Below, piece after piece: positions 1 through 64,000 of a stretch of DNA of 64,000 bases. The notes beneath the pieces are model-generated. The model worked only from the letters and a program-made list of their open reading frames with translations, made no database searches and was not told where the DNA came from. Numbering within the stretch: the stretch's first letter is position 1; each line of letters begins with the position of its first letter. The stretch is from Patescibacteria group bacterium (lineage in GTDB: Bacteria; Patescibacteriota; Patescibacteriia; 2-01-FULL-39-33): NCBI GenBank assembly GCA_041650895.1, contig JBAZKF010000001.1, positions 701,181 to 765,180 on the forward strand, read 5' to 3'. A program made the translations under genes and the position numbers.

Positions 1-29
1 TGTAAAAGGTGGTATCAAGACCGCGACAA

Positions 30-60
<31 letters not shown>

Positions 61-892
61 TAAAGATAGCGTAATAGCTCACTGGTCAAGTTTTCTTGCG
101 CCGAAAATGTATCGGGGCTAAACATAGTACCGAAATTGCGAATTCTATATTTATATAGAGTGGTAGAGGAGTGTTCTTAGCGGAACGAAGCCGTAGCTGT
201 GAGGCGCGGTGGACTGCTAGGAAGTAAGAATGTTGGCATAAGTAGCAAGAATCTAGATGAAAATTCTAGACACCGTAAATCCGAGGTTTCCTGGGCAACG
301 AGAATCGACCCAGGGTTAGCCGGTCCTAAGACGAGGCCGAAAGGCGTAGCCGATGGACGAGCAGGTTAATATTCCTGCGCTGGCTTGATTTTCCGAAGGA
401 GTGACGCATCAGGGGAGATATATCGTCCTATGGCTATGACGATGACGTTAGTAGTTGTGATCGGTAGGCAAATCCGCCGATCATTAAGCAACGAATACGC
501 CAGCAGAGGAAGCCGCAAGGCGGACTCAATTATATTAAACCGAGTGCCATGAAAAACTTCTAGGGCTAAGATCAAGGCAACCGTACTTAAACCGACACAG
601 GTGGATGAGGCGAGTAGCCTCAGGTGTATGAGAGAAACTTCGCTAAGGAACTCGGCAAAAAATCGGCCGTAACTTAGGGATAAGGCCTCCCCAAATTTAT
701 TTGGGGCGCAGCTAAAGATGTCAAGCGACTGTTTACCAAAAACTTAGGTCCCTGCTAAAGCGCAAGCTGATGTATAGGGGCTGATGCCTGGCCAGTGTCT
801 GAACGTTAAGAGGAGAGGTCAACCGGTTTACCGGGGCAGCTTTGAATTGAAGCGCAGATGAACGCCGGCCGTAACTATAACGGTCCTAAGGT

Positions 893-1583
893 TTTGCATC
901 GGAAGCATTCGGATGCAAAAGGACTGGGACCGTTATCTATTAACGCTACCTCTTCTTATAGTAATATAAGAATGGTCCAAAAATACTTAGCCATATGCTG
1001 GGAAAATCGGCAAAACTATGGTAAAATTATACCATAGAAAATAACTTAATTTATGCCGATTAATCAGCAGGAAAGGCTAAAATTCGAGCATTGGATAGTT
1101 GGTTTTACTGATGGCGAAGGCTGTTTTTCAGTCAGCATCATCAAGAATCACACTACCAAGTCAGGATGGCAGATTTTTCCTGAATTTGTGATTACACAGG
1201 GAGAAAGAAGTCTTAAGGCGCTGGAAAAAATTAAAAAATTTTTTCGGTGCGGTAAGATTTATATCAACCGTCGGAAAGATAATCATCAAGAGAATCTTTA
1301 TCGTTATTGTGTAAGATCAGTCAGTGACTTATCTGAAATTATAATTCCATTTTTCTCCGCTCACCGGTTGCAAACAGCCAAAGCGGATGATTTCAAAAAG
1401 TTTATCAAGATAATAAAATTGATAAAACAAGGAAAGCATCTCAAAGAGAATGGAAAGATACAAATCGCCAGGATCATTGAACAAATGAACCGTCGAACGC
1501 CAGCTCGATTTTTAGAATCCCCAGAGACCAAACGCTAAGCATCCCATCGGGATGAAGATAGAGTCCTAAGAAAGGAAACTTAG
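893..1583 (+). mobile_element. Group I intron in 23S rRNA (inserted after ...CCTAAGGU, E. coli ~1917 region), carrying a homing endonuclease ORF
   Basis: Exon sequence CGGTCCTAAGGT is broken at 892 and resumes with AGCGAAATTCC at 1584. The upstream exon ends in U and the intron ends in G (omegaG). The 691-nt insert contains a LAGLIDADG ORF. Confidence 0.75.
1053..1538 (+). CDS. LAGLIDADG-family homing endonuclease (intron-encoded)
   Basis: Motif WIVGFTDGEGCFSV near the N-terminus (LAGLIDADG-type helix), a basic 161-aa protein lying inside the rRNA intron. Confidence 0.8.
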   Translation: MPINQQERLKFEHWIVGFTDGEGCFSVSIIKNHTTKSGWQIFPEFVITQGERSLKALEKIKKFFRCGKIYINRRKDNHQENLYRYCVRSVSDLSEIIIPFFSAHRLQTAKADDFKKFIKIIKLIKQGKHLKENGKIQIARIIEQMNRRTPARFLESPETKR

Positions 1584-2122
1584 AGCGAAATTCCTTGACG
1601 GGTAAGTTCCGTCCCGCACGAATGGCATAACGACTTGACAACTGTCTCAGCGAAGTACTCAGCGAAATTGCAAGGGAGGTGAAGATGCCTCCTACCCGTG
1701 GTTAGACGAAAAGACCCCGTGAAGCTTTACTACAACTTTGCACTGAATTGTGATCTAATATGTTTAGAATAGGTGGGAGCCTTCGGGCGCCAGTGAAATA
1801 CCACCCTTATTATATTATAATTCTAACTTCCTCCCGTAATCCGGGAGAGGGACAGTGTATGGTGGGTAGTTTAACTGGGGCGGTTGCCTCCCAAAATGTA
1901 ACGGAGGCGTTTACAAAGGTTGGCTAGCTCCGGATGGAAATCGGAGTGATAGCGCAAAAGCACAAGCCAGCTTTACTGCGAGACCTGCAAGTCGAGCAGT
2001 TACGAAAGTAGAATTTAGTGATCCGACCATTCAATGTAGGATGGTGGAAGCTCATCGGATAAAAGCTACTCCGGGGATAACAGGCTAGTCTGGTCCAAGA
2101 GTCCATATCGACGACCAGGTTC

Positions 2123-2155
<33 letters not shown>

Positions 2156-2189
2156 GTGGAGAAGCTCCCAAGGGTTTGGCTGTTCGCCA

Positions 2190-2241
<52 letters not shown>

Positions 2242-2641
2242 CTATCTACCATGGGCGCAGAAATTTGAGAAGGCCACTTCCTAGTACGAGAGGACCGGAA
2301 GTGACGAACCTCTAGTGTACCAGCTGTTCTGCCAAGGGCATCGCTGGGTAGCTACGTTCGGTTAAGATAAACGCTGAAAGCATCTAAGCGTGAAGCTGTC
2401 TTCAAGATTAGATTTCATTAAACCCCTTCGAGACGAGGAGGTTGATAGGTCGCAGGTGTAAGCGCAGTAATGCGTTCAGCCGAGCGATACTAATGGTTTA
2501 GTTTAATCGCAAGAATGGATAACACCCCGCTAACCGGTTTCCGGTTTGTCGGGACATGCGATTCGCTGTCACACCCATGAGTTTTGCGGCACAAGCCGCA
2601 ACGATTCATAAACATTTCTTTACTGATTTAGCTATAGAATT

Positions 2642-2747
2642 TCCGTGGCTCTAGCGGGGGTGATACACCTGATCCCATCCCGAACTCAGCAGTTAAGACC
2701 TCCAGCGCCGATGATACTCCTTGTGGGGAAAGTAGGCAGCCGCGGGT
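2642..2747 (+). rRNA. rrf: 5S rRNA
   Basis: CCGTGGC...GATCCCATCCCGAACTCAGCAGTTAAG...GCCGCGG, with paired termini, lying ~125 nt downstream of the 23S 3' end. Confidence 0.85.
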
Positions 2748-2762
2748 ATTGTGTAGCTAAAT

Positions 2763-2797
2763 CGCCGTAACTGTCGAAAACCTCGACAGTTTTTTGT
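2763..2797 (+). terminator. Rho-independent terminator of the rRNA operon
   Basis: Hairpin CTGTCGAAAACCTCGACAG followed by TTTTTTG; a second hairpin AGAGCGAATTTATTCGCTCT lies at 2810-2830. Confidence 0.7.
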
Positions 2798-2897
2798 TGA
2801 ATAAAAAAAGAGCGAATTTATTCGCTCTTGATAAAGTGCTGTTTGGGGTTATGATTTTGTTTCAATTTTACATAATTCTTTTATTGGCCCGATCACC

Positions 2898-3341
2898 TTA
2901 TAAGCCGGTTTTTTTTGGTCCGGGATATTGGCCGCCTTTTTTGAAAGGGTGGTGATTCAGCCAGTAAGGATCTTCGGCTTGTAAAGGATCTTCGGCTCTC
3001 TCTTCAGATCTCTCTAGATCGTCTCTAACCGGTGGTTTACATCCTAATTGATCGGCGATTGAAGCATCCAACTGTTTTTGATGTTCTTTTTTTGCCTCCA
3101 CTATCGCTTGTTTGGCGGATTCGGATATTGCAAAAAACGGGCAGCGGGTGACAGTCAGAGCAATATCAGCTCCTTTGCAAAGTTTGTATAATTTCTTAGC
3201 CACCGGGCAACCTTCCGGTTGGTCGGATTTCAAATCGTCGCAATTCAAACAAAGACATTCCTCTCGTCTAACTGATTCAGTAGTCGGATTGACCCAAACA
3301 TTTTTGTTATAGTGTTGCTCTCTTGCTGGCTGTTCTTTCAT
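2898..3341 (-). CDS. Hypothetical Cys-rich protein (CxCxxC...C...C...C pattern)
   Basis: 147-aa ORF with a GGAG RBS 7 nt upstream; no family recognised. Confidence 0.5.
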   Translation of the reverse strand: MKEQPAREQHYNKNVWVNPTTESVRREECLCLNCDDLKSDQPEGCPVAKKLYKLCKGADIALTVTRCPFFAISESAKQAIVEAKKEHQKQLDASIADQLGCKPPVRDDLERSEERAEDPLQAEDPYWLNHHPFKKGGQYPGPKKTGL

Positions 3342-3403
3342 AAGATTTGGTCTCCGAAGCGCATGTCGCTAGCGCGGTTTTTCTATCTTGTTATTGGATT
3401 AAT

Positions 3404-4033
3404 CTAACCTCTTTCCCATGGTGATTTATTCCGCCTAAATCGCAATCCACCTCGCTGGCGTTCTTCATAGACCCTGGCTGATTTTTGGACTATTCTATAT
3501 CTCTCTACTTCGCAGGCAGTTTCATAATCATTAAATTCTTCAATAGATTTAAAATTACTTTTCATTATAGCAATCGCTTCTTCTATTGTCGGGATAATCA
3601 AGCCATAATGGCCGATGGTTTTTTTGGTGAAATCAGGGTTGACTTCGTCCGGCCAGATCAGAATGACATAATGAACTGGTATGGTTCGTTTGATTTTCAG
3701 GTTAGAAATCGCAAGATCGGCATTCTTAGTTTTGCCGTCTTCGTAACCAATGAATAATCCTTCGCGACCCCTTACAATTCGTTCTTCATGGCAACGATAG
3801 AAATAACCAAGTTCCGGACCAATGCCCGGCATGGGAAATCCCGGCACCAGCGAAACCATCATCAGTGATTGCGCCAGTATAGCATCATTATGCGCTTGGT
3901 AGTCATCGCCTTTGTAGTCTTCCCAGTCATAGATCCTTAAAGCAGGAAAGGCGGCTTTAATTTGTGCTCGATAAGGCATTGGTGCGTGGCGATCCGACGG
4001 ACCACCTAGGAAAATGTCGTATTCAAATGGCAT
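3404..4033 (-). CDS. Nucleoside 2-deoxyribosyltransferase-like / Rossmann-like hypothetical protein
   Basis: N-terminal YDIFLGGP motif resembles the deoxyribosyltransferase-type flavodoxin-like fold; AAAGGAG RBS; weak assignment. Confidence 0.4.
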   Translation of the reverse strand: MPFEYDIFLGGPSDRHAPMPYRAQIKAAFPALRIYDWEDYKGDDYQAHNDAILAQSLMMVSLVPGFPMPGIGPELGYFYRCHEERIVRGREGLFIGYEDGKTKNADLAISNLKIKRTIPVHYVILIWPDEVNPDFTKKTIGHYGLIIPTIEEAIAIMKSNFKSIEEFNDYETACEVERYRIVQKSARVYEERQRGGLRFRRNKSPWERG

Positions 4034-4110
4034 GGCTTATTCTCCTTTGAGTCTTTCTTTATTACAATTTTATTACAGTGATTAGATTGTTGCAGAATTT
4101 TATGTAATTT

Positions 4111-4362
4111 TTAAGCATACCTGTTTATCTCATCTTCTTCCTCTTCTTCGGCAGTGGGCCCGCCACATTCAGTAACCGGCCCTTCGCATATAACACAGCC
4201 GCCGCCGTCATCAATGGGGATGCAATAATTTTCTGGTCGACAGCCGGCGCAGAGACAGAATTGGCCATAATATTCAGGATGCAGACTACTATCACAAGTA
4301 AACCATTCCATTATTAATTCGTCGGGAGTTTTCTTTTTCTTTTTATTTTTTCTTGGGCTCAT
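4111..4362 (-). CDS. Small Cys-rich acidic hypothetical protein
   Basis: 83-aa ORF with a strong GGAGGT RBS, eight Cys and a poly-Glu tail. Confidence 0.5.
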   Translation of the reverse strand: MSPRKNKKKKKTPDELIMEWFTCDSSLHPEYYGQFCLCAGCRPENYCIPIDDGGGCVICEGPVTECGGPTAEEEEEDEINRYA

Positions 4363-4475
4363 CTATTACCTCCTTCCCAAGGTTTGTCAAGGTTCAGTCC
4401 TTGAATAGTAAAGGTTTAATCGGTTTTTGTCAATCTTGATTGTTTAGTTGATTTATGTTAATATAACCGCAGATC

Positions 4476-4547
4476 GCAGGTATCATATAACGGTTATTAT
4501 CCCAGTTTTCCAAACTGGTGACAGGAGTTCGACTCTCCTTACCTGCT
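4476..4547 (+). tRNA. tRNA-Gly (anticodon UCC)
   Basis: Acceptor GCAGGTA/TACCTGC, anticodon arm CCAGT-TTTCCAA-ACTGG, T-arm AGGAG-TTCGACT-CTCCT; 72 nt; followed by terminator AAAACCGCCCTTGGGGCGGTTTTTATT (4548-4581). Confidence 0.7.
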
Positions 4548-4637
4548 TGATTTAAAACCGCCCTTGGGGCGGTTTTTATTGTCTTTTGATTTATTCCCCC
4601 TTGACTGATAAGTATTTTTAGCCTAAATTGAAACTAT

Positions 4638-4907
4638 ATGGAAATAATCATCTCCTCGGCAATTTATGTCTTTTATGTCTTACTGATCATCGCGGCGGTA
4701 ATCTTTTTTTGGGGTAACCAATTGTTTGGTTTGGTTATGTTCTCCCTGTTGTTTTTGAGCGCTTGCACCTTGATTTATTATTTGAGTCGCAATATTGACG
4801 GTGAACCCGCCATTTATATGAGGAAATTAATGATTTTTTCTTTTCTTGCGGGTTTGGCCGTAATGTTATATAATTTGGCCAAGCTGATATCATCTAATTA
4901 TTTATAA
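4638..4907 (+). CDS. Small integral membrane protein (3 TM)
   Basis: Hydrophobic 89-aa ORF immediately upstream of the GerMN gene. Confidence 0.5.
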   Translation: MEIIISSAIYVFYVLLIIAAVIFFWGNQLFGLVMFSLLFLSACTLIYYLSRNIDGEPAIYMRKLMIFSFLAGLAVMLYNLAKLISSNYL

Positions 4908-4913
4908 AAATAT

Positions 4914-5870
4914 ATGACTGAAGAGGAAAAAATCCAATCCGCCCTGCCTCTTGACAATCAATCGGATAATCAGGGATCATCAGCTTTGCCGGTTGCCGAT
5001 GTTATTGTTTCAACGGAGGAAGCGGTCTTGCCGGAAGCTAAGGCGGAAGCCGAAGGAGCAGAAGAAGCGATTACTGAAGAGTCAAAAGGACTAACCGAAA
5101 CATTAGAGACAGAAGTATCTTCAGATGCGGAGAGTGGAGCGCCAATAATTGAAACCGAGAATCAGCCGGAATCGCCGGACAGCCCGGAAATGACAGAAGT
5201 GGTAATACCATCAGAACAGGTCAAGAAAGATGAAGAGCCTAAATCGGATCGGCCGCAACCGAAAACCATTATAGCTGCGGTGGTGGCCTTACTTATCGTT
5301 GTCGCAGTCGTTTGGTTGATTGTCAGTAGTATGAATCAGGATAAAACAGTTGACGGAGACGGAACGGTAAAAGTTTCTACAGCGCTGGAAAATGGCAAAG
5401 TTAGCATTATTGAAGAAGTGCCGGATGAAATCCAAGTCAATGTTACTAGCGATGATGTGCCGGTTTGGCCTAAGATAAAAATTATCGCCTATTACGGCAA
5501 CACGGTCAGCAATCCCAATTCCAATGATTGCTCCAAGGTGGAGCCGTTGGAAAGGGAGGTTGATGATAAGTTTGATTCCAATATTGTGAATACGGTTATC
5601 GGCTTATTACAGCCGTTGTCATCCACGGATAAGGCTGCTGGATATTATTCCGCTATCCCCTTGGGAACTCGCTTAAAGTATGTTAAGATTGATGATGATG
5701 GCACGCTGGAAGTGAATTTTGATTCCCAACTTGATAAGGCTGCCGGTTCTTGCGCTGTTACCGCTATTAGAGCGCAAATCACCAATACTTTGATGCAGTT
5801 CGCTCAAATCCAGTCAGTCAGGATCTGTATTGATAGTAATTGTCAGCAAGATCAGATCCTTCAGCCATAA
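4914..5870 (+). CDS. Membrane-anchored GerMN-domain protein with an acidic low-complexity N-terminal region
   Basis: TM segment AAVVALLIVVAVVWLIV; C-terminal block (YYGNT...TVIGLL...KYVKIDDDGTLEVNF...AIRAQITNTLMQF) typical of GerMN/Gmad2-like domains. Confidence 0.55.
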   Translation: MTEEEKIQSALPLDNQSDNQGSSALPVADVIVSTEEAVLPEAKAEAEGAEEAITEESKGLTETLETEVSSDAESGAPIIETENQPESPDSPEMTEVVIPSEQVKKDEEPKSDRPQPKTIIAAVVALLIVVAVVWLIVSSMNQDKTVDGDGTVKVSTALENGKVSIIEEVPDEIQVNVTSDDVPVWPKIKIIAYYGNTVSNPNSNDCSKVEPLEREVDDKFDSNIVNTVIGLLQPLSSTDKAAGYYSAIPLGTRLKYVKIDDDGTLEVNFDSQLDKAAGSCAVTAIRAQITNTLMQFAQIQSVRICIDSNCQQDQILQP

Positions 5871-6025
5871 TAGTAACTTGCTTTCGGCTCCCGCTATCTG
5901 TCGTGCCGGCGGGAGTCGTTTTTTGTTTGGCTTAAAACAGCAGATTATGTTATGATATATGAGTTAAGGGCTAATAAATTTATAAAGCCATAAGAATAAT
6001 TTGCAATTTAATTTATATTTTTTCT

Positions 6026-6919
6026 ATGCTTTGGTTGCCTATTACTATCCTTTCTTACGCCTTAAACGCTGCCGCTTTGGCAACGGATAAATTCTTACTT
6101 AATAAAAAGATTCCTAATCCAGCCGTTTATACTATTATTATTTGTTTTCTGGGTGTTTTGGCGTTAGTGCTTTTGCCGTTTAATTGGATGCCGCCGACTG
6201 GCTCGCAATTAGTTTGGGAGTTAATTTCCGGTTTTTTATTCGGCGCCGGAATTTATTTAATGTTTGTTGCTTTGAATAAGGGCGAGGCCTCGCGCATCAT
6301 TCCCTTTCTGGGCGGTTTGCAACCCTTAATCGTTTTACCCCTGGCCTGGTTGTTTGTCGGCGAGTCTGTTTCCGGCAAATTCTTGTTGGCTTTTATTATT
6401 ATTATTATCGGTACAGTATTAATCTCTTATGGCAAGGGCAAAGCCAACAAAACCGCTTATTACGCTGCTGTTTTTTCTGCCATACTTTTTGCCGTATCGT
6501 TGATTATTGCCAAGTATGCCTATAATTCCCAAGGCAGTTTCATTACGCCGTTTGTTATGACGCGCGTCGGTTCATTGATATTCGCTTTATGCTTGTTTGC
6601 CTGGCCGCGCAATCGCCGTGCTTTTTGGGCTGTGGTGCGTCATCCTCAAGGCCAGACTAGCGGGCTCTTGATTTTCGGGCAAGTTTCCGGCGCTTTAGCT
6701 TCAATTTTGATTAATTTTGCTATTGCCATTTCTGTCGGTGCGACCGCTATCATTAATGCTTTGCAGGGATTACAATATGCTTTCTTATTGCTTATCGTCA
6801 TAGTGGTGCAGAAAATTTGGCCCGGCGTTCTGAAAGAAAGAATGACCAGTAAAATCATGTGGCAGAAAATTATCGCCACGGCTTTTATTATTGCGGGCTT
6901 GGCTGTTTTAGCCCTATAA
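6026..6919 (+). CDS. EamA/DMT-family transporter
   Basis: ~10 predicted TM helices, two EamA-like repeats, 297 aa. Confidence 0.7.
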   Translation: MLWLPITILSYALNAAALATDKFLLNKKIPNPAVYTIIICFLGVLALVLLPFNWMPPTGSQLVWELISGFLFGAGIYLMFVALNKGEASRIIPFLGGLQPLIVLPLAWLFVGESVSGKFLLAFIIIIIGTVLISYGKGKANKTAYYAAVFSAILFAVSLIIAKYAYNSQGSFITPFVMTRVGSLIFALCLFAWPRNRRAFWAVVRHPQGQTSGLLIFGQVSGALASILINFAIAISVGATAIINALQGLQYAFLLLIVIVVQKIWPGVLKERMTSKIMWQKIIATAFIIAGLAVLAL

Positions 6920-6944
6920 AATAATTAGAAGTTTATTAAACATT

Positions 6945-7964
6945 ATGATATTTTTTTTCCGTCGCCATTGGTTTTTACTAATAGTTTTTCTGATTTTTTT
7001 GGCTTTAGTCAGCGCCATAGCCGGCAGTTACTTTTTTGATTTTTCCCGAACACGAATGGAATGGGGCGTCACTTTTTCTTCAGTCTATGCGCAAACCGAA
7101 CTGGGTTTGGATTGGCAAGCGGCTTATTTAGCCATTTTGGATGATTTGCAGGTTGATAACATTCGCTTGTCCGCTTATTGGAATCAGATTGAAGCAGTTA
7201 ACGGCCGTTATGATTTTAAGGATTTGGATTGGCAGATCAATGAAGCGTCTAAGCGCCAAGTGAAAATAGTTCTGGCAGTGGGCCGTCGTCTGCCGCGCTG
7301 GCCTGAATGTCACGACCCTGAGTGGCTCAAGGATTTAAAAGCGATTGACGCTGAGGAAGCCCAACTTAAATTTGTTCAAGCGGTAGTCAACAGATATAAG
7401 GATAATCAGCAGATTAAGTATTTCCAAGTGGAGAATGAGCCGTTTTTGTCCACTTTCGGCATCTGTCCACCGCCCAACAGGTTGTTGTTGAAAGAAGAAG
7501 TCGCTCAAGTAAAGAAGCTTACGGCCAAGCCGATTTTGGTCACTGACAGTGGTGAGCTATCAACTTGGTGGTCTATTTCCCATGTTGGAGGAGAGATTTT
7601 AGGTACAACCTTATATCGCGTGGTCTATAATCCGCAGGTCGGTTATTTTCGTTGGTTTACTCCCCCGGCGTTTTATTGGTTGCGCGTTCAACTGATAAAA
7701 ATATTGACGCCGATTCAAAAGGTCATTGTGGCGGAGTTGCAAGCAGAAAGCTGGCACAAGCCCAACATCAATTTGGCCCAGATGTCTTTGGCCGATCATA
7801 ATCTGTCATTAAGCCTGAATCAGCTGAAAGAAAATATTGCCTTTACTCGTCGTGCCGGTTTTGACGAAGCGTATTTATGGGGCGCGGAATGGTGGTATTA
7901 TATGAAAACAGGAAAGAACTATCCGGAATATTGGAATGAAGCAAAAAAACTTTGGGTCAAATAA
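6945..7964 (+). CDS. Glycoside hydrolase, TIM-barrel (GH5/cellulase-like), membrane-anchored
   Basis: N-terminal TM; catalytic-type motif FQVENEP (NEP acid/base); LAVGRRLPRWPE block. Confidence 0.6.
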   Translation: MIFFFRRHWFLLIVFLIFLALVSAIAGSYFFDFSRTRMEWGVTFSSVYAQTELGLDWQAAYLAILDDLQVDNIRLSAYWNQIEAVNGRYDFKDLDWQINEASKRQVKIVLAVGRRLPRWPECHDPEWLKDLKAIDAEEAQLKFVQAVVNRYKDNQQIKYFQVENEPFLSTFGICPPPNRLLLKEEVAQVKKLTAKPILVTDSGELSTWWSISHVGGEILGTTLYRVVYNPQVGYFRWFTPPAFYWLRVQLIKILTPIQKVIVAELQAESWHKPNINLAQMSLADHNLSLSLNQLKENIAFTRRAGFDEAYLWGAEWWYYMKTGKNYPEYWNEAKKLWVK

Positions 7965-7998
7965 TATTTTTTCAGTTATTAATTCGTAATAGATTATT

Positions 7999-9420
7999 AT
8001 GGGTTTAGCGGCAAAAATCGCTCAGAATACTTTTTGGCAAATCGTCGGCAAATTTGCCGGTACGGTTTTGGGTTTGATTACCATCGCCCTGATGACACGC
8101 TATCTGGGTCGTGAAGGATTCGGCTATTACACCACCATTATTTCTTTTTTGCAGTTTTTCGGCGTCTTGATTGATTTCGGCTTGCAGATGGCCACGGCGC
8201 AGATGCTGTCCCGTCCAGGAGTTAATCAGCATAAAATTTTTGCCAATATCCTGACGGTCCGTCTGCTTTCAGCCATAGTTTTCTTGGGTACGGCATCGGC
8301 TTTAGTTTGGTTTTTGCCCTACCCATTGGCCATTAAACTGGGTGTTGGCGTCGCTTCGTTTTCTTTTTTCTTTATTTCCTTGCAATCGGTTTTGATCGGT
8401 TTATATCAGAAGCAAATGGCTATGGCTGAAGTGGCAATCGCCGAAGTCTGGGGCAGATTCATTCTACTGCTGGGCGTTTGGCTGGCTGTTATGCTGGATT
8501 GGGGTCTTTTGGCTGTTATCGTCGCCGTGTCTTTGGGCAGTCTGGTGAATTTTCTATACTTAGTCATCGGGGCGCGCAAACATCTGATCTTAAAACTGGA
8601 AGTTGATTTTAAGGTTTGGCGGCAAATCTGGGATGTGTCTTGGCCGTTAGCCGTTACCATTTCTTTGACCTTGGTCTACTTTCGCGCTGATACGATTATT
8701 TTGTCTTTGGTTCGCCCGGCCGAGGAAGTCGGTATTTATGGTGCGGCCTACAAGGTGTTGGAGACACTGATTCAATTTCCTTATTTGTTTCTGGGTTTGA
8801 TTTTACCGCTTTTAACCGAGTTTTATTTGACCAGTAAAGTGTTATTTGAAAAGACTCTACAGAAATCTTTTGATTTTATGGCTATTTTAGCCGTACCTAT
8901 GGTTATGGCCACTTGGCTTTTGGCAGAGAAAATTATGGAGTTTGTGGCCGGCGCTGATTTTGTTATTGCCGCCGGGCCATTAAGGATTTTGATTGTGGGA
9001 GCAGCCATGATTTATTTCGGCGCTTTGGCCGGCTACGCTATTGTGGCTTGCGGCTTACAGAAAAAAATGATTTGGTTTTATCTTTTTGACGCTGTCTTTT
9101 CTTTAGCGGCTTATTTGATTTTTATTCCTATTTTTTCCTATTGGGCCGCGGCGATTCTTACTCTGGCGACAGAAACAGTTATTGCTCTGTCTGCTTTTTA
9201 TGTCTTGCGTCGGGAAACCAAGGCTAGGATTAATTTATGGGTTTTGGGTAAATCCCTCTTAGCTTCGTTAGTTATGGGTTTATGCCTTTATCCGCTGTTG
9301 AACCAAAATATTTTGACTTTAGTGATTATCGGCGCAGTTATTTATTTTCTCGCTCTTTATTTGCTTAGAGGTTATGACAAGCGCGAGGTAATGGATATGA
9401 TCAAATTAAAAAAAATATAA
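7999..9420 (+). CDS. Oligosaccharide flippase (Wzx/MOP superfamily) polysaccharide biosynthesis protein
   Basis: 473 aa, ~14 TM, N-terminal KFAGTVLGLITIALMTRYLG typical of PST/Wzx proteins. Confidence 0.7.
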   Translation: MGLAAKIAQNTFWQIVGKFAGTVLGLITIALMTRYLGREGFGYYTTIISFLQFFGVLIDFGLQMATAQMLSRPGVNQHKIFANILTVRLLSAIVFLGTASALVWFLPYPLAIKLGVGVASFSFFFISLQSVLIGLYQKQMAMAEVAIAEVWGRFILLLGVWLAVMLDWGLLAVIVAVSLGSLVNFLYLVIGARKHLILKLEVDFKVWRQIWDVSWPLAVTISLTLVYFRADTIILSLVRPAEEVGIYGAAYKVLETLIQFPYLFLGLILPLLTEFYLTSKVLFEKTLQKSFDFMAILAVPMVMATWLLAEKIMEFVAGADFVIAAGPLRILIVGAAMIYFGALAGYAIVACGLQKKMIWFYLFDAVFSLAAYLIFIPIFSYWAAAILTLATETVIALSAFYVLRRETKARINLWVLGKSLLASLVMGLCLYPLLNQNILTLVIIGAVIYFLALYLLRGYDKREVMDMIKLKKI

Positions 9421-9426
9421 AATTAT

Positions 9427-10722
9427 ATGGTCCCAATGTTTTTTCTCGGCTTAGCCGCTATTCTTTTTTTCTTTTTGGCGTATTATCGTCCGCTTTGGTC
9501 CGCTTACCTGATTATCGCTTTATTGCCGACTTATGTCGTGCGTTTTCAAATCCTGACTATTCCTTTTACTTGGTTGGAAGCGATGGTGCTGATTTTATTC
9601 GTGGTTGTTTTACTGAAAAGGAATTTTAATTGGCAAGTTATCAAGTCTGACCCTCTATTTTACCCAGCCTTGGCTGTTCTGGTTGCCGCTACGGTTGCGG
9701 TTTTTGTTTCACCTTTGCCATTGAAGGCCTTGGGCGCTTGGAAGGCTTATTTTTTGGAGCCGATTTTATTTTATTTTATTTTGATTTCATTGATTACTGT
9801 CCGACGGCAAATAGAAGGAGCGTTCTGGGGCTTGGGTTTGTCAGTGCTTTATATGGGGTTGATTTGTTATGTGCAAAAGTTTATTGGCTGGGGAGTACCC
9901 CAAGCGTTTTTGACTGCCAGTGGCAGTGTTGACCGGGTGGTCGGTACTTATGGTTACCCTAACGCCTTAGGATTGTTTTTTGGGCCGATTATTATTGCTT
10001 TTGTCGGTTTTTTATTTTATCGCAATCAGGATTCATTATTGCTTTACCTGTCCAACCGTCAGCGGCAGTGGCTGAAGTGGCTAGTGATTATCGTTGGTTT
10101 CAGTGTTATCGTTCTGGCGCAATCGGAAGGAGCCATGCTGGCTGTTTTGGTGGTTGGTTTTTTGTTGCTTTTATTCAATCGGCGTTCCCGCGCCTATGCC
10201 TTGATATTTTTGGCCTTTTCCGTTATAATTGTTTTGCTCAACAGCGGCTTACGCGAGTTGATTTGGCAGAAAATATCATTGCAGGATTATTCCGGCTTTA
10301 TCCGCCGGTTGATTTGGGGTGAAACCTGGCAGATGATCAAGGATCATTGGCTTTTTGGCGGCGGCTTGGCCGGTTATCCGGCTTCCATTTTACCTTATCA
10401 TACCCATTGGTTTGAGGTTTTTCCTTATCCACACAACATTCTGCTTAATTTTTGGAGTGAAACAGGGATTTTGGGCATCGGCGCTTTTTTGTGGCTAACG
10501 GGTAAGCTCGTTTATGATAACTTGAAGAATATTTTTTCCATTGTTTGGCGCTATAGCCAAGAATGGCCGTTTGATAAGATCGCCAGCGTGGTTTTTCTGG
10601 CTGTAATTCTGGAAATATTGATTCACGGCTTAGTAGATGTGCCTTATTTTAAAAATGATTTATCCCTGTTAGTTTGGATACTTCTGGCCGTATCAACGTT
10701 GAATATCAGGTATAAGAAATGA
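9427..10722 (+). CDS. O-antigen ligase-like (Wzy_C) polytopic membrane protein
   Basis: 431 aa multi-TM protein with a large periplasmic loop region; adjacent to the flippase. Confidence 0.55.
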   Translation: MVPMFFLGLAAILFFFLAYYRPLWSAYLIIALLPTYVVRFQILTIPFTWLEAMVLILFVVVLLKRNFNWQVIKSDPLFYPALAVLVAATVAVFVSPLPLKALGAWKAYFLEPILFYFILISLITVRRQIEGAFWGLGLSVLYMGLICYVQKFIGWGVPQAFLTASGSVDRVVGTYGYPNALGLFFGPIIIAFVGFLFYRNQDSLLLYLSNRQRQWLKWLVIIVGFSVIVLAQSEGAMLAVLVVGFLLLLFNRRSRAYALIFLAFSVIIVLLNSGLRELIWQKISLQDYSGFIRRLIWGETWQMIKDHWLFGGGLAGYPASILPYHTHWFEVFPYPHNILLNFWSETGILGIGAFLWLTGKLVYDNLKNIFSIVWRYSQEWPFDKIASVVFLAVILEILIHGLVDVPYFKNDLSLLVWILLAVSTLNIRYKK

Positions 10723-10730
10723 TTTATTTT

Positions 10731-10818
10731 GGAGAGGTGTCTGAGTGGTTGAAGGTACCGCTCTCGAAAAGCGGCAGGGGTTTATAGCCCCTCGGGAGTT
10801 CGAATCTCCCCCTCTCCG
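10731..10818 (+). tRNA. tRNA-Ser (anticodon CGA)
   Basis: GGAGAGG acceptor, long variable arm, anticodon loop CTCGAAA, T-arm GGGAGTTCGAATCTCCC; 88 nt. Confidence 0.85.
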
Positions 10819-11057
10819 CATAGTGAGATTTGCCCGATTTTCGGGCAGAAGTTTCAGAATTCGCCAACCAGTTTTGGCCTGAAATTCAAATTTTTTGGCT
10901 TCCAAAATGAAGTTCGAGCCGATATTTTTCCAGGTTCTTTAGTGGTTTTCAATCCGAAAGGACGGGCGGATGGAGGGGTTGGGGGAGGAAATTCGCCCGC
11001 TCATCAATTTTTGGGGGTGAAATCGGTTCGAATTTTTTTGTAAACACACCATAAACT

Positions 11058-11107
11058 AAAACAATATAAAAAGACCTGACTTTTGCAGATCTTTTTATAT
11101 TGTTTTA
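11058..11107. repeat. Palindromic repeat family A copy 1 (likely bidirectional terminator)
   Basis: AAAACAATATAAAAAGA-CC...-TCTTTTTATATTGTTTT, 17-bp perfect inverted arms. Confidence 0.7.
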
Positions 11108-11209
11108 TGGTTAGGGCGGACATACCTACCGGCGGACAGGCGGGACGGAGGGGATTTTAGAAAAAATAAAAACGCCATCCGAGAAAACCCGGATGGCTGG
11201 ATATGTGTT

Positions 11210-12373
11210 TTATGCGAGTTGCAGTTGGACGGCGCGGCGATTGACCAATCCGCCATACAATTTTATTTGTTTCGCACTCATGGCGGATTGGAAATCATTG
11301 ATCGCTTCCAGGGACTCGCATTTAGCGACGGCCGCAACAAACCAAGAGTCGATCATTACTCGTTCATCTTGGCTATATGATAGCCATTCTTTTGAAGTTA
11401 CCAGGCGTTCGACTTCCCCCAGATTAGTACAGAGCCCCAGCAACTTCTTGAGCACTATTTTTGTTATGGTTTGCGATTGCTCTTCAATTGCATCGCTTAG
11501 GCATTTATAAGTGATATTTCGAGCTCTGTTAGCCAAGCAAGCAAGAAGATCTAGATCGTCCGTTGCGGCACAAGCGTTCTCAATGATTCGCGCCTCCGCA
11601 ACGGCAATTTTCTTACCGAGTAATTCTCGTCGTTCTTCTCTCTCGCCTCTTTTGGAATAGAAGTTTCTGTTGGTATCGGTCCTCTCTAAGATTTCGACAA
11701 TCTTCTGCATGACGCTGTCGATCTGTCCTACCATTTCAAGTGTTGTTACTTGATCCAGTTCGGCAACACACTGATACAATAGTCCGTTATAGTTGCAGTC
11801 CAAGTTGAATAAACGGATCAACTCAAACTTCTTGGAAACATTCGGCGCCGAATCGATGTAGGCGCGTTTGGCGCTGTAGTCAAACCGCATCTTGCCGACT
11901 AAGTCAAGCAGTTCGCTAAATTCTTGGAAACTACTACAACTACTGCCGGAAACCAGACACGCGTATTTCAGCTCGTTTTCTTCCTCCCATAACGGCAGGG
12001 GGCTCTTCCCCGGCCAGTATTCTCTGATGTCATCGGCCGAAATGTTTTTGACAAGTCGCTGCCGGCAATTCTTGTCTTGAGCGGCAATGTAGTTGAATAG
12101 GTTGACACCCTTCTCCTCGCATAACCGCTTGGTCGCTTGGAACTCCTCCAGCTCGCGTTGCTCTCGCGCCCGCTGTTCTTGTTCCTTTTGTTCGGCTTGA
12201 GCAGTCTCCTCCCCCAGTGTTTCAGTGGTTACCCGGATGCTTTCCGGAGTAACTTCTGGTTGCCATTTCGATTTTTCGGTTTCCTGCGTGTTTTTCGTGC
12301 GGGTGAACCACCCCTGCAAGTAACCAAACATCACGACTCCAGCCACAATACAAATTATCGTTGCATATACCAT
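11210..12373 (-). CDS. Membrane-anchored hypothetical protein with coiled-coil region
   Basis: N-terminal TM, charged coiled-coil segment; promoter TTGACA-18-TGCTATAAT at ~12440-12475 (minus strand); RBS AAGGAGAACG. Confidence 0.55.
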   Translation of the reverse strand: MVYATIICIVAGVVMFGYLQGWFTRTKNTQETEKSKWQPEVTPESIRVTTETLGEETAQAEQKEQEQRAREQRELEEFQATKRLCEEKGVNLFNYIAAQDKNCRQRLVKNISADDIREYWPGKSPLPLWEEENELKYACLVSGSSCSSFQEFSELLDLVGKMRFDYSAKRAYIDSAPNVSKKFELIRLFNLDCNYNGLLYQCVAELDQVTTLEMVGQIDSVMQKIVEILERTDTNRNFYSKRGEREERRELLGKKIAVAEARIIENACAATDDLDLLACLANRARNITYKCLSDAIEEQSQTITKIVLKKLLGLCTNLGEVERLVTSKEWLSYSQDERVMIDSWFVAAVAKCESLEAINDFQSAMSAKQIKLYGGLVNRRAVQLQLA

Positions 12374-12584
12374 GTCCGTTCTCCTTGTAGTGGCGTTCTA
12401 AGGCCACGTTTTGAAAGGCCGATATTCCATACTTTGGAATATATAATTATAGCATATGGATATTATTTTGTCAATATATTTATCCACAGATTAATTATAT
12501 TTTCTCTAAATTTAGCTAAAAAATTATTATAAATTATTAAAATTTATCTAATTTTAGTTGAAAACTGGTGAAAATCTTACCTAA

Positions 12585-12618
12585 TCAATTTTTCCAAAAT
12601 CACTCCATAAGTCCCGCT
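12585..12618. repeat. Repeat family B copy 1 (TCAATTTTTCCAAAATCACYCCRTAAGYCCCGCT)
   Basis: 30/34 identical to 57041-57074, including an uninterrupted 19-mer. Confidence 0.7.
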
Positions 12619-12718
12619 AAACAATACTAATATGAGGTACTTATTTTATGAGTATCAAATCTGGTAACAAAAAATGCCGAAAACTTCTTGTTTCCGGCAT
12701 TGTTGTGCTTTTAGCGCG

Positions 12719-13042
12719 TTAATTAATAACTTCCTGCGGTCTTTGTTCATTGTCCAGCTTAATAGCCAGCGCCAGGAGCATCAGCGCATTTTTTACCCTG
12801 GGACTGCTTCCTCCGCCGAGAGGAGATCGATAACGCAATGACGGACCGTGATGTTTATCGGTTTTGATCCAAGCGTCTCCATCTTTAGTAAACTGCACCA
12901 TTAAACGGCCGGTAAACGTTCCATCATGATCATCATGAATTCTTTCAAATACCCGATTTGCTTCTAACTCGGGAATCCAAAAGGGATTATTTAGAACGCG
13001 ATGCGCATCTTTGATTAAACGTTCAACTGATGGCTCTGTCAT
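12719..13042 (-). CDS. Hypothetical protein
   Basis: 107-aa ORF, no recognisable family. Confidence 0.45.
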   Translation of the reverse strand: MTEPSVERLIKDAHRVLNNPFWIPELEANRVFERIHDDHDGTFTGRLMVQFTKDGDAWIKTDKHHGPSLRYRSPLGGGSSPRVKNALMLLALAIKLDNEQRPQEVIN

Positions 13043-13358
13043 TTGTCGGTCTCCTTTGTTTTCAGTTGGTTGTATTACCGGACACTATCTATAGTAGTTA
13101 TGATAATCTATCATGGAGTAATTCGTTTGTCAATCAGTGTATCTTTTTCGGGATGCAATAATAATTAGCTCTTAAAAATTTTCTGTTTTTCATTTGCACA
13201 AATTTCTGTATTTTGTTATAACTATACTTAGCAGATCTTTTATCGCGTTTGAAATGGCAAGTCGATTATTTTAGGCGCTTAAGAGATTATTAATCATTAA
13301 CTTTGTTTTATGCTTAGCTCGCGCTTAGCGTCGGGCAAGCGGAAAGAAGAATAAAACT

Positions 13359-14120
13359 ATGAAAAATAAAATTTTAACGATTGTCACCATAGTGGCAACT
13401 CTCACTTTTGCCGGTCAGGCCTATGCCGCTAATCAGGGCAGTAATAACGGATCCGATAGTCAGACTCAGCAACAAACTCAAACCACTAACCAAGGGGAGG
13501 ACAGTCAGATCCAGGTACAGAATAACGAGCAGGCTCAAAGCGGAAACACCACAGGAATAAACGCTGAAGAACCGGTACAGCAACGGACACAGCAACAATT
13601 ACGGGATGAAAGCGAAGCGGGAGGGCAAATCCAAAACCAGAATCAGATTCAAGCTGGTGGACAGGAGGCGGTACAAAGCCAAAGTGGCATGGATTCTGTA
13701 ATTACGCAACAAAGAAGAAGCCAGGTCGCCAATGCCGTGCAGGAATTATTGCAAGTGTCCGAGAGAAACGGCGGTATCGGTGAGCAAGTGAGAGTGATTG
13801 CCCAGTCGCAGAATCAGAATCGGGAAAATCTGGAAGCCAGCTTGGAGAAAGTCCAAAACAGAAGCGGTTTAGCCAAATTTTTTGTCGGTCCCGATTATGG
13901 CGAGATAAATAAAGCGCAAAAATTTCTGGAGCAAAACCGCGAGCAAATTCAGCAATTAAACCAAATTAAAGATCAGTTTGTGAATCAAGGCGATCAGCAG
14001 ATGCTGATCCAGCAAATACAGATATTAGAGCAGGCCGACTTGGAAATTGGCAATTATTTGGGAACGGCGCAGAAAGGCTTCAGTTTATTGGGCTGGATGT
14101 TTAGATTGTTCGCCAGATAA
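13359..14120 (+). CDS. Secreted Gln/Asn-rich low-complexity protein
   Basis: Signal peptide MKNKILTIVTIVATLTFAGQAYA followed by Q/N/S-rich repeats. Confidence 0.6.
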   Translation: MKNKILTIVTIVATLTFAGQAYAANQGSNNGSDSQTQQQTQTTNQGEDSQIQVQNNEQAQSGNTTGINAEEPVQQRTQQQLRDESEAGGQIQNQNQIQAGGQEAVQSQSGMDSVITQQRRSQVANAVQELLQVSERNGGIGEQVRVIAQSQNQNRENLEASLEKVQNRSGLAKFFVGPDYGEINKAQKFLEQNREQIQQLNQIKDQFVNQGDQQMLIQQIQILEQADLEIGNYLGTAQKGFSLLGWMFRLFAR

Positions 14121-14144
14121 TTCATTATTTTTTGTGATTATCAT

Positions 14145-14411
14145 ATGGCGACAATACATAAGAAAATTTGGCCCCAATATTTTTCTGCCGTGACTTCAGG
14201 CAAGAAAAAGTATGAATTGCGCCTGAATGACTTTGAAGTGCGCGAAGGCGATATTCTGGTATTAGAGGAGTGGGATCCATTGACAGAAAAGTATACCGGC
14301 AGGTCTATAGAAAAGACGGTGACTTATGTCGGCAAATTCAATTTAGATAAGCTTTTTTGGCCTAAGGAGGAAATAGAAGACAAGGGATTATTAGTGATTT
14401 CTTTGGAGTAA
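14145..14411 (+). CDS. DUF3850-like (ASCH/PUA-like) small protein
   Basis: KIWPQYFSAVTSGKKKYELRLND...GDILVLEEWD matches the DUF3850 signature as recalled. Confidence 0.5.
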   Translation: MATIHKKIWPQYFSAVTSGKKKYELRLNDFEVREGDILVLEEWDPLTEKYTGRSIEKTVTYVGKFNLDKLFWPKEEIEDKGLLVISLE

Positions 14412-14416
14412 TAAAA

Positions 14417-14450
14417 TAAAAAGCCGCCTTGCTTGATGAGGCGGCTTTTA
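14417..14450. terminator. Bidirectional intrinsic terminator
   Basis: AAAAGCCGCCTTGCTTGATGAGGCGGCTTTT, A/T runs on both sides, between convergent genes. Confidence 0.7.
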
Positions 14451-14460
14451 TAATAGATCG

Positions 14461-17400
14461 CTATTTGCCGGCAATCTTATCTTTAAGTTTGTCTAATAAT
14501 GACTCAAAAGTCCGGACAAGAATCTGATTGGGGTCATTCTCTCCTGGTTTGGCGGCAAAGACTTCACCAAGGAGTTGCCCGCGGAAATTAACCGTGGCCC
14601 TAAAGGAGTTTTTTGACGGATCATAAAGCCAATCAATCAGCGGCGCTTGTCCTTTGGTTAATCCTAAGTTAATCGGCGTTGGTGTCTTAAAAGTAACATC
14701 GCCGGTGAAAGCGCTGACATGGGTTTGCGACACTTCAAAATCCGGCATATTAAATTCTTTTTTGTAATAACCATTTAAGCCATTGGTTTGAAAAACCCTT
14801 TCCAGTGATCCGCCTACTCCTTGGCTACGACCCAAAGCCGAGCCATGCAACACTTCCAGCCAATCAGCTATGTTTTTCTGGTTACGAAAAATATCATTAG
14901 TGTTGATGAGCCCGATTAGTTTGGCATTCCCGGCCACTTCCGGGTGGTCTAAAAATTCCAGCAGTTTTTCCGCCGATTGATCATGGCTGGAAACCAGTTC
15001 TATTAAGCCGACTGACGGTTTGAATTCCGGATGATGGTAAAAGTAATCGGTTAATACCGCGAGTTTTTCTTGGTCAGTTTGACCAGTCGTCTCCATGGCG
15101 GCAGTCTGAAGGATCTCAGCCGATCCCGGGTACTTGGCATCAATGTTGCTTAATATTTTTTCTGTTGCTGTTACAGAAATGGGTGATTCGGCAGTGACGG
15201 CCGGAGCAGTAACTTCGGCGGCTGCGGTCCCCGGCTTATTTTCCAGGTATTCAAATTCTTTGGCAATCATGGCGCCGTGCTCTCCGACCGGTTTGCTATC
15301 TATGAATTCGTGGACGTGATTTTTATTATCTAAAAGATATTGAGCGTGGCCAATGCCGCCGCCCGCAACGCGGATTTCCGCCCCGGTTTTCGGATCGACA
15401 TAATGTTCGTCAATGGCGATTTGATGCGCTCGCATGCCAGCCCAATGATGCAGGGCGTTTTTGTTTTCCAGGTCTCCAGCATAGCCGAGTTCTTTGGCGT
15501 TAGCTTCCAATTGTCGATGCAGGGCGTGTTCGATACCCTCGCCTTTGCCAATAGTCGCCAGGCCTAGTTGTTCTTTGGGTGGGATAAACTCGGTATGCTC
15601 AAGCTTGGCAATGGCCGCCGGAGCAGTTCCCGTTTCAACTGAGGCAACTTCGGTGCTACTAGTTGACGGAGCTGGTTCATTCTGCCACCAAGAGCCGATT
15701 TTATGGGCCGCGGCGCCGGCCGCTTCTCCCAGGGCTATTCCGGCTAAGGCTCCAGCGATAACTCCCGCCGTTTTAACGGCGTTTCGTTTGTATTTTTTGC
15801 TGTCAAGATTTGTTTTTTCTGATTCTAACTCTTTGAATTTTTCAAAAATATCATTAGCCTCTGCCTCCTGATCAATAATATATTTTTCAGTGTTAATTTT
15901 TTCTCCCCAACCTTTTTTCCCGCTAAGGTATTCGGCTCCGACTGCTCCCAGTTTGGCGCCGGCGAGTCCGCTGACAACTCTTCTGCCCCAAGCGCCGGCT
16001 CCGCCATAACGCAGAGCTTGGCCGATCCCAAACAAGGCCGCGCTGGTGACAGTCTTTTCTCCGGCACTGCTTCCGCCGGCTAGAAAGAGTTTGTCTACCC
16101 CTTTGACCGCCTTGTTGGCCCAAGGGTGCTTATCCAGCCAATCAGCGTTGGTTCTGTTTAGTAGGTTATAATGTTGTTCTAAGGCCTCCAATCCCCGGGT
16201 ATCAAAAGCCACCTCTACGGTAGAAACATTTTCCAATATGTCGGGGTTGACAGTCAAACAGTCAGCTAATGAACCCTCTCGGTTCTGGCCTAACTGCAAT
16301 TGCTTGGCTATAGCCAAATCAGCAAAGAATCCTTTTAAGTAATCTTTTTGCGCTGATTCGTTTTCAGTCAGTTCTTGCCTGATTTCTTGCAATTTCTCCT
16401 CCTCTTCTTTTCTGGTTTTTTTGCCGACGAGGTGAATGTCCGCCAATCTAATGGCGCCAATAGCCAAAGGAGAGAAAAAAGATGCCAGGCCGCCGGTAGC
16501 AATTGAAATGCCAATGCCACCACCGATATACAGAGCGCTTTTAGCCAGGGCCTTACCCGCTTCTTTCTTAAAGCTTTTACTTCCAGCTATTTTTTTCTGC
16601 GCTTCCTGACGCAACTTGTTTTCTTGTTGTTGGAAGATTTGCCTTACTGCTTTCTCATCCAAGCCGGATGCCTCGGCATAATTTTTGACTATTTTTTCCA
16701 GCAAAACCGTATTTTCTTTTTTCTGGGGGTTAGATAGTATTTCTATCAATTGGTTTCCCGGTATCTTCCCCAGTTCTGATTTTCTGATTGTCTTAATGGA
16801 AGCAAAGCCGGCTTCGTATTTAGCCCGTAATTTTTCATCAGGACTCAAGGTCGCAATAGTATTATTGCCTCTTCTTCCGGCAACTAATCTTTGGGAATTG
16901 AGTTCGTTGAATATTTCAACAAGGTTCTTGCTGACGACAGCCGGTGGTGGCGTTTCCAAAGTGCTTAAAATATATGATAATTCTTCCGGACTTAGTGGTG
17001 ATGATTCAGGCTCCTCCGGTTCAAGAGGTGCTTCTGCCGGGATGGTTTTTTTTGTTGTCGTTTCCGGTGTCGGCAATGCCGGGGTGGTCTTTTGAATTGG
17101 TGCGTCTTCGGTAATAGGCGGTAAGGCACTGACCTCGTCGGGCGATTCAAGTATAGCAGAAAGCGCATCAGGCACCTCGGGCAAGGCCGAGGTTACCGGT
17201 GCTTCGCTAGTGCTTGCTTCTTCATCTTCTCCCCCCAGCCAACTTTTCAATAAGGCATTAGTTGCTCTAGCCGTAGCCGAAAAAGTTTCTGCTTGTTTAA
17301 CCGCCGCCTCTTTGGATTCAGCGGTATCGCCGGCAGCGGCAGCTTCCATTTCGATGGCATGTTCTATCTCTGCCAGAAGTCTTTCAGCAGTGTTTAAATC

Positions 17401-17544
17401 ATTATTCGTCGCTTGTTCTTCGGATACGGCATCAAGTTCGGCAAGTAGTCTGGCTAACTCCGGGTTTTCATTCAAAGACAAGCCAAACTTTTGTTCGGCT
17501 CCGCCGTCTTTTGGCAATGTTTTTTCATCTTTTTTTCTTGTCAT
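14461..17544 (-). CDS. Giant (1027 aa) hypothetical protein, GC-elevated, with acidic/Pro-Thr-rich low-complexity N-terminal half and Gly-rich membrane-like segments
   Basis: Single long ORF; segments GGGIGISIATGGLASFFSPLAIGAI and AGVIAGALAGIALGEAAGAAA; no catalytic motif recognised. Confidence 0.6.
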   Translation of the reverse strand: MTRKKDEKTLPKDGGAEQKFGLSLNENPELARLLAELDAVSEEQATNNDLNTAERLLAEIEHAIEMEAAAAGDTAESKEAAVKQAETFSATARATNALLKSWLGGEDEEASTSEAPVTSALPEVPDALSAILESPDEVSALPPITEDAPIQKTTPALPTPETTTKKTIPAEAPLEPEEPESSPLSPEELSYILSTLETPPPAVVSKNLVEIFNELNSQRLVAGRRGNNTIATLSPDEKLRAKYEAGFASIKTIRKSELGKIPGNQLIEILSNPQKKENTVLLEKIVKNYAEASGLDEKAVRQIFQQQENKLRQEAQKKIAGSKSFKKEAGKALAKSALYIGGGIGISIATGGLASFFSPLAIGAIRLADIHLVGKKTRKEEEEKLQEIRQELTENESAQKDYLKGFFADLAIAKQLQLGQNREGSLADCLTVNPDILENVSTVEVAFDTRGLEALEQHYNLLNRTNADWLDKHPWANKAVKGVDKLFLAGGSSAGEKTVTSAALFGIGQALRYGGAGAWGRRVVSGLAGAKLGAVGAEYLSGKKGWGEKINTEKYIIDQEAEANDIFEKFKELESEKTNLDSKKYKRNAVKTAGVIAGALAGIALGEAAGAAAHKIGSWWQNEPAPSTSSTEVASVETGTAPAAIAKLEHTEFIPPKEQLGLATIGKGEGIEHALHRQLEANAKELGYAGDLENKNALHHWAGMRAHQIAIDEHYVDPKTGAEIRVAGGGIGHAQYLLDNKNHVHEFIDSKPVGEHGAMIAKEFEYLENKPGTAAAEVTAPAVTAESPISVTATEKILSNIDAKYPGSAEILQTAAMETTGQTDQEKLAVLTDYFYHHPEFKPSVGLIELVSSHDQSAEKLLEFLDHPEVAGNAKLIGLINTNDIFRNQKNIADWLEVLHGSALGRSQGVGGSLERVFQTNGLNGYYKKEFNMPDFEVSQTHVSAFTGDVTFKTPTPINLGLTKGQAPLIDWLYDPSKNSFRATVNFRGQLLGEVFAAKPGENDPNQILVRTFESLLDKLKDKIAGK

Positions 17545-17547
17545 AAA

Positions 17548-17757
17548 TTATCTGCCTAATCCTTTTAAGATCGCTTTGATTTTTTCTTCATCCAGTTTTT
17601 TTTGTTGAGCTTCTATCATTTTACGGCCTTCATTTTTTATTTTTTTTAATTGCAACATTGTTTCTCGATATAATTTATCCAGTTTTTTTAATTCTCGCGC
17701 CAGGTCGCCCTTTGTGGCTATTTTTTTAGTGACGATTTTTTGAACTTTTTTGGCCAT
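17548..17757 (-). CDS. Small basic coiled-coil protein
   Basis: 69 aa, K/E-rich; stop of upstream gene 7 nt away (operon with 14461..17544). Confidence 0.5.
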   Translation of the reverse strand: MAKKVQKIVTKKIATKGDLARELKKLDKLYRETMLQLKKIKNEGRKMIEAQQKKLDEEKIKAILKGLGR

Positions 17758-17764
17758 AATATAG

Positions 17765-18088
17765 TTATGCCGGCTCGTTTTTTTGAGTTAAAGCAACAAA
17801 ATCATTGGCGAAAGCAATTAAGCCATCCTTGACTTTTTGGTCAAAGTCAGGAATTTGATCGGCTAGTTCTTGGATTTTGGCATTGTCCAGTGTTTTATTA
17901 TCAATCATAGCTTGGAACTCTTGTTGTTTGGCCTCGTCAAGGTTTTGCAAAAGAATCAGTCCTAATTGTTGGTTGAGTAGCTCTTCCAACTTAGTCATGT
18001 ATTGCGCCTTAAATTCTTGGGACATTTGGTCTAGACCGGCTTCAGCCATCAGTTTTTCCAAAAATGATTTGATAAATTCTTTATCCAT
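17765..18088 (-). CDS. Hypothetical acidic helical protein
   Basis: 107 aa, first gene of a three-gene minus-strand operon. Confidence 0.5.
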   Translation of the reverse strand: MDKEFIKSFLEKLMAEAGLDQMSQEFKAQYMTKLEELLNQQLGLILLQNLDEAKQQEFQAMIDNKTLDNAKIQELADQIPDFDQKVKDGLIAFANDFVALTQKNEPA

Positions 18089-18352
18089 AAATTTTGATTA
18101 ATTTTCTAATATTAATTATACCATATTTTGGCTAATTCAAGAAATTACTTATAAAACACTGATTATTATATATTATTTTATCTAATTTTAGATAAAATGT
18201 GTGATCAGCCGGCTAGTGGAGTTGATAAAGGTATTGACAAAATATTATAAGTATGATATAATGGAATGATTCGGCAACGTGAGCCGGAAGCACCTACTAA
18301 CTTTTGAATTACTGGTTACAAATCGGCAATCACCAAAGAGGAGGAAGAAGCC

Positions 18353-19051
18353 ATGTCTGGTGGTCAATTGAGTGGAAGCGTTCAGGATCAGCAACAAGAT
18401 CAACAATCCGGCGGTAGCCAGGATAAGCCCGCGTTAGCCGTCCCCCGGTTTATTTTTTACGGGCTCTTACTTTGCCTGGGCATGATGTTGTTTTTTGCGT
18501 TTGTAGTCGGCGGCGTGAAAAAGGACGTGTCTTCGTTGACGACACGTGTGATCGCCTTGGCGGCTAATCAGTCTGTGACGGATGAAGCTCAGTCCGTGAC
18601 GAATGAAGCGTTGGCATTCGGCGTGGCCAAGGCTAAGTCCCGGCTGGACAAACGCGTCCAGACCGAGAACGAGCAGCTCCTGGTTAAATGGCGGACAATT
18701 AGAGATCGGGGCGGCGATGATTCCGAACTCGGACAGAAATCCGAGAAGGAAATCAAACGACTGCTGACTAACGGCATCTGGGATATTGAGTCGACCATCA
18801 CCAAGGAGTATGACGAGTTGATGGCGACGTCAATCAGTGATGTTAGCGCCTTGGCTGATACGGCTAACAAGAAAGCCAAAGCCGCGCAAGCCGCCGCTGA
18901 CAACGCCCAAATAACGGCCAATGTCAGTATCCGGGCGACGGAAATTATTGCCCAACCGACGGCTTGCGCAAAACACTCGGTCAGCAAAGAGCAGAAGAAG
19001 AGTTTGCAAGAACTCTTGGCCGAGTACCGGCAAAGTCAAGCCGGAAGTTAA
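18353..19051 (+). CDS. Membrane-anchored hypothetical protein
   Basis: Promoter TTGACA-17-TATAAT at 18233-18261; RBS AGAGGAGGAAG; single TM. Confidence 0.55.
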   Translation: MSGGQLSGSVQDQQQDQQSGGSQDKPALAVPRFIFYGLLLCLGMMLFFAFVVGGVKKDVSSLTTRVIALAANQSVTDEAQSVTNEALAFGVAKAKSRLDKRVQTENEQLLVKWRTIRDRGGDDSELGQKSEKEIKRLLTNGIWDIESTITKEYDELMATSISDVSALADTANKKAKAAQAAADNAQITANVSIRATEIIAQPTACAKHSVSKEQKKSLQELLAEYRQSQAGS

Positions 19052-19148
19052 ATCAGAAGAACATTTTTTACCCCCGGGTCCATTATGGATTCCGGGGGTG
19101 ATTTTTTTAAGTTGTTTTTATATTTTTATGTTTTTATGTTATAATATT

Positions 19149-20585
19149 ATGAGTAAGAATAATATTATGACTAATACTAAAATTTATCTTTTTGCTTTGG
19201 TGGTGTTGGCGTTAGTGATGGCTACCGCCGGTTTCGGCTGTAAATTACTCAGCTCTGCCGAACAGGAAGCCGTTAAGCCGATCACTTTAAGTTACTGGCG
19301 CGTTTGGGATGATTCTGACGCTTTTGATGCAATTATCAAAGATTACCAAGTCCAGCATCCCAATATCACCATTAATTACCGCAAGTTTCGCATGGAAGAG
19401 TATGAGAGCTATCTGCTTAACGCCTTGGCCGAGGACCGCGGACCGGATATCTTTTCTATTCCTATTACTTGGCTGCCCAAATATGAGAATAAGATTTCGC
19501 CCTTGCCCGCCAAATACCAGATGGGCTACATTATAGAAAAAGGCACGATTCAGAAAGAACAAGTTGTTGAGTTAAGAACCAAAACCTCGCCCACCATCAG
19601 GGAAATCAAGTCTTTATTTTTTGATACCGTCAGTAATGATGTGATTATAGACAATAGGATTTACGGCTTGCCGCTCAGCTTGGAATCGCTTATCATGTTC
19701 TATAATAAGGATTTATTGAATCAAAACAGCATCGCTCAAGTGCCGACCGATTGGTCAGCGTTTCAGGACGCCGTGGAAAAGATCACCAAAGTCTCCGATA
19801 CTCAGAAAATTTTGGTGGCGGGCGCGGCTTTAGGTATGGGTTATAATATTAATTATGCTTTTGATATTTTGTCCGTCCTAATGATGCAAGCCGGAGCCAC
19901 CATGGCCGATGGCAATGGTTATGCCACCTTTTTTAAGAATATCCAGCAAGCGGACGGCAGTGGCGGTTACAAGACAGCCAATCCCGGGCAGACCGGGTTG
20001 CAATTCTATACTGATTTCGCCACCGTAGGAAAACGCGTCTATTCTTGGGATGCCTCTCTGCCTAACTCTTTTGATGCTTTTACCCAAGGCAAGTTAGCTT
20101 TTTTCTTCGGTTATAATTTTAATATTCCTCAGGTGCGAGCGCAATCGCGAGTTAATTTCGGCGTAGCGCCGATTCCTCAGATTGCCGGCAATCCCAGTAA
20201 GAATTACGCTGATTATTGGGTAGAGACTGTGACTAAAGCCTCTGCTCATCATAATGAGTCTTGGGATTTTCTGTTGTTCATTAATGACGCCGGAACTAAT
20301 AAGAGTTATCCGGAAATAAAAAAGTTTTTGGCTAAGACCTCCAAACCGACTGCTCTCCGCGATCTGCGCGATAGCCAATTGAGCAATGAAGATTTGTATC
20401 CTTCGGCTTATCAAGCGCCTTCAGCTTTCAGCTGGTACAAGGGCAAGAATTTCGACGCGGCCAAACAAGCCGTAATAGAAATGATTGAACAGTATCTCAA
20501 GATGTCCGATCCCCGACAGGAATTATCTAAGATTATCGGCGTGGCTGTGGAAAAAATCAATCAAACGGTCACCCAGCAGTATTAG
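19149..20585 (+). CDS. ABC transporter substrate-binding lipoprotein (family-1 sugar/solute SBP)
   Basis: Lipobox LVMATAGFGC; the long 18921 ORF is an upstream extension overlapping the previous gene and is rejected; TGTTATAAT just upstream of the ATG. Confidence 0.7.
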   Translation: MSKNNIMTNTKIYLFALVVLALVMATAGFGCKLLSSAEQEAVKPITLSYWRVWDDSDAFDAIIKDYQVQHPNITINYRKFRMEEYESYLLNALAEDRGPDIFSIPITWLPKYENKISPLPAKYQMGYIIEKGTIQKEQVVELRTKTSPTIREIKSLFFDTVSNDVIIDNRIYGLPLSLESLIMFYNKDLLNQNSIAQVPTDWSAFQDAVEKITKVSDTQKILVAGAALGMGYNINYAFDILSVLMMQAGATMADGNGYATFFKNIQQADGSGGYKTANPGQTGLQFYTDFATVGKRVYSWDASLPNSFDAFTQGKLAFFFGYNFNIPQVRAQSRVNFGVAPIPQIAGNPSKNYADYWVETVTKASAHHNESWDFLLFINDAGTNKSYPEIKKFLAKTSKPTALRDLRDSQLSNEDLYPSAYQAPSAFSWYKGKNFDAAKQAVIEMIEQYLKMSDPRQELSKIIGVAVEKINQTVTQQY

Positions 20586-20621
20586 CTTTTGTAATTGCTT
20601 TATTTTTGTTATAATACGCTT

Positions 20622-21044
20622 ATGTTCAGAAAAGGACTGAAAATATTGGCTGTTCTTTCGGTGTTGCTGGCGTTGAATACTCCGGCAGTTTTGGCCGCCT
20701 GTACGGCCAAGCCGACCACTGGCCCGTCTTCCTATTTACTCAAAGATATCAGCGTGGACTGTTTTTGTAACGGCGTTTGCGGTCTTTGCGATTTGCTTCA
20801 GGTTGGAATTACCGGCACCAATATGATTTTGTCTCTCTCCGGCATTGTCGCTTTATTGTTGTTTATTTATGGTGGTACTTGGTTTTGGCTGTTGTCTTTC
20901 GGTGATCAGAATAAGATTAAAAAAGGCAAAAGCTTGATGATTAATACGGTTATCGCTTTGGCAATAATTATGGCTGCCTTTACCATAGTTAATTTCTTGT
21001 TTACTTCTTTAGTCGGTAGTTCTTTTGGAACCACTTGCGGTTAA
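20622..21044 (+). CDS. TrbC/VirB2-like (T4SS-pilin-type) small membrane protein, paralog 1, with extra Cys-rich N-terminal module
   Basis: Signal peptide plus two hydrophobic helices separated by a KKGK loop (LLFIYGGTWFWLLSFGDQNKIKKGKSLMINTVIALAII); TGTTATAAT -10 box 6 nt upstream of the ATG. Confidence 0.55.
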   Translation: MFRKGLKILAVLSVLLALNTPAVLAACTAKPTTGPSSYLLKDISVDCFCNGVCGLCDLLQVGITGTNMILSLSGIVALLLFIYGGTWFWLLSFGDQNKIKKGKSLMINTVIALAIIMAAFTIVNFLFTSLVGSSFGTTCG

Positions 21045-21054
21045 TAGTAATTTT

Positions 21055-21396
21055 ATGAAAAACTTTTTTAAGACAACACTGTTACTTTTGTTTCTGGCTG
21101 CCGCGCCGTTTTCAGTTTACGCCGTTCAATTGGTTGATCCGTTGAATCTGCCGCCAGGCGAGCCGATTCCCGCCTTGGCCGCTCGGTTGATTAATGCGCT
21201 TTTAGGCTTAGTCGGCATTGCCGCTCTCTTATCCTTTATTTACGGTGGCATATTATGGATGACTGCCGGTATTAGTGCCGATAACGTCAAGAAAGGTAAA
21301 ACCGTCATGATTTGGGCGGTCGCTGGACTACTGGTAATTTTTTCTTCTTACGCCGTTGTTACTTATATTTTCAGTATCTTGGTTCCTACCAGTTAA
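21055..21396 (+). CDS. TrbC/VirB2-like pilin-type protein, paralog 2
   Basis: LLSFIYGGILWMTAGISADNVKKGKTVMIWAVAGLLVIFSSYAV. Confidence 0.55.
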   Translation: MKNFFKTTLLLLFLAAAPFSVYAVQLVDPLNLPPGEPIPALAARLINALLGLVGIAALLSFIYGGILWMTAGISADNVKKGKTVMIWAVAGLLVIFSSYAVVTYIFSILVPTS

Positions 21397-21536
21397 GGAG
21401 TAAAGGAATTCAATATAAATAGTGCTCTAAAATAATAATTTAAATTTTGCTTTTGTCGGGTAAAGTATTGCGATGTCGCAGCTGCGATCACAATCAAAAA
21501 TTTGACGATTGCAAGCACGGAAGGGAGGTGACAAGA

Positions 21537-21935
21537 ATGAAAAAAACTTTAAAGAAATTATTGGCCTCCATATTGGTTGTTGTGGCCATGTCCATGTTCG
21601 CTTTGCCGGTGTTGGTCAGCGCGCAAGAGGACGTCCAAAGCATTGACTTGGATCTTATAGCCAGTACGGCCGGAATTGAACAGGGAAACCTCAACAGCAT
21701 TATTGGCGGTATCCTGAATGTGGCCATGGGATTTTTGGGTGTTATTGCGGTTTTGATCATCCTTTATGGTGGTTTTATCTGGATGACTGCCGGTGGCGAA
21801 CAAGATAAGGTGGACAAAGCCAAGAAAATGATTTATGCCGGTATTATCGGTTTGGTCATTATTTTTGCCGCTTACGCCATTGCCATGTTTGTCATGAGTA
21901 ATCTGCGATCAATTGTCGGTAATACTGGAGTTTAG
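21537..21935 (+). CDS. TrbC/VirB2-like pilin-type protein, paralog 3
   Basis: RBS GGGAGGTG; VLIILYGGFIWMTAGGEQDKVDKAKKMIYAGIIGLVIIFAAYAI. Confidence 0.55.
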   Translation: MKKTLKKLLASILVVVAMSMFALPVLVSAQEDVQSIDLDLIASTAGIEQGNLNSIIGGILNVAMGFLGVIAVLIILYGGFIWMTAGGEQDKVDKAKKMIYAGIIGLVIIFAAYAIAMFVMSNLRSIVGNTGV

Positions 21936-22008
21936 TCAAAATTATTTTCTCCCCTTAGGGGGAGATTAGGAGATGATAAAATATTTTGTGATCTGCTAAT
22001 TTCTTCTT

Positions 22009-22467
22009 ATGAAAAAGACTCTTAAAATTTCAATTCTTACATTATTCATCTTTACTATTTTTGCCGTTTCTCCGGTTATGGCGCAGGTCCAGGAGGGCTT
22101 GACTAATCTGGGCAGTGTCGGCCAGGATACCGGACTTAAAGTAATCGGTGGAGGGAGCTTGCCGACGATTGTCGGCGGAGTGGTGCAGGCGGTTTTGGGT
22201 ATTTTGGGCACTTTGTTGGTTTTACTTTTGATTTACGCCGGCTTTATCTGGATGACGGCGCAAGGCAATGAGAAAAAGGTGGATGAAGCCAAGAAAATGA
22301 TTTATAATGCCGTTATCGGTCTGGCTATTGTCGCCGGTGCTTGGGCGATCACTTCTTTCGTTTTGGATCAGTTGCAACGGGCCGGATCAGGCAGTCAAGC
22401 AATTACTTCGCAACAAGTCAAGGGTTCGCCGACCAATCCAGATGATATTACTTACGATTGGGGTTAG
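22009..22467 (+). CDS. TrbC/VirB2-like pilin-type protein, paralog 4 (C-terminal extension)
   Basis: LLLIYAGFIWMTAQGNEKKVDEAKKMIYNAVIGLAIVAGAWAI. Confidence 0.55.
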   Translation: MKKTLKISILTLFIFTIFAVSPVMAQVQEGLTNLGSVGQDTGLKVIGGGSLPTIVGGVVQAVLGILGTLLVLLLIYAGFIWMTAQGNEKKVDEAKKMIYNAVIGLAIVAGAWAITSFVLDQLQRAGSGSQAITSQQVKGSPTNPDDITYDWG

Positions 22468-22513
22468 AGCCGCAGCTTAAAAAGTTAGTATTAAAATAAT
22501 TAAAATAAAAATT

Positions 22514-22891
22514 ATGAAAAAAATGATTAAAAAAATCGGCCAACAGGGCATAGCTCTGGCTTTGTCCGCAATGGCTTTGTCCGTGCCGCTAATCGTCCGC
22601 GCCGTTGAATTCAGGACATTCCTTGGTGAGACTGGATTAGAAAGTCAATTCGGCAGTGGTGATTTGATGCCAATGATTGGGACAGCAATCAGTATTATCT
22701 TGGGTGTTTTGGGAGTGATTCTGGTTTTGATTGTTATTTATGCCGGCTTCTGGTGGATGACGGCTCAAGGTGATGAAAAGAAAGTAGAGAAGGCCAAGAA
22801 AATGATCTATAATGCTATTATCGGGTTGGTTATTATTTTTGCCGCTTACGCCATAACTAATTTTGTTTTGGATCAGTTGGAAAGCATATAA
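22514..22891 (+). CDS. TrbC/VirB2-like pilin-type protein, paralog 5
   Basis: LIVIYAGFWWMTAQGDEKKVEKAKKMIYNAIIGLVIIFAAYAI; followed by terminator 22910-22946. Confidence 0.55.
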   Translation: MKKMIKKIGQQGIALALSAMALSVPLIVRAVEFRTFLGETGLESQFGSGDLMPMIGTAISIILGVLGVILVLIVIYAGFWWMTAQGDEKKVEKAKKMIYNAIIGLVIIFAAYAITNFVLDQLESI

Positions 22892-22981
22892 AAGAAAATT
22901 TCAATTAATAAAACCGATTCGGCTAACCGAGTCGGTTTTATTTTTGTTTATGGGTTGCCGGCCATCGTCGGTTAGCCAAAG

Positions 22982-24034
22982 TTATCTTTCCAATTCTTTT
23001 TTGAAAAAGTCCACCCATGGTATTTGCGCCGGGTTGACGTCGTTTAACATGGCCAGGTAAAAACTGAGCCAACTGCCCCGAGCCAGGGTTTCCAGAGCCG
23101 ATAGCCATTTGTCGTTAGCCGTTGATTCCAGAGTTAGATGTTTTATTCCCAGTTTATCCAAGACTTTTTTCGTGACTATTATTCTTTTACTGATTCGGAG
23201 ACTGTAAGTGGCGGAAGATAAGAATAAGACGGTGGTGTTTTTGGCGACTGGTTTGGGTAACGCCAGCGCTTCTAAGAAATGATGGTTGAGTTCGGGAATG
23301 GCATACGGGTGAGCCAACTGTTTGGCGCTTTCATTGAATTGATTGGCCAGGATATGCGCATTAGGAGCTAAATGCTCGGCGCCGAAAATTAAAATTTGCT
23401 TGCCGGACAGTTGCCGGGCTAAAGTTTTTGCCGGATTGTTTCTGGCGGGGATAACTGGCATCAGGGTCTGGCCGAGTTTTGCCAGAAATACTGCGGCAGA
23501 ATCAATATCTGCCTCAATGGTGGTAAAATTTTTCAGGACTGTCAGAGATGCGCCTAACTGTGAGCCGATATCATAGCGCGGTTGGCGCGAAGGATTAAAT
23601 TCGGGATTTAGATTGAAAAGAGGCAAGCGGTTTCTTTTGGCTAAGGCCGATAATTCTCCGCCGGAAGAAATAACCACAATTTTGGATTTGATTTTGACTG
23701 CTGTTTTCAGACAGAAGATCATTTCTTCGGTATTGCCGGAGTAACTGTCTATTATAACTAAAGTGTCTTTGTCTACGAAAGCCGGCAAATTATAGTTGCG
23801 GACCAGGGTGAAAGGCAATTGAAAAGGAAAAATTGCCCGTAACATTTCCGAAGCTAAGTTGGATCCGCCCATACCGCAGAATACAATGGCTTTAGCTTTT
23901 AAGTGACTGGCCGGTAACTTGAATTTCCCCCCTGCTTGCCAACTTAGAGCCAGTTGTTTCGGTAGATTGGCGATAGACTCGGCAACTTGGTTTTTGTCCC
24001 GCGATCTGATAGCTTTTAAATTATCCAAATTCAT
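22982..24034 (-). CDS. Bifunctional phosphoglucose/phosphomannose isomerase (SIS-domain, archaeal-type PGI/PMI)
   Basis: 350 aa, two SIS-like halves (VFCGMGGSNLASEM...; ILIFGAEHLAPNAHI). Confidence 0.65.
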   Translation of the reverse strand: MNLDNLKAIRSRDKNQVAESIANLPKQLALSWQAGGKFKLPASHLKAKAIVFCGMGGSNLASEMLRAIFPFQLPFTLVRNYNLPAFVDKDTLVIIDSYSGNTEEMIFCLKTAVKIKSKIVVISSGGELSALAKRNRLPLFNLNPEFNPSRQPRYDIGSQLGASLTVLKNFTTIEADIDSAAVFLAKLGQTLMPVIPARNNPAKTLARQLSGKQILIFGAEHLAPNAHILANQFNESAKQLAHPYAIPELNHHFLEALALPKPVAKNTTVLFLSSATYSLRISKRIIVTKKVLDKLGIKHLTLESTANDKWLSALETLARGSWLSFYLAMLNDVNPAQIPWVDFFKKELER

Positions 24035-24150
24035 ATGATTTATAATTTATAATTTTTATTATCTGTCAAGCATTATGAATTATATGCCATTAATTATACC
24101 ATATTTGACAAGAATCGCTAATTCCGTTAAGATAAGCAATTGACTTTACT

Positions 24151-25101
24151 ATGTTAGACGGAGCATTTAAACAAATTGATCGCTTAATTCTGCAGGCTGA
24201 CAGAATACTTCTGGTTGGTCATCAGCGCCCCGACCAAGATACTCTGGGGTCGGTTTTAAGTTTAGCCTTGTATTTAGAGTCCCTAGGCAAGGACTATGTT
24301 TTGTATACGCCCGATCCGGTGCCGGGTTCCTTGAACTACCTGCCTAAGATAGATGAAATAATTAATGACCGGGATGTTCTTAAGCGGCCTTGGGATTTGA
24401 TTGTATTTTTGGATTGCGCTAATTTGGCTATGGCCAAAATGACTGCTGATGACTTGGCGGGAGTAACAACGGCTTCATTCGATCATCATGCTTCCAATCC
24501 CGGTTATGCTTCAATTAATGCTATTGATGCTTCAGCCAGTTCCGCTTGCGAGATAGTTTACAAGTTTTTCAAAACTATCGGCTTATGCTTAGATCGGCGT
24601 ATCGCCACTTGCTTACTATCCGGCATTATTAGTGATACCTCCGGTTTTGCTAATTCCGCCACTAACTCCGAGGCCGTAATTATCGCTTCAGAGCTTATTA
24701 AATATGGCGTTAAAATCAATCAATTATTCGCTTTCGCCATACAAAACAAAACCATCGGCGGTTTGCGGTTGTGGGGGGAAGCTTTGTCGCGGTTAATGAT
24801 CAATCAGGAGTTGGGCGTAGCTTTCACTTATATTAAAGACGATGATTTGCGCCGGTACCGGATTCAGGAAGAAGAAGTGGAAGGACTGTCCAATTTCTTA
24901 AATGTTATCACTGATGTTTCCGCTACTGTTGTTTTTCGATTGTCCTCCAGAGAAGTCAAAGCTAGTTGGCGCACCAAGCGCGATGATGTGGATTTGGCCT
25001 CCTTTTGCCGTTTGTTCGGCGGCGGCGGACACAAGAAAGCCGCCGGTTTTACGGTTCCTTGGCAGGTGGTGGAAAAAAATGGGAAGTTAATTGTTTTGTA
25101 A
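24151..25101 (+). CDS. nrnA: DHH-family phosphoesterase (NrnA-like oligoribonuclease/pAp phosphatase)
   Basis: DHH motif region [14 protein letters not shown]...DHHASN, C-terminal DHHA1 [10 protein letters not shown]. Confidence 0.8.
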
Positions 25102-25150
25102 CAAAAATTATAGTAAGATAAGGTTGTTGTCTATTAATTATTCCTATCAT

Positions 25151-25729
25151 ATGTATCTAATTCCTACTGTAATAGAAAAAAGTTCCTTGGGTGAACGGGC
25201 TTACGATATTTATTCACGCTTACTTAAAGATCGGATTATTTTTTTGGGCGCGCCTATTGATGATGCCCTGGCTAATACCATTATTGCCCAATTATTATTT
25301 TTGGACAATCAGGATGACAAGTCGGATATTAAAGTTTATATTAATTCTCCGGGCGGTTCGGTTTCGGCCGGCTTGGCGATCTATGATACTATGCAGCATA
25401 TCAAAGCTGACGTTTCCACTATTTGCGTCGGCACCGCCGCCTCCATGTCTGCGATAATCTTGGCCGGTGGTGCCAAGGACAAACGCTTGGCTCTGCCTAA
25501 TTCAGAAATCATGATTCATCAAGTGATGGGCGGGGCTGAAGGGCAAGCGACCGATATTAAGATTCGCGCCGAACATATCCTGAAAGTCAAGAATAAGCTG
25601 GATAAGATTCTGACCGATCATACCAACCGTACTTTGTTGCAGATTGAAAAAGACACGGATCGCGACTATTATATGTCGCCGGATGAAGCCTTGGAGTATG
25701 GCTTGATTGACAAGGTGATAAGACAATAA
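25151..25729 (+). CDS. clpP: ATP-dependent Clp protease proteolytic subunit
   Basis: [15 protein letters not shown], catalytic Ser in GTAASM, His in MIHQ; start taken at MYLIPTVIE. Confidence 0.9.
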
Positions 25730-26043
25730 TTACCGAAAAGCTTAGGAAAAACAGCCGGATTGACCCGCAACTGTTTTTGTGATAGAATAGTATTAGATAA
25801 TTAATAAGAATTAAGTGTTCGGGTGGAATCTTGTTGGCTTGGAGAAAGACGAATTTTATCTAATTTTGCTAATACTTTTGTGAAAATCTCGTATTTTAAA
25901 CGGGCGAAAAAAATGAAATAGGATGATTATTAGGCGGGCTTATCCGTCTTTTTCCCATTTGTCCGTTATTTACGATTAACTCGTCTTTTGCCTAATTTAA
26001 GTGAAGTCAGCAGGTTTCTCCCTACCATTATAGAAGGAGAAAT

Positions 26044-27570
26044 ATGGAAATCATTATTTCAGGTATCATCGCTTTTTTGACATTACTTGTCGGTTTTGGC
26101 GGTGGCTACCTTATGCGCAAGAACTGGGCGCAAAAAAGAAAAGACAGTTTGGAATCAAAAATTGAAAAAATGCTGATTGAGGCCAAAGCCAAGCAGAAAG
26201 AGCTTGTCTTGGCCGCTCAGGAAAAATCTTTAAAAATTATTGATGAAGCGAAGGTTGAAGCTAAACAGGTGAAGGTGGAAATGGACAGTGCTAAATCCAG
26301 GTTGGAGAAGCGCGAAACCATGTTTGATCAGAAAATTCTGGATTTGGAAAATCAGAAAGCCGGTTTAGCCGACAAGGCCGACAAGATCAATAAGACTAAG
26401 GAAGAAATTCAGAAAATCAGAGAAGACCAGTTGGCCAAATTGGAAAAGATTGCCGGCTTAACCAAAGCCGAAGCGGAAAAGGTGCTTTTGGAGAATGCTG
26501 AACGCATGATTGCCGATAATTTGGTTAATCGCATTAAAAAATTGGAAAATGAAGCCAGTGATGAATTGGAAAGGAAGGCTAAAGGGCTATTGGCTACCGT
26601 GATCGAGCGTTGCGCTTCCAGTCATGCCGCAGAAACGACTTCTTCGGTTGTGGATATACCTAACGATGAGATGAAGGGACGCATTATCGGTCGCGAAGGC
26701 AGGAATATTAAGACTATTGAGCAATTGACCGGCGTAGAAATCATTATTGATGATACGCCACAGGCGATTACTTTGTCGTCTTTTTCTCCGATTCGCCGCC
26801 AAGTTGCTAAGAAAGCGATTGAGAAATTGATTTTTGACGGTCGTATCCACCCGGCCCGCATTGAAGAAACCATTAAAGAGGCCAAGCAAGATTTGGCTAT
26901 TGACATTAAGAAGGCCGGCGAAGCCACGGTTTATGAGTTGGGTATTACTGGTCTGGATCCGAAGTTAGTGCAAATTCTGGGTCGCTTAAAATATCGCACC
27001 TCTTACGGTCAAAATATTTTGAACCATTCAGCAGAGGTGGCCAATCTATCAGCGTTATTGGCTGAGGAGTTGGGCGCTAATGTGGCTGTGGCCAAGAAGG
27101 CCGGGTTACTGCATGATATCGGCAAGGCCGTAGATCATGAAGTCCAAGGCACACATCCGGAAATTGGTCGGGACATCTGTAAGAAGTTTGGTATTACCGA
27201 GGATATTATCGCTCCCGTGTTCGAACATCACAATGATAAGCCATCTACTTTCGAAGGTATTATTGTCAAGGTTGCCGACGCTATTTCCGGCGCACGATTG
27301 GGTGCTCGTAAAGACAGTTATGAGAATTATCTCCAGCGCTTGGACGAACTGGAAAAGATCGCTCTTGGTTTCCCCGGCATTGACAAGGCCTATGCTATTC
27401 AGGCCGGCCGTGAAGTGCGCGTGTTTGTTACACCGGACGAGATTGACGATCTAGGCGCAGTTAAAATGGCCAAGGATATTGCCGAGAAGATTGAAGCCGA
27501 ATTAAAGTATCCCGGAGAAATTAAGGTCAATGTCATTCGCGAAAAACGTGTGACCGAATACGCCAGATAA
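26044..27570 (+). CDS. rny: Ribonuclease Y
   Basis: N-terminal TM, coiled coil, KH domain (GRIIGREGRNIKTIEQLTGVEIIID), HD domain (LLHDIGKAVDHE); ~300-nt leader upstream. Confidence 0.9.
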   Translation: MEIIISGIIAFLTLLVGFGGGYLMRKNWAQKRKDSLESKIEKMLIEAKAKQKELVLAAQEKSLKIIDEAKVEAKQVKVEMDSAKSRLEKRETMFDQKILDLENQKAGLADKADKINKTKEEIQKIREDQLAKLEKIAGLTKAEAEKVLLENAERMIADNLVNRIKKLENEASDELERKAKGLLATVIERCASSHAAETTSSVVDIPNDEMKGRIIGREGRNIKTIEQLTGVEIIIDDTPQAITLSSFSPIRRQVAKKAIEKLIFDGRIHPARIEETIKEAKQDLAIDIKKAGEATVYELGITGLDPKLVQILGRLKYRTSYGQNILNHSAEVANLSALLAEELGANVAVAKKAGLLHDIGKAVDHEVQGTHPEIGRDICKKFGITEDIIAPVFEHHNDKPSTFEGIIVKVADAISGARLGARKDSYENYLQRLDELEKIALGFPGIDKAYAIQAGREVRVFVTPDEIDDLGAVKMAKDIAEKIEAELKYPGEIKVNVIREKRVTEYAR

Positions 27571-27700
27571 AGTAATTTGCGATTAATAATTAAAATTTTA
27601 ACTTTAGGTTTTTCACTTACTTTGTCGTGTTTAGAGTGGCAATGATCATTGCTATCCTGAATAGAGTGAACGATCTATAGTCTATAATCTTAACAAAAAT

Positions 27701-28261
27701 ATGCTGTTAAACATCTTATGGATCGTCCTGATTGTGATAGCCGTGGCAGTTATTGCTGTCGTATTGCTATACAACGGATTGATTCGCGCCAACAATCGTG
27801 CCAAAGAAGCCTGGTCGGACATCGATGTCCAACTCAAGCGTCGTTATGATTTGATTCCCAATTTAATTGAGACGGTCAAAGGTTACGCCGCCCACGAACA
27901 GGCGACTTTGCAAAAAGTCATTGAAGCTAGAAATACGGCAATGGCTAGCGGCGACGGTTTGGCCGCCAAAGCTAAGGCCGAAGGCGAGCTTTCCAATACT
28001 CTGAAATCAATTTTTGCCTTGGCGGAAAGCTACCCCGACTTGAAAGCTAATCAGAATTTCTTAAAGTTACAGGAAGAGTTGTCTGATACAGAAAACAAGA
28101 TCCAAGCCGCCCGTAGATTCTATAATGGCAATGTCCGCGACTTTAACACCAAAATCGAAGTTTTTCCCAATAACTTGATCAATCAATTGCTCAAGTTCAA
28201 AAAGTATGACTTTTTTGAAGCCGGAGAAGCGGAAAAACAGAATGTAGAGGTTAAATTTTAA
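27701..28261 (+). CDS. lemA: LemA-family protein
   Basis: N-terminal TM plus WSDIDVQLKRRYDLIPNL...ESYPDLKAN. Confidence 0.85.
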   Translation: MLLNILWIVLIVIAVAVIAVVLLYNGLIRANNRAKEAWSDIDVQLKRRYDLIPNLIETVKGYAAHEQATLQKVIEARNTAMASGDGLAAKAKAEGELSNTLKSIFALAESYPDLKANQNFLKLQEELSDTENKIQAARRFYNGNVRDFNTKIEVFPNNLINQLLKFKKYDFFEAGEAEKQNVEVKF

Positions 28262-28387
28262 ATCAAATTGTCACTAAAAAAAGCAAGGCTGTAACGCCTT
28301 GCTTTTTTGTTGGCAATATGATAAAAATAAGCCAGCACTTTTATAATTTATCGATAACAGATCGGACAACCAACAGGAGGAATAGTC

Positions 28388-29470
28388 ATGCATAGTCGCG
28401 CTGGCATTATGAGGATAACCACCGCTGAAGCGGCTGAAGCCGGGACTGAAGGTGAATTGACTGAGGCGATAGTCGACGATTGCCAGGAGATTGCTGTTGT
28501 CAATCCGGAAGCGGTGGAAAAACTCGCTGTTTATTTGAAAAGTTTGCCACCGGACGGTGATTTATTGAATTTTTACAGTTTCTACAATGCCCAAGGCGAA
28601 GAGATTATCGCTAGTGGCATGTACCCGCCGCTTAATCATCCGGCGACCGTGGATTTCTTTTTTTATGTCTGTTCCCAGCAGTTCGGTTTTTGGTATGGCG
28701 ATTGCGACGGTTACAGCGAACCTCTTTGGGGTACCTTAAACGGTAAGAGAATCAAAGGGTCGGGTTTGTTGTGGCAGTTGGCTAAAAAGGCGTTGGATAA
28801 TGACCCTAACTTTTTCAAGCCAATTAATTTGGCCTCTTTGTCGCCTGACGGTTTCGTAAAGTTTCTAAGTGATGACAACGGCCCGGTGCCTTTTCCAGAT
28901 TGGGAAATCAGGTACATCCTGACCACCGCGTATGGGCGTTCCTTTTTTAAACTTCCCAGGGTTTTTGAAACGCCGCTTGATATTATTGAGCAACATCCGA
29001 AATTATTAGAATTTGTTAATTTTTTGACTTTGAACGTTTCCGGCTTTAGCGATCCGTTCACTAAGAAAGCTATGTTATTAGCCATGGCCCTGGCCAATCG
29101 CCCAGAACATTTTTTTAAGATCAATCCGGATAGTCCGCAATGGCGTCCAATAGTTGATTACCATTTGATGCGTTTGGCTTTACGTTTCGGTTTGGTGGAC
29201 CTGGATGATCGTTGGGTTGACCGTATCAGTTGCCGTTCTTGGGTTGACTCTACTACTGAGCGTGCAATCAGGTTGGCGGTTTATGACGCAGTTGAACGGG
29301 TGATTGATTTTTCTGGTCGATCCATGGCCGAAGTTGATAAGTTTATGTGGTCAGCGCGTAAATATTGTCCGGAAGAGGAGTCGCCTCAATGCAATAAGTG
29401 TCTCTTGGAGGGGATCTGCCAGCAACGGACAGAGCTGTTTCAGCCGGTTCTTCGCACCACGGCTTATTAG
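28388..29470 (+). CDS. Hypothetical protein with C-terminal Endo III-like [4Fe-4S] Cys motif (Cx7Cx2Cx5C); possible DUF2419/Qng1-like or HhH-GPD-related
   Basis: Strong RBS AGGAGG; FW-containing block LNHPATVDFFFYVCSQQFGFWYG; C-terminal CPEEESPQCNKCLLEGIC. Confidence 0.35.
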   Translation: MHSRAGIMRITTAEAAEAGTEGELTEAIVDDCQEIAVVNPEAVEKLAVYLKSLPPDGDLLNFYSFYNAQGEEIIASGMYPPLNHPATVDFFFYVCSQQFGFWYGDCDGYSEPLWGTLNGKRIKGSGLLWQLAKKALDNDPNFFKPINLASLSPDGFVKFLSDDNGPVPFPDWEIRYILTTAYGRSFFKLPRVFETPLDIIEQHPKLLEFVNFLTLNVSGFSDPFTKKAMLLAMALANRPEHFFKINPDSPQWRPIVDYHLMRLALRFGLVDLDDRWVDRISCRSWVDSTTERAIRLAVYDAVERVIDFSGRSMAEVDKFMWSARKYCPEEESPQCNKCLLEGICQQRTELFQPVLRTTAY

Positions 29471-29556
29471 TTCTCCTGCCCCGAAACTTTTCGGGGCTTT
29501 ATTTTTTGGCTCAATTTTGTTAAAATAAGGATGATGGATTTTATAAATTAAAATTT

Positions 29557-30441
29557 ATGTATAATCAAATAGATTCCAATAAACGCCGTACCTGGCTGTT
29601 AATAATTATTTTTACCGCGGTCATACTGTTTATCGGTTGGTTTATCGGTTATTATTTTAATTACGGCTATGGCACGTTGGTTATTGCGGCTGTTTTTTCT
29701 GTGGTTATGTCTTTATTCAGTTACTATGGCGGAGATCAAGTGGCTTTATGGTCAGCCAAGGCCCAGGAGATAAAAGAGGAAGACAATACTTATGTCTATC
29801 ATTTGGTGGAAAATCTTTGCATTACGGCCGGCATCCCTTTACCAAAAATATATTTAATGCCGGAGCAAGCCATCAATGCTTTTGCCACCGGACGCGATCC
29901 TGCTCATGCTTCCATCGCTTTGACTGTCGGCGCAGTCAATAAGTTAAGCAAATTGGAGTTGGAGGGAGTGATTGCTCATGAGTTGTCTCACATTAAGAAT
30001 TATGACATTAGATTAATGACTATTGTTATTGTTCTGGTCGGCATAATCTCTCTTTTAGCCAATTGGTTTTTACGCGGTTCATTGTTCGGCCGAGGCAGGA
30101 GCGATAATGACCGCGGTAATCCCGCTCTGTTGATTATCGGGATTATTTTGATTTTACTTTCTCCGCTGGTTGCCCAGTTGATAAAACTGGCGATTTCTCG
30201 ACGCCGCGAATATTTGGCTGATGCTTCCGGCGCCTTATTGACGCGTTATCCCGAAGGCTTAGCCGGCGCCTTGGAAAAAATCGCTAACGATCAGTCAGTA
30301 ATGTCTTCCGCTTCTTCAGCCACGGCGCATCTATATATTGCTAACCCCCTTAAGAATTCCAGACGACTTTTTGCCAACGCTTTTTCCACTCATCCGCCCG
30401 TGGAAGATCGGATAAGTAAATTAAAAGAAATGACTGTTTAA
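29557..30441 (+). CDS. htpX: Zinc metalloprotease HtpX homolog (M48)
   Basis: HELSHIKNYD (HExxH), 4 TM, ...EYLADASGA. Confidence 0.85.
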   Translation: MYNQIDSNKRRTWLLIIIFTAVILFIGWFIGYYFNYGYGTLVIAAVFSVVMSLFSYYGGDQVALWSAKAQEIKEEDNTYVYHLVENLCITAGIPLPKIYLMPEQAINAFATGRDPAHASIALTVGAVNKLSKLELEGVIAHELSHIKNYDIRLMTIVIVLVGIISLLANWFLRGSLFGRGRSDNDRGNPALLIIGIILILLSPLVAQLIKLAISRRREYLADASGALLTRYPEGLAGALEKIANDQSVMSSASSATAHLYIANPLKNSRRLFANAFSTHPPVEDRISKLKEMTV

Positions 30442-30519
30442 CTTATAACTTGCAAGAAGGTTGGCCGTAAAAGTTAATGATTCAACAGTCGCCAGTCAAA
30501 ATTAATTTTAAGATTTACT

Positions 30520-31335
30520 ATGATTAAAATTTTATTCATTGCTGATATTGTAGGAAAAATCGGCCGTAACGCCGTTAAACAAGAATTACCCCGCTTGAGA
30601 AAAAAATATAAGCCAGACTTGGTTATTGCCAATGCAGAAAACCTAGCTCATGGCATCGGAGCCACACAGAAAACTATTGATGAAATGAAGGAAGTAGGGA
30701 TAGACGCGTTTACTTCCGGCAATCATATTTGGGAAAAAGCCGGCAGTGATATCATGCTTGATGATGAACATAATAAGCTTATCCGTCCCGCCAATTATCC
30801 CACCAAGAAATCTGGTCGAGGACAGCTTATAATAAATATTGGCGAAAATAAGCTAATTGTGGTAAACTTAATGGGTAGAGTGTTTTTTGATTGCGGAGAT
30901 AGGGAAAGGGATGCTCTGCATGATCCTTTCAAGACGCTAGATAAGATAATCAGCGAAGATCGGCGAGCCTTGTATTTGGTTGATTTTCATGCGGAAGCCA
31001 CCTCAGAGAAAATCGCCTTGGCTAATTATTTTGACGGTAGAGTAACTGCGGTTTTTGGTACTCATACCCACGTGCAAACTGCCGATGAAAGAATCTTGTC
31101 CAAAGGCACGGCGTATATTTCCGATGCCGGCATGGTCGGTTATGCTGATTCTGTTATTGGCGCCGACAAACAGCAGATTTATAATTTATTTTTGAAAATC
31201 GGCCAGACCTCCAAGAAACATGACGTGCCGTCGCGTGGCCAGGCGGTATTAAACGGGATTTATCTTGAGTTAGATGAAAAGAGCCGTCGGGCTGGAAAAA
31301 TAGAAAGGATAAACAAGACAGTGGAAGTAAGATAG
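30520..31335 (+). CDS. ymdB: YmdB-like metallophosphoesterase (TIGR00282-type 2',3'-cyclic-nucleotide phosphodiesterase)
   Basis: MIKILFIADIVGKIGR...IANAENLAHGIG...FTSGNHIW; lies in the rny neighbourhood as in Firmicutes. Confidence 0.8.
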   Translation: MIKILFIADIVGKIGRNAVKQELPRLRKKYKPDLVIANAENLAHGIGATQKTIDEMKEVGIDAFTSGNHIWEKAGSDIMLDDEHNKLIRPANYPTKKSGRGQLIINIGENKLIVVNLMGRVFFDCGDRERDALHDPFKTLDKIISEDRRALYLVDFHAEATSEKIALANYFDGRVTAVFGTHTHVQTADERILSKGTAYISDAGMVGYADSVIGADKQQIYNLFLKIGQTSKKHDVPSRGQAVLNGIYLELDEKSRRAGKIERINKTVEVR

Positions 31336-31437
31336 TTCATGAAGAAAAACATAGACAGGCGGAATGAAGTAGCAAGGTAATTTTTTAATCTATTAATTAA
31401 TAGAATTCAATCAGTAAAACATTTTTAAATCAAATAT

Positions 31438-31776
31438 ATGAACAAAGCAGAACTCTCTCAAAAAATTGCTGACAAGGCCGGTCTTAACAAGGCGCAAGCT
31501 GAATCGGCTTTAGAAGCATTTACGGAAATCGCCACCGAAACCATGAAAAGCGGCGGGGAAATCGTCCTGACCGGTTTCGGCACTTTTTCCGCTCGCGCTC
31601 GCAAAGGGCGAGAAGGTATTAATCCGCGCAATCCCAATGAGAAAATTGAAATTCCCACGGTTGTTGTGGCGAAATTCAAAGCCGGAAAAAACCTCAAGGA
31701 TGCTTTAAAAGGCAAAGCTGGTAAAACTCAGCCGGTTGTTCCTGAATCAGCCGAGGCAGTTCCGGTACAAGAGTAA
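31438..31776 (+). CDS. hup: HU-family DNA-binding protein with short C-terminal extension
   Basis: MNKAELSQKIADKAGL...GFGTFSARARKGREGINPRNP; terminator at 31785-31814. Confidence 0.9.
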   Translation: MNKAELSQKIADKAGLNKAQAESALEAFTEIATETMKSGGEIVLTGFGTFSARARKGREGINPRNPNEKIEIPTVVVAKFKAGKNLKDALKGKAGKTQPVVPESAEAVPVQE

Positions 31777-31854
31777 AATTAATTAAACACCCGAATTTTC
31801 AGGGTGTTTTTTATTAGCCCTGCCATAATTATTTATGGTGATTAATCTAATTTT

Positions 31855-33819
31855 ATGATCACTCTCACAAAGACGCATCTTAAAACTTCAGCCGCATTAG
31901 TTTTGGCGGCTACTTCCGTCGCCTTATCGGTTTTGGCGACAGTCAACATTGGATCAGAGCCAAGAATTGCAACAGCTTTGTCATCTGCTTCCTATTACAT
32001 CGGTTGCGATGCCTATAGTAATGACACTAATGACGGCACATCGCCAGTCACGGCTTGGAAAACTTTTTCTCGATTCAATCAGATGCAGGGGACAGTGGGA
32101 TTAAGGGCAGGCGACCAGATTTATTTGCAGCGCGGTTGTACTTTTAAAGAGACATTGCAGATCGCCGCTTCCGGTTCGATTGGATCATTGATCAGTGTTG
32201 ACGCTTATGGCTCGGGCAATAGTCCGATAATTGACGGCGAACAAGTCCGCCCTTGGAATGTTTTAATTTTGAACCAAAGCTATATTTCTTTGAAGAATAT
32301 CAGTGTTATCAACGCCCGATCGGAAAATTCTCCTTCGGCCGGCTTGGTCGTTTATAATTCTTCTAATGTGGTTGTTGATGGAGTTTCCGCTATGAATAAT
32401 TGGGGTTATGGCGGAATATATTTTCTGGCCGATGTGGCCGGAACTGGCAATGATAATGCCGTAAAAAATTCCATCGTCAACGGCACCAAGGGAACGGCTT
32501 ATTCCCAAGTCAATGCTTATAATTATGGCGCTGGCATAATGTTCTACGCCAACGGATCAGATCGCGGTTTGGGCAATGAAGTTTTCAATAATCAGGCCTA
32601 CAATAATGGCGCTATAGGCATTAGCTTTTCCGGTTCCAATGGCTCTATTAAGAATAATACCAGTTACAATAATGGTGACGCCGGCATTGCTCTTTATTCG
32701 GCAACTACGGCCGGCAATATTATTGAATATAATACGGTTTATGGTAACTGCCGCATTTTTGATGACCGCGCCGGCATTAATCTGTTTATGACCGGTGGCA
32801 ATAATATTGTCAGATATAATAAGGTTTACGGCCAGTATGATACTTATAATAATCCCGAAGGATTAGCTATAATTATCGATCAGGGTAACAGTGGGCAGAA
32901 GTTGGGCACTCAAGGAATTCGTTTTGATGGCAGTGTCAATGGAGTTGCCGGAACCAATGGCAATGCCGTGATTTATAACGTGATTTATAACGAGGGCGAT
33001 GGCATACAGCTTTATAATTTTGCTAATGTTGCGGTTTATAATAATACCGTGTATAACAGCAAACGTTTCGGTTTGGTTTTGGCTGGATCACTGATAACCG
33101 GAGCGCAAGTTAAGAATAATATTATCAGCACCATGGCGGACGGCAATACTTCCGGCAATTACAAAACTCTTTTGGGAATTGTCGGCGCTACCGGCAATAC
33201 CATTAATTATAATCTTTACTATCCCAGCGGTTCCTATACTAAACCGGCCGGACAGGATGTTAATTCTTTGATTGTTGATCCTAAATTTAATAACGCTATT
33301 GCTTATGATTTTTCTCTTCAAGCAATTTCTCCGGCAATCAATAAGGGTGCAGTATTGGGTCTGACCCCCGATTATATCGGTTTGGCTGTACCGCAAGGCA
33401 CGGTGCCGGATATGGGTGCTTATGAGTTCAGCGGCACGTTACCGCCGACTTGCATTGAGAATTGGTCTTGTGCTGATTGGAGTGCTTGTTCTAATGGCAC
33501 GCAAGCCAGAACTTGCGTTGATAGTAATAGTTGCGGCACTACGGCGAATATGCCGGCCCTCAGTCAAGCTTGCGTCTGTACCCCGACTACCTGCGCGGTT
33601 CAAGGCAAGAATTGCGGTTCCATTTCAAACGGCTGCGGTGGAACTTTGAATTGCGGTACCTGCAATGCGGCCCAGAATTGTACGAGTAATGTCTGCGTGG
33701 CCAAGACTTGCACTAATTCCGCTTGTTGCAAAGTTAAAAATCGTACTTATCCCTATTATAACTCCTCCAAGAGAAAGTGCTGTAAGTCATTTTTTAGCTC
33801 TTCCTGCATCGCCCCGTAA
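31855..33819 (+). CDS. Secreted right-handed parallel beta-helix (pectate-lyase-fold) protein with Cys-rich C-terminus
   Basis: Signal/TM anchor; many N-x-x-x-x-G-I/NNxxYNN beta-helix repeat rungs; 19 Cys in the last 130 aa. Confidence 0.65.
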   Translation: MITLTKTHLKTSAALVLAATSVALSVLATVNIGSEPRIATALSSASYYIGCDAYSNDTNDGTSPVTAWKTFSRFNQMQGTVGLRAGDQIYLQRGCTFKETLQIAASGSIGSLISVDAYGSGNSPIIDGEQVRPWNVLILNQSYISLKNISVINARSENSPSAGLVVYNSSNVVVDGVSAMNNWGYGGIYFLADVAGTGNDNAVKNSIVNGTKGTAYSQVNAYNYGAGIMFYANGSDRGLGNEVFNNQAYNNGAIGISFSGSNGSIKNNTSYNNGDAGIALYSATTAGNIIEYNTVYGNCRIFDDRAGINLFMTGGNNIVRYNKVYGQYDTYNNPEGLAIIIDQGNSGQKLGTQGIRFDGSVNGVAGTNGNAVIYNVIYNEGDGIQLYNFANVAVYNNTVYNSKRFGLVLAGSLITGAQVKNNIISTMADGNTSGNYKTLLGIVGATGNTINYNLYYPSGSYTKPAGQDVNSLIVDPKFNNAIAYDFSLQAISPAINKGAVLGLTPDYIGLAVPQGTVPDMGAYEFSGTLPPTCIENWSCADWSACSNGTQARTCVDSNSCGTTANMPALSQACVCTPTTCAVQGKNCGSISNGCGGTLNCGTCNAAQNCTSNVCVAKTCTNSACCKVKNRTYPYYNSSKRKCCKSFFSSSCIAP

Positions 33820-33912
33820 AAATATTAGAATAATATAACATTGAAGTATCAGACTGCCCCGCCAGTTAGGGGAAATAAAAAGCAACCGGTTTTAACCGGT
33901 TGCTTTTTGGTA

Positions 33913-34374
33913 TTAGAAACTGTTTAAATATTCGGTTATCACCGGTTTAATATTGGGTGCGCAATCATCAGGCAGATGGTTGATGTCAAACCACTCCAGA
34001 GCCAAAATTTCTTTTCCGGCTTGCGGGGTGCCGGTGATTTCTGCCAAATAGTGGATTAAGACAATCGCCTGAGGCAGATCTGCGCCGGTTTCCGGAATCT
34101 CATTCCAAACGATTATTGGTTTAAGCGGTTTGATCAGCTTAACTTCCGTTCCAATTTCTTCTCGGGCTTCCCGAATAGCATTCTCCTCCAGTGATGACCC
34201 GACCATGACTTTGCCGCCGCAAAACTTCCATTTAAGTTCGGAGATCGGCTTGTCGCCATGTTTGGTTAATAAAGTTTTTAGGATGCCGTCGCGCTGTTGG
34301 ATAATGACCGGACCGGAGGCAATCAGGGTGGTAAAAATCCCAATTTCTCCCGGTTTGGTAGTGTTAATGCCCAT
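33913..34374 (-). CDS. NUDIX hydrolase
   Basis: Nudix box GGKVMVGSSLEENAIREAREEIG. Confidence 0.85.
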   Translation of the reverse strand: MGINTTKPGEIGIFTTLIASGPVIIQQRDGILKTLLTKHGDKPISELKWKFCGGKVMVGSSLEENAIREAREEIGTEVKLIKPLKPIIVWNEIPETGADLPQAIVLIHYLAEITGTPQAGKEILALEWFDINHLPDDCAPNIKPVITEYLNSF

Positions 34375-34378
34375 ATTG

Positions 34379-35953
34379 TTAAAAGTATTTAAGCATATAG
34401 GTTCCTTCTAAATTATAACCTAATTTTTTGTAATATTCACGTACGCCGACTCCGGCGATAATGGCGATTTTTTGATAACCTTGTCGTCGGGCTAGTTTTT
34501 CCGCTTCAGCTAGAAGTTTTTTACCCAGTCCCAGATGCTGGACCTTGCCCTCGCCCCCCAACTCTAAGGCTTGGCCGTAAGTGTGCAACTCGCGGATTAG
34601 AGAGGCGTTTTTTAATTCCGGCAAAACGGGTTGTTCCGATTTGTTCGGCAGTCGCAGACGCAAGAAAGCGTAGAGAATTTTTTCATCCGGCGACTCAAAA
34701 CTCAAGAAGTACTCCGTACCCCCGTTGGCCTGATATTGTATTGTTCGCAATTTATAATTGGTAATTCGTAATTGTTTTTGGTGCCCAACTTCCCGACATC
34801 TGATGCATTTGCAAGACCAGCCGTCCTTAGCCGCTTGTTCGTTGATTAGTTGGCGTAAGTTGGTGATTTTATTGCCGGCAATAATGGATGTTTCGGGAAT
34901 ATCGCGGATAAGGCGAGTAATACGCACCCAGGGTGGCGTGATTCTTTTGATTTTTATCAGTAATTCAAGCAAATGTTTGGGGGTATAGGGTTTATGTTTG
35001 CCTTGTTTGTATAATTTATGCAAGTCGGCGTGTTCATTAACAACGCAAGGATAGATTTTTATCATATCCGGCAGGTAATTGCCGTCAGTATAAATTTTTT
35101 TAAACATAGCCATGTCCTTCGCCGGCGTAGAGCCGTACATGTTGGGCATCAAATGCAGATTGATTTTAAAGCCGGAATTTTTGAGCAATTTGATCGCTTC
35201 AATACTTTGTTTGGCCGTATGTCCGCGACGGTTTAACTTCAAGATTCCATCATCAGTATGCTGGACGCCCAATTCTACCCGAGTACAGCCTAATTCGCGC
35301 AAGCGTATAATCTCTTTGGGTGTGATATAATCCGGCCGGGTCTCCAGCGTTAGGCCGACACAGCGATGCTTGGCAGTCTCATTTTTGTTTTGCGCATCTT
35401 GCAGAGTTTTTGCCGGTTTGCCATTAAGCGCTTCCAAACAGCGTTTAATGAACCATTTTTGATACCGGGTAGAGTGATATGACCAGGTACCTCCCATGAC
35501 GATAAGCTCTATTTTTTCCGTCTTATGGCCATTAGCTTCAAGCGCCTTAAGCCGCATCTCTACTTGGCGGTAAGGATCAAAGTCATTGAGGACCGCGCGC
35601 ATCACCGCCGGCTCATTGCTCAGATATGATTTGGGCATGTTTTTTTCCGTCGGACAGAACAAACAATTGCCCGGGCAGGGCTGGGGTTTAGTCAAAACGG
35701 AGACAACTGCCACGCCGGAAAGCGTTCGTACAGCGCGTTTGGTCAGCAGACGCTCCAGATTCTTGTTCGGCTTGATTCTTTTTGTCTTGATTAATCGGCG
35801 GTACTGGGCAAGCAGAGCTGATTTTTCCGGAGGCGGGAGTTTCTGTTTTCCTGAAATTGAGCGGACAATATTAAATAATTCCTTATCTGAAACAGGATTG
35901 CTTTCGGCAATTTTTAAGATGATGTCGGCTAGTTGTTTTTGCTTGCCTTTCAT
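34379..35953 (-). CDS. elp3: Elp3-family radical SAM/GNAT tRNA uridine(34) carboxymethyl-modification enzyme
   Basis: CPGNCLFCP radical SAM cluster, ELIVMGGTWS, LTLETRPDYI, C-terminal GNAT with QHLGLGKKLL; 524 aa. Confidence 0.85.
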   Translation of the reverse strand: MKGKQKQLADIILKIAESNPVSDKELFNIVRSISGKQKLPPPEKSALLAQYRRLIKTKRIKPNKNLERLLTKRAVRTLSGVAVVSVLTKPQPCPGNCLFCPTEKNMPKSYLSNEPAVMRAVLNDFDPYRQVEMRLKALEANGHKTEKIELIVMGGTWSYHSTRYQKWFIKRCLEALNGKPAKTLQDAQNKNETAKHRCVGLTLETRPDYITPKEIIRLRELGCTRVELGVQHTDDGILKLNRRGHTAKQSIEAIKLLKNSGFKINLHLMPNMYGSTPAKDMAMFKKIYTDGNYLPDMIKIYPCVVNEHADLHKLYKQGKHKPYTPKHLLELLIKIKRITPPWVRITRLIRDIPETSIIAGNKITNLRQLINEQAAKDGWSCKCIRCREVGHQKQLRITNYKLRTIQYQANGGTEYFLSFESPDEKILYAFLRLRLPNKSEQPVLPELKNASLIRELHTYGQALELGGEGKVQHLGLGKKLLAEAEKLARRQGYQKIAIIAGVGVREYYKKLGYNLEGTYMLKYF

Positions 35954-36196
35954 CTGGAAATGATAGCATCAATTCGCTTAATTTTCAATTATTGTATTTT
36001 ATTTTTGTTTAAATTTGGCTAATAATGTAGTTTACACATCTAAAAAGAAAGCTAAACATGTTGACAAATAATCGTTTATGCGGTATAATTATATATTAGT
36101 ATTTGCCCTGTCGGCAAAGCTGATTCGCACCTAAAAATCGGTTAGCCGGCGGCTCTGGCATGGGGCTGGAGCAAGGGGCCGACCAAGGAGAACGCA

Positions 36197-36949
36197 ATGA
36201 GTAAGCGGAAGAACGTAGAATCTGTAGTGTCGGCAATGGGTGCTTTACTGTCCATTGTCACTAACTTGGTCTCTTATATTCGTGATTTTGGCGGCGATGT
36301 CGGCGAATGCATTTATCGGTTATCTTTGCCGGAGGGCAGGGAAACGCTTAAGACCATAGCCAACTTGGCTGCAAACAACGCCTTGCTGGCGAAGGGGATT
36401 TACCGAGTGTTGGTTGATTATTCCTTGACGCTTCCCGAGATGATTGCCGCAGGAAAATATGATAAGTCGGGGACGATTCCTGATTATCAAATTAAAGGAT
36501 TTGGCCGGCAACTGGTGGACATTGAGCTGTGGCGTCTCATTGAGAGTTGTCATGATGATAAGGAGGCGTTGGCTGAACTCCATAAAATGAAACCCGGCTA
36601 TCGTTTTGCCACCTTGCCCGAGTTGTTGGCCCTGGGCGCGGCATACCCTAATCTCCAATTACTTTTTATGATTTTATCTTTGGGGTCAGTTTGGCCGTGG
36701 TCTGGCGACAAGCATCATTTGGAATGTGCCTGTCTTAATGGTTGGTCAACAAGTGGGAGGCGTTTTTTGGGTCGTTGCTTGGTTGGTCTTACCGATAGGC
36801 CCCAACAAGGTCATTTGCCCTTTGAAGGTAATTGTCTATTCGCGATTGTCAAAGAAATCGGCCAGCAAGCGAACGTAGCCGCGAATGTAGTTGAATTTAA
36901 ATCGTCCAGCCCATCAACATCGCCCGATTGGTTTGAACGGACCGCTTAA
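36197..36949 (+). CDS. GC-elevated hypothetical protein, member of a CHD/W..D-motif paralog family (see findings)
   Basis: Promoter TTGACA-17-TATAAT 36059-36087, RBS AAGGAGAACG, terminator 36970-37006; motif SCHDD...H...YRFATLPE. Confidence 0.6.
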   Translation: MSKRKNVESVVSAMGALLSIVTNLVSYIRDFGGDVGECIYRLSLPEGRETLKTIANLAANNALLAKGIYRVLVDYSLTLPEMIAAGKYDKSGTIPDYQIKGFGRQLVDIELWRLIESCHDDKEALAELHKMKPGYRFATLPELLALGAAYPNLQLLFMILSLGSVWPWSGDKHHLECACLNGWSTSGRRFLGRCLVGLTDRPQQGHLPFEGNCLFAIVKEIGQQANVAANVVEFKSSSPSTSPDWFERTA

Positions 36950-37041
36950 AGCAGAACTTTTAATTTTATGCCCGCACGGCTTTCTGTTGTGCGGGTTTTC
37001 TTTTTGGCAAAAAGCTTAAAAAATGTTAAAGTTAGCTTATT

Positions 37042-37926
37042 ATGAACAGACAAAAAATAAGAAGAGTCCTTGATCAAACCAAGGATATTTATAATCGAAT
37101 CGCGCCTGATTTTTCAGATACGAGAAGTCATTGGTGGAAGGGTTTCGGCGATTTTGCCAAATATGTCAGACCGGGCGATCGGGTTCTGGATTTAGGTTGT
37201 GGCAATGGCCGGATGGCGGAGATTTTTACTGATTCAAAAGTGAGATATTTAGGTATAGATAATAGCGAGGAGTTGATAAAAATCGCTCAGGAAAGATTCA
37301 AAGATAAGCCATGGGTGAAATTTGAGGTCGGAGATATAACGGCTTTTGTCATTCCGAGCGAAGTTGAGAAATCTTTTGGAAATGAAAGCGATTCCTCCGC
37401 TCCGCTTCGCTCCGGTCGGAATGACAAGGAAGATAAACGCTCCGGTCGGAATGACAAGGAAGATAAACGCTCTAGTGGCAATGACAATACGAAGAATGGT
37501 TTTGATTTGGTTTTATTAGTTGCTGTTTTGCATCATTTGCCGACCAAAAAGCTACGGCTTAAAGTTTTAGAAAATATCCACCAGGCGTTAAAACCGGGCG
37601 GCAGATTGGTGATGGTCAATTGGAATTTGTGGCAGATTTTCGGCTGGAAAAAGAAATTCCGCTATTGGCCTTACCTTTTTAATTGGCCGGAAAAAATCAA
37701 GTGTGGCGTTTGGGGCGTGTCCGACGCTTTCGTACCCTGGAAGCCGGCAGGAAAAGAAACTAGGCGTTATATTCATTCTTTCACTAAGGGAGAAACGCGA
37801 CGATTGCTGAGGCGAGCCGGCTTTGCTATTGAGGAATTGGAATTCAAAGCCAAAGGCGATAATAAAAAAGGCATAATGTATGGCGATAATCTTTTGTCCA
37901 TTGCCGTTAAAAATGGTAAAATGTAA
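37042..37926 (+). CDS. Trm9/ALKBH8-like class I SAM-dependent methyltransferase (putative tRNA mcm5U methyltransferase) with repeat-encoded loop insertion
   Basis: IYNRIAPDFSDTRSHWW + VLDLGCGNGR (motif I) + C-terminal RRYIHSFTKGETRRLL resemble Trm9; internal 30-bp x2 tandem repeat. Confidence 0.55.
   Translation: MNRQKIRRVLDQTKDIYNRIAPDFSDTRSHWWKGFGDFAKYVRPGDRVLDLGCGNGRMAEIFTDSKVRYLGIDNSEELIKIAQERFKDKPWVKFEVGDITAFVIPSEVEKSFGNESDSSAPLRSGRNDKEDKRSGRNDKEDKRSSGNDNTKNGFDLVLLVAVLHHLPTKKLRLKVLENIHQALKPGGRLVMVNWNLWQIFGWKKKFRYWPYLFNWPEKIKCGVWGVSDAFVPWKPAGKETRRYIHSFTKGETRRLLRRAGFAIEELEFKAKGDNKKGIMYGDNLLSIAVKNGKM
37411..37470 (+). repeat. Perfect 30-bp x2 tandem repeat inside the methyltransferase CDS
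   Basis: tccggtcggaatgacaaggaagataaacgc twice, encoding SGRNDKEDKR x2; flanked by 16-bp inverted repeat arms (37348-37363 and 37405-37425). Confidence 0.9.
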
Positions 37927-37928
37927 TC

Positions 37929-39293
37929 ATGAATATACCTGCTAAAATTTTCAAGGAGTATGATATCCGTGGCAAGTACCCGCAAGAATTAAATGAACAG
38001 ACGGCATTTGTTTTGGGCTTAGCATTTGCCAAAGTAACTAAAGCCAAAAAAGCTGTAGTTGGCCGTGATGCCCGATTAGAATCAGAAAAAATTTTTTGGC
38101 CGTTACTGTCCGGTTTAAGCCAAGGAGGAGTTAAAGTGCATGATTTGGGAGTTTGCGCCACGCCTGAATTGTTTTTTGCTGTGGGTGAACATGGTTTCCC
38201 CGCCGGCGCCATGATTACCGCCAGCCACAGTCCGGCCGGAGAAACCGGAGTGAAGTTTTGCGACGGTCGGGGTCGGGTTTTTGGGCTAAAGACTGGACTG
38301 AAGAAAATAGAGGCTTTGACGGAAAAAGTCCAACCGCAGAAGGTTAATAAACCGCAAGCTTCCTTTGCCTCCGTAACTAAAGAATACCGGGATTTTGTTT
38401 TGTCTCTGATTAATCCTCAGGAGTTAAGAGGTCTGAAGGTAATTCTGGATGCTTCCGGCGGTTCGGGGGCGCGTTTGGCTGAAACGGTTTTTTCTTTTTT
38501 GCCGGTAAAAACGACGCGGATGAATTTTTTCTCCGGCGATCCCTACCCTGATCATGGACTTAACCCCTTACTTAAAGAGAATCAGTCATCCATTATTAAA
38601 GAAATCAAGGCTGAGAAAGCCGATTTGGGGGTGATTTTTGACGGTGACGCGGATCGGGCGATATTTATTGATGAGCGGGGAAAGTTTGTTGAACCATATT
38701 ATTTGAATTGCTTATTGGCGGAAATAATCTTGGATTACAAACCGAAAATAGAAATTATTATTGATGCCCGCCTGGGCCTGGGCCTGTCTGAATTGATTCG
38801 CGCTAAAGGCGGACGAGTTATGCTCCATCGCGCCGGTTACGCCAATATTATCAAAACCATGAATCGGAAGAAACTTCTTTTCGGTTGCGAGAATTCCGGC
38901 CATTTTATGTTTAATTATCGTCTGTTTGGCCGTAGGAAGAATTATGTCTGGGGCGATGCAATTTTGCCGGTTTTACTTATTTTGTCGTATCTTAAAGATA
39001 ATAAACTGACTTTATCGCGGGCTATTAATGATTATTCTACCAAGTATGCAATTTCCGGCGAGAAGAATTATAAACTAAAGGATTTTAATCGGTTGGCTAA
39101 AAAACTTAAGCGGGAGTTCAAAGGAGCGGAATTTTCCACGTTAGACGGTTTATCGGTTAAGGATAAAGGAGATCGATGGTATTTGAACCTTCGACCGTCG
39201 CATACGGAGCCGTTGGTGCGTTTGAATGTAGAAGCTAGAAATAAAGATATTCTGGCTGAAATATTGATAAAAACAGAAAAATTAATTAAATAA
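37929..39293 (+). CDS. Phosphomannomutase/phosphoglucomutase (alpha-D-phosphohexomutase)
   Basis: Active-site loop TASHSPAGE, FDGDADR metal-binding loop, 454 aa. Confidence 0.8.
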   Translation: MNIPAKIFKEYDIRGKYPQELNEQTAFVLGLAFAKVTKAKKAVVGRDARLESEKIFWPLLSGLSQGGVKVHDLGVCATPELFFAVGEHGFPAGAMITASHSPAGETGVKFCDGRGRVFGLKTGLKKIEALTEKVQPQKVNKPQASFASVTKEYRDFVLSLINPQELRGLKVILDASGGSGARLAETVFSFLPVKTTRMNFFSGDPYPDHGLNPLLKENQSSIIKEIKAEKADLGVIFDGDADRAIFIDERGKFVEPYYLNCLLAEIILDYKPKIEIIIDARLGLGLSELIRAKGGRVMLHRAGYANIIKTMNRKKLLFGCENSGHFMFNYRLFGRRKNYVWGDAILPVLLILSYLKDNKLTLSRAINDYSTKYAISGEKNYKLKDFNRLAKKLKREFKGAEFSTLDGLSVKDKGDRWYLNLRPSHTEPLVRLNVEARNKDILAEILIKTEKLIK

Positions 39294-39456
39294 GACCCAT
39301 TATTTCCAGGTGTAATTTTTGATTGACAAAACACCCTAAAAGGGCTATACTTAAGATATGAATAAAGCGTACGCGTGAGCGGGCGTTTTTTCATTAAAAA
39401 GGTCGTTAAAATTAACAATTCCCTGGATTAATCAGCGGGATTAAACCCACAAATTT

Positions 39457-39780
39457 ATGAAAATAAGCATCATTCTATTTTTTGTGGGCGCCGTGGAAAT
39501 GCTTATAGTTACCCTATGGACCAAAGCGGTTACGGAAACCAAAATTTGGTCTAGCGGAGCTATTACTGTGATCAATATTTTGATCTGGTATTATGTGGTA
39601 CGGACGATTGTTGATAACGTCGACAATTGGTCGCTGGCTTTGCTTTATGCCTTGGGCTGCGCCCTGGGCACCATGGTGGGTACTTATTATTACCAAGTGG
39701 CGCGCAAAAGGATTCGTAAGTTGCGTCGTCAAAAACAACAGAAAGAATTAGATCAAAAGTATGACCGACGATTGGCCTAA
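39457..39780 (+). CDS. Small membrane protein (2-3 TM) with basic C-terminus
   Basis: Promoter TTGACA-17-TATACT at 39321-39349; terminator 39798-39840. Confidence 0.5.
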   Translation: MKISIILFFVGAVEMLIVTLWTKAVTETKIWSSGAITVINILIWYYVVRTIVDNVDNWSLALLYALGCALGTMVGTYYYQVARKRIRKLRRQKQQKELDQKYDRRLA

Positions 39781-39878
39781 CGGCTGTCTTACGCCGTAAA
39801 AACCGTCTTTAGCTTTATTAAGCGGGACGGTTTTTGTTTTGACAAAAATCGCAATCGTGGTAAGATTTAAATGATTAA

Positions 39879-40166
39879 ATGAATCAAAACTATATGGCAC
39901 AACAGAAATTTACCGTCGAAAAGGCCAAAGCCGTCGGCGAACAATTGGGTCTGGATTGGTCTAAATTTGATGTGGAGCAATTCCGTATGGGCATGGATGT
40001 GGAATTAGAGCATGGCACTGTTGGTCCGGCTACTAATGTCACCAACGATGATCCTCTAATGACTGGCAAAATCGCCTTGGCCCACTTGAATGAATTCGCT
40101 GATTATTACACGCGGTTAGATGAGATGGAAAAGTCTGCCGATGAATTTTGGGGAAAGGCAGAGTAG
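39879..40166 (+). CDS. Small conserved hypothetical protein
   Basis: 95 aa; its stop overlaps the murI start (operon). Confidence 0.5.
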   Translation: MNQNYMAQQKFTVEKAKAVGEQLGLDWSKFDVEQFRMGMDVELEHGTVGPATNVTNDDPLMTGKIALAHLNEFADYYTRLDEMEKSADEFWGKAE

Positions 40167-40167
40167 T

Positions 40168-40938
40168 ATGATTGGAATTTTCGATTCTGGCGTTGGCGGT
40201 TTAACCGTAGTGAAAGAAATAAAAAAACAGTTGCCCGACTGCTCTTTTGTCTATTTGGGTGATAACGCTCGTACGCCTTATGGCGCAAGATCACAGGAAA
40301 CTATACAGAAGTATTCCTGTGAGATTGTTGATTTCTTGATCGGTCAGGGGGTTACGGCGATTGTCGTGGCTTGTAACACGGCCTCGGCTTTTGCCGGGGA
40401 AATGTTACAACAAAAATATCAATTGCCGATTTTTGAAGTGATTACCCCGGCCGCTACGGCGGCAGTAAGATTAACTAAGGGCAGGGTCGGCGTTATCGGT
40501 ACTAGAGGTACCATTAACAGCCGAGCCTATGAAAGAGCGATTAAAAGTTTTAATTCGGAAATAGAAGTGAAAAACGCGGCCTGCCCCTTGTTTGTCCCGT
40601 TAATTGAAGAAGATTGGCTGAATAAACCGGAAATAAAAACAATCGCCCGTAAGTATCTCTATCCCCTTAAATGTCAAGAGATTGATGTGTTGATTTTGGG
40701 CTGTACTCATTATCCGTTAATAAAGAAAATTATCGCCGATAAAATAGGGCGCCGAGTAAAACTGATTGATCCGGCTGAAGAAGCAGTTAAAATGCTTAAA
40801 CGGTATTTGTCAGATAACCCTCAGAGACAGAAAGGCCGGCAAGAGTATTTTGTTACCGATTTGAGTAGTCGTTTTAAAGAAATTGCCAAGAATTGGTTGA
40901 AAGAGGATATCCAAATTAAAAAAGCCGACTTAAATTAA
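40168..40938 (+). CDS. murI: Glutamate racemase
   Basis: MIGIFDSGVGGLTV, VVACNTAS, LGCTHYPL. Confidence 0.9.
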   Translation: MIGIFDSGVGGLTVVKEIKKQLPDCSFVYLGDNARTPYGARSQETIQKYSCEIVDFLIGQGVTAIVVACNTASAFAGEMLQQKYQLPIFEVITPAATAAVRLTKGRVGVIGTRGTINSRAYERAIKSFNSEIEVKNAACPLFVPLIEEDWLNKPEIKTIARKYLYPLKCQEIDVLILGCTHYPLIKKIIADKIGRRVKLIDPAEEAVKMLKRYLSDNPQRQKGRQEYFVTDLSSRFKEIAKNWLKEDIQIKKADLN

Positions 40939-41035
40939 GGTCGGTTTTTTTATCTTGACTTTTTACTGAAAGTGGTATAAATTATACATTCTGAATGTTC
41001 CTTACATTAATGATCAACCTAAAGGAGAAAGAACC

Positions 41036-42412
41036 ATGAATAAGCGGTTGTTGCTGGGTGTTGCCTTGTGTGTCGCTTCATTTATCTTAATCACTGGTTG
41101 CGATGATCGTCCGCCGGAATTTACCCTTCAGCCGCTTCCCCGCATTGTTAACCCGGGAAGCGAAGTGCAATTTATTTGTGATGCTGATCGGGCTTGGAGC
41201 TGGCAGTGGCAAAAAAACGGAGAGAATATCGTTAATGCCAATTCCAATATCTACATTATTCCTTCGGCGGTTATTGACGATGAGGGAAATTATGTTTGCG
41301 TCGTTGGTAATCCTCATGGGCAAATATTTTCTGTTATCGCCACATTGAAAGTCAATCGACCCCTAATCATAGTGGCTGAGCCTCAGGATATTGAAATTGA
41401 AGCGGGGCAAATGTTTGTTTTGAGGGTTCTAGTGATTGGCACTCAACCTTGGCGTTTTCAGTGGTATCAAGACGGCAGTTTATTACCTTGGGCCAACCTT
41501 AGCGATCTGACCGTATCGGCTGCTGACGCCAATCATGCCGGTAGTTATTTTTGCGTAGTTAATAATATCACTAATCAACCAGTCGTTTCGCGGATCGTCG
41601 CTGTAAAGATTATCGCTCAGGAAGGCGAAGGTGAAGGCGAAGGTGAAGGCGAAGGTGAAGGTGAAGGCGAAGGCGAAGGTGAAGGCGAAGGCGAAGGTGA
41701 AGGCGAAGATTTTTGCCTTAATACTAATGAAGGTGATGATCCCAGCGACCCCCTGCCGGAACCGCTTAGCAGTTTTTGTGCTTGCTATCAGAAAGTTTAC
41801 GAAGCGCCACGGGCGATATTGGGTGACTATGGAAGTATTTTGGACTTGTTTGAACCAAATACTGCCGATGTCAATGGTAGCCTCTGGATTGACCAAAGAA
41901 CTGACCCGGTAACCTATGATGCGACTGGCAATAACTACCTTGATTGCGTAATAGAACTCAAATTAGTGGAAATAGTGCTGAAGGATTCGGAATTTTGCTT
42001 GCCTAATGGTTTGAACCATAAGTTATTGCATTACGCTTGGAATTACAATGAAGAACGATTCGCCACTGACTTCGGTACTTATTGGCAATTAGCGTCATTA
42101 ATTTTTCCCGGCCTGGAAGAGGTTTTGGCCGGCCATATGCTGATAGGCGACGGCCAAGCTGATTATTCGGTGGAAAAGTATATTTCCGGTACCGGGTCAA
42201 TCGGTATGGTTTTGGGGATGGCTTTCATTTTTGGCGATAAAATACCGAATTGTCGGCTTAACTTGTCCCAGTATATGACTTTTCCTGAGTATTTTGCCCC
42301 TAGTGGCGACGCCGATGGCGACGGCTATACCAATAGTGAGGAATTTGCGACTTACGGGACTGTTCCCGATCTTTACGTGGCCAACGCCCTTGATCCGGAA
42401 ATTCATCCGTAG
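41036..42412 (+). CDS. Lipoprotein with two Ig-like (I-set-like) domains, (Gly-Glu)n linker and C-terminal domain
   Basis: Lipobox LITGC; GNYVCVVGNPHG and GSYFCVVNN Ig strand-F signatures; EGEGEGEG x~14 encoded by a GAAGGC/GAAGGT microsatellite. Confidence 0.6.
   Translation: MNKRLLLGVALCVASFILITGCDDRPPEFTLQPLPRIVNPGSEVQFICDADRAWSWQWQKNGENIVNANSNIYIIPSAVIDDEGNYVCVVGNPHGQIFSVIATLKVNRPLIIVAEPQDIEIEAGQMFVLRVLVIGTQPWRFQWYQDGSLLPWANLSDLTVSAADANHAGSYFCVVNNITNQPVVSRIVAVKIIAQEGEGEGEGEGEGEGEGEGEGEGEGEGEGEDFCLNTNEGDDPSDPLPEPLSSFCACYQKVYEAPRAILGDYGSILDLFEPNTADVNGSLWIDQRTDPVTYDATGNNYLDCVIELKLVEIVLKDSEFCLPNGLNHKLLHYAWNYNEERFATDFGTYWQLASLIFPGLEEVLAGHMLIGDGQADYSVEKYISGTGSIGMVLGMAFIFGDKIPNCRLNLSQYMTFPEYFAPSGDADGDGYTNSEEFATYGTVPDLYVANALDPEIHP
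41621..41709 (+). repeat. Coding microsatellite (GAAGGY)n encoding (Glu-Gly)n linker
   Basis: ~15 tandem hexamers gaaggc/gaaggt inside the Ig-like lipoprotein gene. Confidence 0.9.
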
Positions 42413-42601
42413 AAAAATCCATAGAAAACATAGAATATTAATTAAACTCGTCATTTGGCGGGTTTTTTATTTATTCTTGACAAATGTGGATATTTTGTTA
42501 AGATTACCTATTAATATAGAACCTTGACAATTTAACAGTAGTAGGGCCTTGGTCCGCGTAAACAGGCAACAAAACCGGTTTAGCCGGAGAGAGGATGTAT
42601 A

Positions 42602-43987
42602 ATGCCAGCAGTGAAACAGCCGAAGCCATTACCCGTCAACCCCGAAGCCAAGATTTATGTTTTGGATACCAGCACGATTATTAATTCCGCCGGTATCATC
42701 GATATTTTGGGGGATAACGTTATTGTAGTTCCGATTTGGGTAATTGAAGAGCTGGACAATATGAAAAAGGGTGTCAGTGAAAAAGCCCGGATCGCTCGTA
42801 ATTTTTCCAAGCTCATGGACAAATACCGCGAACAAGGCAAATTGACCGAGGGCGTAAAAACCCAAGCCGGTGGATTACTCTTTGTCTCTTGTGAAATGGC
42901 TGAATGGGGAGATTTGCCGGCTGGCATGCAGAATAACAATGACAATCGCATTGTCATGGTAGCTCGCAAGTGGTCTCTTGATTATCCTGAACGTCGTGTG
43001 GTTGTCCTTAGTTGCGATGTCAACCAGCGTATTAAGGCTGACGTGATGGGGGTAGAAGCGCAAAATTATCAGCACAATGAAACAAATTATTTATTGGATC
43101 GTTTGTATTCCGATATCACGCGGGTGGAATTGCTTGACAGCCAAGGTGGCTTTTTGGTTGAATTGCATCAAAAAGGATTTATCCCAGTAGCCAGCTTCAG
43201 CGATAGGCAATTGGACAACCTTCGTTCTAATGAGTGTTGTTATCTTTGTCTTGGAGACAAATCGGCCATGGTAATTTATAAACAGGGAGTTGGTTTTAAC
43301 CTAGTACCTAAGCCGAAGCTTCAAGAACGGGACAAAACCGGAATAATCAAACCCGTCGGTCCTTATCAGGCTTTTGCTGCTGCCTTGTTGGCCGATGATG
43401 GTATTATAGGCGTCTCTTTTGACGGCGTTCCCGGAGCCGGTAAATCGGTTTTGCCGATTCATTACGCTCTAAAGGGTATTGCTGCCGGCAAGTATCAAGA
43501 CTTAGTCGTCTTCCGACCCTATGATTTCAGAGGTATGGGATTTTTGAAGGGTGATGCCGAACAAAAGTTCGGTCCTTATACTGATGCTATAGTCAGTCGA
43601 ATCAGCGAAGCCTTGCAATCGCTTCGGAATGAGGGATGCCAATTTTTTCAAGAGCGAGGTATCAATACGGTCAATGATTTGAAAACCAAGGGCTTTTTTG
43701 AAATACGGCCGATTGATTTTGTGGCCGGTGAAACCATTCTTAACTCAGTAGTGATAATTGATGAAGTCCAAAACTTTACCTGGTATGAAGCTTACCTGCT
43801 CTGTACCCGTCCCGGAGATGGTTGCAAGATCATTGTTAACGGCGATTTGAGCCAGATCAGGGATCGCGATCGAATGGAGGATAACGGATTGGTTTGGGTG
43901 ATTAAGAAGAATATTGATCACCCGGCGGCGGCGCATTTGTCCTTGCGTAGCAATGTACGCAGGGGGCCGTCTTCTATCTACGCGTAA
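42602..43987 (+). CDS. PhoH-like ATPase with N-terminal PIN domain (YlaK-type)
   Basis: PIN: IYVLDTSTII...IWVIEELD; Walker A GVPGAGKS. Confidence 0.8.
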   Translation: MPAVKQPKPLPVNPEAKIYVLDTSTIINSAGIIDILGDNVIVVPIWVIEELDNMKKGVSEKARIARNFSKLMDKYREQGKLTEGVKTQAGGLLFVSCEMAEWGDLPAGMQNNNDNRIVMVARKWSLDYPERRVVVLSCDVNQRIKADVMGVEAQNYQHNETNYLLDRLYSDITRVELLDSQGGFLVELHQKGFIPVASFSDRQLDNLRSNECCYLCLGDKSAMVIYKQGVGFNLVPKPKLQERDKTGIIKPVGPYQAFAAALLADDGIIGVSFDGVPGAGKSVLPIHYALKGIAAGKYQDLVVFRPYDFRGMGFLKGDAEQKFGPYTDAIVSRISEALQSLRNEGCQFFQERGINTVNDLKTKGFFEIRPIDFVAGETILNSVVIIDEVQNFTWYEAYLLCTRPGDGCKIIVNGDLSQIRDRDRMEDNGLVWVIKKNIDHPAAAHLSLRSNVRRGPSSIYA

Positions 43988-44115
43988 CTAAAAAAGTGTC
44001 ACTAACAGCTGTCGAAAATTTTCGGCAGCTTTTTTAATTTGACATATTTCTTGCGGCATCCTATGATGACCACATCAGCCCCGTCTCTTAACTGCAAATA
44101 CAAAAGGAGGCAATT

Positions 44116-44352
44116 ATGGCGATTAGCTCGATTTTAGTCGATACCAAGTTAGGGCAGAAAATAATGATTATTGAATCGTGTTTCTTGGCTACTATGCCGG
44201 ATAACGTCCATGATTTAGTGTTCATTAATCTGAACGGCCGGTTGTTAGTGGAATGCACTTGCACCTTCAGTAATCTAATTTGCCGGCGTGAGCCCACGAC
44301 AGCTGAAATCGAGATATTTGGGCGCCTGCGCAGTCATAATCATTCAACATAA
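44116..44352 (+). CDS. Small hypothetical protein
   Basis: Strong RBS AAAAGGAGG 6 nt upstream, terminator at 44393-44423; preferred over the overlapping minus-strand ORF 44088..44297. Confidence 0.4.
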   Translation: MAISSILVDTKLGQKIMIIESCFLATMPDNVHDLVFINLNGRLLVECTCTFSNLICRREPTTAEIEIFGRLRSHNHST

Positions 44353-44444
44353 CCCTTCTCTTACAGGAGGGTTTTAAATTAAAAAAACCGCAGAAGATCA
44401 CTTGCGGTTTGGCATAAGGTGCGATGATTATCCGGTAATTGCGG

Positions 44445-45416
44445 TTAATTGGCGGTAGTCAGGCCTGTTTTGATCTTACTCAAGATGTCGGCTGTCGCCT
44501 CCATTTTGGCGCGACGGATGGCATTAGCAATGGCTAAGGGCTGTGATTTTCCATGGGCGATTATCTCAATTCCATCAACACCCAAAAGAATTGCTCCGCC
44601 GATTTCTTCGTGGTCGGTTTTTTTATGGTGTCCGTAAAGGAAAGAAAAAATTTTCCAGATGAATCCCAACTTATCCTTAATCAGTTTCATTACTCCCTCG
44701 GCTACCTTGATGGTGTTATTACCGATTTCCCCGGGACAAACGATAACATTGACTGGTTCGGTAAAAATTCTATCACCCTCAATATTGCCTTGGTAATTTA
44801 AGCCGTTTTGCTGTTTGAGTAGTTCATCAGCCAATTTCAGAGTGTCATTACCCTTACCTGACTCACTGCCGATATTCAATAACTTAATGATCGGCTGTTC
44901 CAAACCCCATATTTCTTTGGCATAGATTGAACCCATTAAAGCGCAATTAACCAGGTCAATGGCTTGGGCGTTATGAATTGCTCCGGAATCCAGAAGCAGA
45001 CAAGGGCCGCATTCATTGGGCAAGGGCACGGCGATGGCTGGTTGCAGGCCGCGTTTGATGCGTCCCAGAATTATCGTTCCCCACAAAACCATCGCGCCCG
45101 TGTTACCGGCGGAGACGAAAGCTTCGGCGCCTTCGCTCGTGTTCTTCAGCAGTCTGACGCCTCGGGCAATAGTGGAATCTTTTTTCTTTCTGATTTGTTC
45201 TTTGTTGTCGGACATTTCAATTCTTTCTGAACAGCATAAAAATGACAGTCCGTTGAGTTTTTTATTCTTCTTAGCTAGAGCGACTGTCGCTTCCGTACCC
45301 ACTGCCAAAAGCTCTTCCGGCTTGACGTATCCAAGTTTTAAAGCTAACTGTATGCCCTTGATGATGTTATGAGGTGATTTGTCACCGCCGTTTAAATCGA
45401 TTGCTATATTTAGCAT
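44445..45416 (-). CDS. plsX: Phosphate acyltransferase PlsX
   Basis: MLNIAIDLNGGDKSP...; 323 aa. Confidence 0.85.
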   Translation of the reverse strand: MLNIAIDLNGGDKSPHNIIKGIQLALKLGYVKPEELLAVGTEATVALAKKNKKLNGLSFLCCSERIEMSDNKEQIRKKKDSTIARGVRLLKNTSEGAEAFVSAGNTGAMVLWGTIILGRIKRGLQPAIAVPLPNECGPCLLLDSGAIHNAQAIDLVNCALMGSIYAKEIWGLEQPIIKLLNIGSESGKGNDTLKLADELLKQQNGLNYQGNIEGDRIFTEPVNVIVCPGEIGNNTIKVAEGVMKLIKDKLGFIWKIFSFLYGHHKKTDHEEIGGAILLGVDGIEIIAHGKSQPLAIANAIRRAKMEATADILSKIKTGLTTAN

Positions 45417-45559
45417 GACTACCTCCTTTGTTTTTTAAAAGTGCGAATTGTCAATTCTGAAAACATTTTACCATAATATTGCGCTTTGGCAAACAATATT
45501 TTTCGATATAACAAAACCCCGCTATAAACGGGGTTTTGTGGCGTTGTTACGCTTTTGTA

Positions 45560-46927
45560 TTATTTTTCGATTACCACTTCTTTGGTTTCGTCTTCTTTGG
45601 CCTTCTCGCTTTTTGGCTTACGGCCGCGTTTTTTGACTTCTTTCTTTTCTTCTTTTTTTTCGTCTTCAGCCGATTCTTCAGTTTTGACTTCAGCTGTTTC
45701 TCCCGGTGCTTCTTCTGCTGCAACCTTTTCTGTCTTTTCGGTTTTTTCCGTCTTGCTCGGCTTAACCAAAGACAATCCTAAGCGATGATTCTTGGAGTCC
45801 AAGGAGACGACGTAGAAGTCTTTTTTTTCGCCTTCCTTGGCAACCTCTGACGGATCCTTGATTGGCTTGTCAGATAGCTGGGAAACATGGGCTAAACCCT
45901 GGATGTTTTCTCCTAATTCCACGAATAAACCGAACGGATTGACTTTAATGATAGTGCCGGAGATTTTTTGGCCAATTTCAAATCTTTTTTCAATGCCAAC
46001 CCAAGGATCATGCTCTAATTTTTTCATGGATAAGAAGATTTTGGAATTTTCAATGGAAATGATTTCCGCTTGGACTTTTTGTCCGACTTTGACAAAATTA
46101 TGCGGGTTATCTATTCTTTGCCAGGCAATTTCTGAAATATGGATCAGCCCCTCCAATTTGTCGTCAAATTCCACGAAGACGCCAAAATCAGTTACGGCTG
46201 TAACTACGCCTTCAACGATCATGCCGACTTTGTATTTATTTATGACGTCGCGCTGGGTTTCTTCCCAGGCAGCTTTTTCTGAAATAATCAGCTTGTCTTC
46301 ATCCTCATTAGCATCAATGACCTTAATGTCGAATTTTTTGCCGACATAGCTTTTAAGGATTTCGTAGATGCGGTTCTTATCTCCGCCTGGAATGCGCGGG
46401 TAATGTTCGGGCGCCAATTGAGAAACAGGCAAGAAACCGGAAACAGTGTCAACTTTGGCCAATAAACCGCCCTTGTTAGCTTCGGTGATAGTGGCAGAAA
46501 TAATTTCTCCTGATTTAACGTAATCTCTAAGGGTTTGCCAGGCCTTTTGTCTGCCGGCGTATTGGAAAGATAATTCCACTTCGCCATTTTCATTCTCTAA
46601 CTCCAAAACTGTCGCTTCAATGGTGTCGCCGATAGCTAGGTTTTTGTATTGCTCGGCTTCAGCATAGCGTTCGCGGCCACGGACTACGCCGGTGGCTACA
46701 CCGCCTAAATCAATATGGATAGCATTGTTGTCAATGGCAATAATTCTGCCGGTAACCAATTCGCCTGTTTTAGGCAAATTAAAATACTGCTTGCTTTCAA
46801 GCAGTTCATTCATTACGGAATCCTTTTTAGGTTGGATCATGCTCATATAATAAAAGCCATATATTAACTCGGAACGGGTGAGCGGTCTAACTGGCTTAAT
46901 CGGCCGCTTTACCTTTTTCGTCCTCAA
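45560..46927 (-). CDS. rpsA: 30S ribosomal protein S1 (four S1 domains) with Lys/Glu-rich C-terminal tail; true start possibly at internal Met (46846)
   Basis: Repeated S1 motifs (GxV..I...G.FV.L, etc.), KEKKE tail; terminator on the minus strand at 45508-45538. Confidence 0.85.
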   Translation of the reverse strand: MRTKKVKRPIKPVRPLTRSELIYGFYYMSMIQPKKDSVMNELLESKQYFNLPKTGELVTGRIIAIDNNAIHIDLGGVATGVVRGRERYAEAEQYKNLAIGDTIEATVLELENENGEVELSFQYAGRQKAWQTLRDYVKSGEIISATITEANKGGLLAKVDTVSGFLPVSQLAPEHYPRIPGGDKNRIYEILKSYVGKKFDIKVIDANEDEDKLIISEKAAWEETQRDVINKYKVGMIVEGVVTAVTDFGVFVEFDDKLEGLIHISEIAWQRIDNPHNFVKVGQKVQAEIISIENSKIFLSMKKLEHDPWVGIEKRFEIGQKISGTIIKVNPFGLFVELGENIQGLAHVSQLSDKPIKDPSEVAKEGEKKDFYVVSLDSKNHRLGLSLVKPSKTEKTEKTEKVAAEEAPGETAEVKTEESAEDEKKEEKKEVKKRGRKPKSEKAKEDETKEVVIEK

Positions 46928-47006
46928 GCCCCGTTTTTTATAGTGTTACGGGTAAATTAATTAAGGTATTGAAATTATAGCAAAAGCATGGTAATATGTC
47001 AAGCAT

Positions 47007-47333
47007 ATGGCATTTATTAAAAAAATTGAGGATTTTAAGTGTGGGTATTGCGGGACTGAGGTTAAGGGGTCAGGCTATACCAATCATTGCCCCAAATGTT
47101 TATGGTCTAAACATGTGGATATTGAGCCGGGTGATCGCCAAGCGGAATGCGGCGGTTTGATGCGGCCGGTCGATCTGTATTATCATAGCGGCAGATGGAT
47201 TATCTCTCAGCGTTGCGAATCTTGCGGTTTCATCCGCAAGGACAAGATCAGGGAAGAAGATGATACAAATGAAGTGATCCGGTTAGAGAAAGAGCTGGCT
47301 GAGAAAAAACTCCGCCAAATCAGACAAATATAG
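47007..47333 (+). CDS. RNHCP-domain zinc-ribbon protein
   Basis: CGYCG...TNHCPKCLWSKHVD...CGG...CESCG. Confidence 0.65.
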   Translation: MAFIKKIEDFKCGYCGTEVKGSGYTNHCPKCLWSKHVDIEPGDRQAECGGLMRPVDLYYHSGRWIISQRCESCGFIRKDKIREEDDTNEVIRLEKELAEKKLRQIRQI

Positions 47334-47335
47334 AG

Positions 47336-47364
47336 ACTTGACAATTTTGTCTATTGGGGGTAGA
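47336..47364 (+). promoter_or_regulatory. Sigma70-type promoter TTGACA-17-TAGAAT
   Basis: Near-consensus hexamers with 17-nt spacer upstream of greA; transcript meets a terminator at 47461-47500 before greA. Confidence 0.6.
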
Positions 47365-47460
47365 ATAAGTTTATTATGCTTTATAGTTTGGAAAAAATTG
47401 AACTAAGCGGCTGTTTGCCAAAACCATTAAGCCTCAGCCAAAACAAACCCATCAATAATA

Positions 47461-47500
47461 CCGCCCGTTAGGATCAAAAATCCCCGGGCGGTTTTATTTT
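47461..47500 (+). terminator. Intrinsic terminator (leader terminator upstream of greA)
   Basis: CCGCCCG...CGGGCGG stem followed by TTTTATTTTT. Confidence 0.65.
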
Positions 47501-47529
47501 TACTAATTTATTTTTGCTAAATAATTTTT

Positions 47530-48009
47530 ATGAAGTATTTTTTTCTTTCTGCAGATTATGACCGATTGATAGTCAAACGACAAGAGTTGGCGAGTAATTA
47601 TCAACAAATAAAAAGCGAGTTAGCCGAAGACTCCAGCCAGAGTTCTGAGACTTGGCATGATAATTACATTTTTGAACAAGCTATGCGCGATTTGGATTTG
47701 TATGGCAAGCGTCTGGCGGAAATTGATAAGATGATCCGTCAAGCGGAAATAATTTTTCCGGCCAATGGGAATGATTCGGTCGCTATTGGCAATGGAGTGG
47801 AGTTAGCTGATGACCAAGGATTAAAGATGGTTTTTAAAATTGGCAGTTATAATTCCGGTGGCTGGTTGGAAACCGAGGGAAATAGGATTGCTGTCGTCGC
47901 TTATAATAGTCCGTTGGGCCAAAAGCTTTTGCATCGTCAGGTTGGTGAAGAATTAGAATTATTATCATCCGGTAATATTAAAAAATATCGGATTGGGATG
48001 ATTGATTAG
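47530..48009 (+). CDS. greA: Transcription elongation factor GreA
   Basis: N-terminal coiled coil, C-terminal FKBP-like domain with ...AYNSPLGQKLLHRQVGEELEL. Confidence 0.8.
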   Translation: MKYFFLSADYDRLIVKRQELASNYQQIKSELAEDSSQSSETWHDNYIFEQAMRDLDLYGKRLAEIDKMIRQAEIIFPANGNDSVAIGNGVELADDQGLKMVFKIGSYNSGGWLETEGNRIAVVAYNSPLGQKLLHRQVGEELELLSSGNIKKYRIGMID

Positions 48010-48078
48010 CCGGCTAACTAACTCGGCCGTTGTTTTTGGTGTTTTATTTGTGGTATACTATAAAAGTAAGTTAAGCCC

Positions 48079-48963
48079 ATGCATGATTTTTACGTCATTT
48101 TAATCACCAGCGCTTTAGCGGCCTTCATGGTCGTTGTTATTGTTTGTTTTTTTGTTTCCATTATTAGGCGCGAGCGTTTGATGTTAAAGAAAAATCGTGA
48201 ACTATTGGCCAAGTTGCAACAGGCTAATAGTGAGTTGCAACGGCTTGATGACGCCAAGTCGGAATTTTTATCCATCGCCTCTCACCAATTGCGTACGCCT
48301 ACTACGATTATCAAGGGTTACATTTCCATGATGGAAGAAGGCAGTTTCGGCAAGGTGCCTAAAGTGGTCAAGGAAAATTTGGAAAAAGTCCATATTGCCA
48401 CCGAACGCTTGCTTAATTTGATTGAAAATTTATTGGACATTTCTCGCATTGAGGCCGGACGTTTGGAGTTTGATATCCGGCCGGTTGATTTGACTAAAAT
48501 CGCCGAAGAATTAAAAGATGAGTTCCAAAGCAAGGCAAATGCTAAGAAAATAAAATTGGAAGTCTATTATCCCGATAATCTTCCCTCTGCCAAGACCGAT
48601 ATGGTTAAAATCAAGGAGGTCGCCTCTAATTTAGTGGATAATGCCCTTAAGTATACCAAGAAAGGTGAAGTGAGTATTGACCTGCATCAAGAGGGTCAGT
48701 CATTGGTATTCTCTGTCAGTGATACGGGTTTGGGTATTTCAGCTGAAGATCTGAATCGCTTGTTCAATAAATTTGTGCGGGGCAAGAATATGACTATTGT
48801 CCATCCCGAAGGCACGGGCCTGGGTTTGTATTTTGCCCGGGTGGTTATTGAGAATTTGGGTGGTCGAATTTGGGGCGAGTCGCCAGGCAAGGGCCGAGGC
48901 AGCAAATTCAGCTTTTCTTTGCCTTTGGCGGATAAGAAAAAGGCTAAGAAAGTTTCCGGTTGA
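48079..48963 (+). CDS. Sensor histidine kinase (TM + HisKA + HATPase_c)
   Basis: H-box SHQLRTP; N, G1 (DTGLGI) and G2 (GTGLGL) boxes. Confidence 0.85.
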   Translation: MHDFYVILITSALAAFMVVVIVCFFVSIIRRERLMLKKNRELLAKLQQANSELQRLDDAKSEFLSIASHQLRTPTTIIKGYISMMEEGSFGKVPKVVKENLEKVHIATERLLNLIENLLDISRIEAGRLEFDIRPVDLTKIAEELKDEFQSKANAKKIKLEVYYPDNLPSAKTDMVKIKEVASNLVDNALKYTKKGEVSIDLHQEGQSLVFSVSDTGLGISAEDLNRLFNKFVRGKNMTIVHPEGTGLGLYFARVVIENLGGRIWGESPGKGRGSKFSFSLPLADKKKAKKVSG

Positions 48964-49021
48964 ATTTGATTCTTAACGATAAAAAGAGACGCTCTTCAGA
49001 GCGTCTCTTTTGAAATGCGGG

Positions 49022-64000: not shown

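What the first reader, a model, noticed from the sequence alone, without database searches (positions are those of the whole stretch)
20595..22946. Tandem array of five paralogous TrbC/VirB2-like (T4SS-pilin-type) genes
Five consecutive small ORFs (113-152 aa) share the same architecture. Each has a signal peptide followed by two hydrophobic helices, with the conserved core LG.LG...VL..IY.GF.WMTA.G...KV..AKKMIY.A.IGL.I...AYAI..F. This is the TrbC/VirB2 conjugative-pilin pattern (two TM helices joined by a short charged loop). Members differ mainly in the mature N-terminal region. Paralog 1 carries a Cys-rich module (CTAKP...CFCNGVCGLC) and paralog 4 a C-terminal tail. No VirB4/VirD4 ATPase lies in the window, so this is an orphan pilin array. 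Several members have TGTTATAAT -10 boxes only 6-12 nt from the start codon, suggesting leaderless or near-leaderless mRNAs. An imperfect palindrome (ATTGCGATGTCGCAGCTGCGATCACAAT, 21465-21492) sits upstream of paralog 3 and could be an operator.
Basis: partly seen in the sequence, partly recalled or inferred. Interest (0 to 1): 0.55.

Follow-up and report, generated by a model that had tools for sequence, protein, structure and literature searches.

The report
VirB2-like pilin gene array, Patescibacteria
Five neighbouring small genes encode divergent copies of a type IV secretion "pilin-like" membrane hairpin protein, an arrangement already described in ultra-small Patescibacteria; the one possibly new detail is that the array is coupled to a sugar-binding-type lipoprotein gene.

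Summary
Five co-oriented genes (P1 20622-21044, P2 21055-21396, P3 21537-21935, P4 22009-22467, P5 22514-22891) each encode a signal peptide, a short variable ectodomain and a two-helix hydrophobic hairpin with a Lys-rich loop. All five pass the gathering threshold of Pfam PF18895 (T4SS_pilin), and four also hit TrbC/VirB2.

The window is a Patescibacteria chromosome close to Ca. Buchananbacteria, with no VirB4/VirD4-type ATPase in 64 kb.

This kind is already published. VirB2-like pilin arrays of 2-11 genes occur in hundreds of Patescibacteria assemblies, and one is essential in S. epibionticum. My profile finds about 77,000 family representatives. The verdict is a new member of a known kind.

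What I add:
- Each paralog has a 1:1 ortholog in three related genomes and is under purifying selection (dN/dS 0.04-0.18), so this is an old, subfunctionalised set rather than a fast-varying one.
- Gene order is conserved: a Cys-loop member first, an "NPL" member second, then canonical copies.
- A family-1 solute-binding-protein lipoprotein gene (19167-20585) lies directly upstream in most related arrays and pairs specifically with the Cys-loop member. I found no report of this.
- Terminators bracket the six genes. The intergenic palindrome is conserved; its function is unknown.

The parts
19071..19107 (+). Intrinsic terminator of the preceding gene (18353-19051); marks the upstream boundary of the unit
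   Evidence: GC-rich hairpin ACCCCCGG...CCGGGGGT followed by a T-run, read directly from the sequence.
19117..19145 (+). Promoter-like site with extended -10 box TGTTATAAT, ahead of the SBP gene
   Evidence: 10 of 12 consensus match with TG. TGTTATAAT is invariant in L027-L029.
19167..20585 (+). Family-1 solute-binding-protein-type lipoprotein (472 aa, lipobox-like GFGC); conserved partner gene directly upstream of the array
   Evidence: An ortholog profile hits solved sugar SBPs at E 2e-24. 15 of 20 upstream proteins match Pfam SBP_bac_1. The ATG at 19167 is the conserved start. The gene sits directly upstream of the array in 16 of 25 distant loci and 3 of 3 close ones. dN/dS is 0.035.
20607..20615 (+). 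Extended -10 box TGTTATAAT, 6 nt before the P1 ATG (possible internal promoter and leaderless start)
   Evidence: the box and its spacing are conserved in four genomes, with TGCTATAAT in L028.
20622..21044 (+). P1: divergent pilin-like protein, 140 aa, with a Cys loop (C..G..C...D) before TM1 and a lipobox-like LAAC
   Evidence: PF18895 at 33.1 bits. Position-1 orthologs share the Cys loop. dN/dS 0.08-0.10.
21055..21396 (+). P2: divergent pilin-like protein, 113 aa, with a D/NPL motif at the mature N-terminus; the most TrbC-like member
   Evidence: PF18895 at 33.3 bits and TrbC at 27.9 bits, equal to the cutoff. Position-2 orthologs are shown.
21422..21536 (+). Conserved non-coding region containing the palindrome ATTGCGATGTCGCAGCTGCGATCACAAT (21465-21492) and a strong Shine-Dalgarno GGGAGGTG for P3
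   Evidence: Nearly invariant in four genomes whose synonymous sites are close to saturation. The upstream TTG-ORF extension is broken by TGA in L027 and L029, so the region is non-coding. RNA fold z-score is -1.26 and there is no Rfam hit.
21537..21935 (+). P3: canonical pilin-like protein, 132 aa
   Evidence: PF18895 at 38.3 bits. Position-3 orthologs. dN/dS 0.04-0.085.
21948..21965 (+). Conserved GC-rich hairpin TCTCCCC-TTAG-GGGGAGA after P3, with no T-tract on the + strand
   Evidence: invariant in four genomes.
22009..22467 (+). P4: canonical pilin-like protein, 152 aa, with a variable hydrophilic C-terminal tail
   Evidence: PF18895 at 43.8 bits and NF045849 at 43.2 bits. dN/dS 0.17, with the tail most variable.
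22514..22891 (+). P5: canonical pilin-like protein, 125 aa
   Evidence: PF18895 at 40.2 bits and NF045849 at 50.4 bits. AlphaFold2 hairpin at pLDDT above 90. dN/dS 0.04-0.05.
22907..22942 (+). Intrinsic terminator ending the unit
   Evidence: 16-bp stem plus T-run. The stem is kept in relatives through paired changes.

Best explanation
This is a chromosomal operon of a Patescibacteria genome (ABY1 class, close to Ca. Buchananbacteria). It encodes one SBP-type lipoprotein followed by five old, non-redundant VirB2-like 'T4SS pilin' paralogs.

Shown:
- Each pilin-like protein has a Sec signal peptide with an AxA-type cleavage site, a short extracytoplasmic segment, and a helix-loop-helix hydrophobic hairpin with a Lys-rich connecting loop.
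- The six genes are co-oriented, tightly spaced and bracketed by terminators.
- Every paralog has a 1:1 ortholog under purifying selection in related genomes.

Inferred:
- After export and signal-peptide removal, the hairpins form a membrane pool.
- A VirB4/VirB6-type (MPF-FATA-like) type IV secretion machine encoded elsewhere in the roughly 0.96-Mb genome extracts and polymerises them into a surface filament or channel used for contact or exchange with a host cell.
- P3-P5 (45-50% identical, canonical) would be the bulk subunits.
- P1 (Cys-loop) and P2 (NPL) would be low-abundance initiator or tip subunits.
- The SBP lipoprotein, which always travels with the Cys-loop member, would be an accessory, either a glycan-binding or an assembly factor.
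For: Family membership: PF18895 is above threshold for all five proteins, TrbC/VirB2 hits four of five, and NF045849 is passed by P4 and P5.

Topology and structure: three hydrophobic segments and a basic loop; AlphaFold2 hairpin at pLDDT above 90.

Array organisation is the rule for this family: all 25 related loci from GTDB genomes carry 3-16 tandem copies.

Literature: pilin arrays lie within the essential T4SS locus of S. epibionticum (PMC10633639; PMC12857230). 441 arrays are reported across Patescibacteria. VirB4 is present in 2,417 of 3,035 assemblies, and the pilin lay near virB4 in only 1,135 of 1,948 (PMC12102498).

Independent link to a monoderm T4SS: a Pontibacillus megaplasmid has two adjacent homologs 4 kb upstream of a VirB4-like CD1110-family ATPase and a peptidoglycan hydrolase.

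Functional maintenance: dN/dS is 0.04-0.18 for each paralog, against 0.03-0.10 for the neighbours PGI and DHH.

Positional orthology of P1, P2 and P3 holds across distant lineages.

Operon structure.
Against: No T4SS ATPase, VirB6, VirB3 or VirB8 homolog was found in the 64-kb window. None recurs within 10 kb either side of the 25 GTDB arrays, and a phmmer search with a Firmicute VirB4 found nothing in any of the 32 fetched loci. The machinery link therefore rests on homology and literature.

I could not inspect the rest of the source genome.

No solved pilin is detectable by sequence profile. Foldseek gives only generic helical hairpins, best E 0.5. hhalign against A. tumefaciens VirB2 aligns in register but at 5.8% probability.

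No T4SS pilus has yet been seen on any Patescibacterium, according to the papers read.

The roles assigned to P1, P2 and the SBP are analogy only.
Confidence: 0.6

Rival explanations
1. The proteins are T4SS components but do not form an extended pilus. They would act as membrane-embedded channel or stalk subunits of a monoderm-type T4SS, as may hold for the Mbov_0395 family in wall-less Mycoplasma ICEs and in Firmicute clusters.
For: The best NCBIfam match is the Mycoplasma ICE 'pilin-like conjugal transfer protein'. A Firmicute homolog pair sits in a CD1110-type VirB4 cluster. Reviews state that Gram-positive T4SSs generally lack pili (PMC10633639).
Against: Five to sixteen differentiated paralogs with variable exposed N-terminal segments, and some with large Cys-rich ectodomains, are hard to explain for a buried channel part. 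The family resembles TrbC/VirB2 along the whole hairpin.
Confidence: 0.2
2. The array is a repertoire of interchangeable major pilins for antigenic or host-range variation, as proposed for the Bartonella and Anaplasma VirB2 paralogs and suggested for Patescibacteria.
For: Paralogs differ most in the exposed N-terminal segment and in the tails. Copy number varies from 3 to 16 between lineages. The hypothesis is stated in PMC12102498.
Against: Orthology is strict 1:1, with 71-95% identity across related genomes (W against L027 and L028), and every paralog is under purifying selection. The exposed segment has dN/dS about 0.1 and shows no excess of replacement changes. Positions 1-3 are conserved as distinct subtypes across distant lineages. 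No recombination or switching repeats were seen. This reading may still apply to the canonical copies P3-P5.
Confidence: 0.12
3. The SBP lipoprotein and the hairpin proteins form a module that is independent of the T4SS. It could be a surface or membrane apparatus for binding or importing host-derived sugars, with the PF18895 similarity reflecting only a shared hairpin fold.
For: The SBP gene lies immediately upstream in 16 of 25 distant and 3 of 3 close loci, and in 3 of 3 loci picked by SBP similarity alone. No ABC permease or ATPase gene lies nearby. No VirB4 lies nearby. Recurrent neighbours are glycan-related genes: Polysacc_synt, Wzy_C, NTP_transferase and glycosyltransferases.
Against: Homologous arrays in Saccharibacteria lie inside T4SS clusters. 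A Firmicute homolog lies in a VirB4 cluster. Arrays also exist without the SBP. No known SBP-dependent transporter uses two-helix subunits that carry signal peptides.
Confidence: 0.08

Closest known systems
VirB2-like pilin arrays of Patescibacteria (the essential array of six in the Ca. Southlakia epibionticum ML1 T4SS locus; the 'array of small signal-peptide proteins' in Nanosynbacter lyticus TM7x; 441 arrays in 383 assemblies)
   Same: Same Pfam family (PF18895). Tandem array of sequence-divergent copies that share one architecture. Here the mean identity is about 30-50%, against a published mean of 25% and maximum of 54%. Chromosomal, in an ultra-small monoderm.
   Different: This array is not inside or next to a T4SS gene cluster. 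It is led by an SBP-type lipoprotein gene and has a fixed subtype order (Cys-loop, NPL, canonical). It belongs to the ABY1/Paceibacteria side of the phylum, not to Saccharimonadia or Microgenomatia, where arrays were reported as most abundant. Related loci reach 12 and 16 copies, above the published range of 2-11.
Classical conjugative pilins TrbC/VirB2 (Pfam PF04956; A. tumefaciens VirB2, RP4 TrbC)
   Same: Long signal peptide, two hydrophobic helices and a short basic loop. Weak but full-length HMM similarity: P2 at 27.9 bits, P3-P5 at E 1.6e-4 to 2.4e-3. The alignment to VirB2 is in register.
   Different: Only P2 reaches the family threshold. The host is a monoderm. There is no adjacent virB operon. 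There is no evidence for cyclisation or for a pilus. Multiple paralogs take the place of a single major pilin.
Mbov_0395 family pilin-like conjugal transfer proteins (NCBIfam NF045849) of Mycoplasma ICEs and Firmicute CD1110-type T4SS clusters
   Same: P4 and P5 exceed the model cutoff and P3 is 0.3 bits below it. The Pontibacillus cluster has two adjacent homologs near VirB4. One of them carries an 'AACTA' sequence after its signal peptide, like P1.
   Different: Those genes lie on mobile elements beside VirB4 and a cell-wall hydrolase. Here the genes sit in a housekeeping chromosomal neighbourhood with no mobile-element features.
Tandem VirB2 paralogs of Bartonella and Anaplasma phagocytophilum T4SSs
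   Same: Several divergent pilin paralogs in tandem in a host-dependent bacterium (cited in PMC12102498).
   Different: Those are interpreted as antigenic or host-range variation. Here, orthologs are conserved 1:1 under purifying selection.

Membership tests
Pfam PF18895 T4SS_pilin | Whole-protein HMM score at or above the gathering cutoff (26.6 bits) | tested here: met
   P1 33.1, P2 33.3, P3 38.3, P4 43.8, P5 40.2 bits.
Pfam PF18895 T4SS_pilin | Signal peptide followed by a two-helix hydrophobic hairpin with a short charged loop | tested here: met
   Hydropathy and AxA sites; AlphaFold2 helices 51-82 and 88-124 at pLDDT above 90; alignment.
Patescibacteria VirB2-like pilin array (as in PMC12102498) | Two or more pilin genes in tandem, with low identity within the array | tested here: met
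   Five genes at 29-50% pairwise identity. All 25 related loci also carry arrays.
Patescibacteria T4SS locus (as in S. epibionticum ML1) | Pilin genes encoded within or next to the VirB4/VirB6/VirB3(PrgI)/TrsD cluster | tested here: not met
   No such Pfam family was found in any window ORF of 250 aa or more, nor in most ORFs of 120-249 aa that are not nested inside a longer ORF. The only Walker-A ORF is PhoH. phmmer with a Firmicute VirB4 found nothing in the window or in 32 loci.
Patescibacteria T4SS locus (as in S. epibionticum ML1) | VirB4 present somewhere in the same genome | not testable with these tools
   The source contig (957,791 bp) could not be retrieved.
Pfam PF04956 TrbC/VirB2 | HMM score at or above the gathering cutoff (27.9 bits) | tested here: inconclusive
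   P2 scores 27.9, exactly at the cutoff. P4 22.2, P5 19.9 and P3 18.5 are below it, and P1 has no hit.
Pfam PF04956 TrbC/VirB2 | Structural or sequence similarity to solved conjugative pilins | tested here: inconclusive
Pfam PF04956 TrbC/VirB2 | Polymerises into an extracellular conjugative pilus | not testable with these tools
   Needs microscopy or biochemistry.
NCBIfam NF045849 Mbov_0395 pilin-like conjugal transfer protein | Score at or above the cutoff (40 bits), with an ICE or conjugative context | tested here: inconclusive
   P5 50.4 and P4 43.2 pass; P3 scores 39.7; P1 and P2 score about 20. The context is chromosomal housekeeping genes, not an ICE.
ABC-transporter family-1 solute-binding protein (the partner gene 19167-20585) | SBP_bac_1/SBP_bac_8 homology | tested here: met
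   The window protein alone has no Pfam hit at E 0.01. However, 15 of 20 proteins in its upstream-gene alignment match SBP_bac_1, the alignment profile hits solved sugar SBPs at E 2e-24, and homologs at 47-59% identity carry PF01547 and PF13416.
ABC-transporter family-1 solute-binding protein (the partner gene 19167-20585) | Encoded with cognate ABC permease and ATPase genes | tested here: not met
   No BPD_transp_1 or ABC_tran in the window ORFs scanned. Neither recurs in the flanks of the 25 loci.

The most novel reading that the evidence does not exclude
The SBP-type lipoprotein, the Cys-loop hairpin protein (P1) and the NPL hairpin protein (P2) may form a conserved, undescribed accessory module. 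This module would define a distinct class of Patescibacteria VirB2-like arrays. The sugar-binding-fold lipoprotein would act as the receptor-binding or assembly-initiating partner of the filament, for example by recognising a host or self glycan. That would give the first functional handle on what these pili contact.
Probability: 0.2. Interest if true: 0.65.

Novelty: new member of a known kind. Interest (0 to 1): 0.35.

Why it matters
The role of the type IV secretion system and its unusual pilin arrays in Patescibacteria is an open question. They are essential in the one species tested, and their function is described as completely unknown (PMC11665869).

This locus does not change that picture. 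It does show that, in the ABY1/Paceibacteria side of the phylum, the arrays are old, ordered and selectively maintained sets, and that they are coupled to an orphan sugar-binding-type lipoprotein and sit in a glycan-biosynthesis neighbourhood. If that coupling is functional, it points to a testable partner or ligand for the filament.

Tried and rejected
- **Family profile against PDB sequences.** Only spurious repeat hits to designed 'Pizza' proteins.
- **hhalign of the family profile against one verified A. tumefaciens VirB2.** The alignment was in register but the probability was 5.8%. I did not build a VirB2 profile.
- **Retrieving the source contig to look for VirB4.** The 100%-identical proteins P0001 and P0121 are indexed on a 957,791-bp contig, but the exact-product look-up failed.
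- **tblastn of P2 and P5 against plasmids.** One weak Firmicute hit only.
- **RNA-element reading of the conserved P2-P3 spacer.** Fold z-score -1.26. No Rfam family. No copies outside the close relatives. No covariation is possible because the sequence is invariant.
- **Diversifying-selection or antigenic-variation reading.** Rejected for orthologs, with dN/dS 0.04-0.18. dS is near saturation, so the ratios are approximate.
- **Extended TTG start of P3.** Rejected, because the extension contains a stop codon in L027 and L029.
- **ATG at 19149 as the SBP start.** Rejected, because it is not conserved.
- **The roughly 522-aa proteins upstream of arrays that lack the SBP.** They are not SBPs: hhalign probability 0.1% and no Pfam hit.
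Full report
**What is there.**
The region holds five co-oriented + strand genes. Using ATG starts that match the gene calls in close relatives, they are P1 20622-21044 (140 aa), P2 21055-21396 (113 aa), P3 21537-21935 (132 aa), P4 22009-22467 (152 aa) and P5 22514-22891 (125 aa).

They align over a shared core, LG.LG..VL..IY.GF.WMTA.G...KV..AKK.I..A.IGL.I...AYAI..F. Pairwise identity is 29-34% for any pair involving P1 or P2, and 45-50% among P3, P4 and P5.

Each protein has three hydrophobic segments:
- an N-terminal signal peptide, with a small-x-small cleavage site at residues 23-30;
- two transmembrane-length helices, joined by a loop with 3-5 Lys/Arg.

AlphaFold2 models P5 as a helical hairpin (residues 51-82 and 88-124) at pLDDT above 90. 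P1 carries extra cysteines before the first helix, and P4 has a hydrophilic tail of about 30 residues.

**Family assignment.**
- All five proteins exceed the gathering score of Pfam PF18895 (T4SS_pilin), with 33-44 bits against a cutoff of 26.6.
- P2 reaches the TrbC/VirB2 (PF04956) cutoff exactly. P3-P5 hit it at E 1.6e-4 to 2.4e-3 over almost the whole model.
- P4 and P5 pass NCBIfam NF045849, 'Mbov_0395 family pilin-like conjugal transfer protein'.
- A profile built from P5 homologs and the five paralogs finds 77,192 cluster representatives at E of 1e-3 or better in a 1.84-billion-protein library. This is a very large family.
- Named homologs are annotated 'pilin', from Ca. Buchananbacteria and other Patescibacteria.
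- Fold and sequence comparison with solved pilins was uninformative, as expected for a bare helical hairpin.

**Genomic setting.**
The window is a Patescibacteria chromosome. It contains a 23S rRNA gene with a LAGLIDADG-bearing insertion, 5S rRNA, a DUF5663 gene, tRNA synthetases, ClpP, RNase Y and PGI.

Every ORF of 250 aa or more, plus most ORFs of 120-249 aa that are not nested inside a longer ORF, was scanned against Pfam. None is a VirB4, T4CP, VirB6, VirB3 or VirB8 homolog. The only Walker-A ORF of 200 aa or more is PhoH.

Proteins 100% identical to P5 and to the upstream gene are indexed on a 957,791-bp contig of an NCBI MAG with locus tag WC473_03640. I could not fetch that contig. Whether the genome has a VirB4 elsewhere therefore remains untested.

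**What is already known.**
Tandem arrays of VirB2-like pilins are a published feature of Patescibacteria.
- McLean et al. described arrays of 4-6 small signal-peptide proteins related to VirB2 in Saccharibacteria (bioRxiv 258137).
- Wang et al. 2023 showed that predicted pilin subunits inside the T4SS cluster of S. epibionticum are essential (PMC10633639).
- Quinonero-Coronel et al. 2025 used PF18895 and PF04956 and reported (PMC12102498):
  - 441 arrays of 2-11 genes in 383 assemblies, with mean intra-array identity of 25%;
  - VirB4 in 2,417 of 3,035 assemblies;
  - the pilin near virB4 in 1,135 of the 1,948 assemblies that have both.
- A 2025 review highlights the possibility that these monoderm T4SSs build pili (PMC12857230).

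This finding is therefore a new member of a known kind. Being 'orphan' within 64 kb is ordinary.

**Arrays are universal among relatives.**
A degenerate-pattern scan of one genome per GTDB species returned 25 loci. Every one carries a tandem array, of 3 to 16 copies.

**The paralogs are old and individually maintained.**
Three closely related genomes (L027-L029, with P5 89-90% identical) are fully syntenic, and each of the five genes has a 1:1 ortholog.

Nei-Gojobori dN/dS between the window and L027 or L028:

| Gene | dN/dS |
|---|---|
| P1 | 0.08-0.10 |
| P2 | 0.11-0.16 |
| P3 | 0.04-0.085 |
| P4 | 0.17 |
| P5 | 0.04-0.05 |
| PGI (neighbour) | 0.09-0.10 |
| DHH (neighbour) | 0.03-0.05 |

Pooled by region, dN/dS is about 0.25 for signal peptides, 0.10-0.12 for the exposed N-terminal segment, 0.04 for the hairpin and 0.16-0.22 for the tails. 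dS is about 0.4-1.6, close to saturation, so these ratios are approximate.

There is no sign of diversifying selection. The differences in the exposed segment are ancient differences between paralogs, not ongoing variation.

**Gene order encodes subtypes.**
In L002-L006, L009, L015 and the close relatives, the best match of P1 is array position 1, of P2 position 2 and of P3 position 3.
- Position-1 proteins share a Cys loop (C-x-G-x-C-x3-D) just before the first helix, and often a Cys-rich C-terminal extension.
- Position-2 proteins share a D/NPL motif at the mature N-terminus.

**A conserved partner gene.**
Directly upstream, on the same strand and 36 nt from P1, lies a 472-aa lipoprotein-like protein (19167-20585, with a lipobox-like GFGC).
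- Its ortholog profile matches solved sugar-binding proteins of ABC transporters at E 2e-24.
- 15 of 20 proteins in its upstream-gene alignment match Pfam SBP_bac_1.
- An HMM of this SBP finds it immediately upstream of the array, or just after the array's first member, in 16 of 25 distant loci and 3 of 3 close ones.
- The Cys-loop subtype is present in 17 of 20 SBP-linked arrays and in 0 of 9 arrays without the SBP; the two counts cover the 29 loci with arrays, including the window.
- As a test from the other side, I took three SBP homologs chosen only by SBP similarity (about 50% identity). Each is followed at once by a PF18895 gene. For L030 and L031 I translated that gene and it carries the Cys loop; I did not translate the L032 gene.
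- In two of those three (L031 and L032), the main six-gene array lies 5 kb away. The SBP therefore pairs specifically with the gene directly downstream, which is the Cys-loop member wherever I checked.
- Flanking genes differ between lineages while this junction persists.
- No ABC permease or ATPase gene lies in the window or recurs near the arrays.
- Recurrent neighbours are glycan-related genes: Polysacc_synt, Wzy_C, NTP_transferase, glycosyltransferases and DUF2079.
- I found no mention of this SBP link in the key paper or by literature search.

**Link to T4SS in a monoderm.**
The only plasmid hit for P5 is on a Pontibacillus megaplasmid. There, two adjacent homologs lie 4 kb upstream of a 'VirB4-like conjugal transfer ATPase, CD1110 family' gene and a peptidoglycan hydrolase gene.

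**Transcription signals.**
- A terminator at 19071-19107 closes the preceding gene.
- A promoter-like site with TGTTATAAT (19117-19145) precedes the SBP gene. The conserved start of that gene is the ATG at 19167.
- TGTTATAAT occurs only once more in the window, at 20607-20615, 6 nt before the P1 ATG. That box and its spacing are conserved in four genomes. A leaderless P1 transcript from an internal promoter is plausible, but only for P1.
The TTG-ORF extension across it is interrupted by a stop codon in two genomes, so it is a conserved non-coding element.
- That spacer shows no significant RNA fold (z -1.26) and no Rfam match. A protein-binding operator or promoter is as likely as an RNA element, and neither is tested.
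- A GC-rich hairpin after P3 (21948-21965) is also invariant.
- A strong terminator at 22907-22942 ends the unit, and its stem is kept in relatives through paired changes.

**Most likely mechanism (confidence about 0.6).**
The six genes form one transcription unit. The five hairpin proteins are exported through Sec, processed, and held in the membrane. A VirB4/VirB6-type machine encoded elsewhere assembles them into a surface filament or conduit for host interaction. P3-P5 would be the bulk subunits. P1, P2 and the SBP would be minor or accessory components.

The architecture, family membership, operon structure, conservation and subtype order are shown. The assembly machine, filament formation and the division of labour are inferred.

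**Rivals.**
- Membrane-embedded T4SS channel parts rather than a pilus (0.2).
- An interchangeable repertoire for antigenic or host-range variation (0.12), which the purifying selection and strict orthology count against.
- A T4SS-independent module based on the SBP (0.08).

**Verdict.**
The feature is a new member of an already described kind. The SBP and Cys-loop coupling and the fixed subtype order are modest, possibly new details worth a phylum-wide check.

Noticed in passing
window 1-2511 (ORF 1053-1538): The 23S rRNA gene matches model positions 1064-2925 over 2,511 bases. It therefore carries an insertion of about 650 nt, which encodes a LAGLIDADG_1 homing endonuclease (E 1e-24). This is typical of CPR rRNA introns.
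   Followed up: partly
window 58567-62259: The isoleucyl-tRNA synthetase-like protein (1,230 aa) has a histidine-phosphatase (His_Phos_1) domain at residues 574-734, inserted within the class I catalytic domain (E 8e-38). This is an unusual domain insertion.
   Followed up: no
window 7999-10722; L004, L009, L011: In several relatives the gene order is Polysacc_synt (flippase-like), Wzy_C (O-antigen-ligase-like), a 287-aa gene that is probably an NTP-transferase, the SBP, then the pilin array. In the window the first two genes lie about 8 kb upstream, separated from the SBP by tRNA-Ser and poorly conserved genes. From my own knowledge, the Wzy_C family includes pilin O-oligosaccharyltransferases, so pilin glycosylation is an untested idea.
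   Followed up: partly
L012 7490-9058; L013 5977-7548; L016 638-2206; L031 12621-14234; L032 12623-14236: In L012, L013 and L016, arrays without the SBP are preceded by a conserved polytopic membrane protein of about 522 aa (DDPYYH motif near the N-terminus, no Pfam hit). In L031 and L032 a 537-aa protein with no Pfam hit occupies the same position next to a GT2 glycosyltransferase, but I did not compare its sequence with the others. This may be a second class of array partner.
   Followed up: partly
proteins P0241-P0272 and others: Many database proteins contain 2-16 tandem copies of the pilin hairpin in one polypeptide, for example P0272 at 1,775 aa with 16 matched stretches. These could be real fusions or read-through gene calls.
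   Followed up: no
L033 (Pontibacillus plasmid NZ_CP062975.1) 14698-21012: A Firmicute T4SS cluster has two adjacent PF18895-like genes (151 and 145 aa) upstream of a CD1110-family VirB4. The 145-aa one is annotated only as hypothetical. This runs against the common statement that Gram-positive T4SSs lack VirB2-like proteins.
   Followed up: partly
window 20622-21044 (P1 residues 24-27): The signal peptide of P1 ends in LAAC, which fits a lipobox, so P1 may be lipid-modified at Cys27. The motif is conserved in the three close relatives but not in distant position-1 orthologs. The Pontibacillus homolog has a similar SAAC-TA sequence.
   Followed up: partly
window 14461-18088 (- strand) and 18234-19051: A divergently oriented trio is syntenic upstream of the SBP in the close relatives: a DUF5663 gene, a 64-aa ORF, and a Gly-rich membrane protein of about 1,000 aa with no Pfam hit. 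A 232-aa coiled-coil membrane protein follows a perfect TTGACA-17-TATAAT promoter at 18234-18262.
   Followed up: no

Follow-up and report, generated by a model that had tools for sequence, protein, structure and literature searches.

A conserved divergent gene pair encoding Elp3 and a Trm9-like methyltransferase in Patescibacteria predicts an mcm5U-type wobble-uridine pathway

Introduction

Do some bacteria modify the tRNA wobble uridine by the route usually assigned to archaea and eukaryotes? Modification of this base (U34) at C5 is near-universal. Textbook accounts assign MnmE/MnmG to bacteria, whereas archaea and eukaryotes use Elp3, or Elongator, with Trm9. The question is raised by a locus in a member of the Patescibacteria (CPR), which are ultrasmall bacteria, where both predicted U34 enzymes are encoded back to back. 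We found no paper on an Elp3-Trm9 pair in Patescibacteria when searching the literature. Reviews describe Elp3 in bacteria as rare or restricted to Dehalococcoides, and state that no bacterium has yet been shown to make an xcm5U derivative (PMC7663514, PMC6367351).

Results

The locus encodes a full-length Elp3

The window, meaning the whole stretch of DNA analysed, is 64,000 nucleotides of one strand from a Patescibacteria group bacterium (GCA_041650895.1 JBAZKF010000001.1:701181-765180). Features are listed in Table 1. Briefly, the genes for Elp3 and the methyltransferase are divergent, with a further open reading frame (ORF) between them.

Table 1. Coordinates of genes, candidate control sites and other features at the locus
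Feature	Position	Strand	Evidence or remark
NUDIX hydrolase gene	33913..34374	-	Pfam NUDIX 3.2e-16; start 4 bp downstream of Elp3 stop
Elp3, radical-SAM and GNAT/KAT tRNA U34 carboxymethylating enzyme (predicted), 524 aa	34379..35953	-	TIGR01211, Pfam, PDB alignments
Intergenic region, promoter-like sites on both strands	35954..36196	.	Upstream of Elp3 and intervening gene; consensus matches only
TTGAAA-17-TATCAT, promoter-like	35988-35960	-	Consensus match only
TTGACA-17-TATAAT, promoter-like, 12/12	36061-36089	+	Consensus match only
TTGCCG-18-TATAAT, promoter-like	36117-36088	-	Consensus match only
Intervening gene, 250 aa	36197..36949	+	No Pfam match; NCBI: hypothetical protein WC473_03730
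Terminator-like hairpin with T-rich tail, stem of 11 bp including 7 G-C pairs	36970..36996	+	Sequence
Promoter-like sites for methyltransferase	37004-37043	+	After terminator-like hairpin
Trm9-like SAM methyltransferase (class I), 294 aa, predicted to convert cm5U34 into mcm5U34	37042..37926	+	Profile, Foldseek, HMM, residue mapping
Methyltransferase key residues			Y17, R28, D73, H164/H165, W194, W233, R242, N283
30-bp tandem repeat, 2.7 copies, encodes RSGRNDKEDK repeats	37408..37487	+	TRF score 132, 92% matches
Phosphomanno/phosphoglucomutase gene	37929..39293	+	Pfam PGM_PMM I-IV; start 2 bp past methyltransferase stop

An earlier note on this DNA had proposed a full-length Elp3 homologue, and quoted two motifs from it. 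Both are present (CPGNCLFC, residues 93-100, and QHLGLG, residues 472-477). The TIGR01211 model matches residues 53-523 at model positions 38-521 of 522 (6.2e-172; 572.7 bits against a cutoff of 350). Pfam detects Radical_SAM (4.6e-19), Radical_SAM_C and Acetyltransf_1 (21.9 against a cutoff of 20.7). In the PDB, the protein matches Elp3 from Methanocaldococcus infernus (MinElp3; 1.6e-138) and D. mccartyi (DmcElp3; 5.9e-126), both of known structure and biochemically characterised, with alignments running end to end. The Fe-S cysteines (C93-x3-C97-x2-C100) align with PCPGKCIYCP in DmcElp3 and CPHGKCIFCP in MinElp3. Similarly, the acetyl-CoA motif (Q472-G477) aligns with QHMGYG and QHRGLG of the solved proteins. 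Zinc-type cysteines in the inter-domain linker (C381-K-C383-I-R-C386) align with CRCIRC in both, and such a cluster has been described for bacterial and archaeal Elp3 (PMC6367351). The first 80 residues are basic, with 20 K/R and 6 D/E. They include an N-terminal extension of ~70 residues, as in archaeal Elp3; the DmcElp3 alignment begins only at residue 72. This basic region is reported to be important for tRNA recognition (PMC6367351). Note that an identical protein in NCBI, MFA5124898.1, is already named Elp3. At the level of sequence, identity as Elp3 is confirmed, far beyond chance.

Elp3 and the methyltransferase gene are persistently paired

We examined 80 species-level genomes, picked by the methyltransferase alone and extending to methyltransferase identities of 29%. 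The earlier note had named conservation of the pair in related genomes as a check, and the pair is conserved. Elp3 lies upstream of, and divergent from, the methyltransferase in 73 of these species representatives, with a median gap of ~42 bp. Three of the seven genomes lacking the pair have no upstream DNA, leaving ~77 informative species. The reverse test gave the same picture: all four loci picked by Elp3 alone carry a Trm9-like gene, only 2-7 bp away. Unless the gene is functionally linked to Elp3, pairing that is so persistent, tight and divergent would be difficult to account for. Normally, a very short control region between the two genes serves both, in opposite directions.

Of the 73 pairs, only those of the closest relatives (L001 and L002) are separated by the intervening gene; the other 71 lack it. 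The earlier note had assigned this gene to a family of CHD-motif paralogues, which was not supported. Neither BLAST nor an HMM of true homologues found a second copy in the window, and the family alignment places the CHD triplet in a stretch that homologues do not conserve. The gene is a lineage-specific insertion, outside the pathway. Its transcription unit would be closed by the terminator-like hairpin. In the present genome and those nearest to it, the pair has therefore been split by the insertion of an unrelated gene that brings promoter-like and terminator-like sites of its own.

Each member of the pair also has a close downstream neighbour. A NUDIX hydrolase homologue follows Elp3 in ~17 of the 80 loci, and co-transcription of the two is probable here. 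A phosphomanno/phosphoglucomutase homologue follows the methyltransferase in ~30 of the 80. While these two genes are also probably co-transcribed, their adjacency is most likely synteny only.

The methyltransferase resembles Trm9

The divergent methyltransferase contains the N- and C-terminal strings quoted in the earlier note. Its Pfam matches are Methyltransf_11/12/23/25/31. Note that neither Pfam nor NCBIfam has a Trm9-specific model, and these curated libraries yield generic methyltransferase families alone; closeness to Trm9 was judged using the PDB and fungal Trm9. A profile of 37 homologues, compared with the PDB, placed Y. lipolytica Trm9 first (5cm2_Z; 4.2e-28; 101.6 bits), at near full-length coverage, and the next entry scored 75.7 bits. 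The AF2 model has a mean pLDDT of 84.5 and Rossmann-type strand order. Foldseek also ranked 5cm2_Z first (target-normalised TM-score, TMt, of 0.81; identity ~21%), by a narrow margin among class I methyltransferases (1.0e-13 for Trm9 and 1.8e-13 for the next). Finally, an HMM built from 119 sequences of fungal Trm9 was run on 2,942 ORFs from the window and 80 loci (1.3 Mb). The matches were exactly the 81 Elp3-adjacent methyltransferases (58-117 bits, with 72.5 bits for the window protein), and there were no others at E<=10. Generic methyltransferase fragments score 26-34 bits with this HMM. The JGI annotation calls some members of the family TRM9 or ALKBH8.

In yeast Trm9, residues R29, D72, H116, W145, W168, R241, Y243 and N271 are essential by mutagenesis (PMC4678810). 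Seven of these eight are kept in the window protein, as R28, D73, H165, W194, W233, R242 and N283, omitting Y243, and are invariant or near-invariant in the family. The eighth is I244 here; most family members have V, I or F at this position, and some have Y. A yeast Y243A mutant has ~10% of its activity left. Yeast Y18 and H115 are likewise conserved. Motif I (VLDLGCGNG) and D73, the acidic SAM-binding residue, are invariant. Preceding motif I is the motif (V)YxxIAxxFSxTR, where IYNRIAPDFSDTR (residues 16-28) aligns with VYNQIASHFSNTR of Yarrowia Trm9, and Y17, A21, F24 and R28 of this N-terminal helix are invariant. Away from the SAM-binding site, these Trm9-specific motifs are invariant: YxxIAxxFSxTR, AVLHH, W..L.Q, D..VPW, RY.H.F..GE and DN. 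The family has an insertion of its own, ~20 residues long, after W..L.Q. The tandem repeat falls in a variable, disordered loop between beta3 and beta4 (~residues 101-150; pLDDT ~50), where homologues have unrelated insertions or none.

Family profile, Foldseek, fungal HMM and seven of the eight essential residues agree with the Trm9/ALKBH8-like assignment of the earlier note. That note had named clustering with small-molecule methyltransferases as evidence against the assignment; the grouping found is with Trm9. Sequence and model together support a Trm9-like enzyme, rather than a generic small-molecule one.

A predicted two-step pathway and its rivals

Our favoured reading, which we consider likely, is that the locus encodes a stand-alone, two-step xcm5U34 module of the archaeal/eukaryotic type. 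As expected of its family, Elp3 would bind tRNA via the basic N-terminus, and its [4Fe-4S] cluster would cleave SAM to generate a 5'-deoxyadenosyl radical. The acetyl group of GNAT-bound acetyl-CoA would then be joined to C5 of U34, making 5-carboxymethyluridine (cm5U). Using SAM, the Trm9-like protein would methyl-esterify the carboxyl, producing mcm5U34. We infer this second step because the Trm9 active-site residues and the gene pairing are conserved. If another part of the genome encodes an MnmA-type thiolase, Lys, Glu and Gln tRNAs would carry mcm5s2U. Patescibacteria carrying the pair probably make this archaeal/eukaryotic-type modification.

It is unlikely, in our judgement, that both enzymes act on U34 but yield something other than mcm5U, either because another atom, position or intermediate is involved or because activity is altered or weakened. 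The replacement of yeast Y243 by I244, the ~20-residue insertion and the variable beta3-beta4 loop would fit such a divergence. So would the apparent lack of a nearby partner. Trm112 is needed by eukaryotic and archaeal Trm9. An HMM of bacterial Trm112-like proteins found no such ORF at E<0.3 among 19,883 ORFs from the window and 80 loci (~1.3 Mb), and the window's small zinc-ribbon ORFs are members of other families. We know of no Trm112 partner for the Patescibacteria lineage. Furthermore, the one bacterial Elp3 assayed so far, DmcElp3, is very weakly active, and xcm5U is undemonstrated in bacteria (PMC7663514). However, the residues proposed to contact the cm5U carboxylate or uracil ring are all kept (R29, H115/H116, R241, N271, W145 and Y18 in yeast numbering), which argues for the same substrate geometry.

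In a scenario that we find quite improbable, the neighbour of Elp3 is an unrelated class I methyltransferase whose substrate is a small molecule, protein or rRNA. Elp3 alone would then make cm5U, or a non-methylated derivative, and the genes would share only a neighbourhood or promoter region. The generic domains in curated libraries are compatible with this, as is the NCBI name of the window protein ('class I SAM-dependent methyltransferase'). In addition, the single sequence has, as its top PDB match, the uncharacterised archaeal methyltransferase 3sm3, narrowly above Trm9. Conversely, the family profile favours Trm9 by 26 bits, the Trm9-specific motifs are invariant and the fungal HMM is specific to the Elp3-adjacent gene. 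The divergent pairing, across ~77 informative species and down to 29% identity, also speaks against mere proximity. Weak matches to UbiE, UbiG, CpaM and ArsM do occur, but all NCBIfam small-molecule models are far under their cutoffs: CpaM 56.3 against 180, UbiG 40.7 against 102.95, UbiE 36.2 against 216 and CmoA 24.8 against 193.3. We rejected UbiE/MenG, UbiG, CpaM, ArsM and CmoA as identities, given these scores, which arise mostly over the SAM-binding N-terminal half.

We give very little credence to Elp3 being a protein lysine acetyltransferase, or having some other non-tRNA role that the pairing reflects: the GNAT fold of the C-terminal domain and the historical name of histone acetyltransferase, kept in PDB entries, would suit this, but the partner gene encodes a tRNA-methyltransferase homologue and the basic tRNA-binding N-terminus is present.

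Discussion

Our analysis points to a two-step Elp3 and Trm9-like module in Patescibacteria. Conservation of the pair in dozens of species makes a testable prediction: a major radiation of bacteria should contain mcm5U-type tRNA. For biochemistry, the locus offers an Elp3 of compact size whose tRNA-binding N-terminus is complete, and possibly a Trm9 that is independent of Trm112. It also suggests a functional name for a widespread protein, so far annotated only generically. The implications extend to decoding accuracy in reduced-genome episymbionts, and to gene flow between CPR and archaea.

A broader reading can be offered only tentatively, and we lean somewhat against it. Here, stand-alone Elp3 and a Trm112-free Trm9 would have replaced the MnmE/MnmG route in much of the Patescibacteria/CPR. 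These would be the first bacteria shown to have mcm5U/mcm5s2U, and the module would stem from ancient CPR-archaea gene exchange or shared ancestry. No MnmE, MnmG or MnmA signature was detected within the 64-kb window, which is part of a 957,791-bp contig. A table for one complete Saccharibacteria genome includes MnmA, and the KOs for MnmE, MnmG, Elp3 and Trm9 are unlisted (PMC10633639). This is a hint only, and Saccharibacteria are a different lineage.

How does the predicted module compare with known systems? The MnmE/MnmG pathway also modifies U34 at C5 and plays a similar part in decoding (PMC7663514). However, its enzymes and chemistry, leading to cmnm5U/nm5U, are unrelated to those of Elp3-Trm9: a GTPase and an FAD enzyme use methylene-THF with glycine or ammonium. 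The stand-alone archaeal Elp3s (Methanocaldococcus infernus/jannaschii) and D. mccartyi Elp3 are much closer. They have the same radical SAM and KAT/GNAT architecture, with no Elp1, 2, 4, 5 or 6 context, and the Fe-S triad, CxCxxC zinc-type cysteines and QHxGxG motif of the solved proteins all align with the window Elp3. The basic extension of ~70 residues is MinElp3-like. In contrast, DmcElp3 begins only at the position matching residue 72, whereas the window protein retains the N-terminal tRNA-binding extension. What differs from the archaeal and Dehalococcoides cases is the patescibacterial host and, in most genomes, the divergent placement of Elp3 beside a Trm9-like gene.

For the methyltransferase, yeast Trm9 and the equivalent domain of animal ALKBH8, known as tRNA (carboxymethyluridine(34)-5-O)-methyltransferase, share the class I fold, signature motifs and seven of eight essential residues. 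A further parallel is the genomic link to Elp3, which produces the substrate of Trm9. The Patescibacteria family differs from Trm9 in low identity (~21% between the window protein and Y. lipolytica Trm9), the change of Y243 to I, V or F, the insertion after W..L.Q and the variable beta3-beta4 loop. Unlike ALKBH8, the window protein has no AlkB or RRM domain. The archaeal Trm9 that has been studied, in the Haloferax volcanii Trm9-Trm112 complex, binds Trm112.

Perhaps the nearest parallel is in Sulfolobus, where orthologues of Elp3 and Trm9 cluster (PMC6144793). The Sulfolobus solfataricus cluster likewise combines a prokaryotic Elp3 with a Trm9 orthologue, without other Elongator subunits. Compared with the archaeal cluster, the Patescibacteria genes are divergent, often tens of base pairs apart, in a bacterial host and kept across a very large radiation.

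Organisation of the locus

The Elp3 and methyltransferase genes are divergent, with an intervening open reading frame (ORF) between them; coordinates are collected in the table. On translation, the motifs that an earlier note had quoted for both proteins were all found in their places. The three products are identical to NCBI entries MFA5124898.1-MFA5124900.1, from a 'Patescibacteria group bacterium' MAG (957,791-bp contig). The window has a G+C content of ~43% and its closest relatives are Patescibacteria/CPR genomes.

Coordinates of the features discussed; positions are those of the window unless a related locus is named
Feature	Position	Strand	Remarks
tRNA-Gly (anticodon UCC)	4476-4547	+
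Beta-helix protein	31855-33819	+	654 aa
NUDIX hydrolase gene	33913-34374	-	start 4 bp past Elp3 stop
Elp3	34379-35953	-	524 aa
Promoter-like site, intervening ORF	36061-36089	+	perfect TTGACA-17-TATAAT
Intervening ORF	36197-36949	+	250 aa
Terminator-like hairpin, intervening ORF	36970-36996	+	11-bp G+C-rich stem, T tail
Methyltransferase	37042-37926	+	294 aa
30-bp tandem repeat in methyltransferase gene	37408-37487	+	2.7 copies, 92% matches
Phosphomanno/phosphoglucomutase gene	37929-39293	+	start 2 bp past methyltransferase stop
Predicted secreted protein	41036-42412	+	458 aa
RNHCP-domain zinc-ribbon protein	47007-47333	+
Homologs of intervening ORF, locus L001	640-1434, 8102-8875, 9109-9903
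Homologs of intervening ORF, locus L002	2072-2833, 9086-9859

Both flanking neighbours of the pair are present in only a subset of 80 related loci. A NUDIX homolog lies directly downstream of Elp3 in ~17 of the 80; its substrate might, as a guess, be CoA, acetyl-CoA or a nucleotide by-product. The phosphomanno/phosphoglucomutase gene adjoins the methyltransferase in ~30 of the 80, which is probably plain synteny. Two further window genes were noted. One encodes a probable surface protein, a NosD-like right-handed beta-helix (Pfam Beta_helix) whose C-terminal tail is rich in cysteine. The product of the other, a predicted secreted protein, has segments repeated at the N-terminus, which by eye may be Ig-like, and a long Gly-Glu dipeptide run (EGEGEG...).

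The window encodes a full-length Elp3

The protein scored 572.7 bits (6.2e-172) with the TIGR01211 (Elp3) model, for which the curated cutoff is 350; the match spans model positions 38-521 of 522. The Pfam domains present are Radical_SAM, Radical_SAM_C and GNAT. Alignments with two solved Elp3 structures, those of Methanocaldococcus infernus (MinElp3, 1.6e-138) and Dehalococcoides mccartyi (DmcElp3, 5.9e-126), ran end to end. In these, the cluster cysteines (C93, C97 and C100), the linker cysteines (C381, C383 and C386) and the acetyl-CoA motif QHLGLG (residues 472-477) all have counterparts. Membership of the Elp3 family is secure, and the description of the protein as a full-length Elp3 in the earlier note stands.

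Note that the DmcElp3 alignment begins only at residue 72 of the window protein, which therefore has a 70-aa N-terminal extension. This is rich in basic residues, with 20 K/R among the first 80 aa. In this the protein is like archaeal Elp3, and unlike the shorter DmcElp3. The N-terminal region of Elp3 is reported to be important for tRNA recognition (PMC6367351), and the shorter DmcElp3 is reported to bind tRNA weakly (PMC7663514).

The methyltransferase belongs with Trm9

Single-sequence scans of Pfam and NCBIfam returned generic class I methyltransferase domains only; matches to UbiE, UbiG, CpaM, ArsM and CmoA were all far under the NCBIfam cutoffs. Since neither library gave a Trm9-specific model, these scans are uninformative for or against Trm9. 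A single-sequence PDB search was ambiguous, with an uncharacterised archaeal methyltransferase (3sm3, 9.1e-10) set against Y. lipolytica Trm9 (5cm2, 1.1e-9). The family comprises 616 proteins at E<=1e-5. Among the 120 matches listed, the named members are from Patescibacteria groups (Buchananbacteria, Falkowbacteria and Portnoybacteria) and a few carry the JGI labels TRM9 or ALKBH8. When a profile of 37 diverse members was compared with PDB sequences, Trm9 was the top match (4.2e-28, 101.6 bits, near whole chain) and the second match scored 75.7 bits. Hence, the family profile resolves the ambiguity between 3sm3 and Trm9. Foldseek, run against the PDB with an AlphaFold model (pLDDT 84.5), also placed Trm9 first (E 1.0e-13, TMt 0.81), by a small margin over other class I methyltransferases.

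We then turned the comparison around. An HMM of 119 fungal Trm9 sequences was searched against all 2,942 ORFs of 80 aa or more in the window and the 80 related loci. It matched exactly 81 ORFs, namely the methyltransferase of each locus, at 58-117 bits (72.5 for the window), and no other ORF in this set at E<=10. Fragments of the next-best PDB methyltransferases scored only 25.7 and 33.8 bits.

Residues needed for Trm9 function were compared in a joint alignment. Alanine at yeast R29, D72, H116, W145, W168, R241, Y243 or N271 abolishes or strongly lowers function (Létoquart et al., PMC4678810). Seven of the eight correspond to invariant or near-invariant positions, R28, D73, H165, W194, W233, R242 and N283 in the window protein. 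Yeast H115 (H164) and Y18 (Y17) are likewise conserved. Only Y243 differs: the window protein has I244 at this position, and the family V, I, F or Y. Conserved blocks comprise YxxIAxxFSxTR, D.GCGNG, AV.HH, W.L.Q, D..VPW, RY.H.F..GE and DN; these are Trm9 signatures outside the general SAM-binding motifs. The family profile, Foldseek, the fungal HMM and residue conservation all bear out the resemblance to Trm9/ALKBH8 proposed earlier.

The tandem repeat in the gene encodes RSGRNDKEDK repeats, which form a low-confidence (AlphaFold), disordered loop between strands beta3 and beta4. In homologs, this site is either empty or occupied by an unrelated insertion (0-50 aa).

The gene pair is conserved

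Conservation of the pair in related genomes, which the earlier note had named as a check, was found in both directions. The 80 loci, from 80 species-representative genomes, were chosen by the methyltransferase alone. In 73, tblastn with the window Elp3 detected an Elp3 gene directly upstream, always on the opposite strand. The start-to-start gap, which is extrapolated, has a median of ~42 bp, with 55 of the 73 loci at <=300 bp. Three of the seven loci lacking Elp3 (L039, L056 and L065) essentially have no upstream DNA on the contig, leaving about four genuine exceptions (L029, L052, L054 and L061). Pairing persists down to 29% identity for the methyltransferase and 40% for Elp3. The species carrying the pair include one with a complete chromosome, OZ246416.1 (886 kb). 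For the reverse comparison, four loci were chosen by Elp3 similarity only (57-60% identity, contigs of 48-886 kb). All four have a methyltransferase of 238-243 aa on the other strand, 2-7 bp from the Elp3 start, scoring 71-96 bits with the fungal Trm9 HMM. Conservation of this kind is very hard to explain if the two genes have no functional link. A CmoM-like role for the methyltransferase, in cmo5U methylation, has nothing in its favour: the gene conserved beside it is Elp3, and the top PDB matches included no structure of CmoM type.

Two side observations concern these loci. Many of the MAG records (L004, L005, L009 and others) bear the name 'uncultured Gammaproteobacteria bacterium' or 'uncultured Candidatus Saccharibacteria bacterium', apparently as a placeholder or through a taxonomic error in the deposited assemblies, the locus itself being clearly of Patescibacteria type. 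Separately, the four Elp3-selected loci (L083-L086) have SHMT (serine hydroxymethyltransferase) and FolD genes after Elp3, at ~5600-8750 in each. This places one-carbon/folate genes beside a wobble-uridine enzyme, an arrangement absent from the window.

The intervening ORF

The gap between the pair in the window is 1,088 bp because the intervening ORF sits there. This ORF has predicted features of an independent unit, with its own promoter-like site and terminator-like hairpin. More promoter-like sites follow the hairpin, directly upstream of the methyltransferase start. The product has no Pfam match. Its homologs are confined to the two closest genomes, L001 having three and L002 two; some of these also lie between Elp3 and the methyltransferase, and the family seems to accumulate beside Elp3 in the closest relatives. 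This small, lineage-specific family of paralogs has conserved blocks (MIAAGKYD, ELLALGA and LGS[IV]W) that correspond to no known domain. Assignment of the ORF to a 'CHD-motif paralog family' did not hold up: tblastn and a family HMM both failed to detect a paralog elsewhere in the window, and real homologs do not conserve the 'CHD' triplet. Of the two other window ORFs with 'CHD', one encodes a glycosyl-hydrolase-like protein and the other has no assignment. The intervening ORF is, in our view, an insertion specific to this lineage and without a part in the pathway.

A predicted route to mcm5U34

Alongside the gene identities, catalytic-residue conservation and synteny observed here, a two-step pathway is the most likely function, by analogy with characterised homologs. 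Elp3 would generate cm5U34, using radical-SAM and acetyl-CoA chemistry, and the Trm9-like enzyme would convert this to mcm5U34 by methyl esterification. In yeast, tRNA-Gly(UCC) is a U34 tRNA carrying mcm5U; the window tRNA-Gly(UCC) is a candidate substrate.

Searches for Trm112, the activating partner of eukaryotic and archaeal Trm9, by regex, by Pfam on small zinc-ribbon ORFs and by a custom HMM over the window and the 80 loci (~1.3 Mb of flanks) gave no match. The RNHCP-domain zinc-ribbon protein, considered as Trm112, belongs instead to PF12647 (6.5e-29). Motif scans of the 64-kb window, part of the 957,791-bp contig, gave no signatures of MnmE, MnmG or MnmA. For the Saccharibacterium Southlakia epibionticum, the complete gene table includes MnmA, with KOs for MnmE, MnmG, Elp3 and Trm9 unlisted (PMC10633639 supplements). 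Hence, at least one Patescibacterium is without MnmEG. This is only a hint, since the organism also seems to lack the pair and is of a different lineage.

Comparison with known systems

Stand-alone Elp3 is well known from archaea and Dehalococcoides. Reviews describe bacterial Elp3 as 'rare' or confined to one clade, with an xcm5U derivative not demonstrated in bacteria (PMC6367351, PMC7663514); a 2026 paper refers to Elp3 in 'numerous bacteria' (PMC13315578). The NCBI pipeline already calls Patescibacteria proteins Elp3, including that of the window, and labels the window methyltransferase only 'class I SAM-dependent methyltransferase'. Full-text literature searches found nothing linking Elp3, Trm9 or Elongator to CPR/Patescibacteria; one Nature 2023 match concerned Thorarchaeia. 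We conclude that the gene pair is genuine and, with good support, probably represents a known pathway, which to our knowledge was not previously described for this lineage. Independence of Trm112, the changed active-site residue (Y to I) and the tight, divergent, operon-like layout may mark it as a variant. As in the Patescibacteria pair, the Elp3 and Trm9 orthologs of Sulfolobus are also clustered (PMC6144793).
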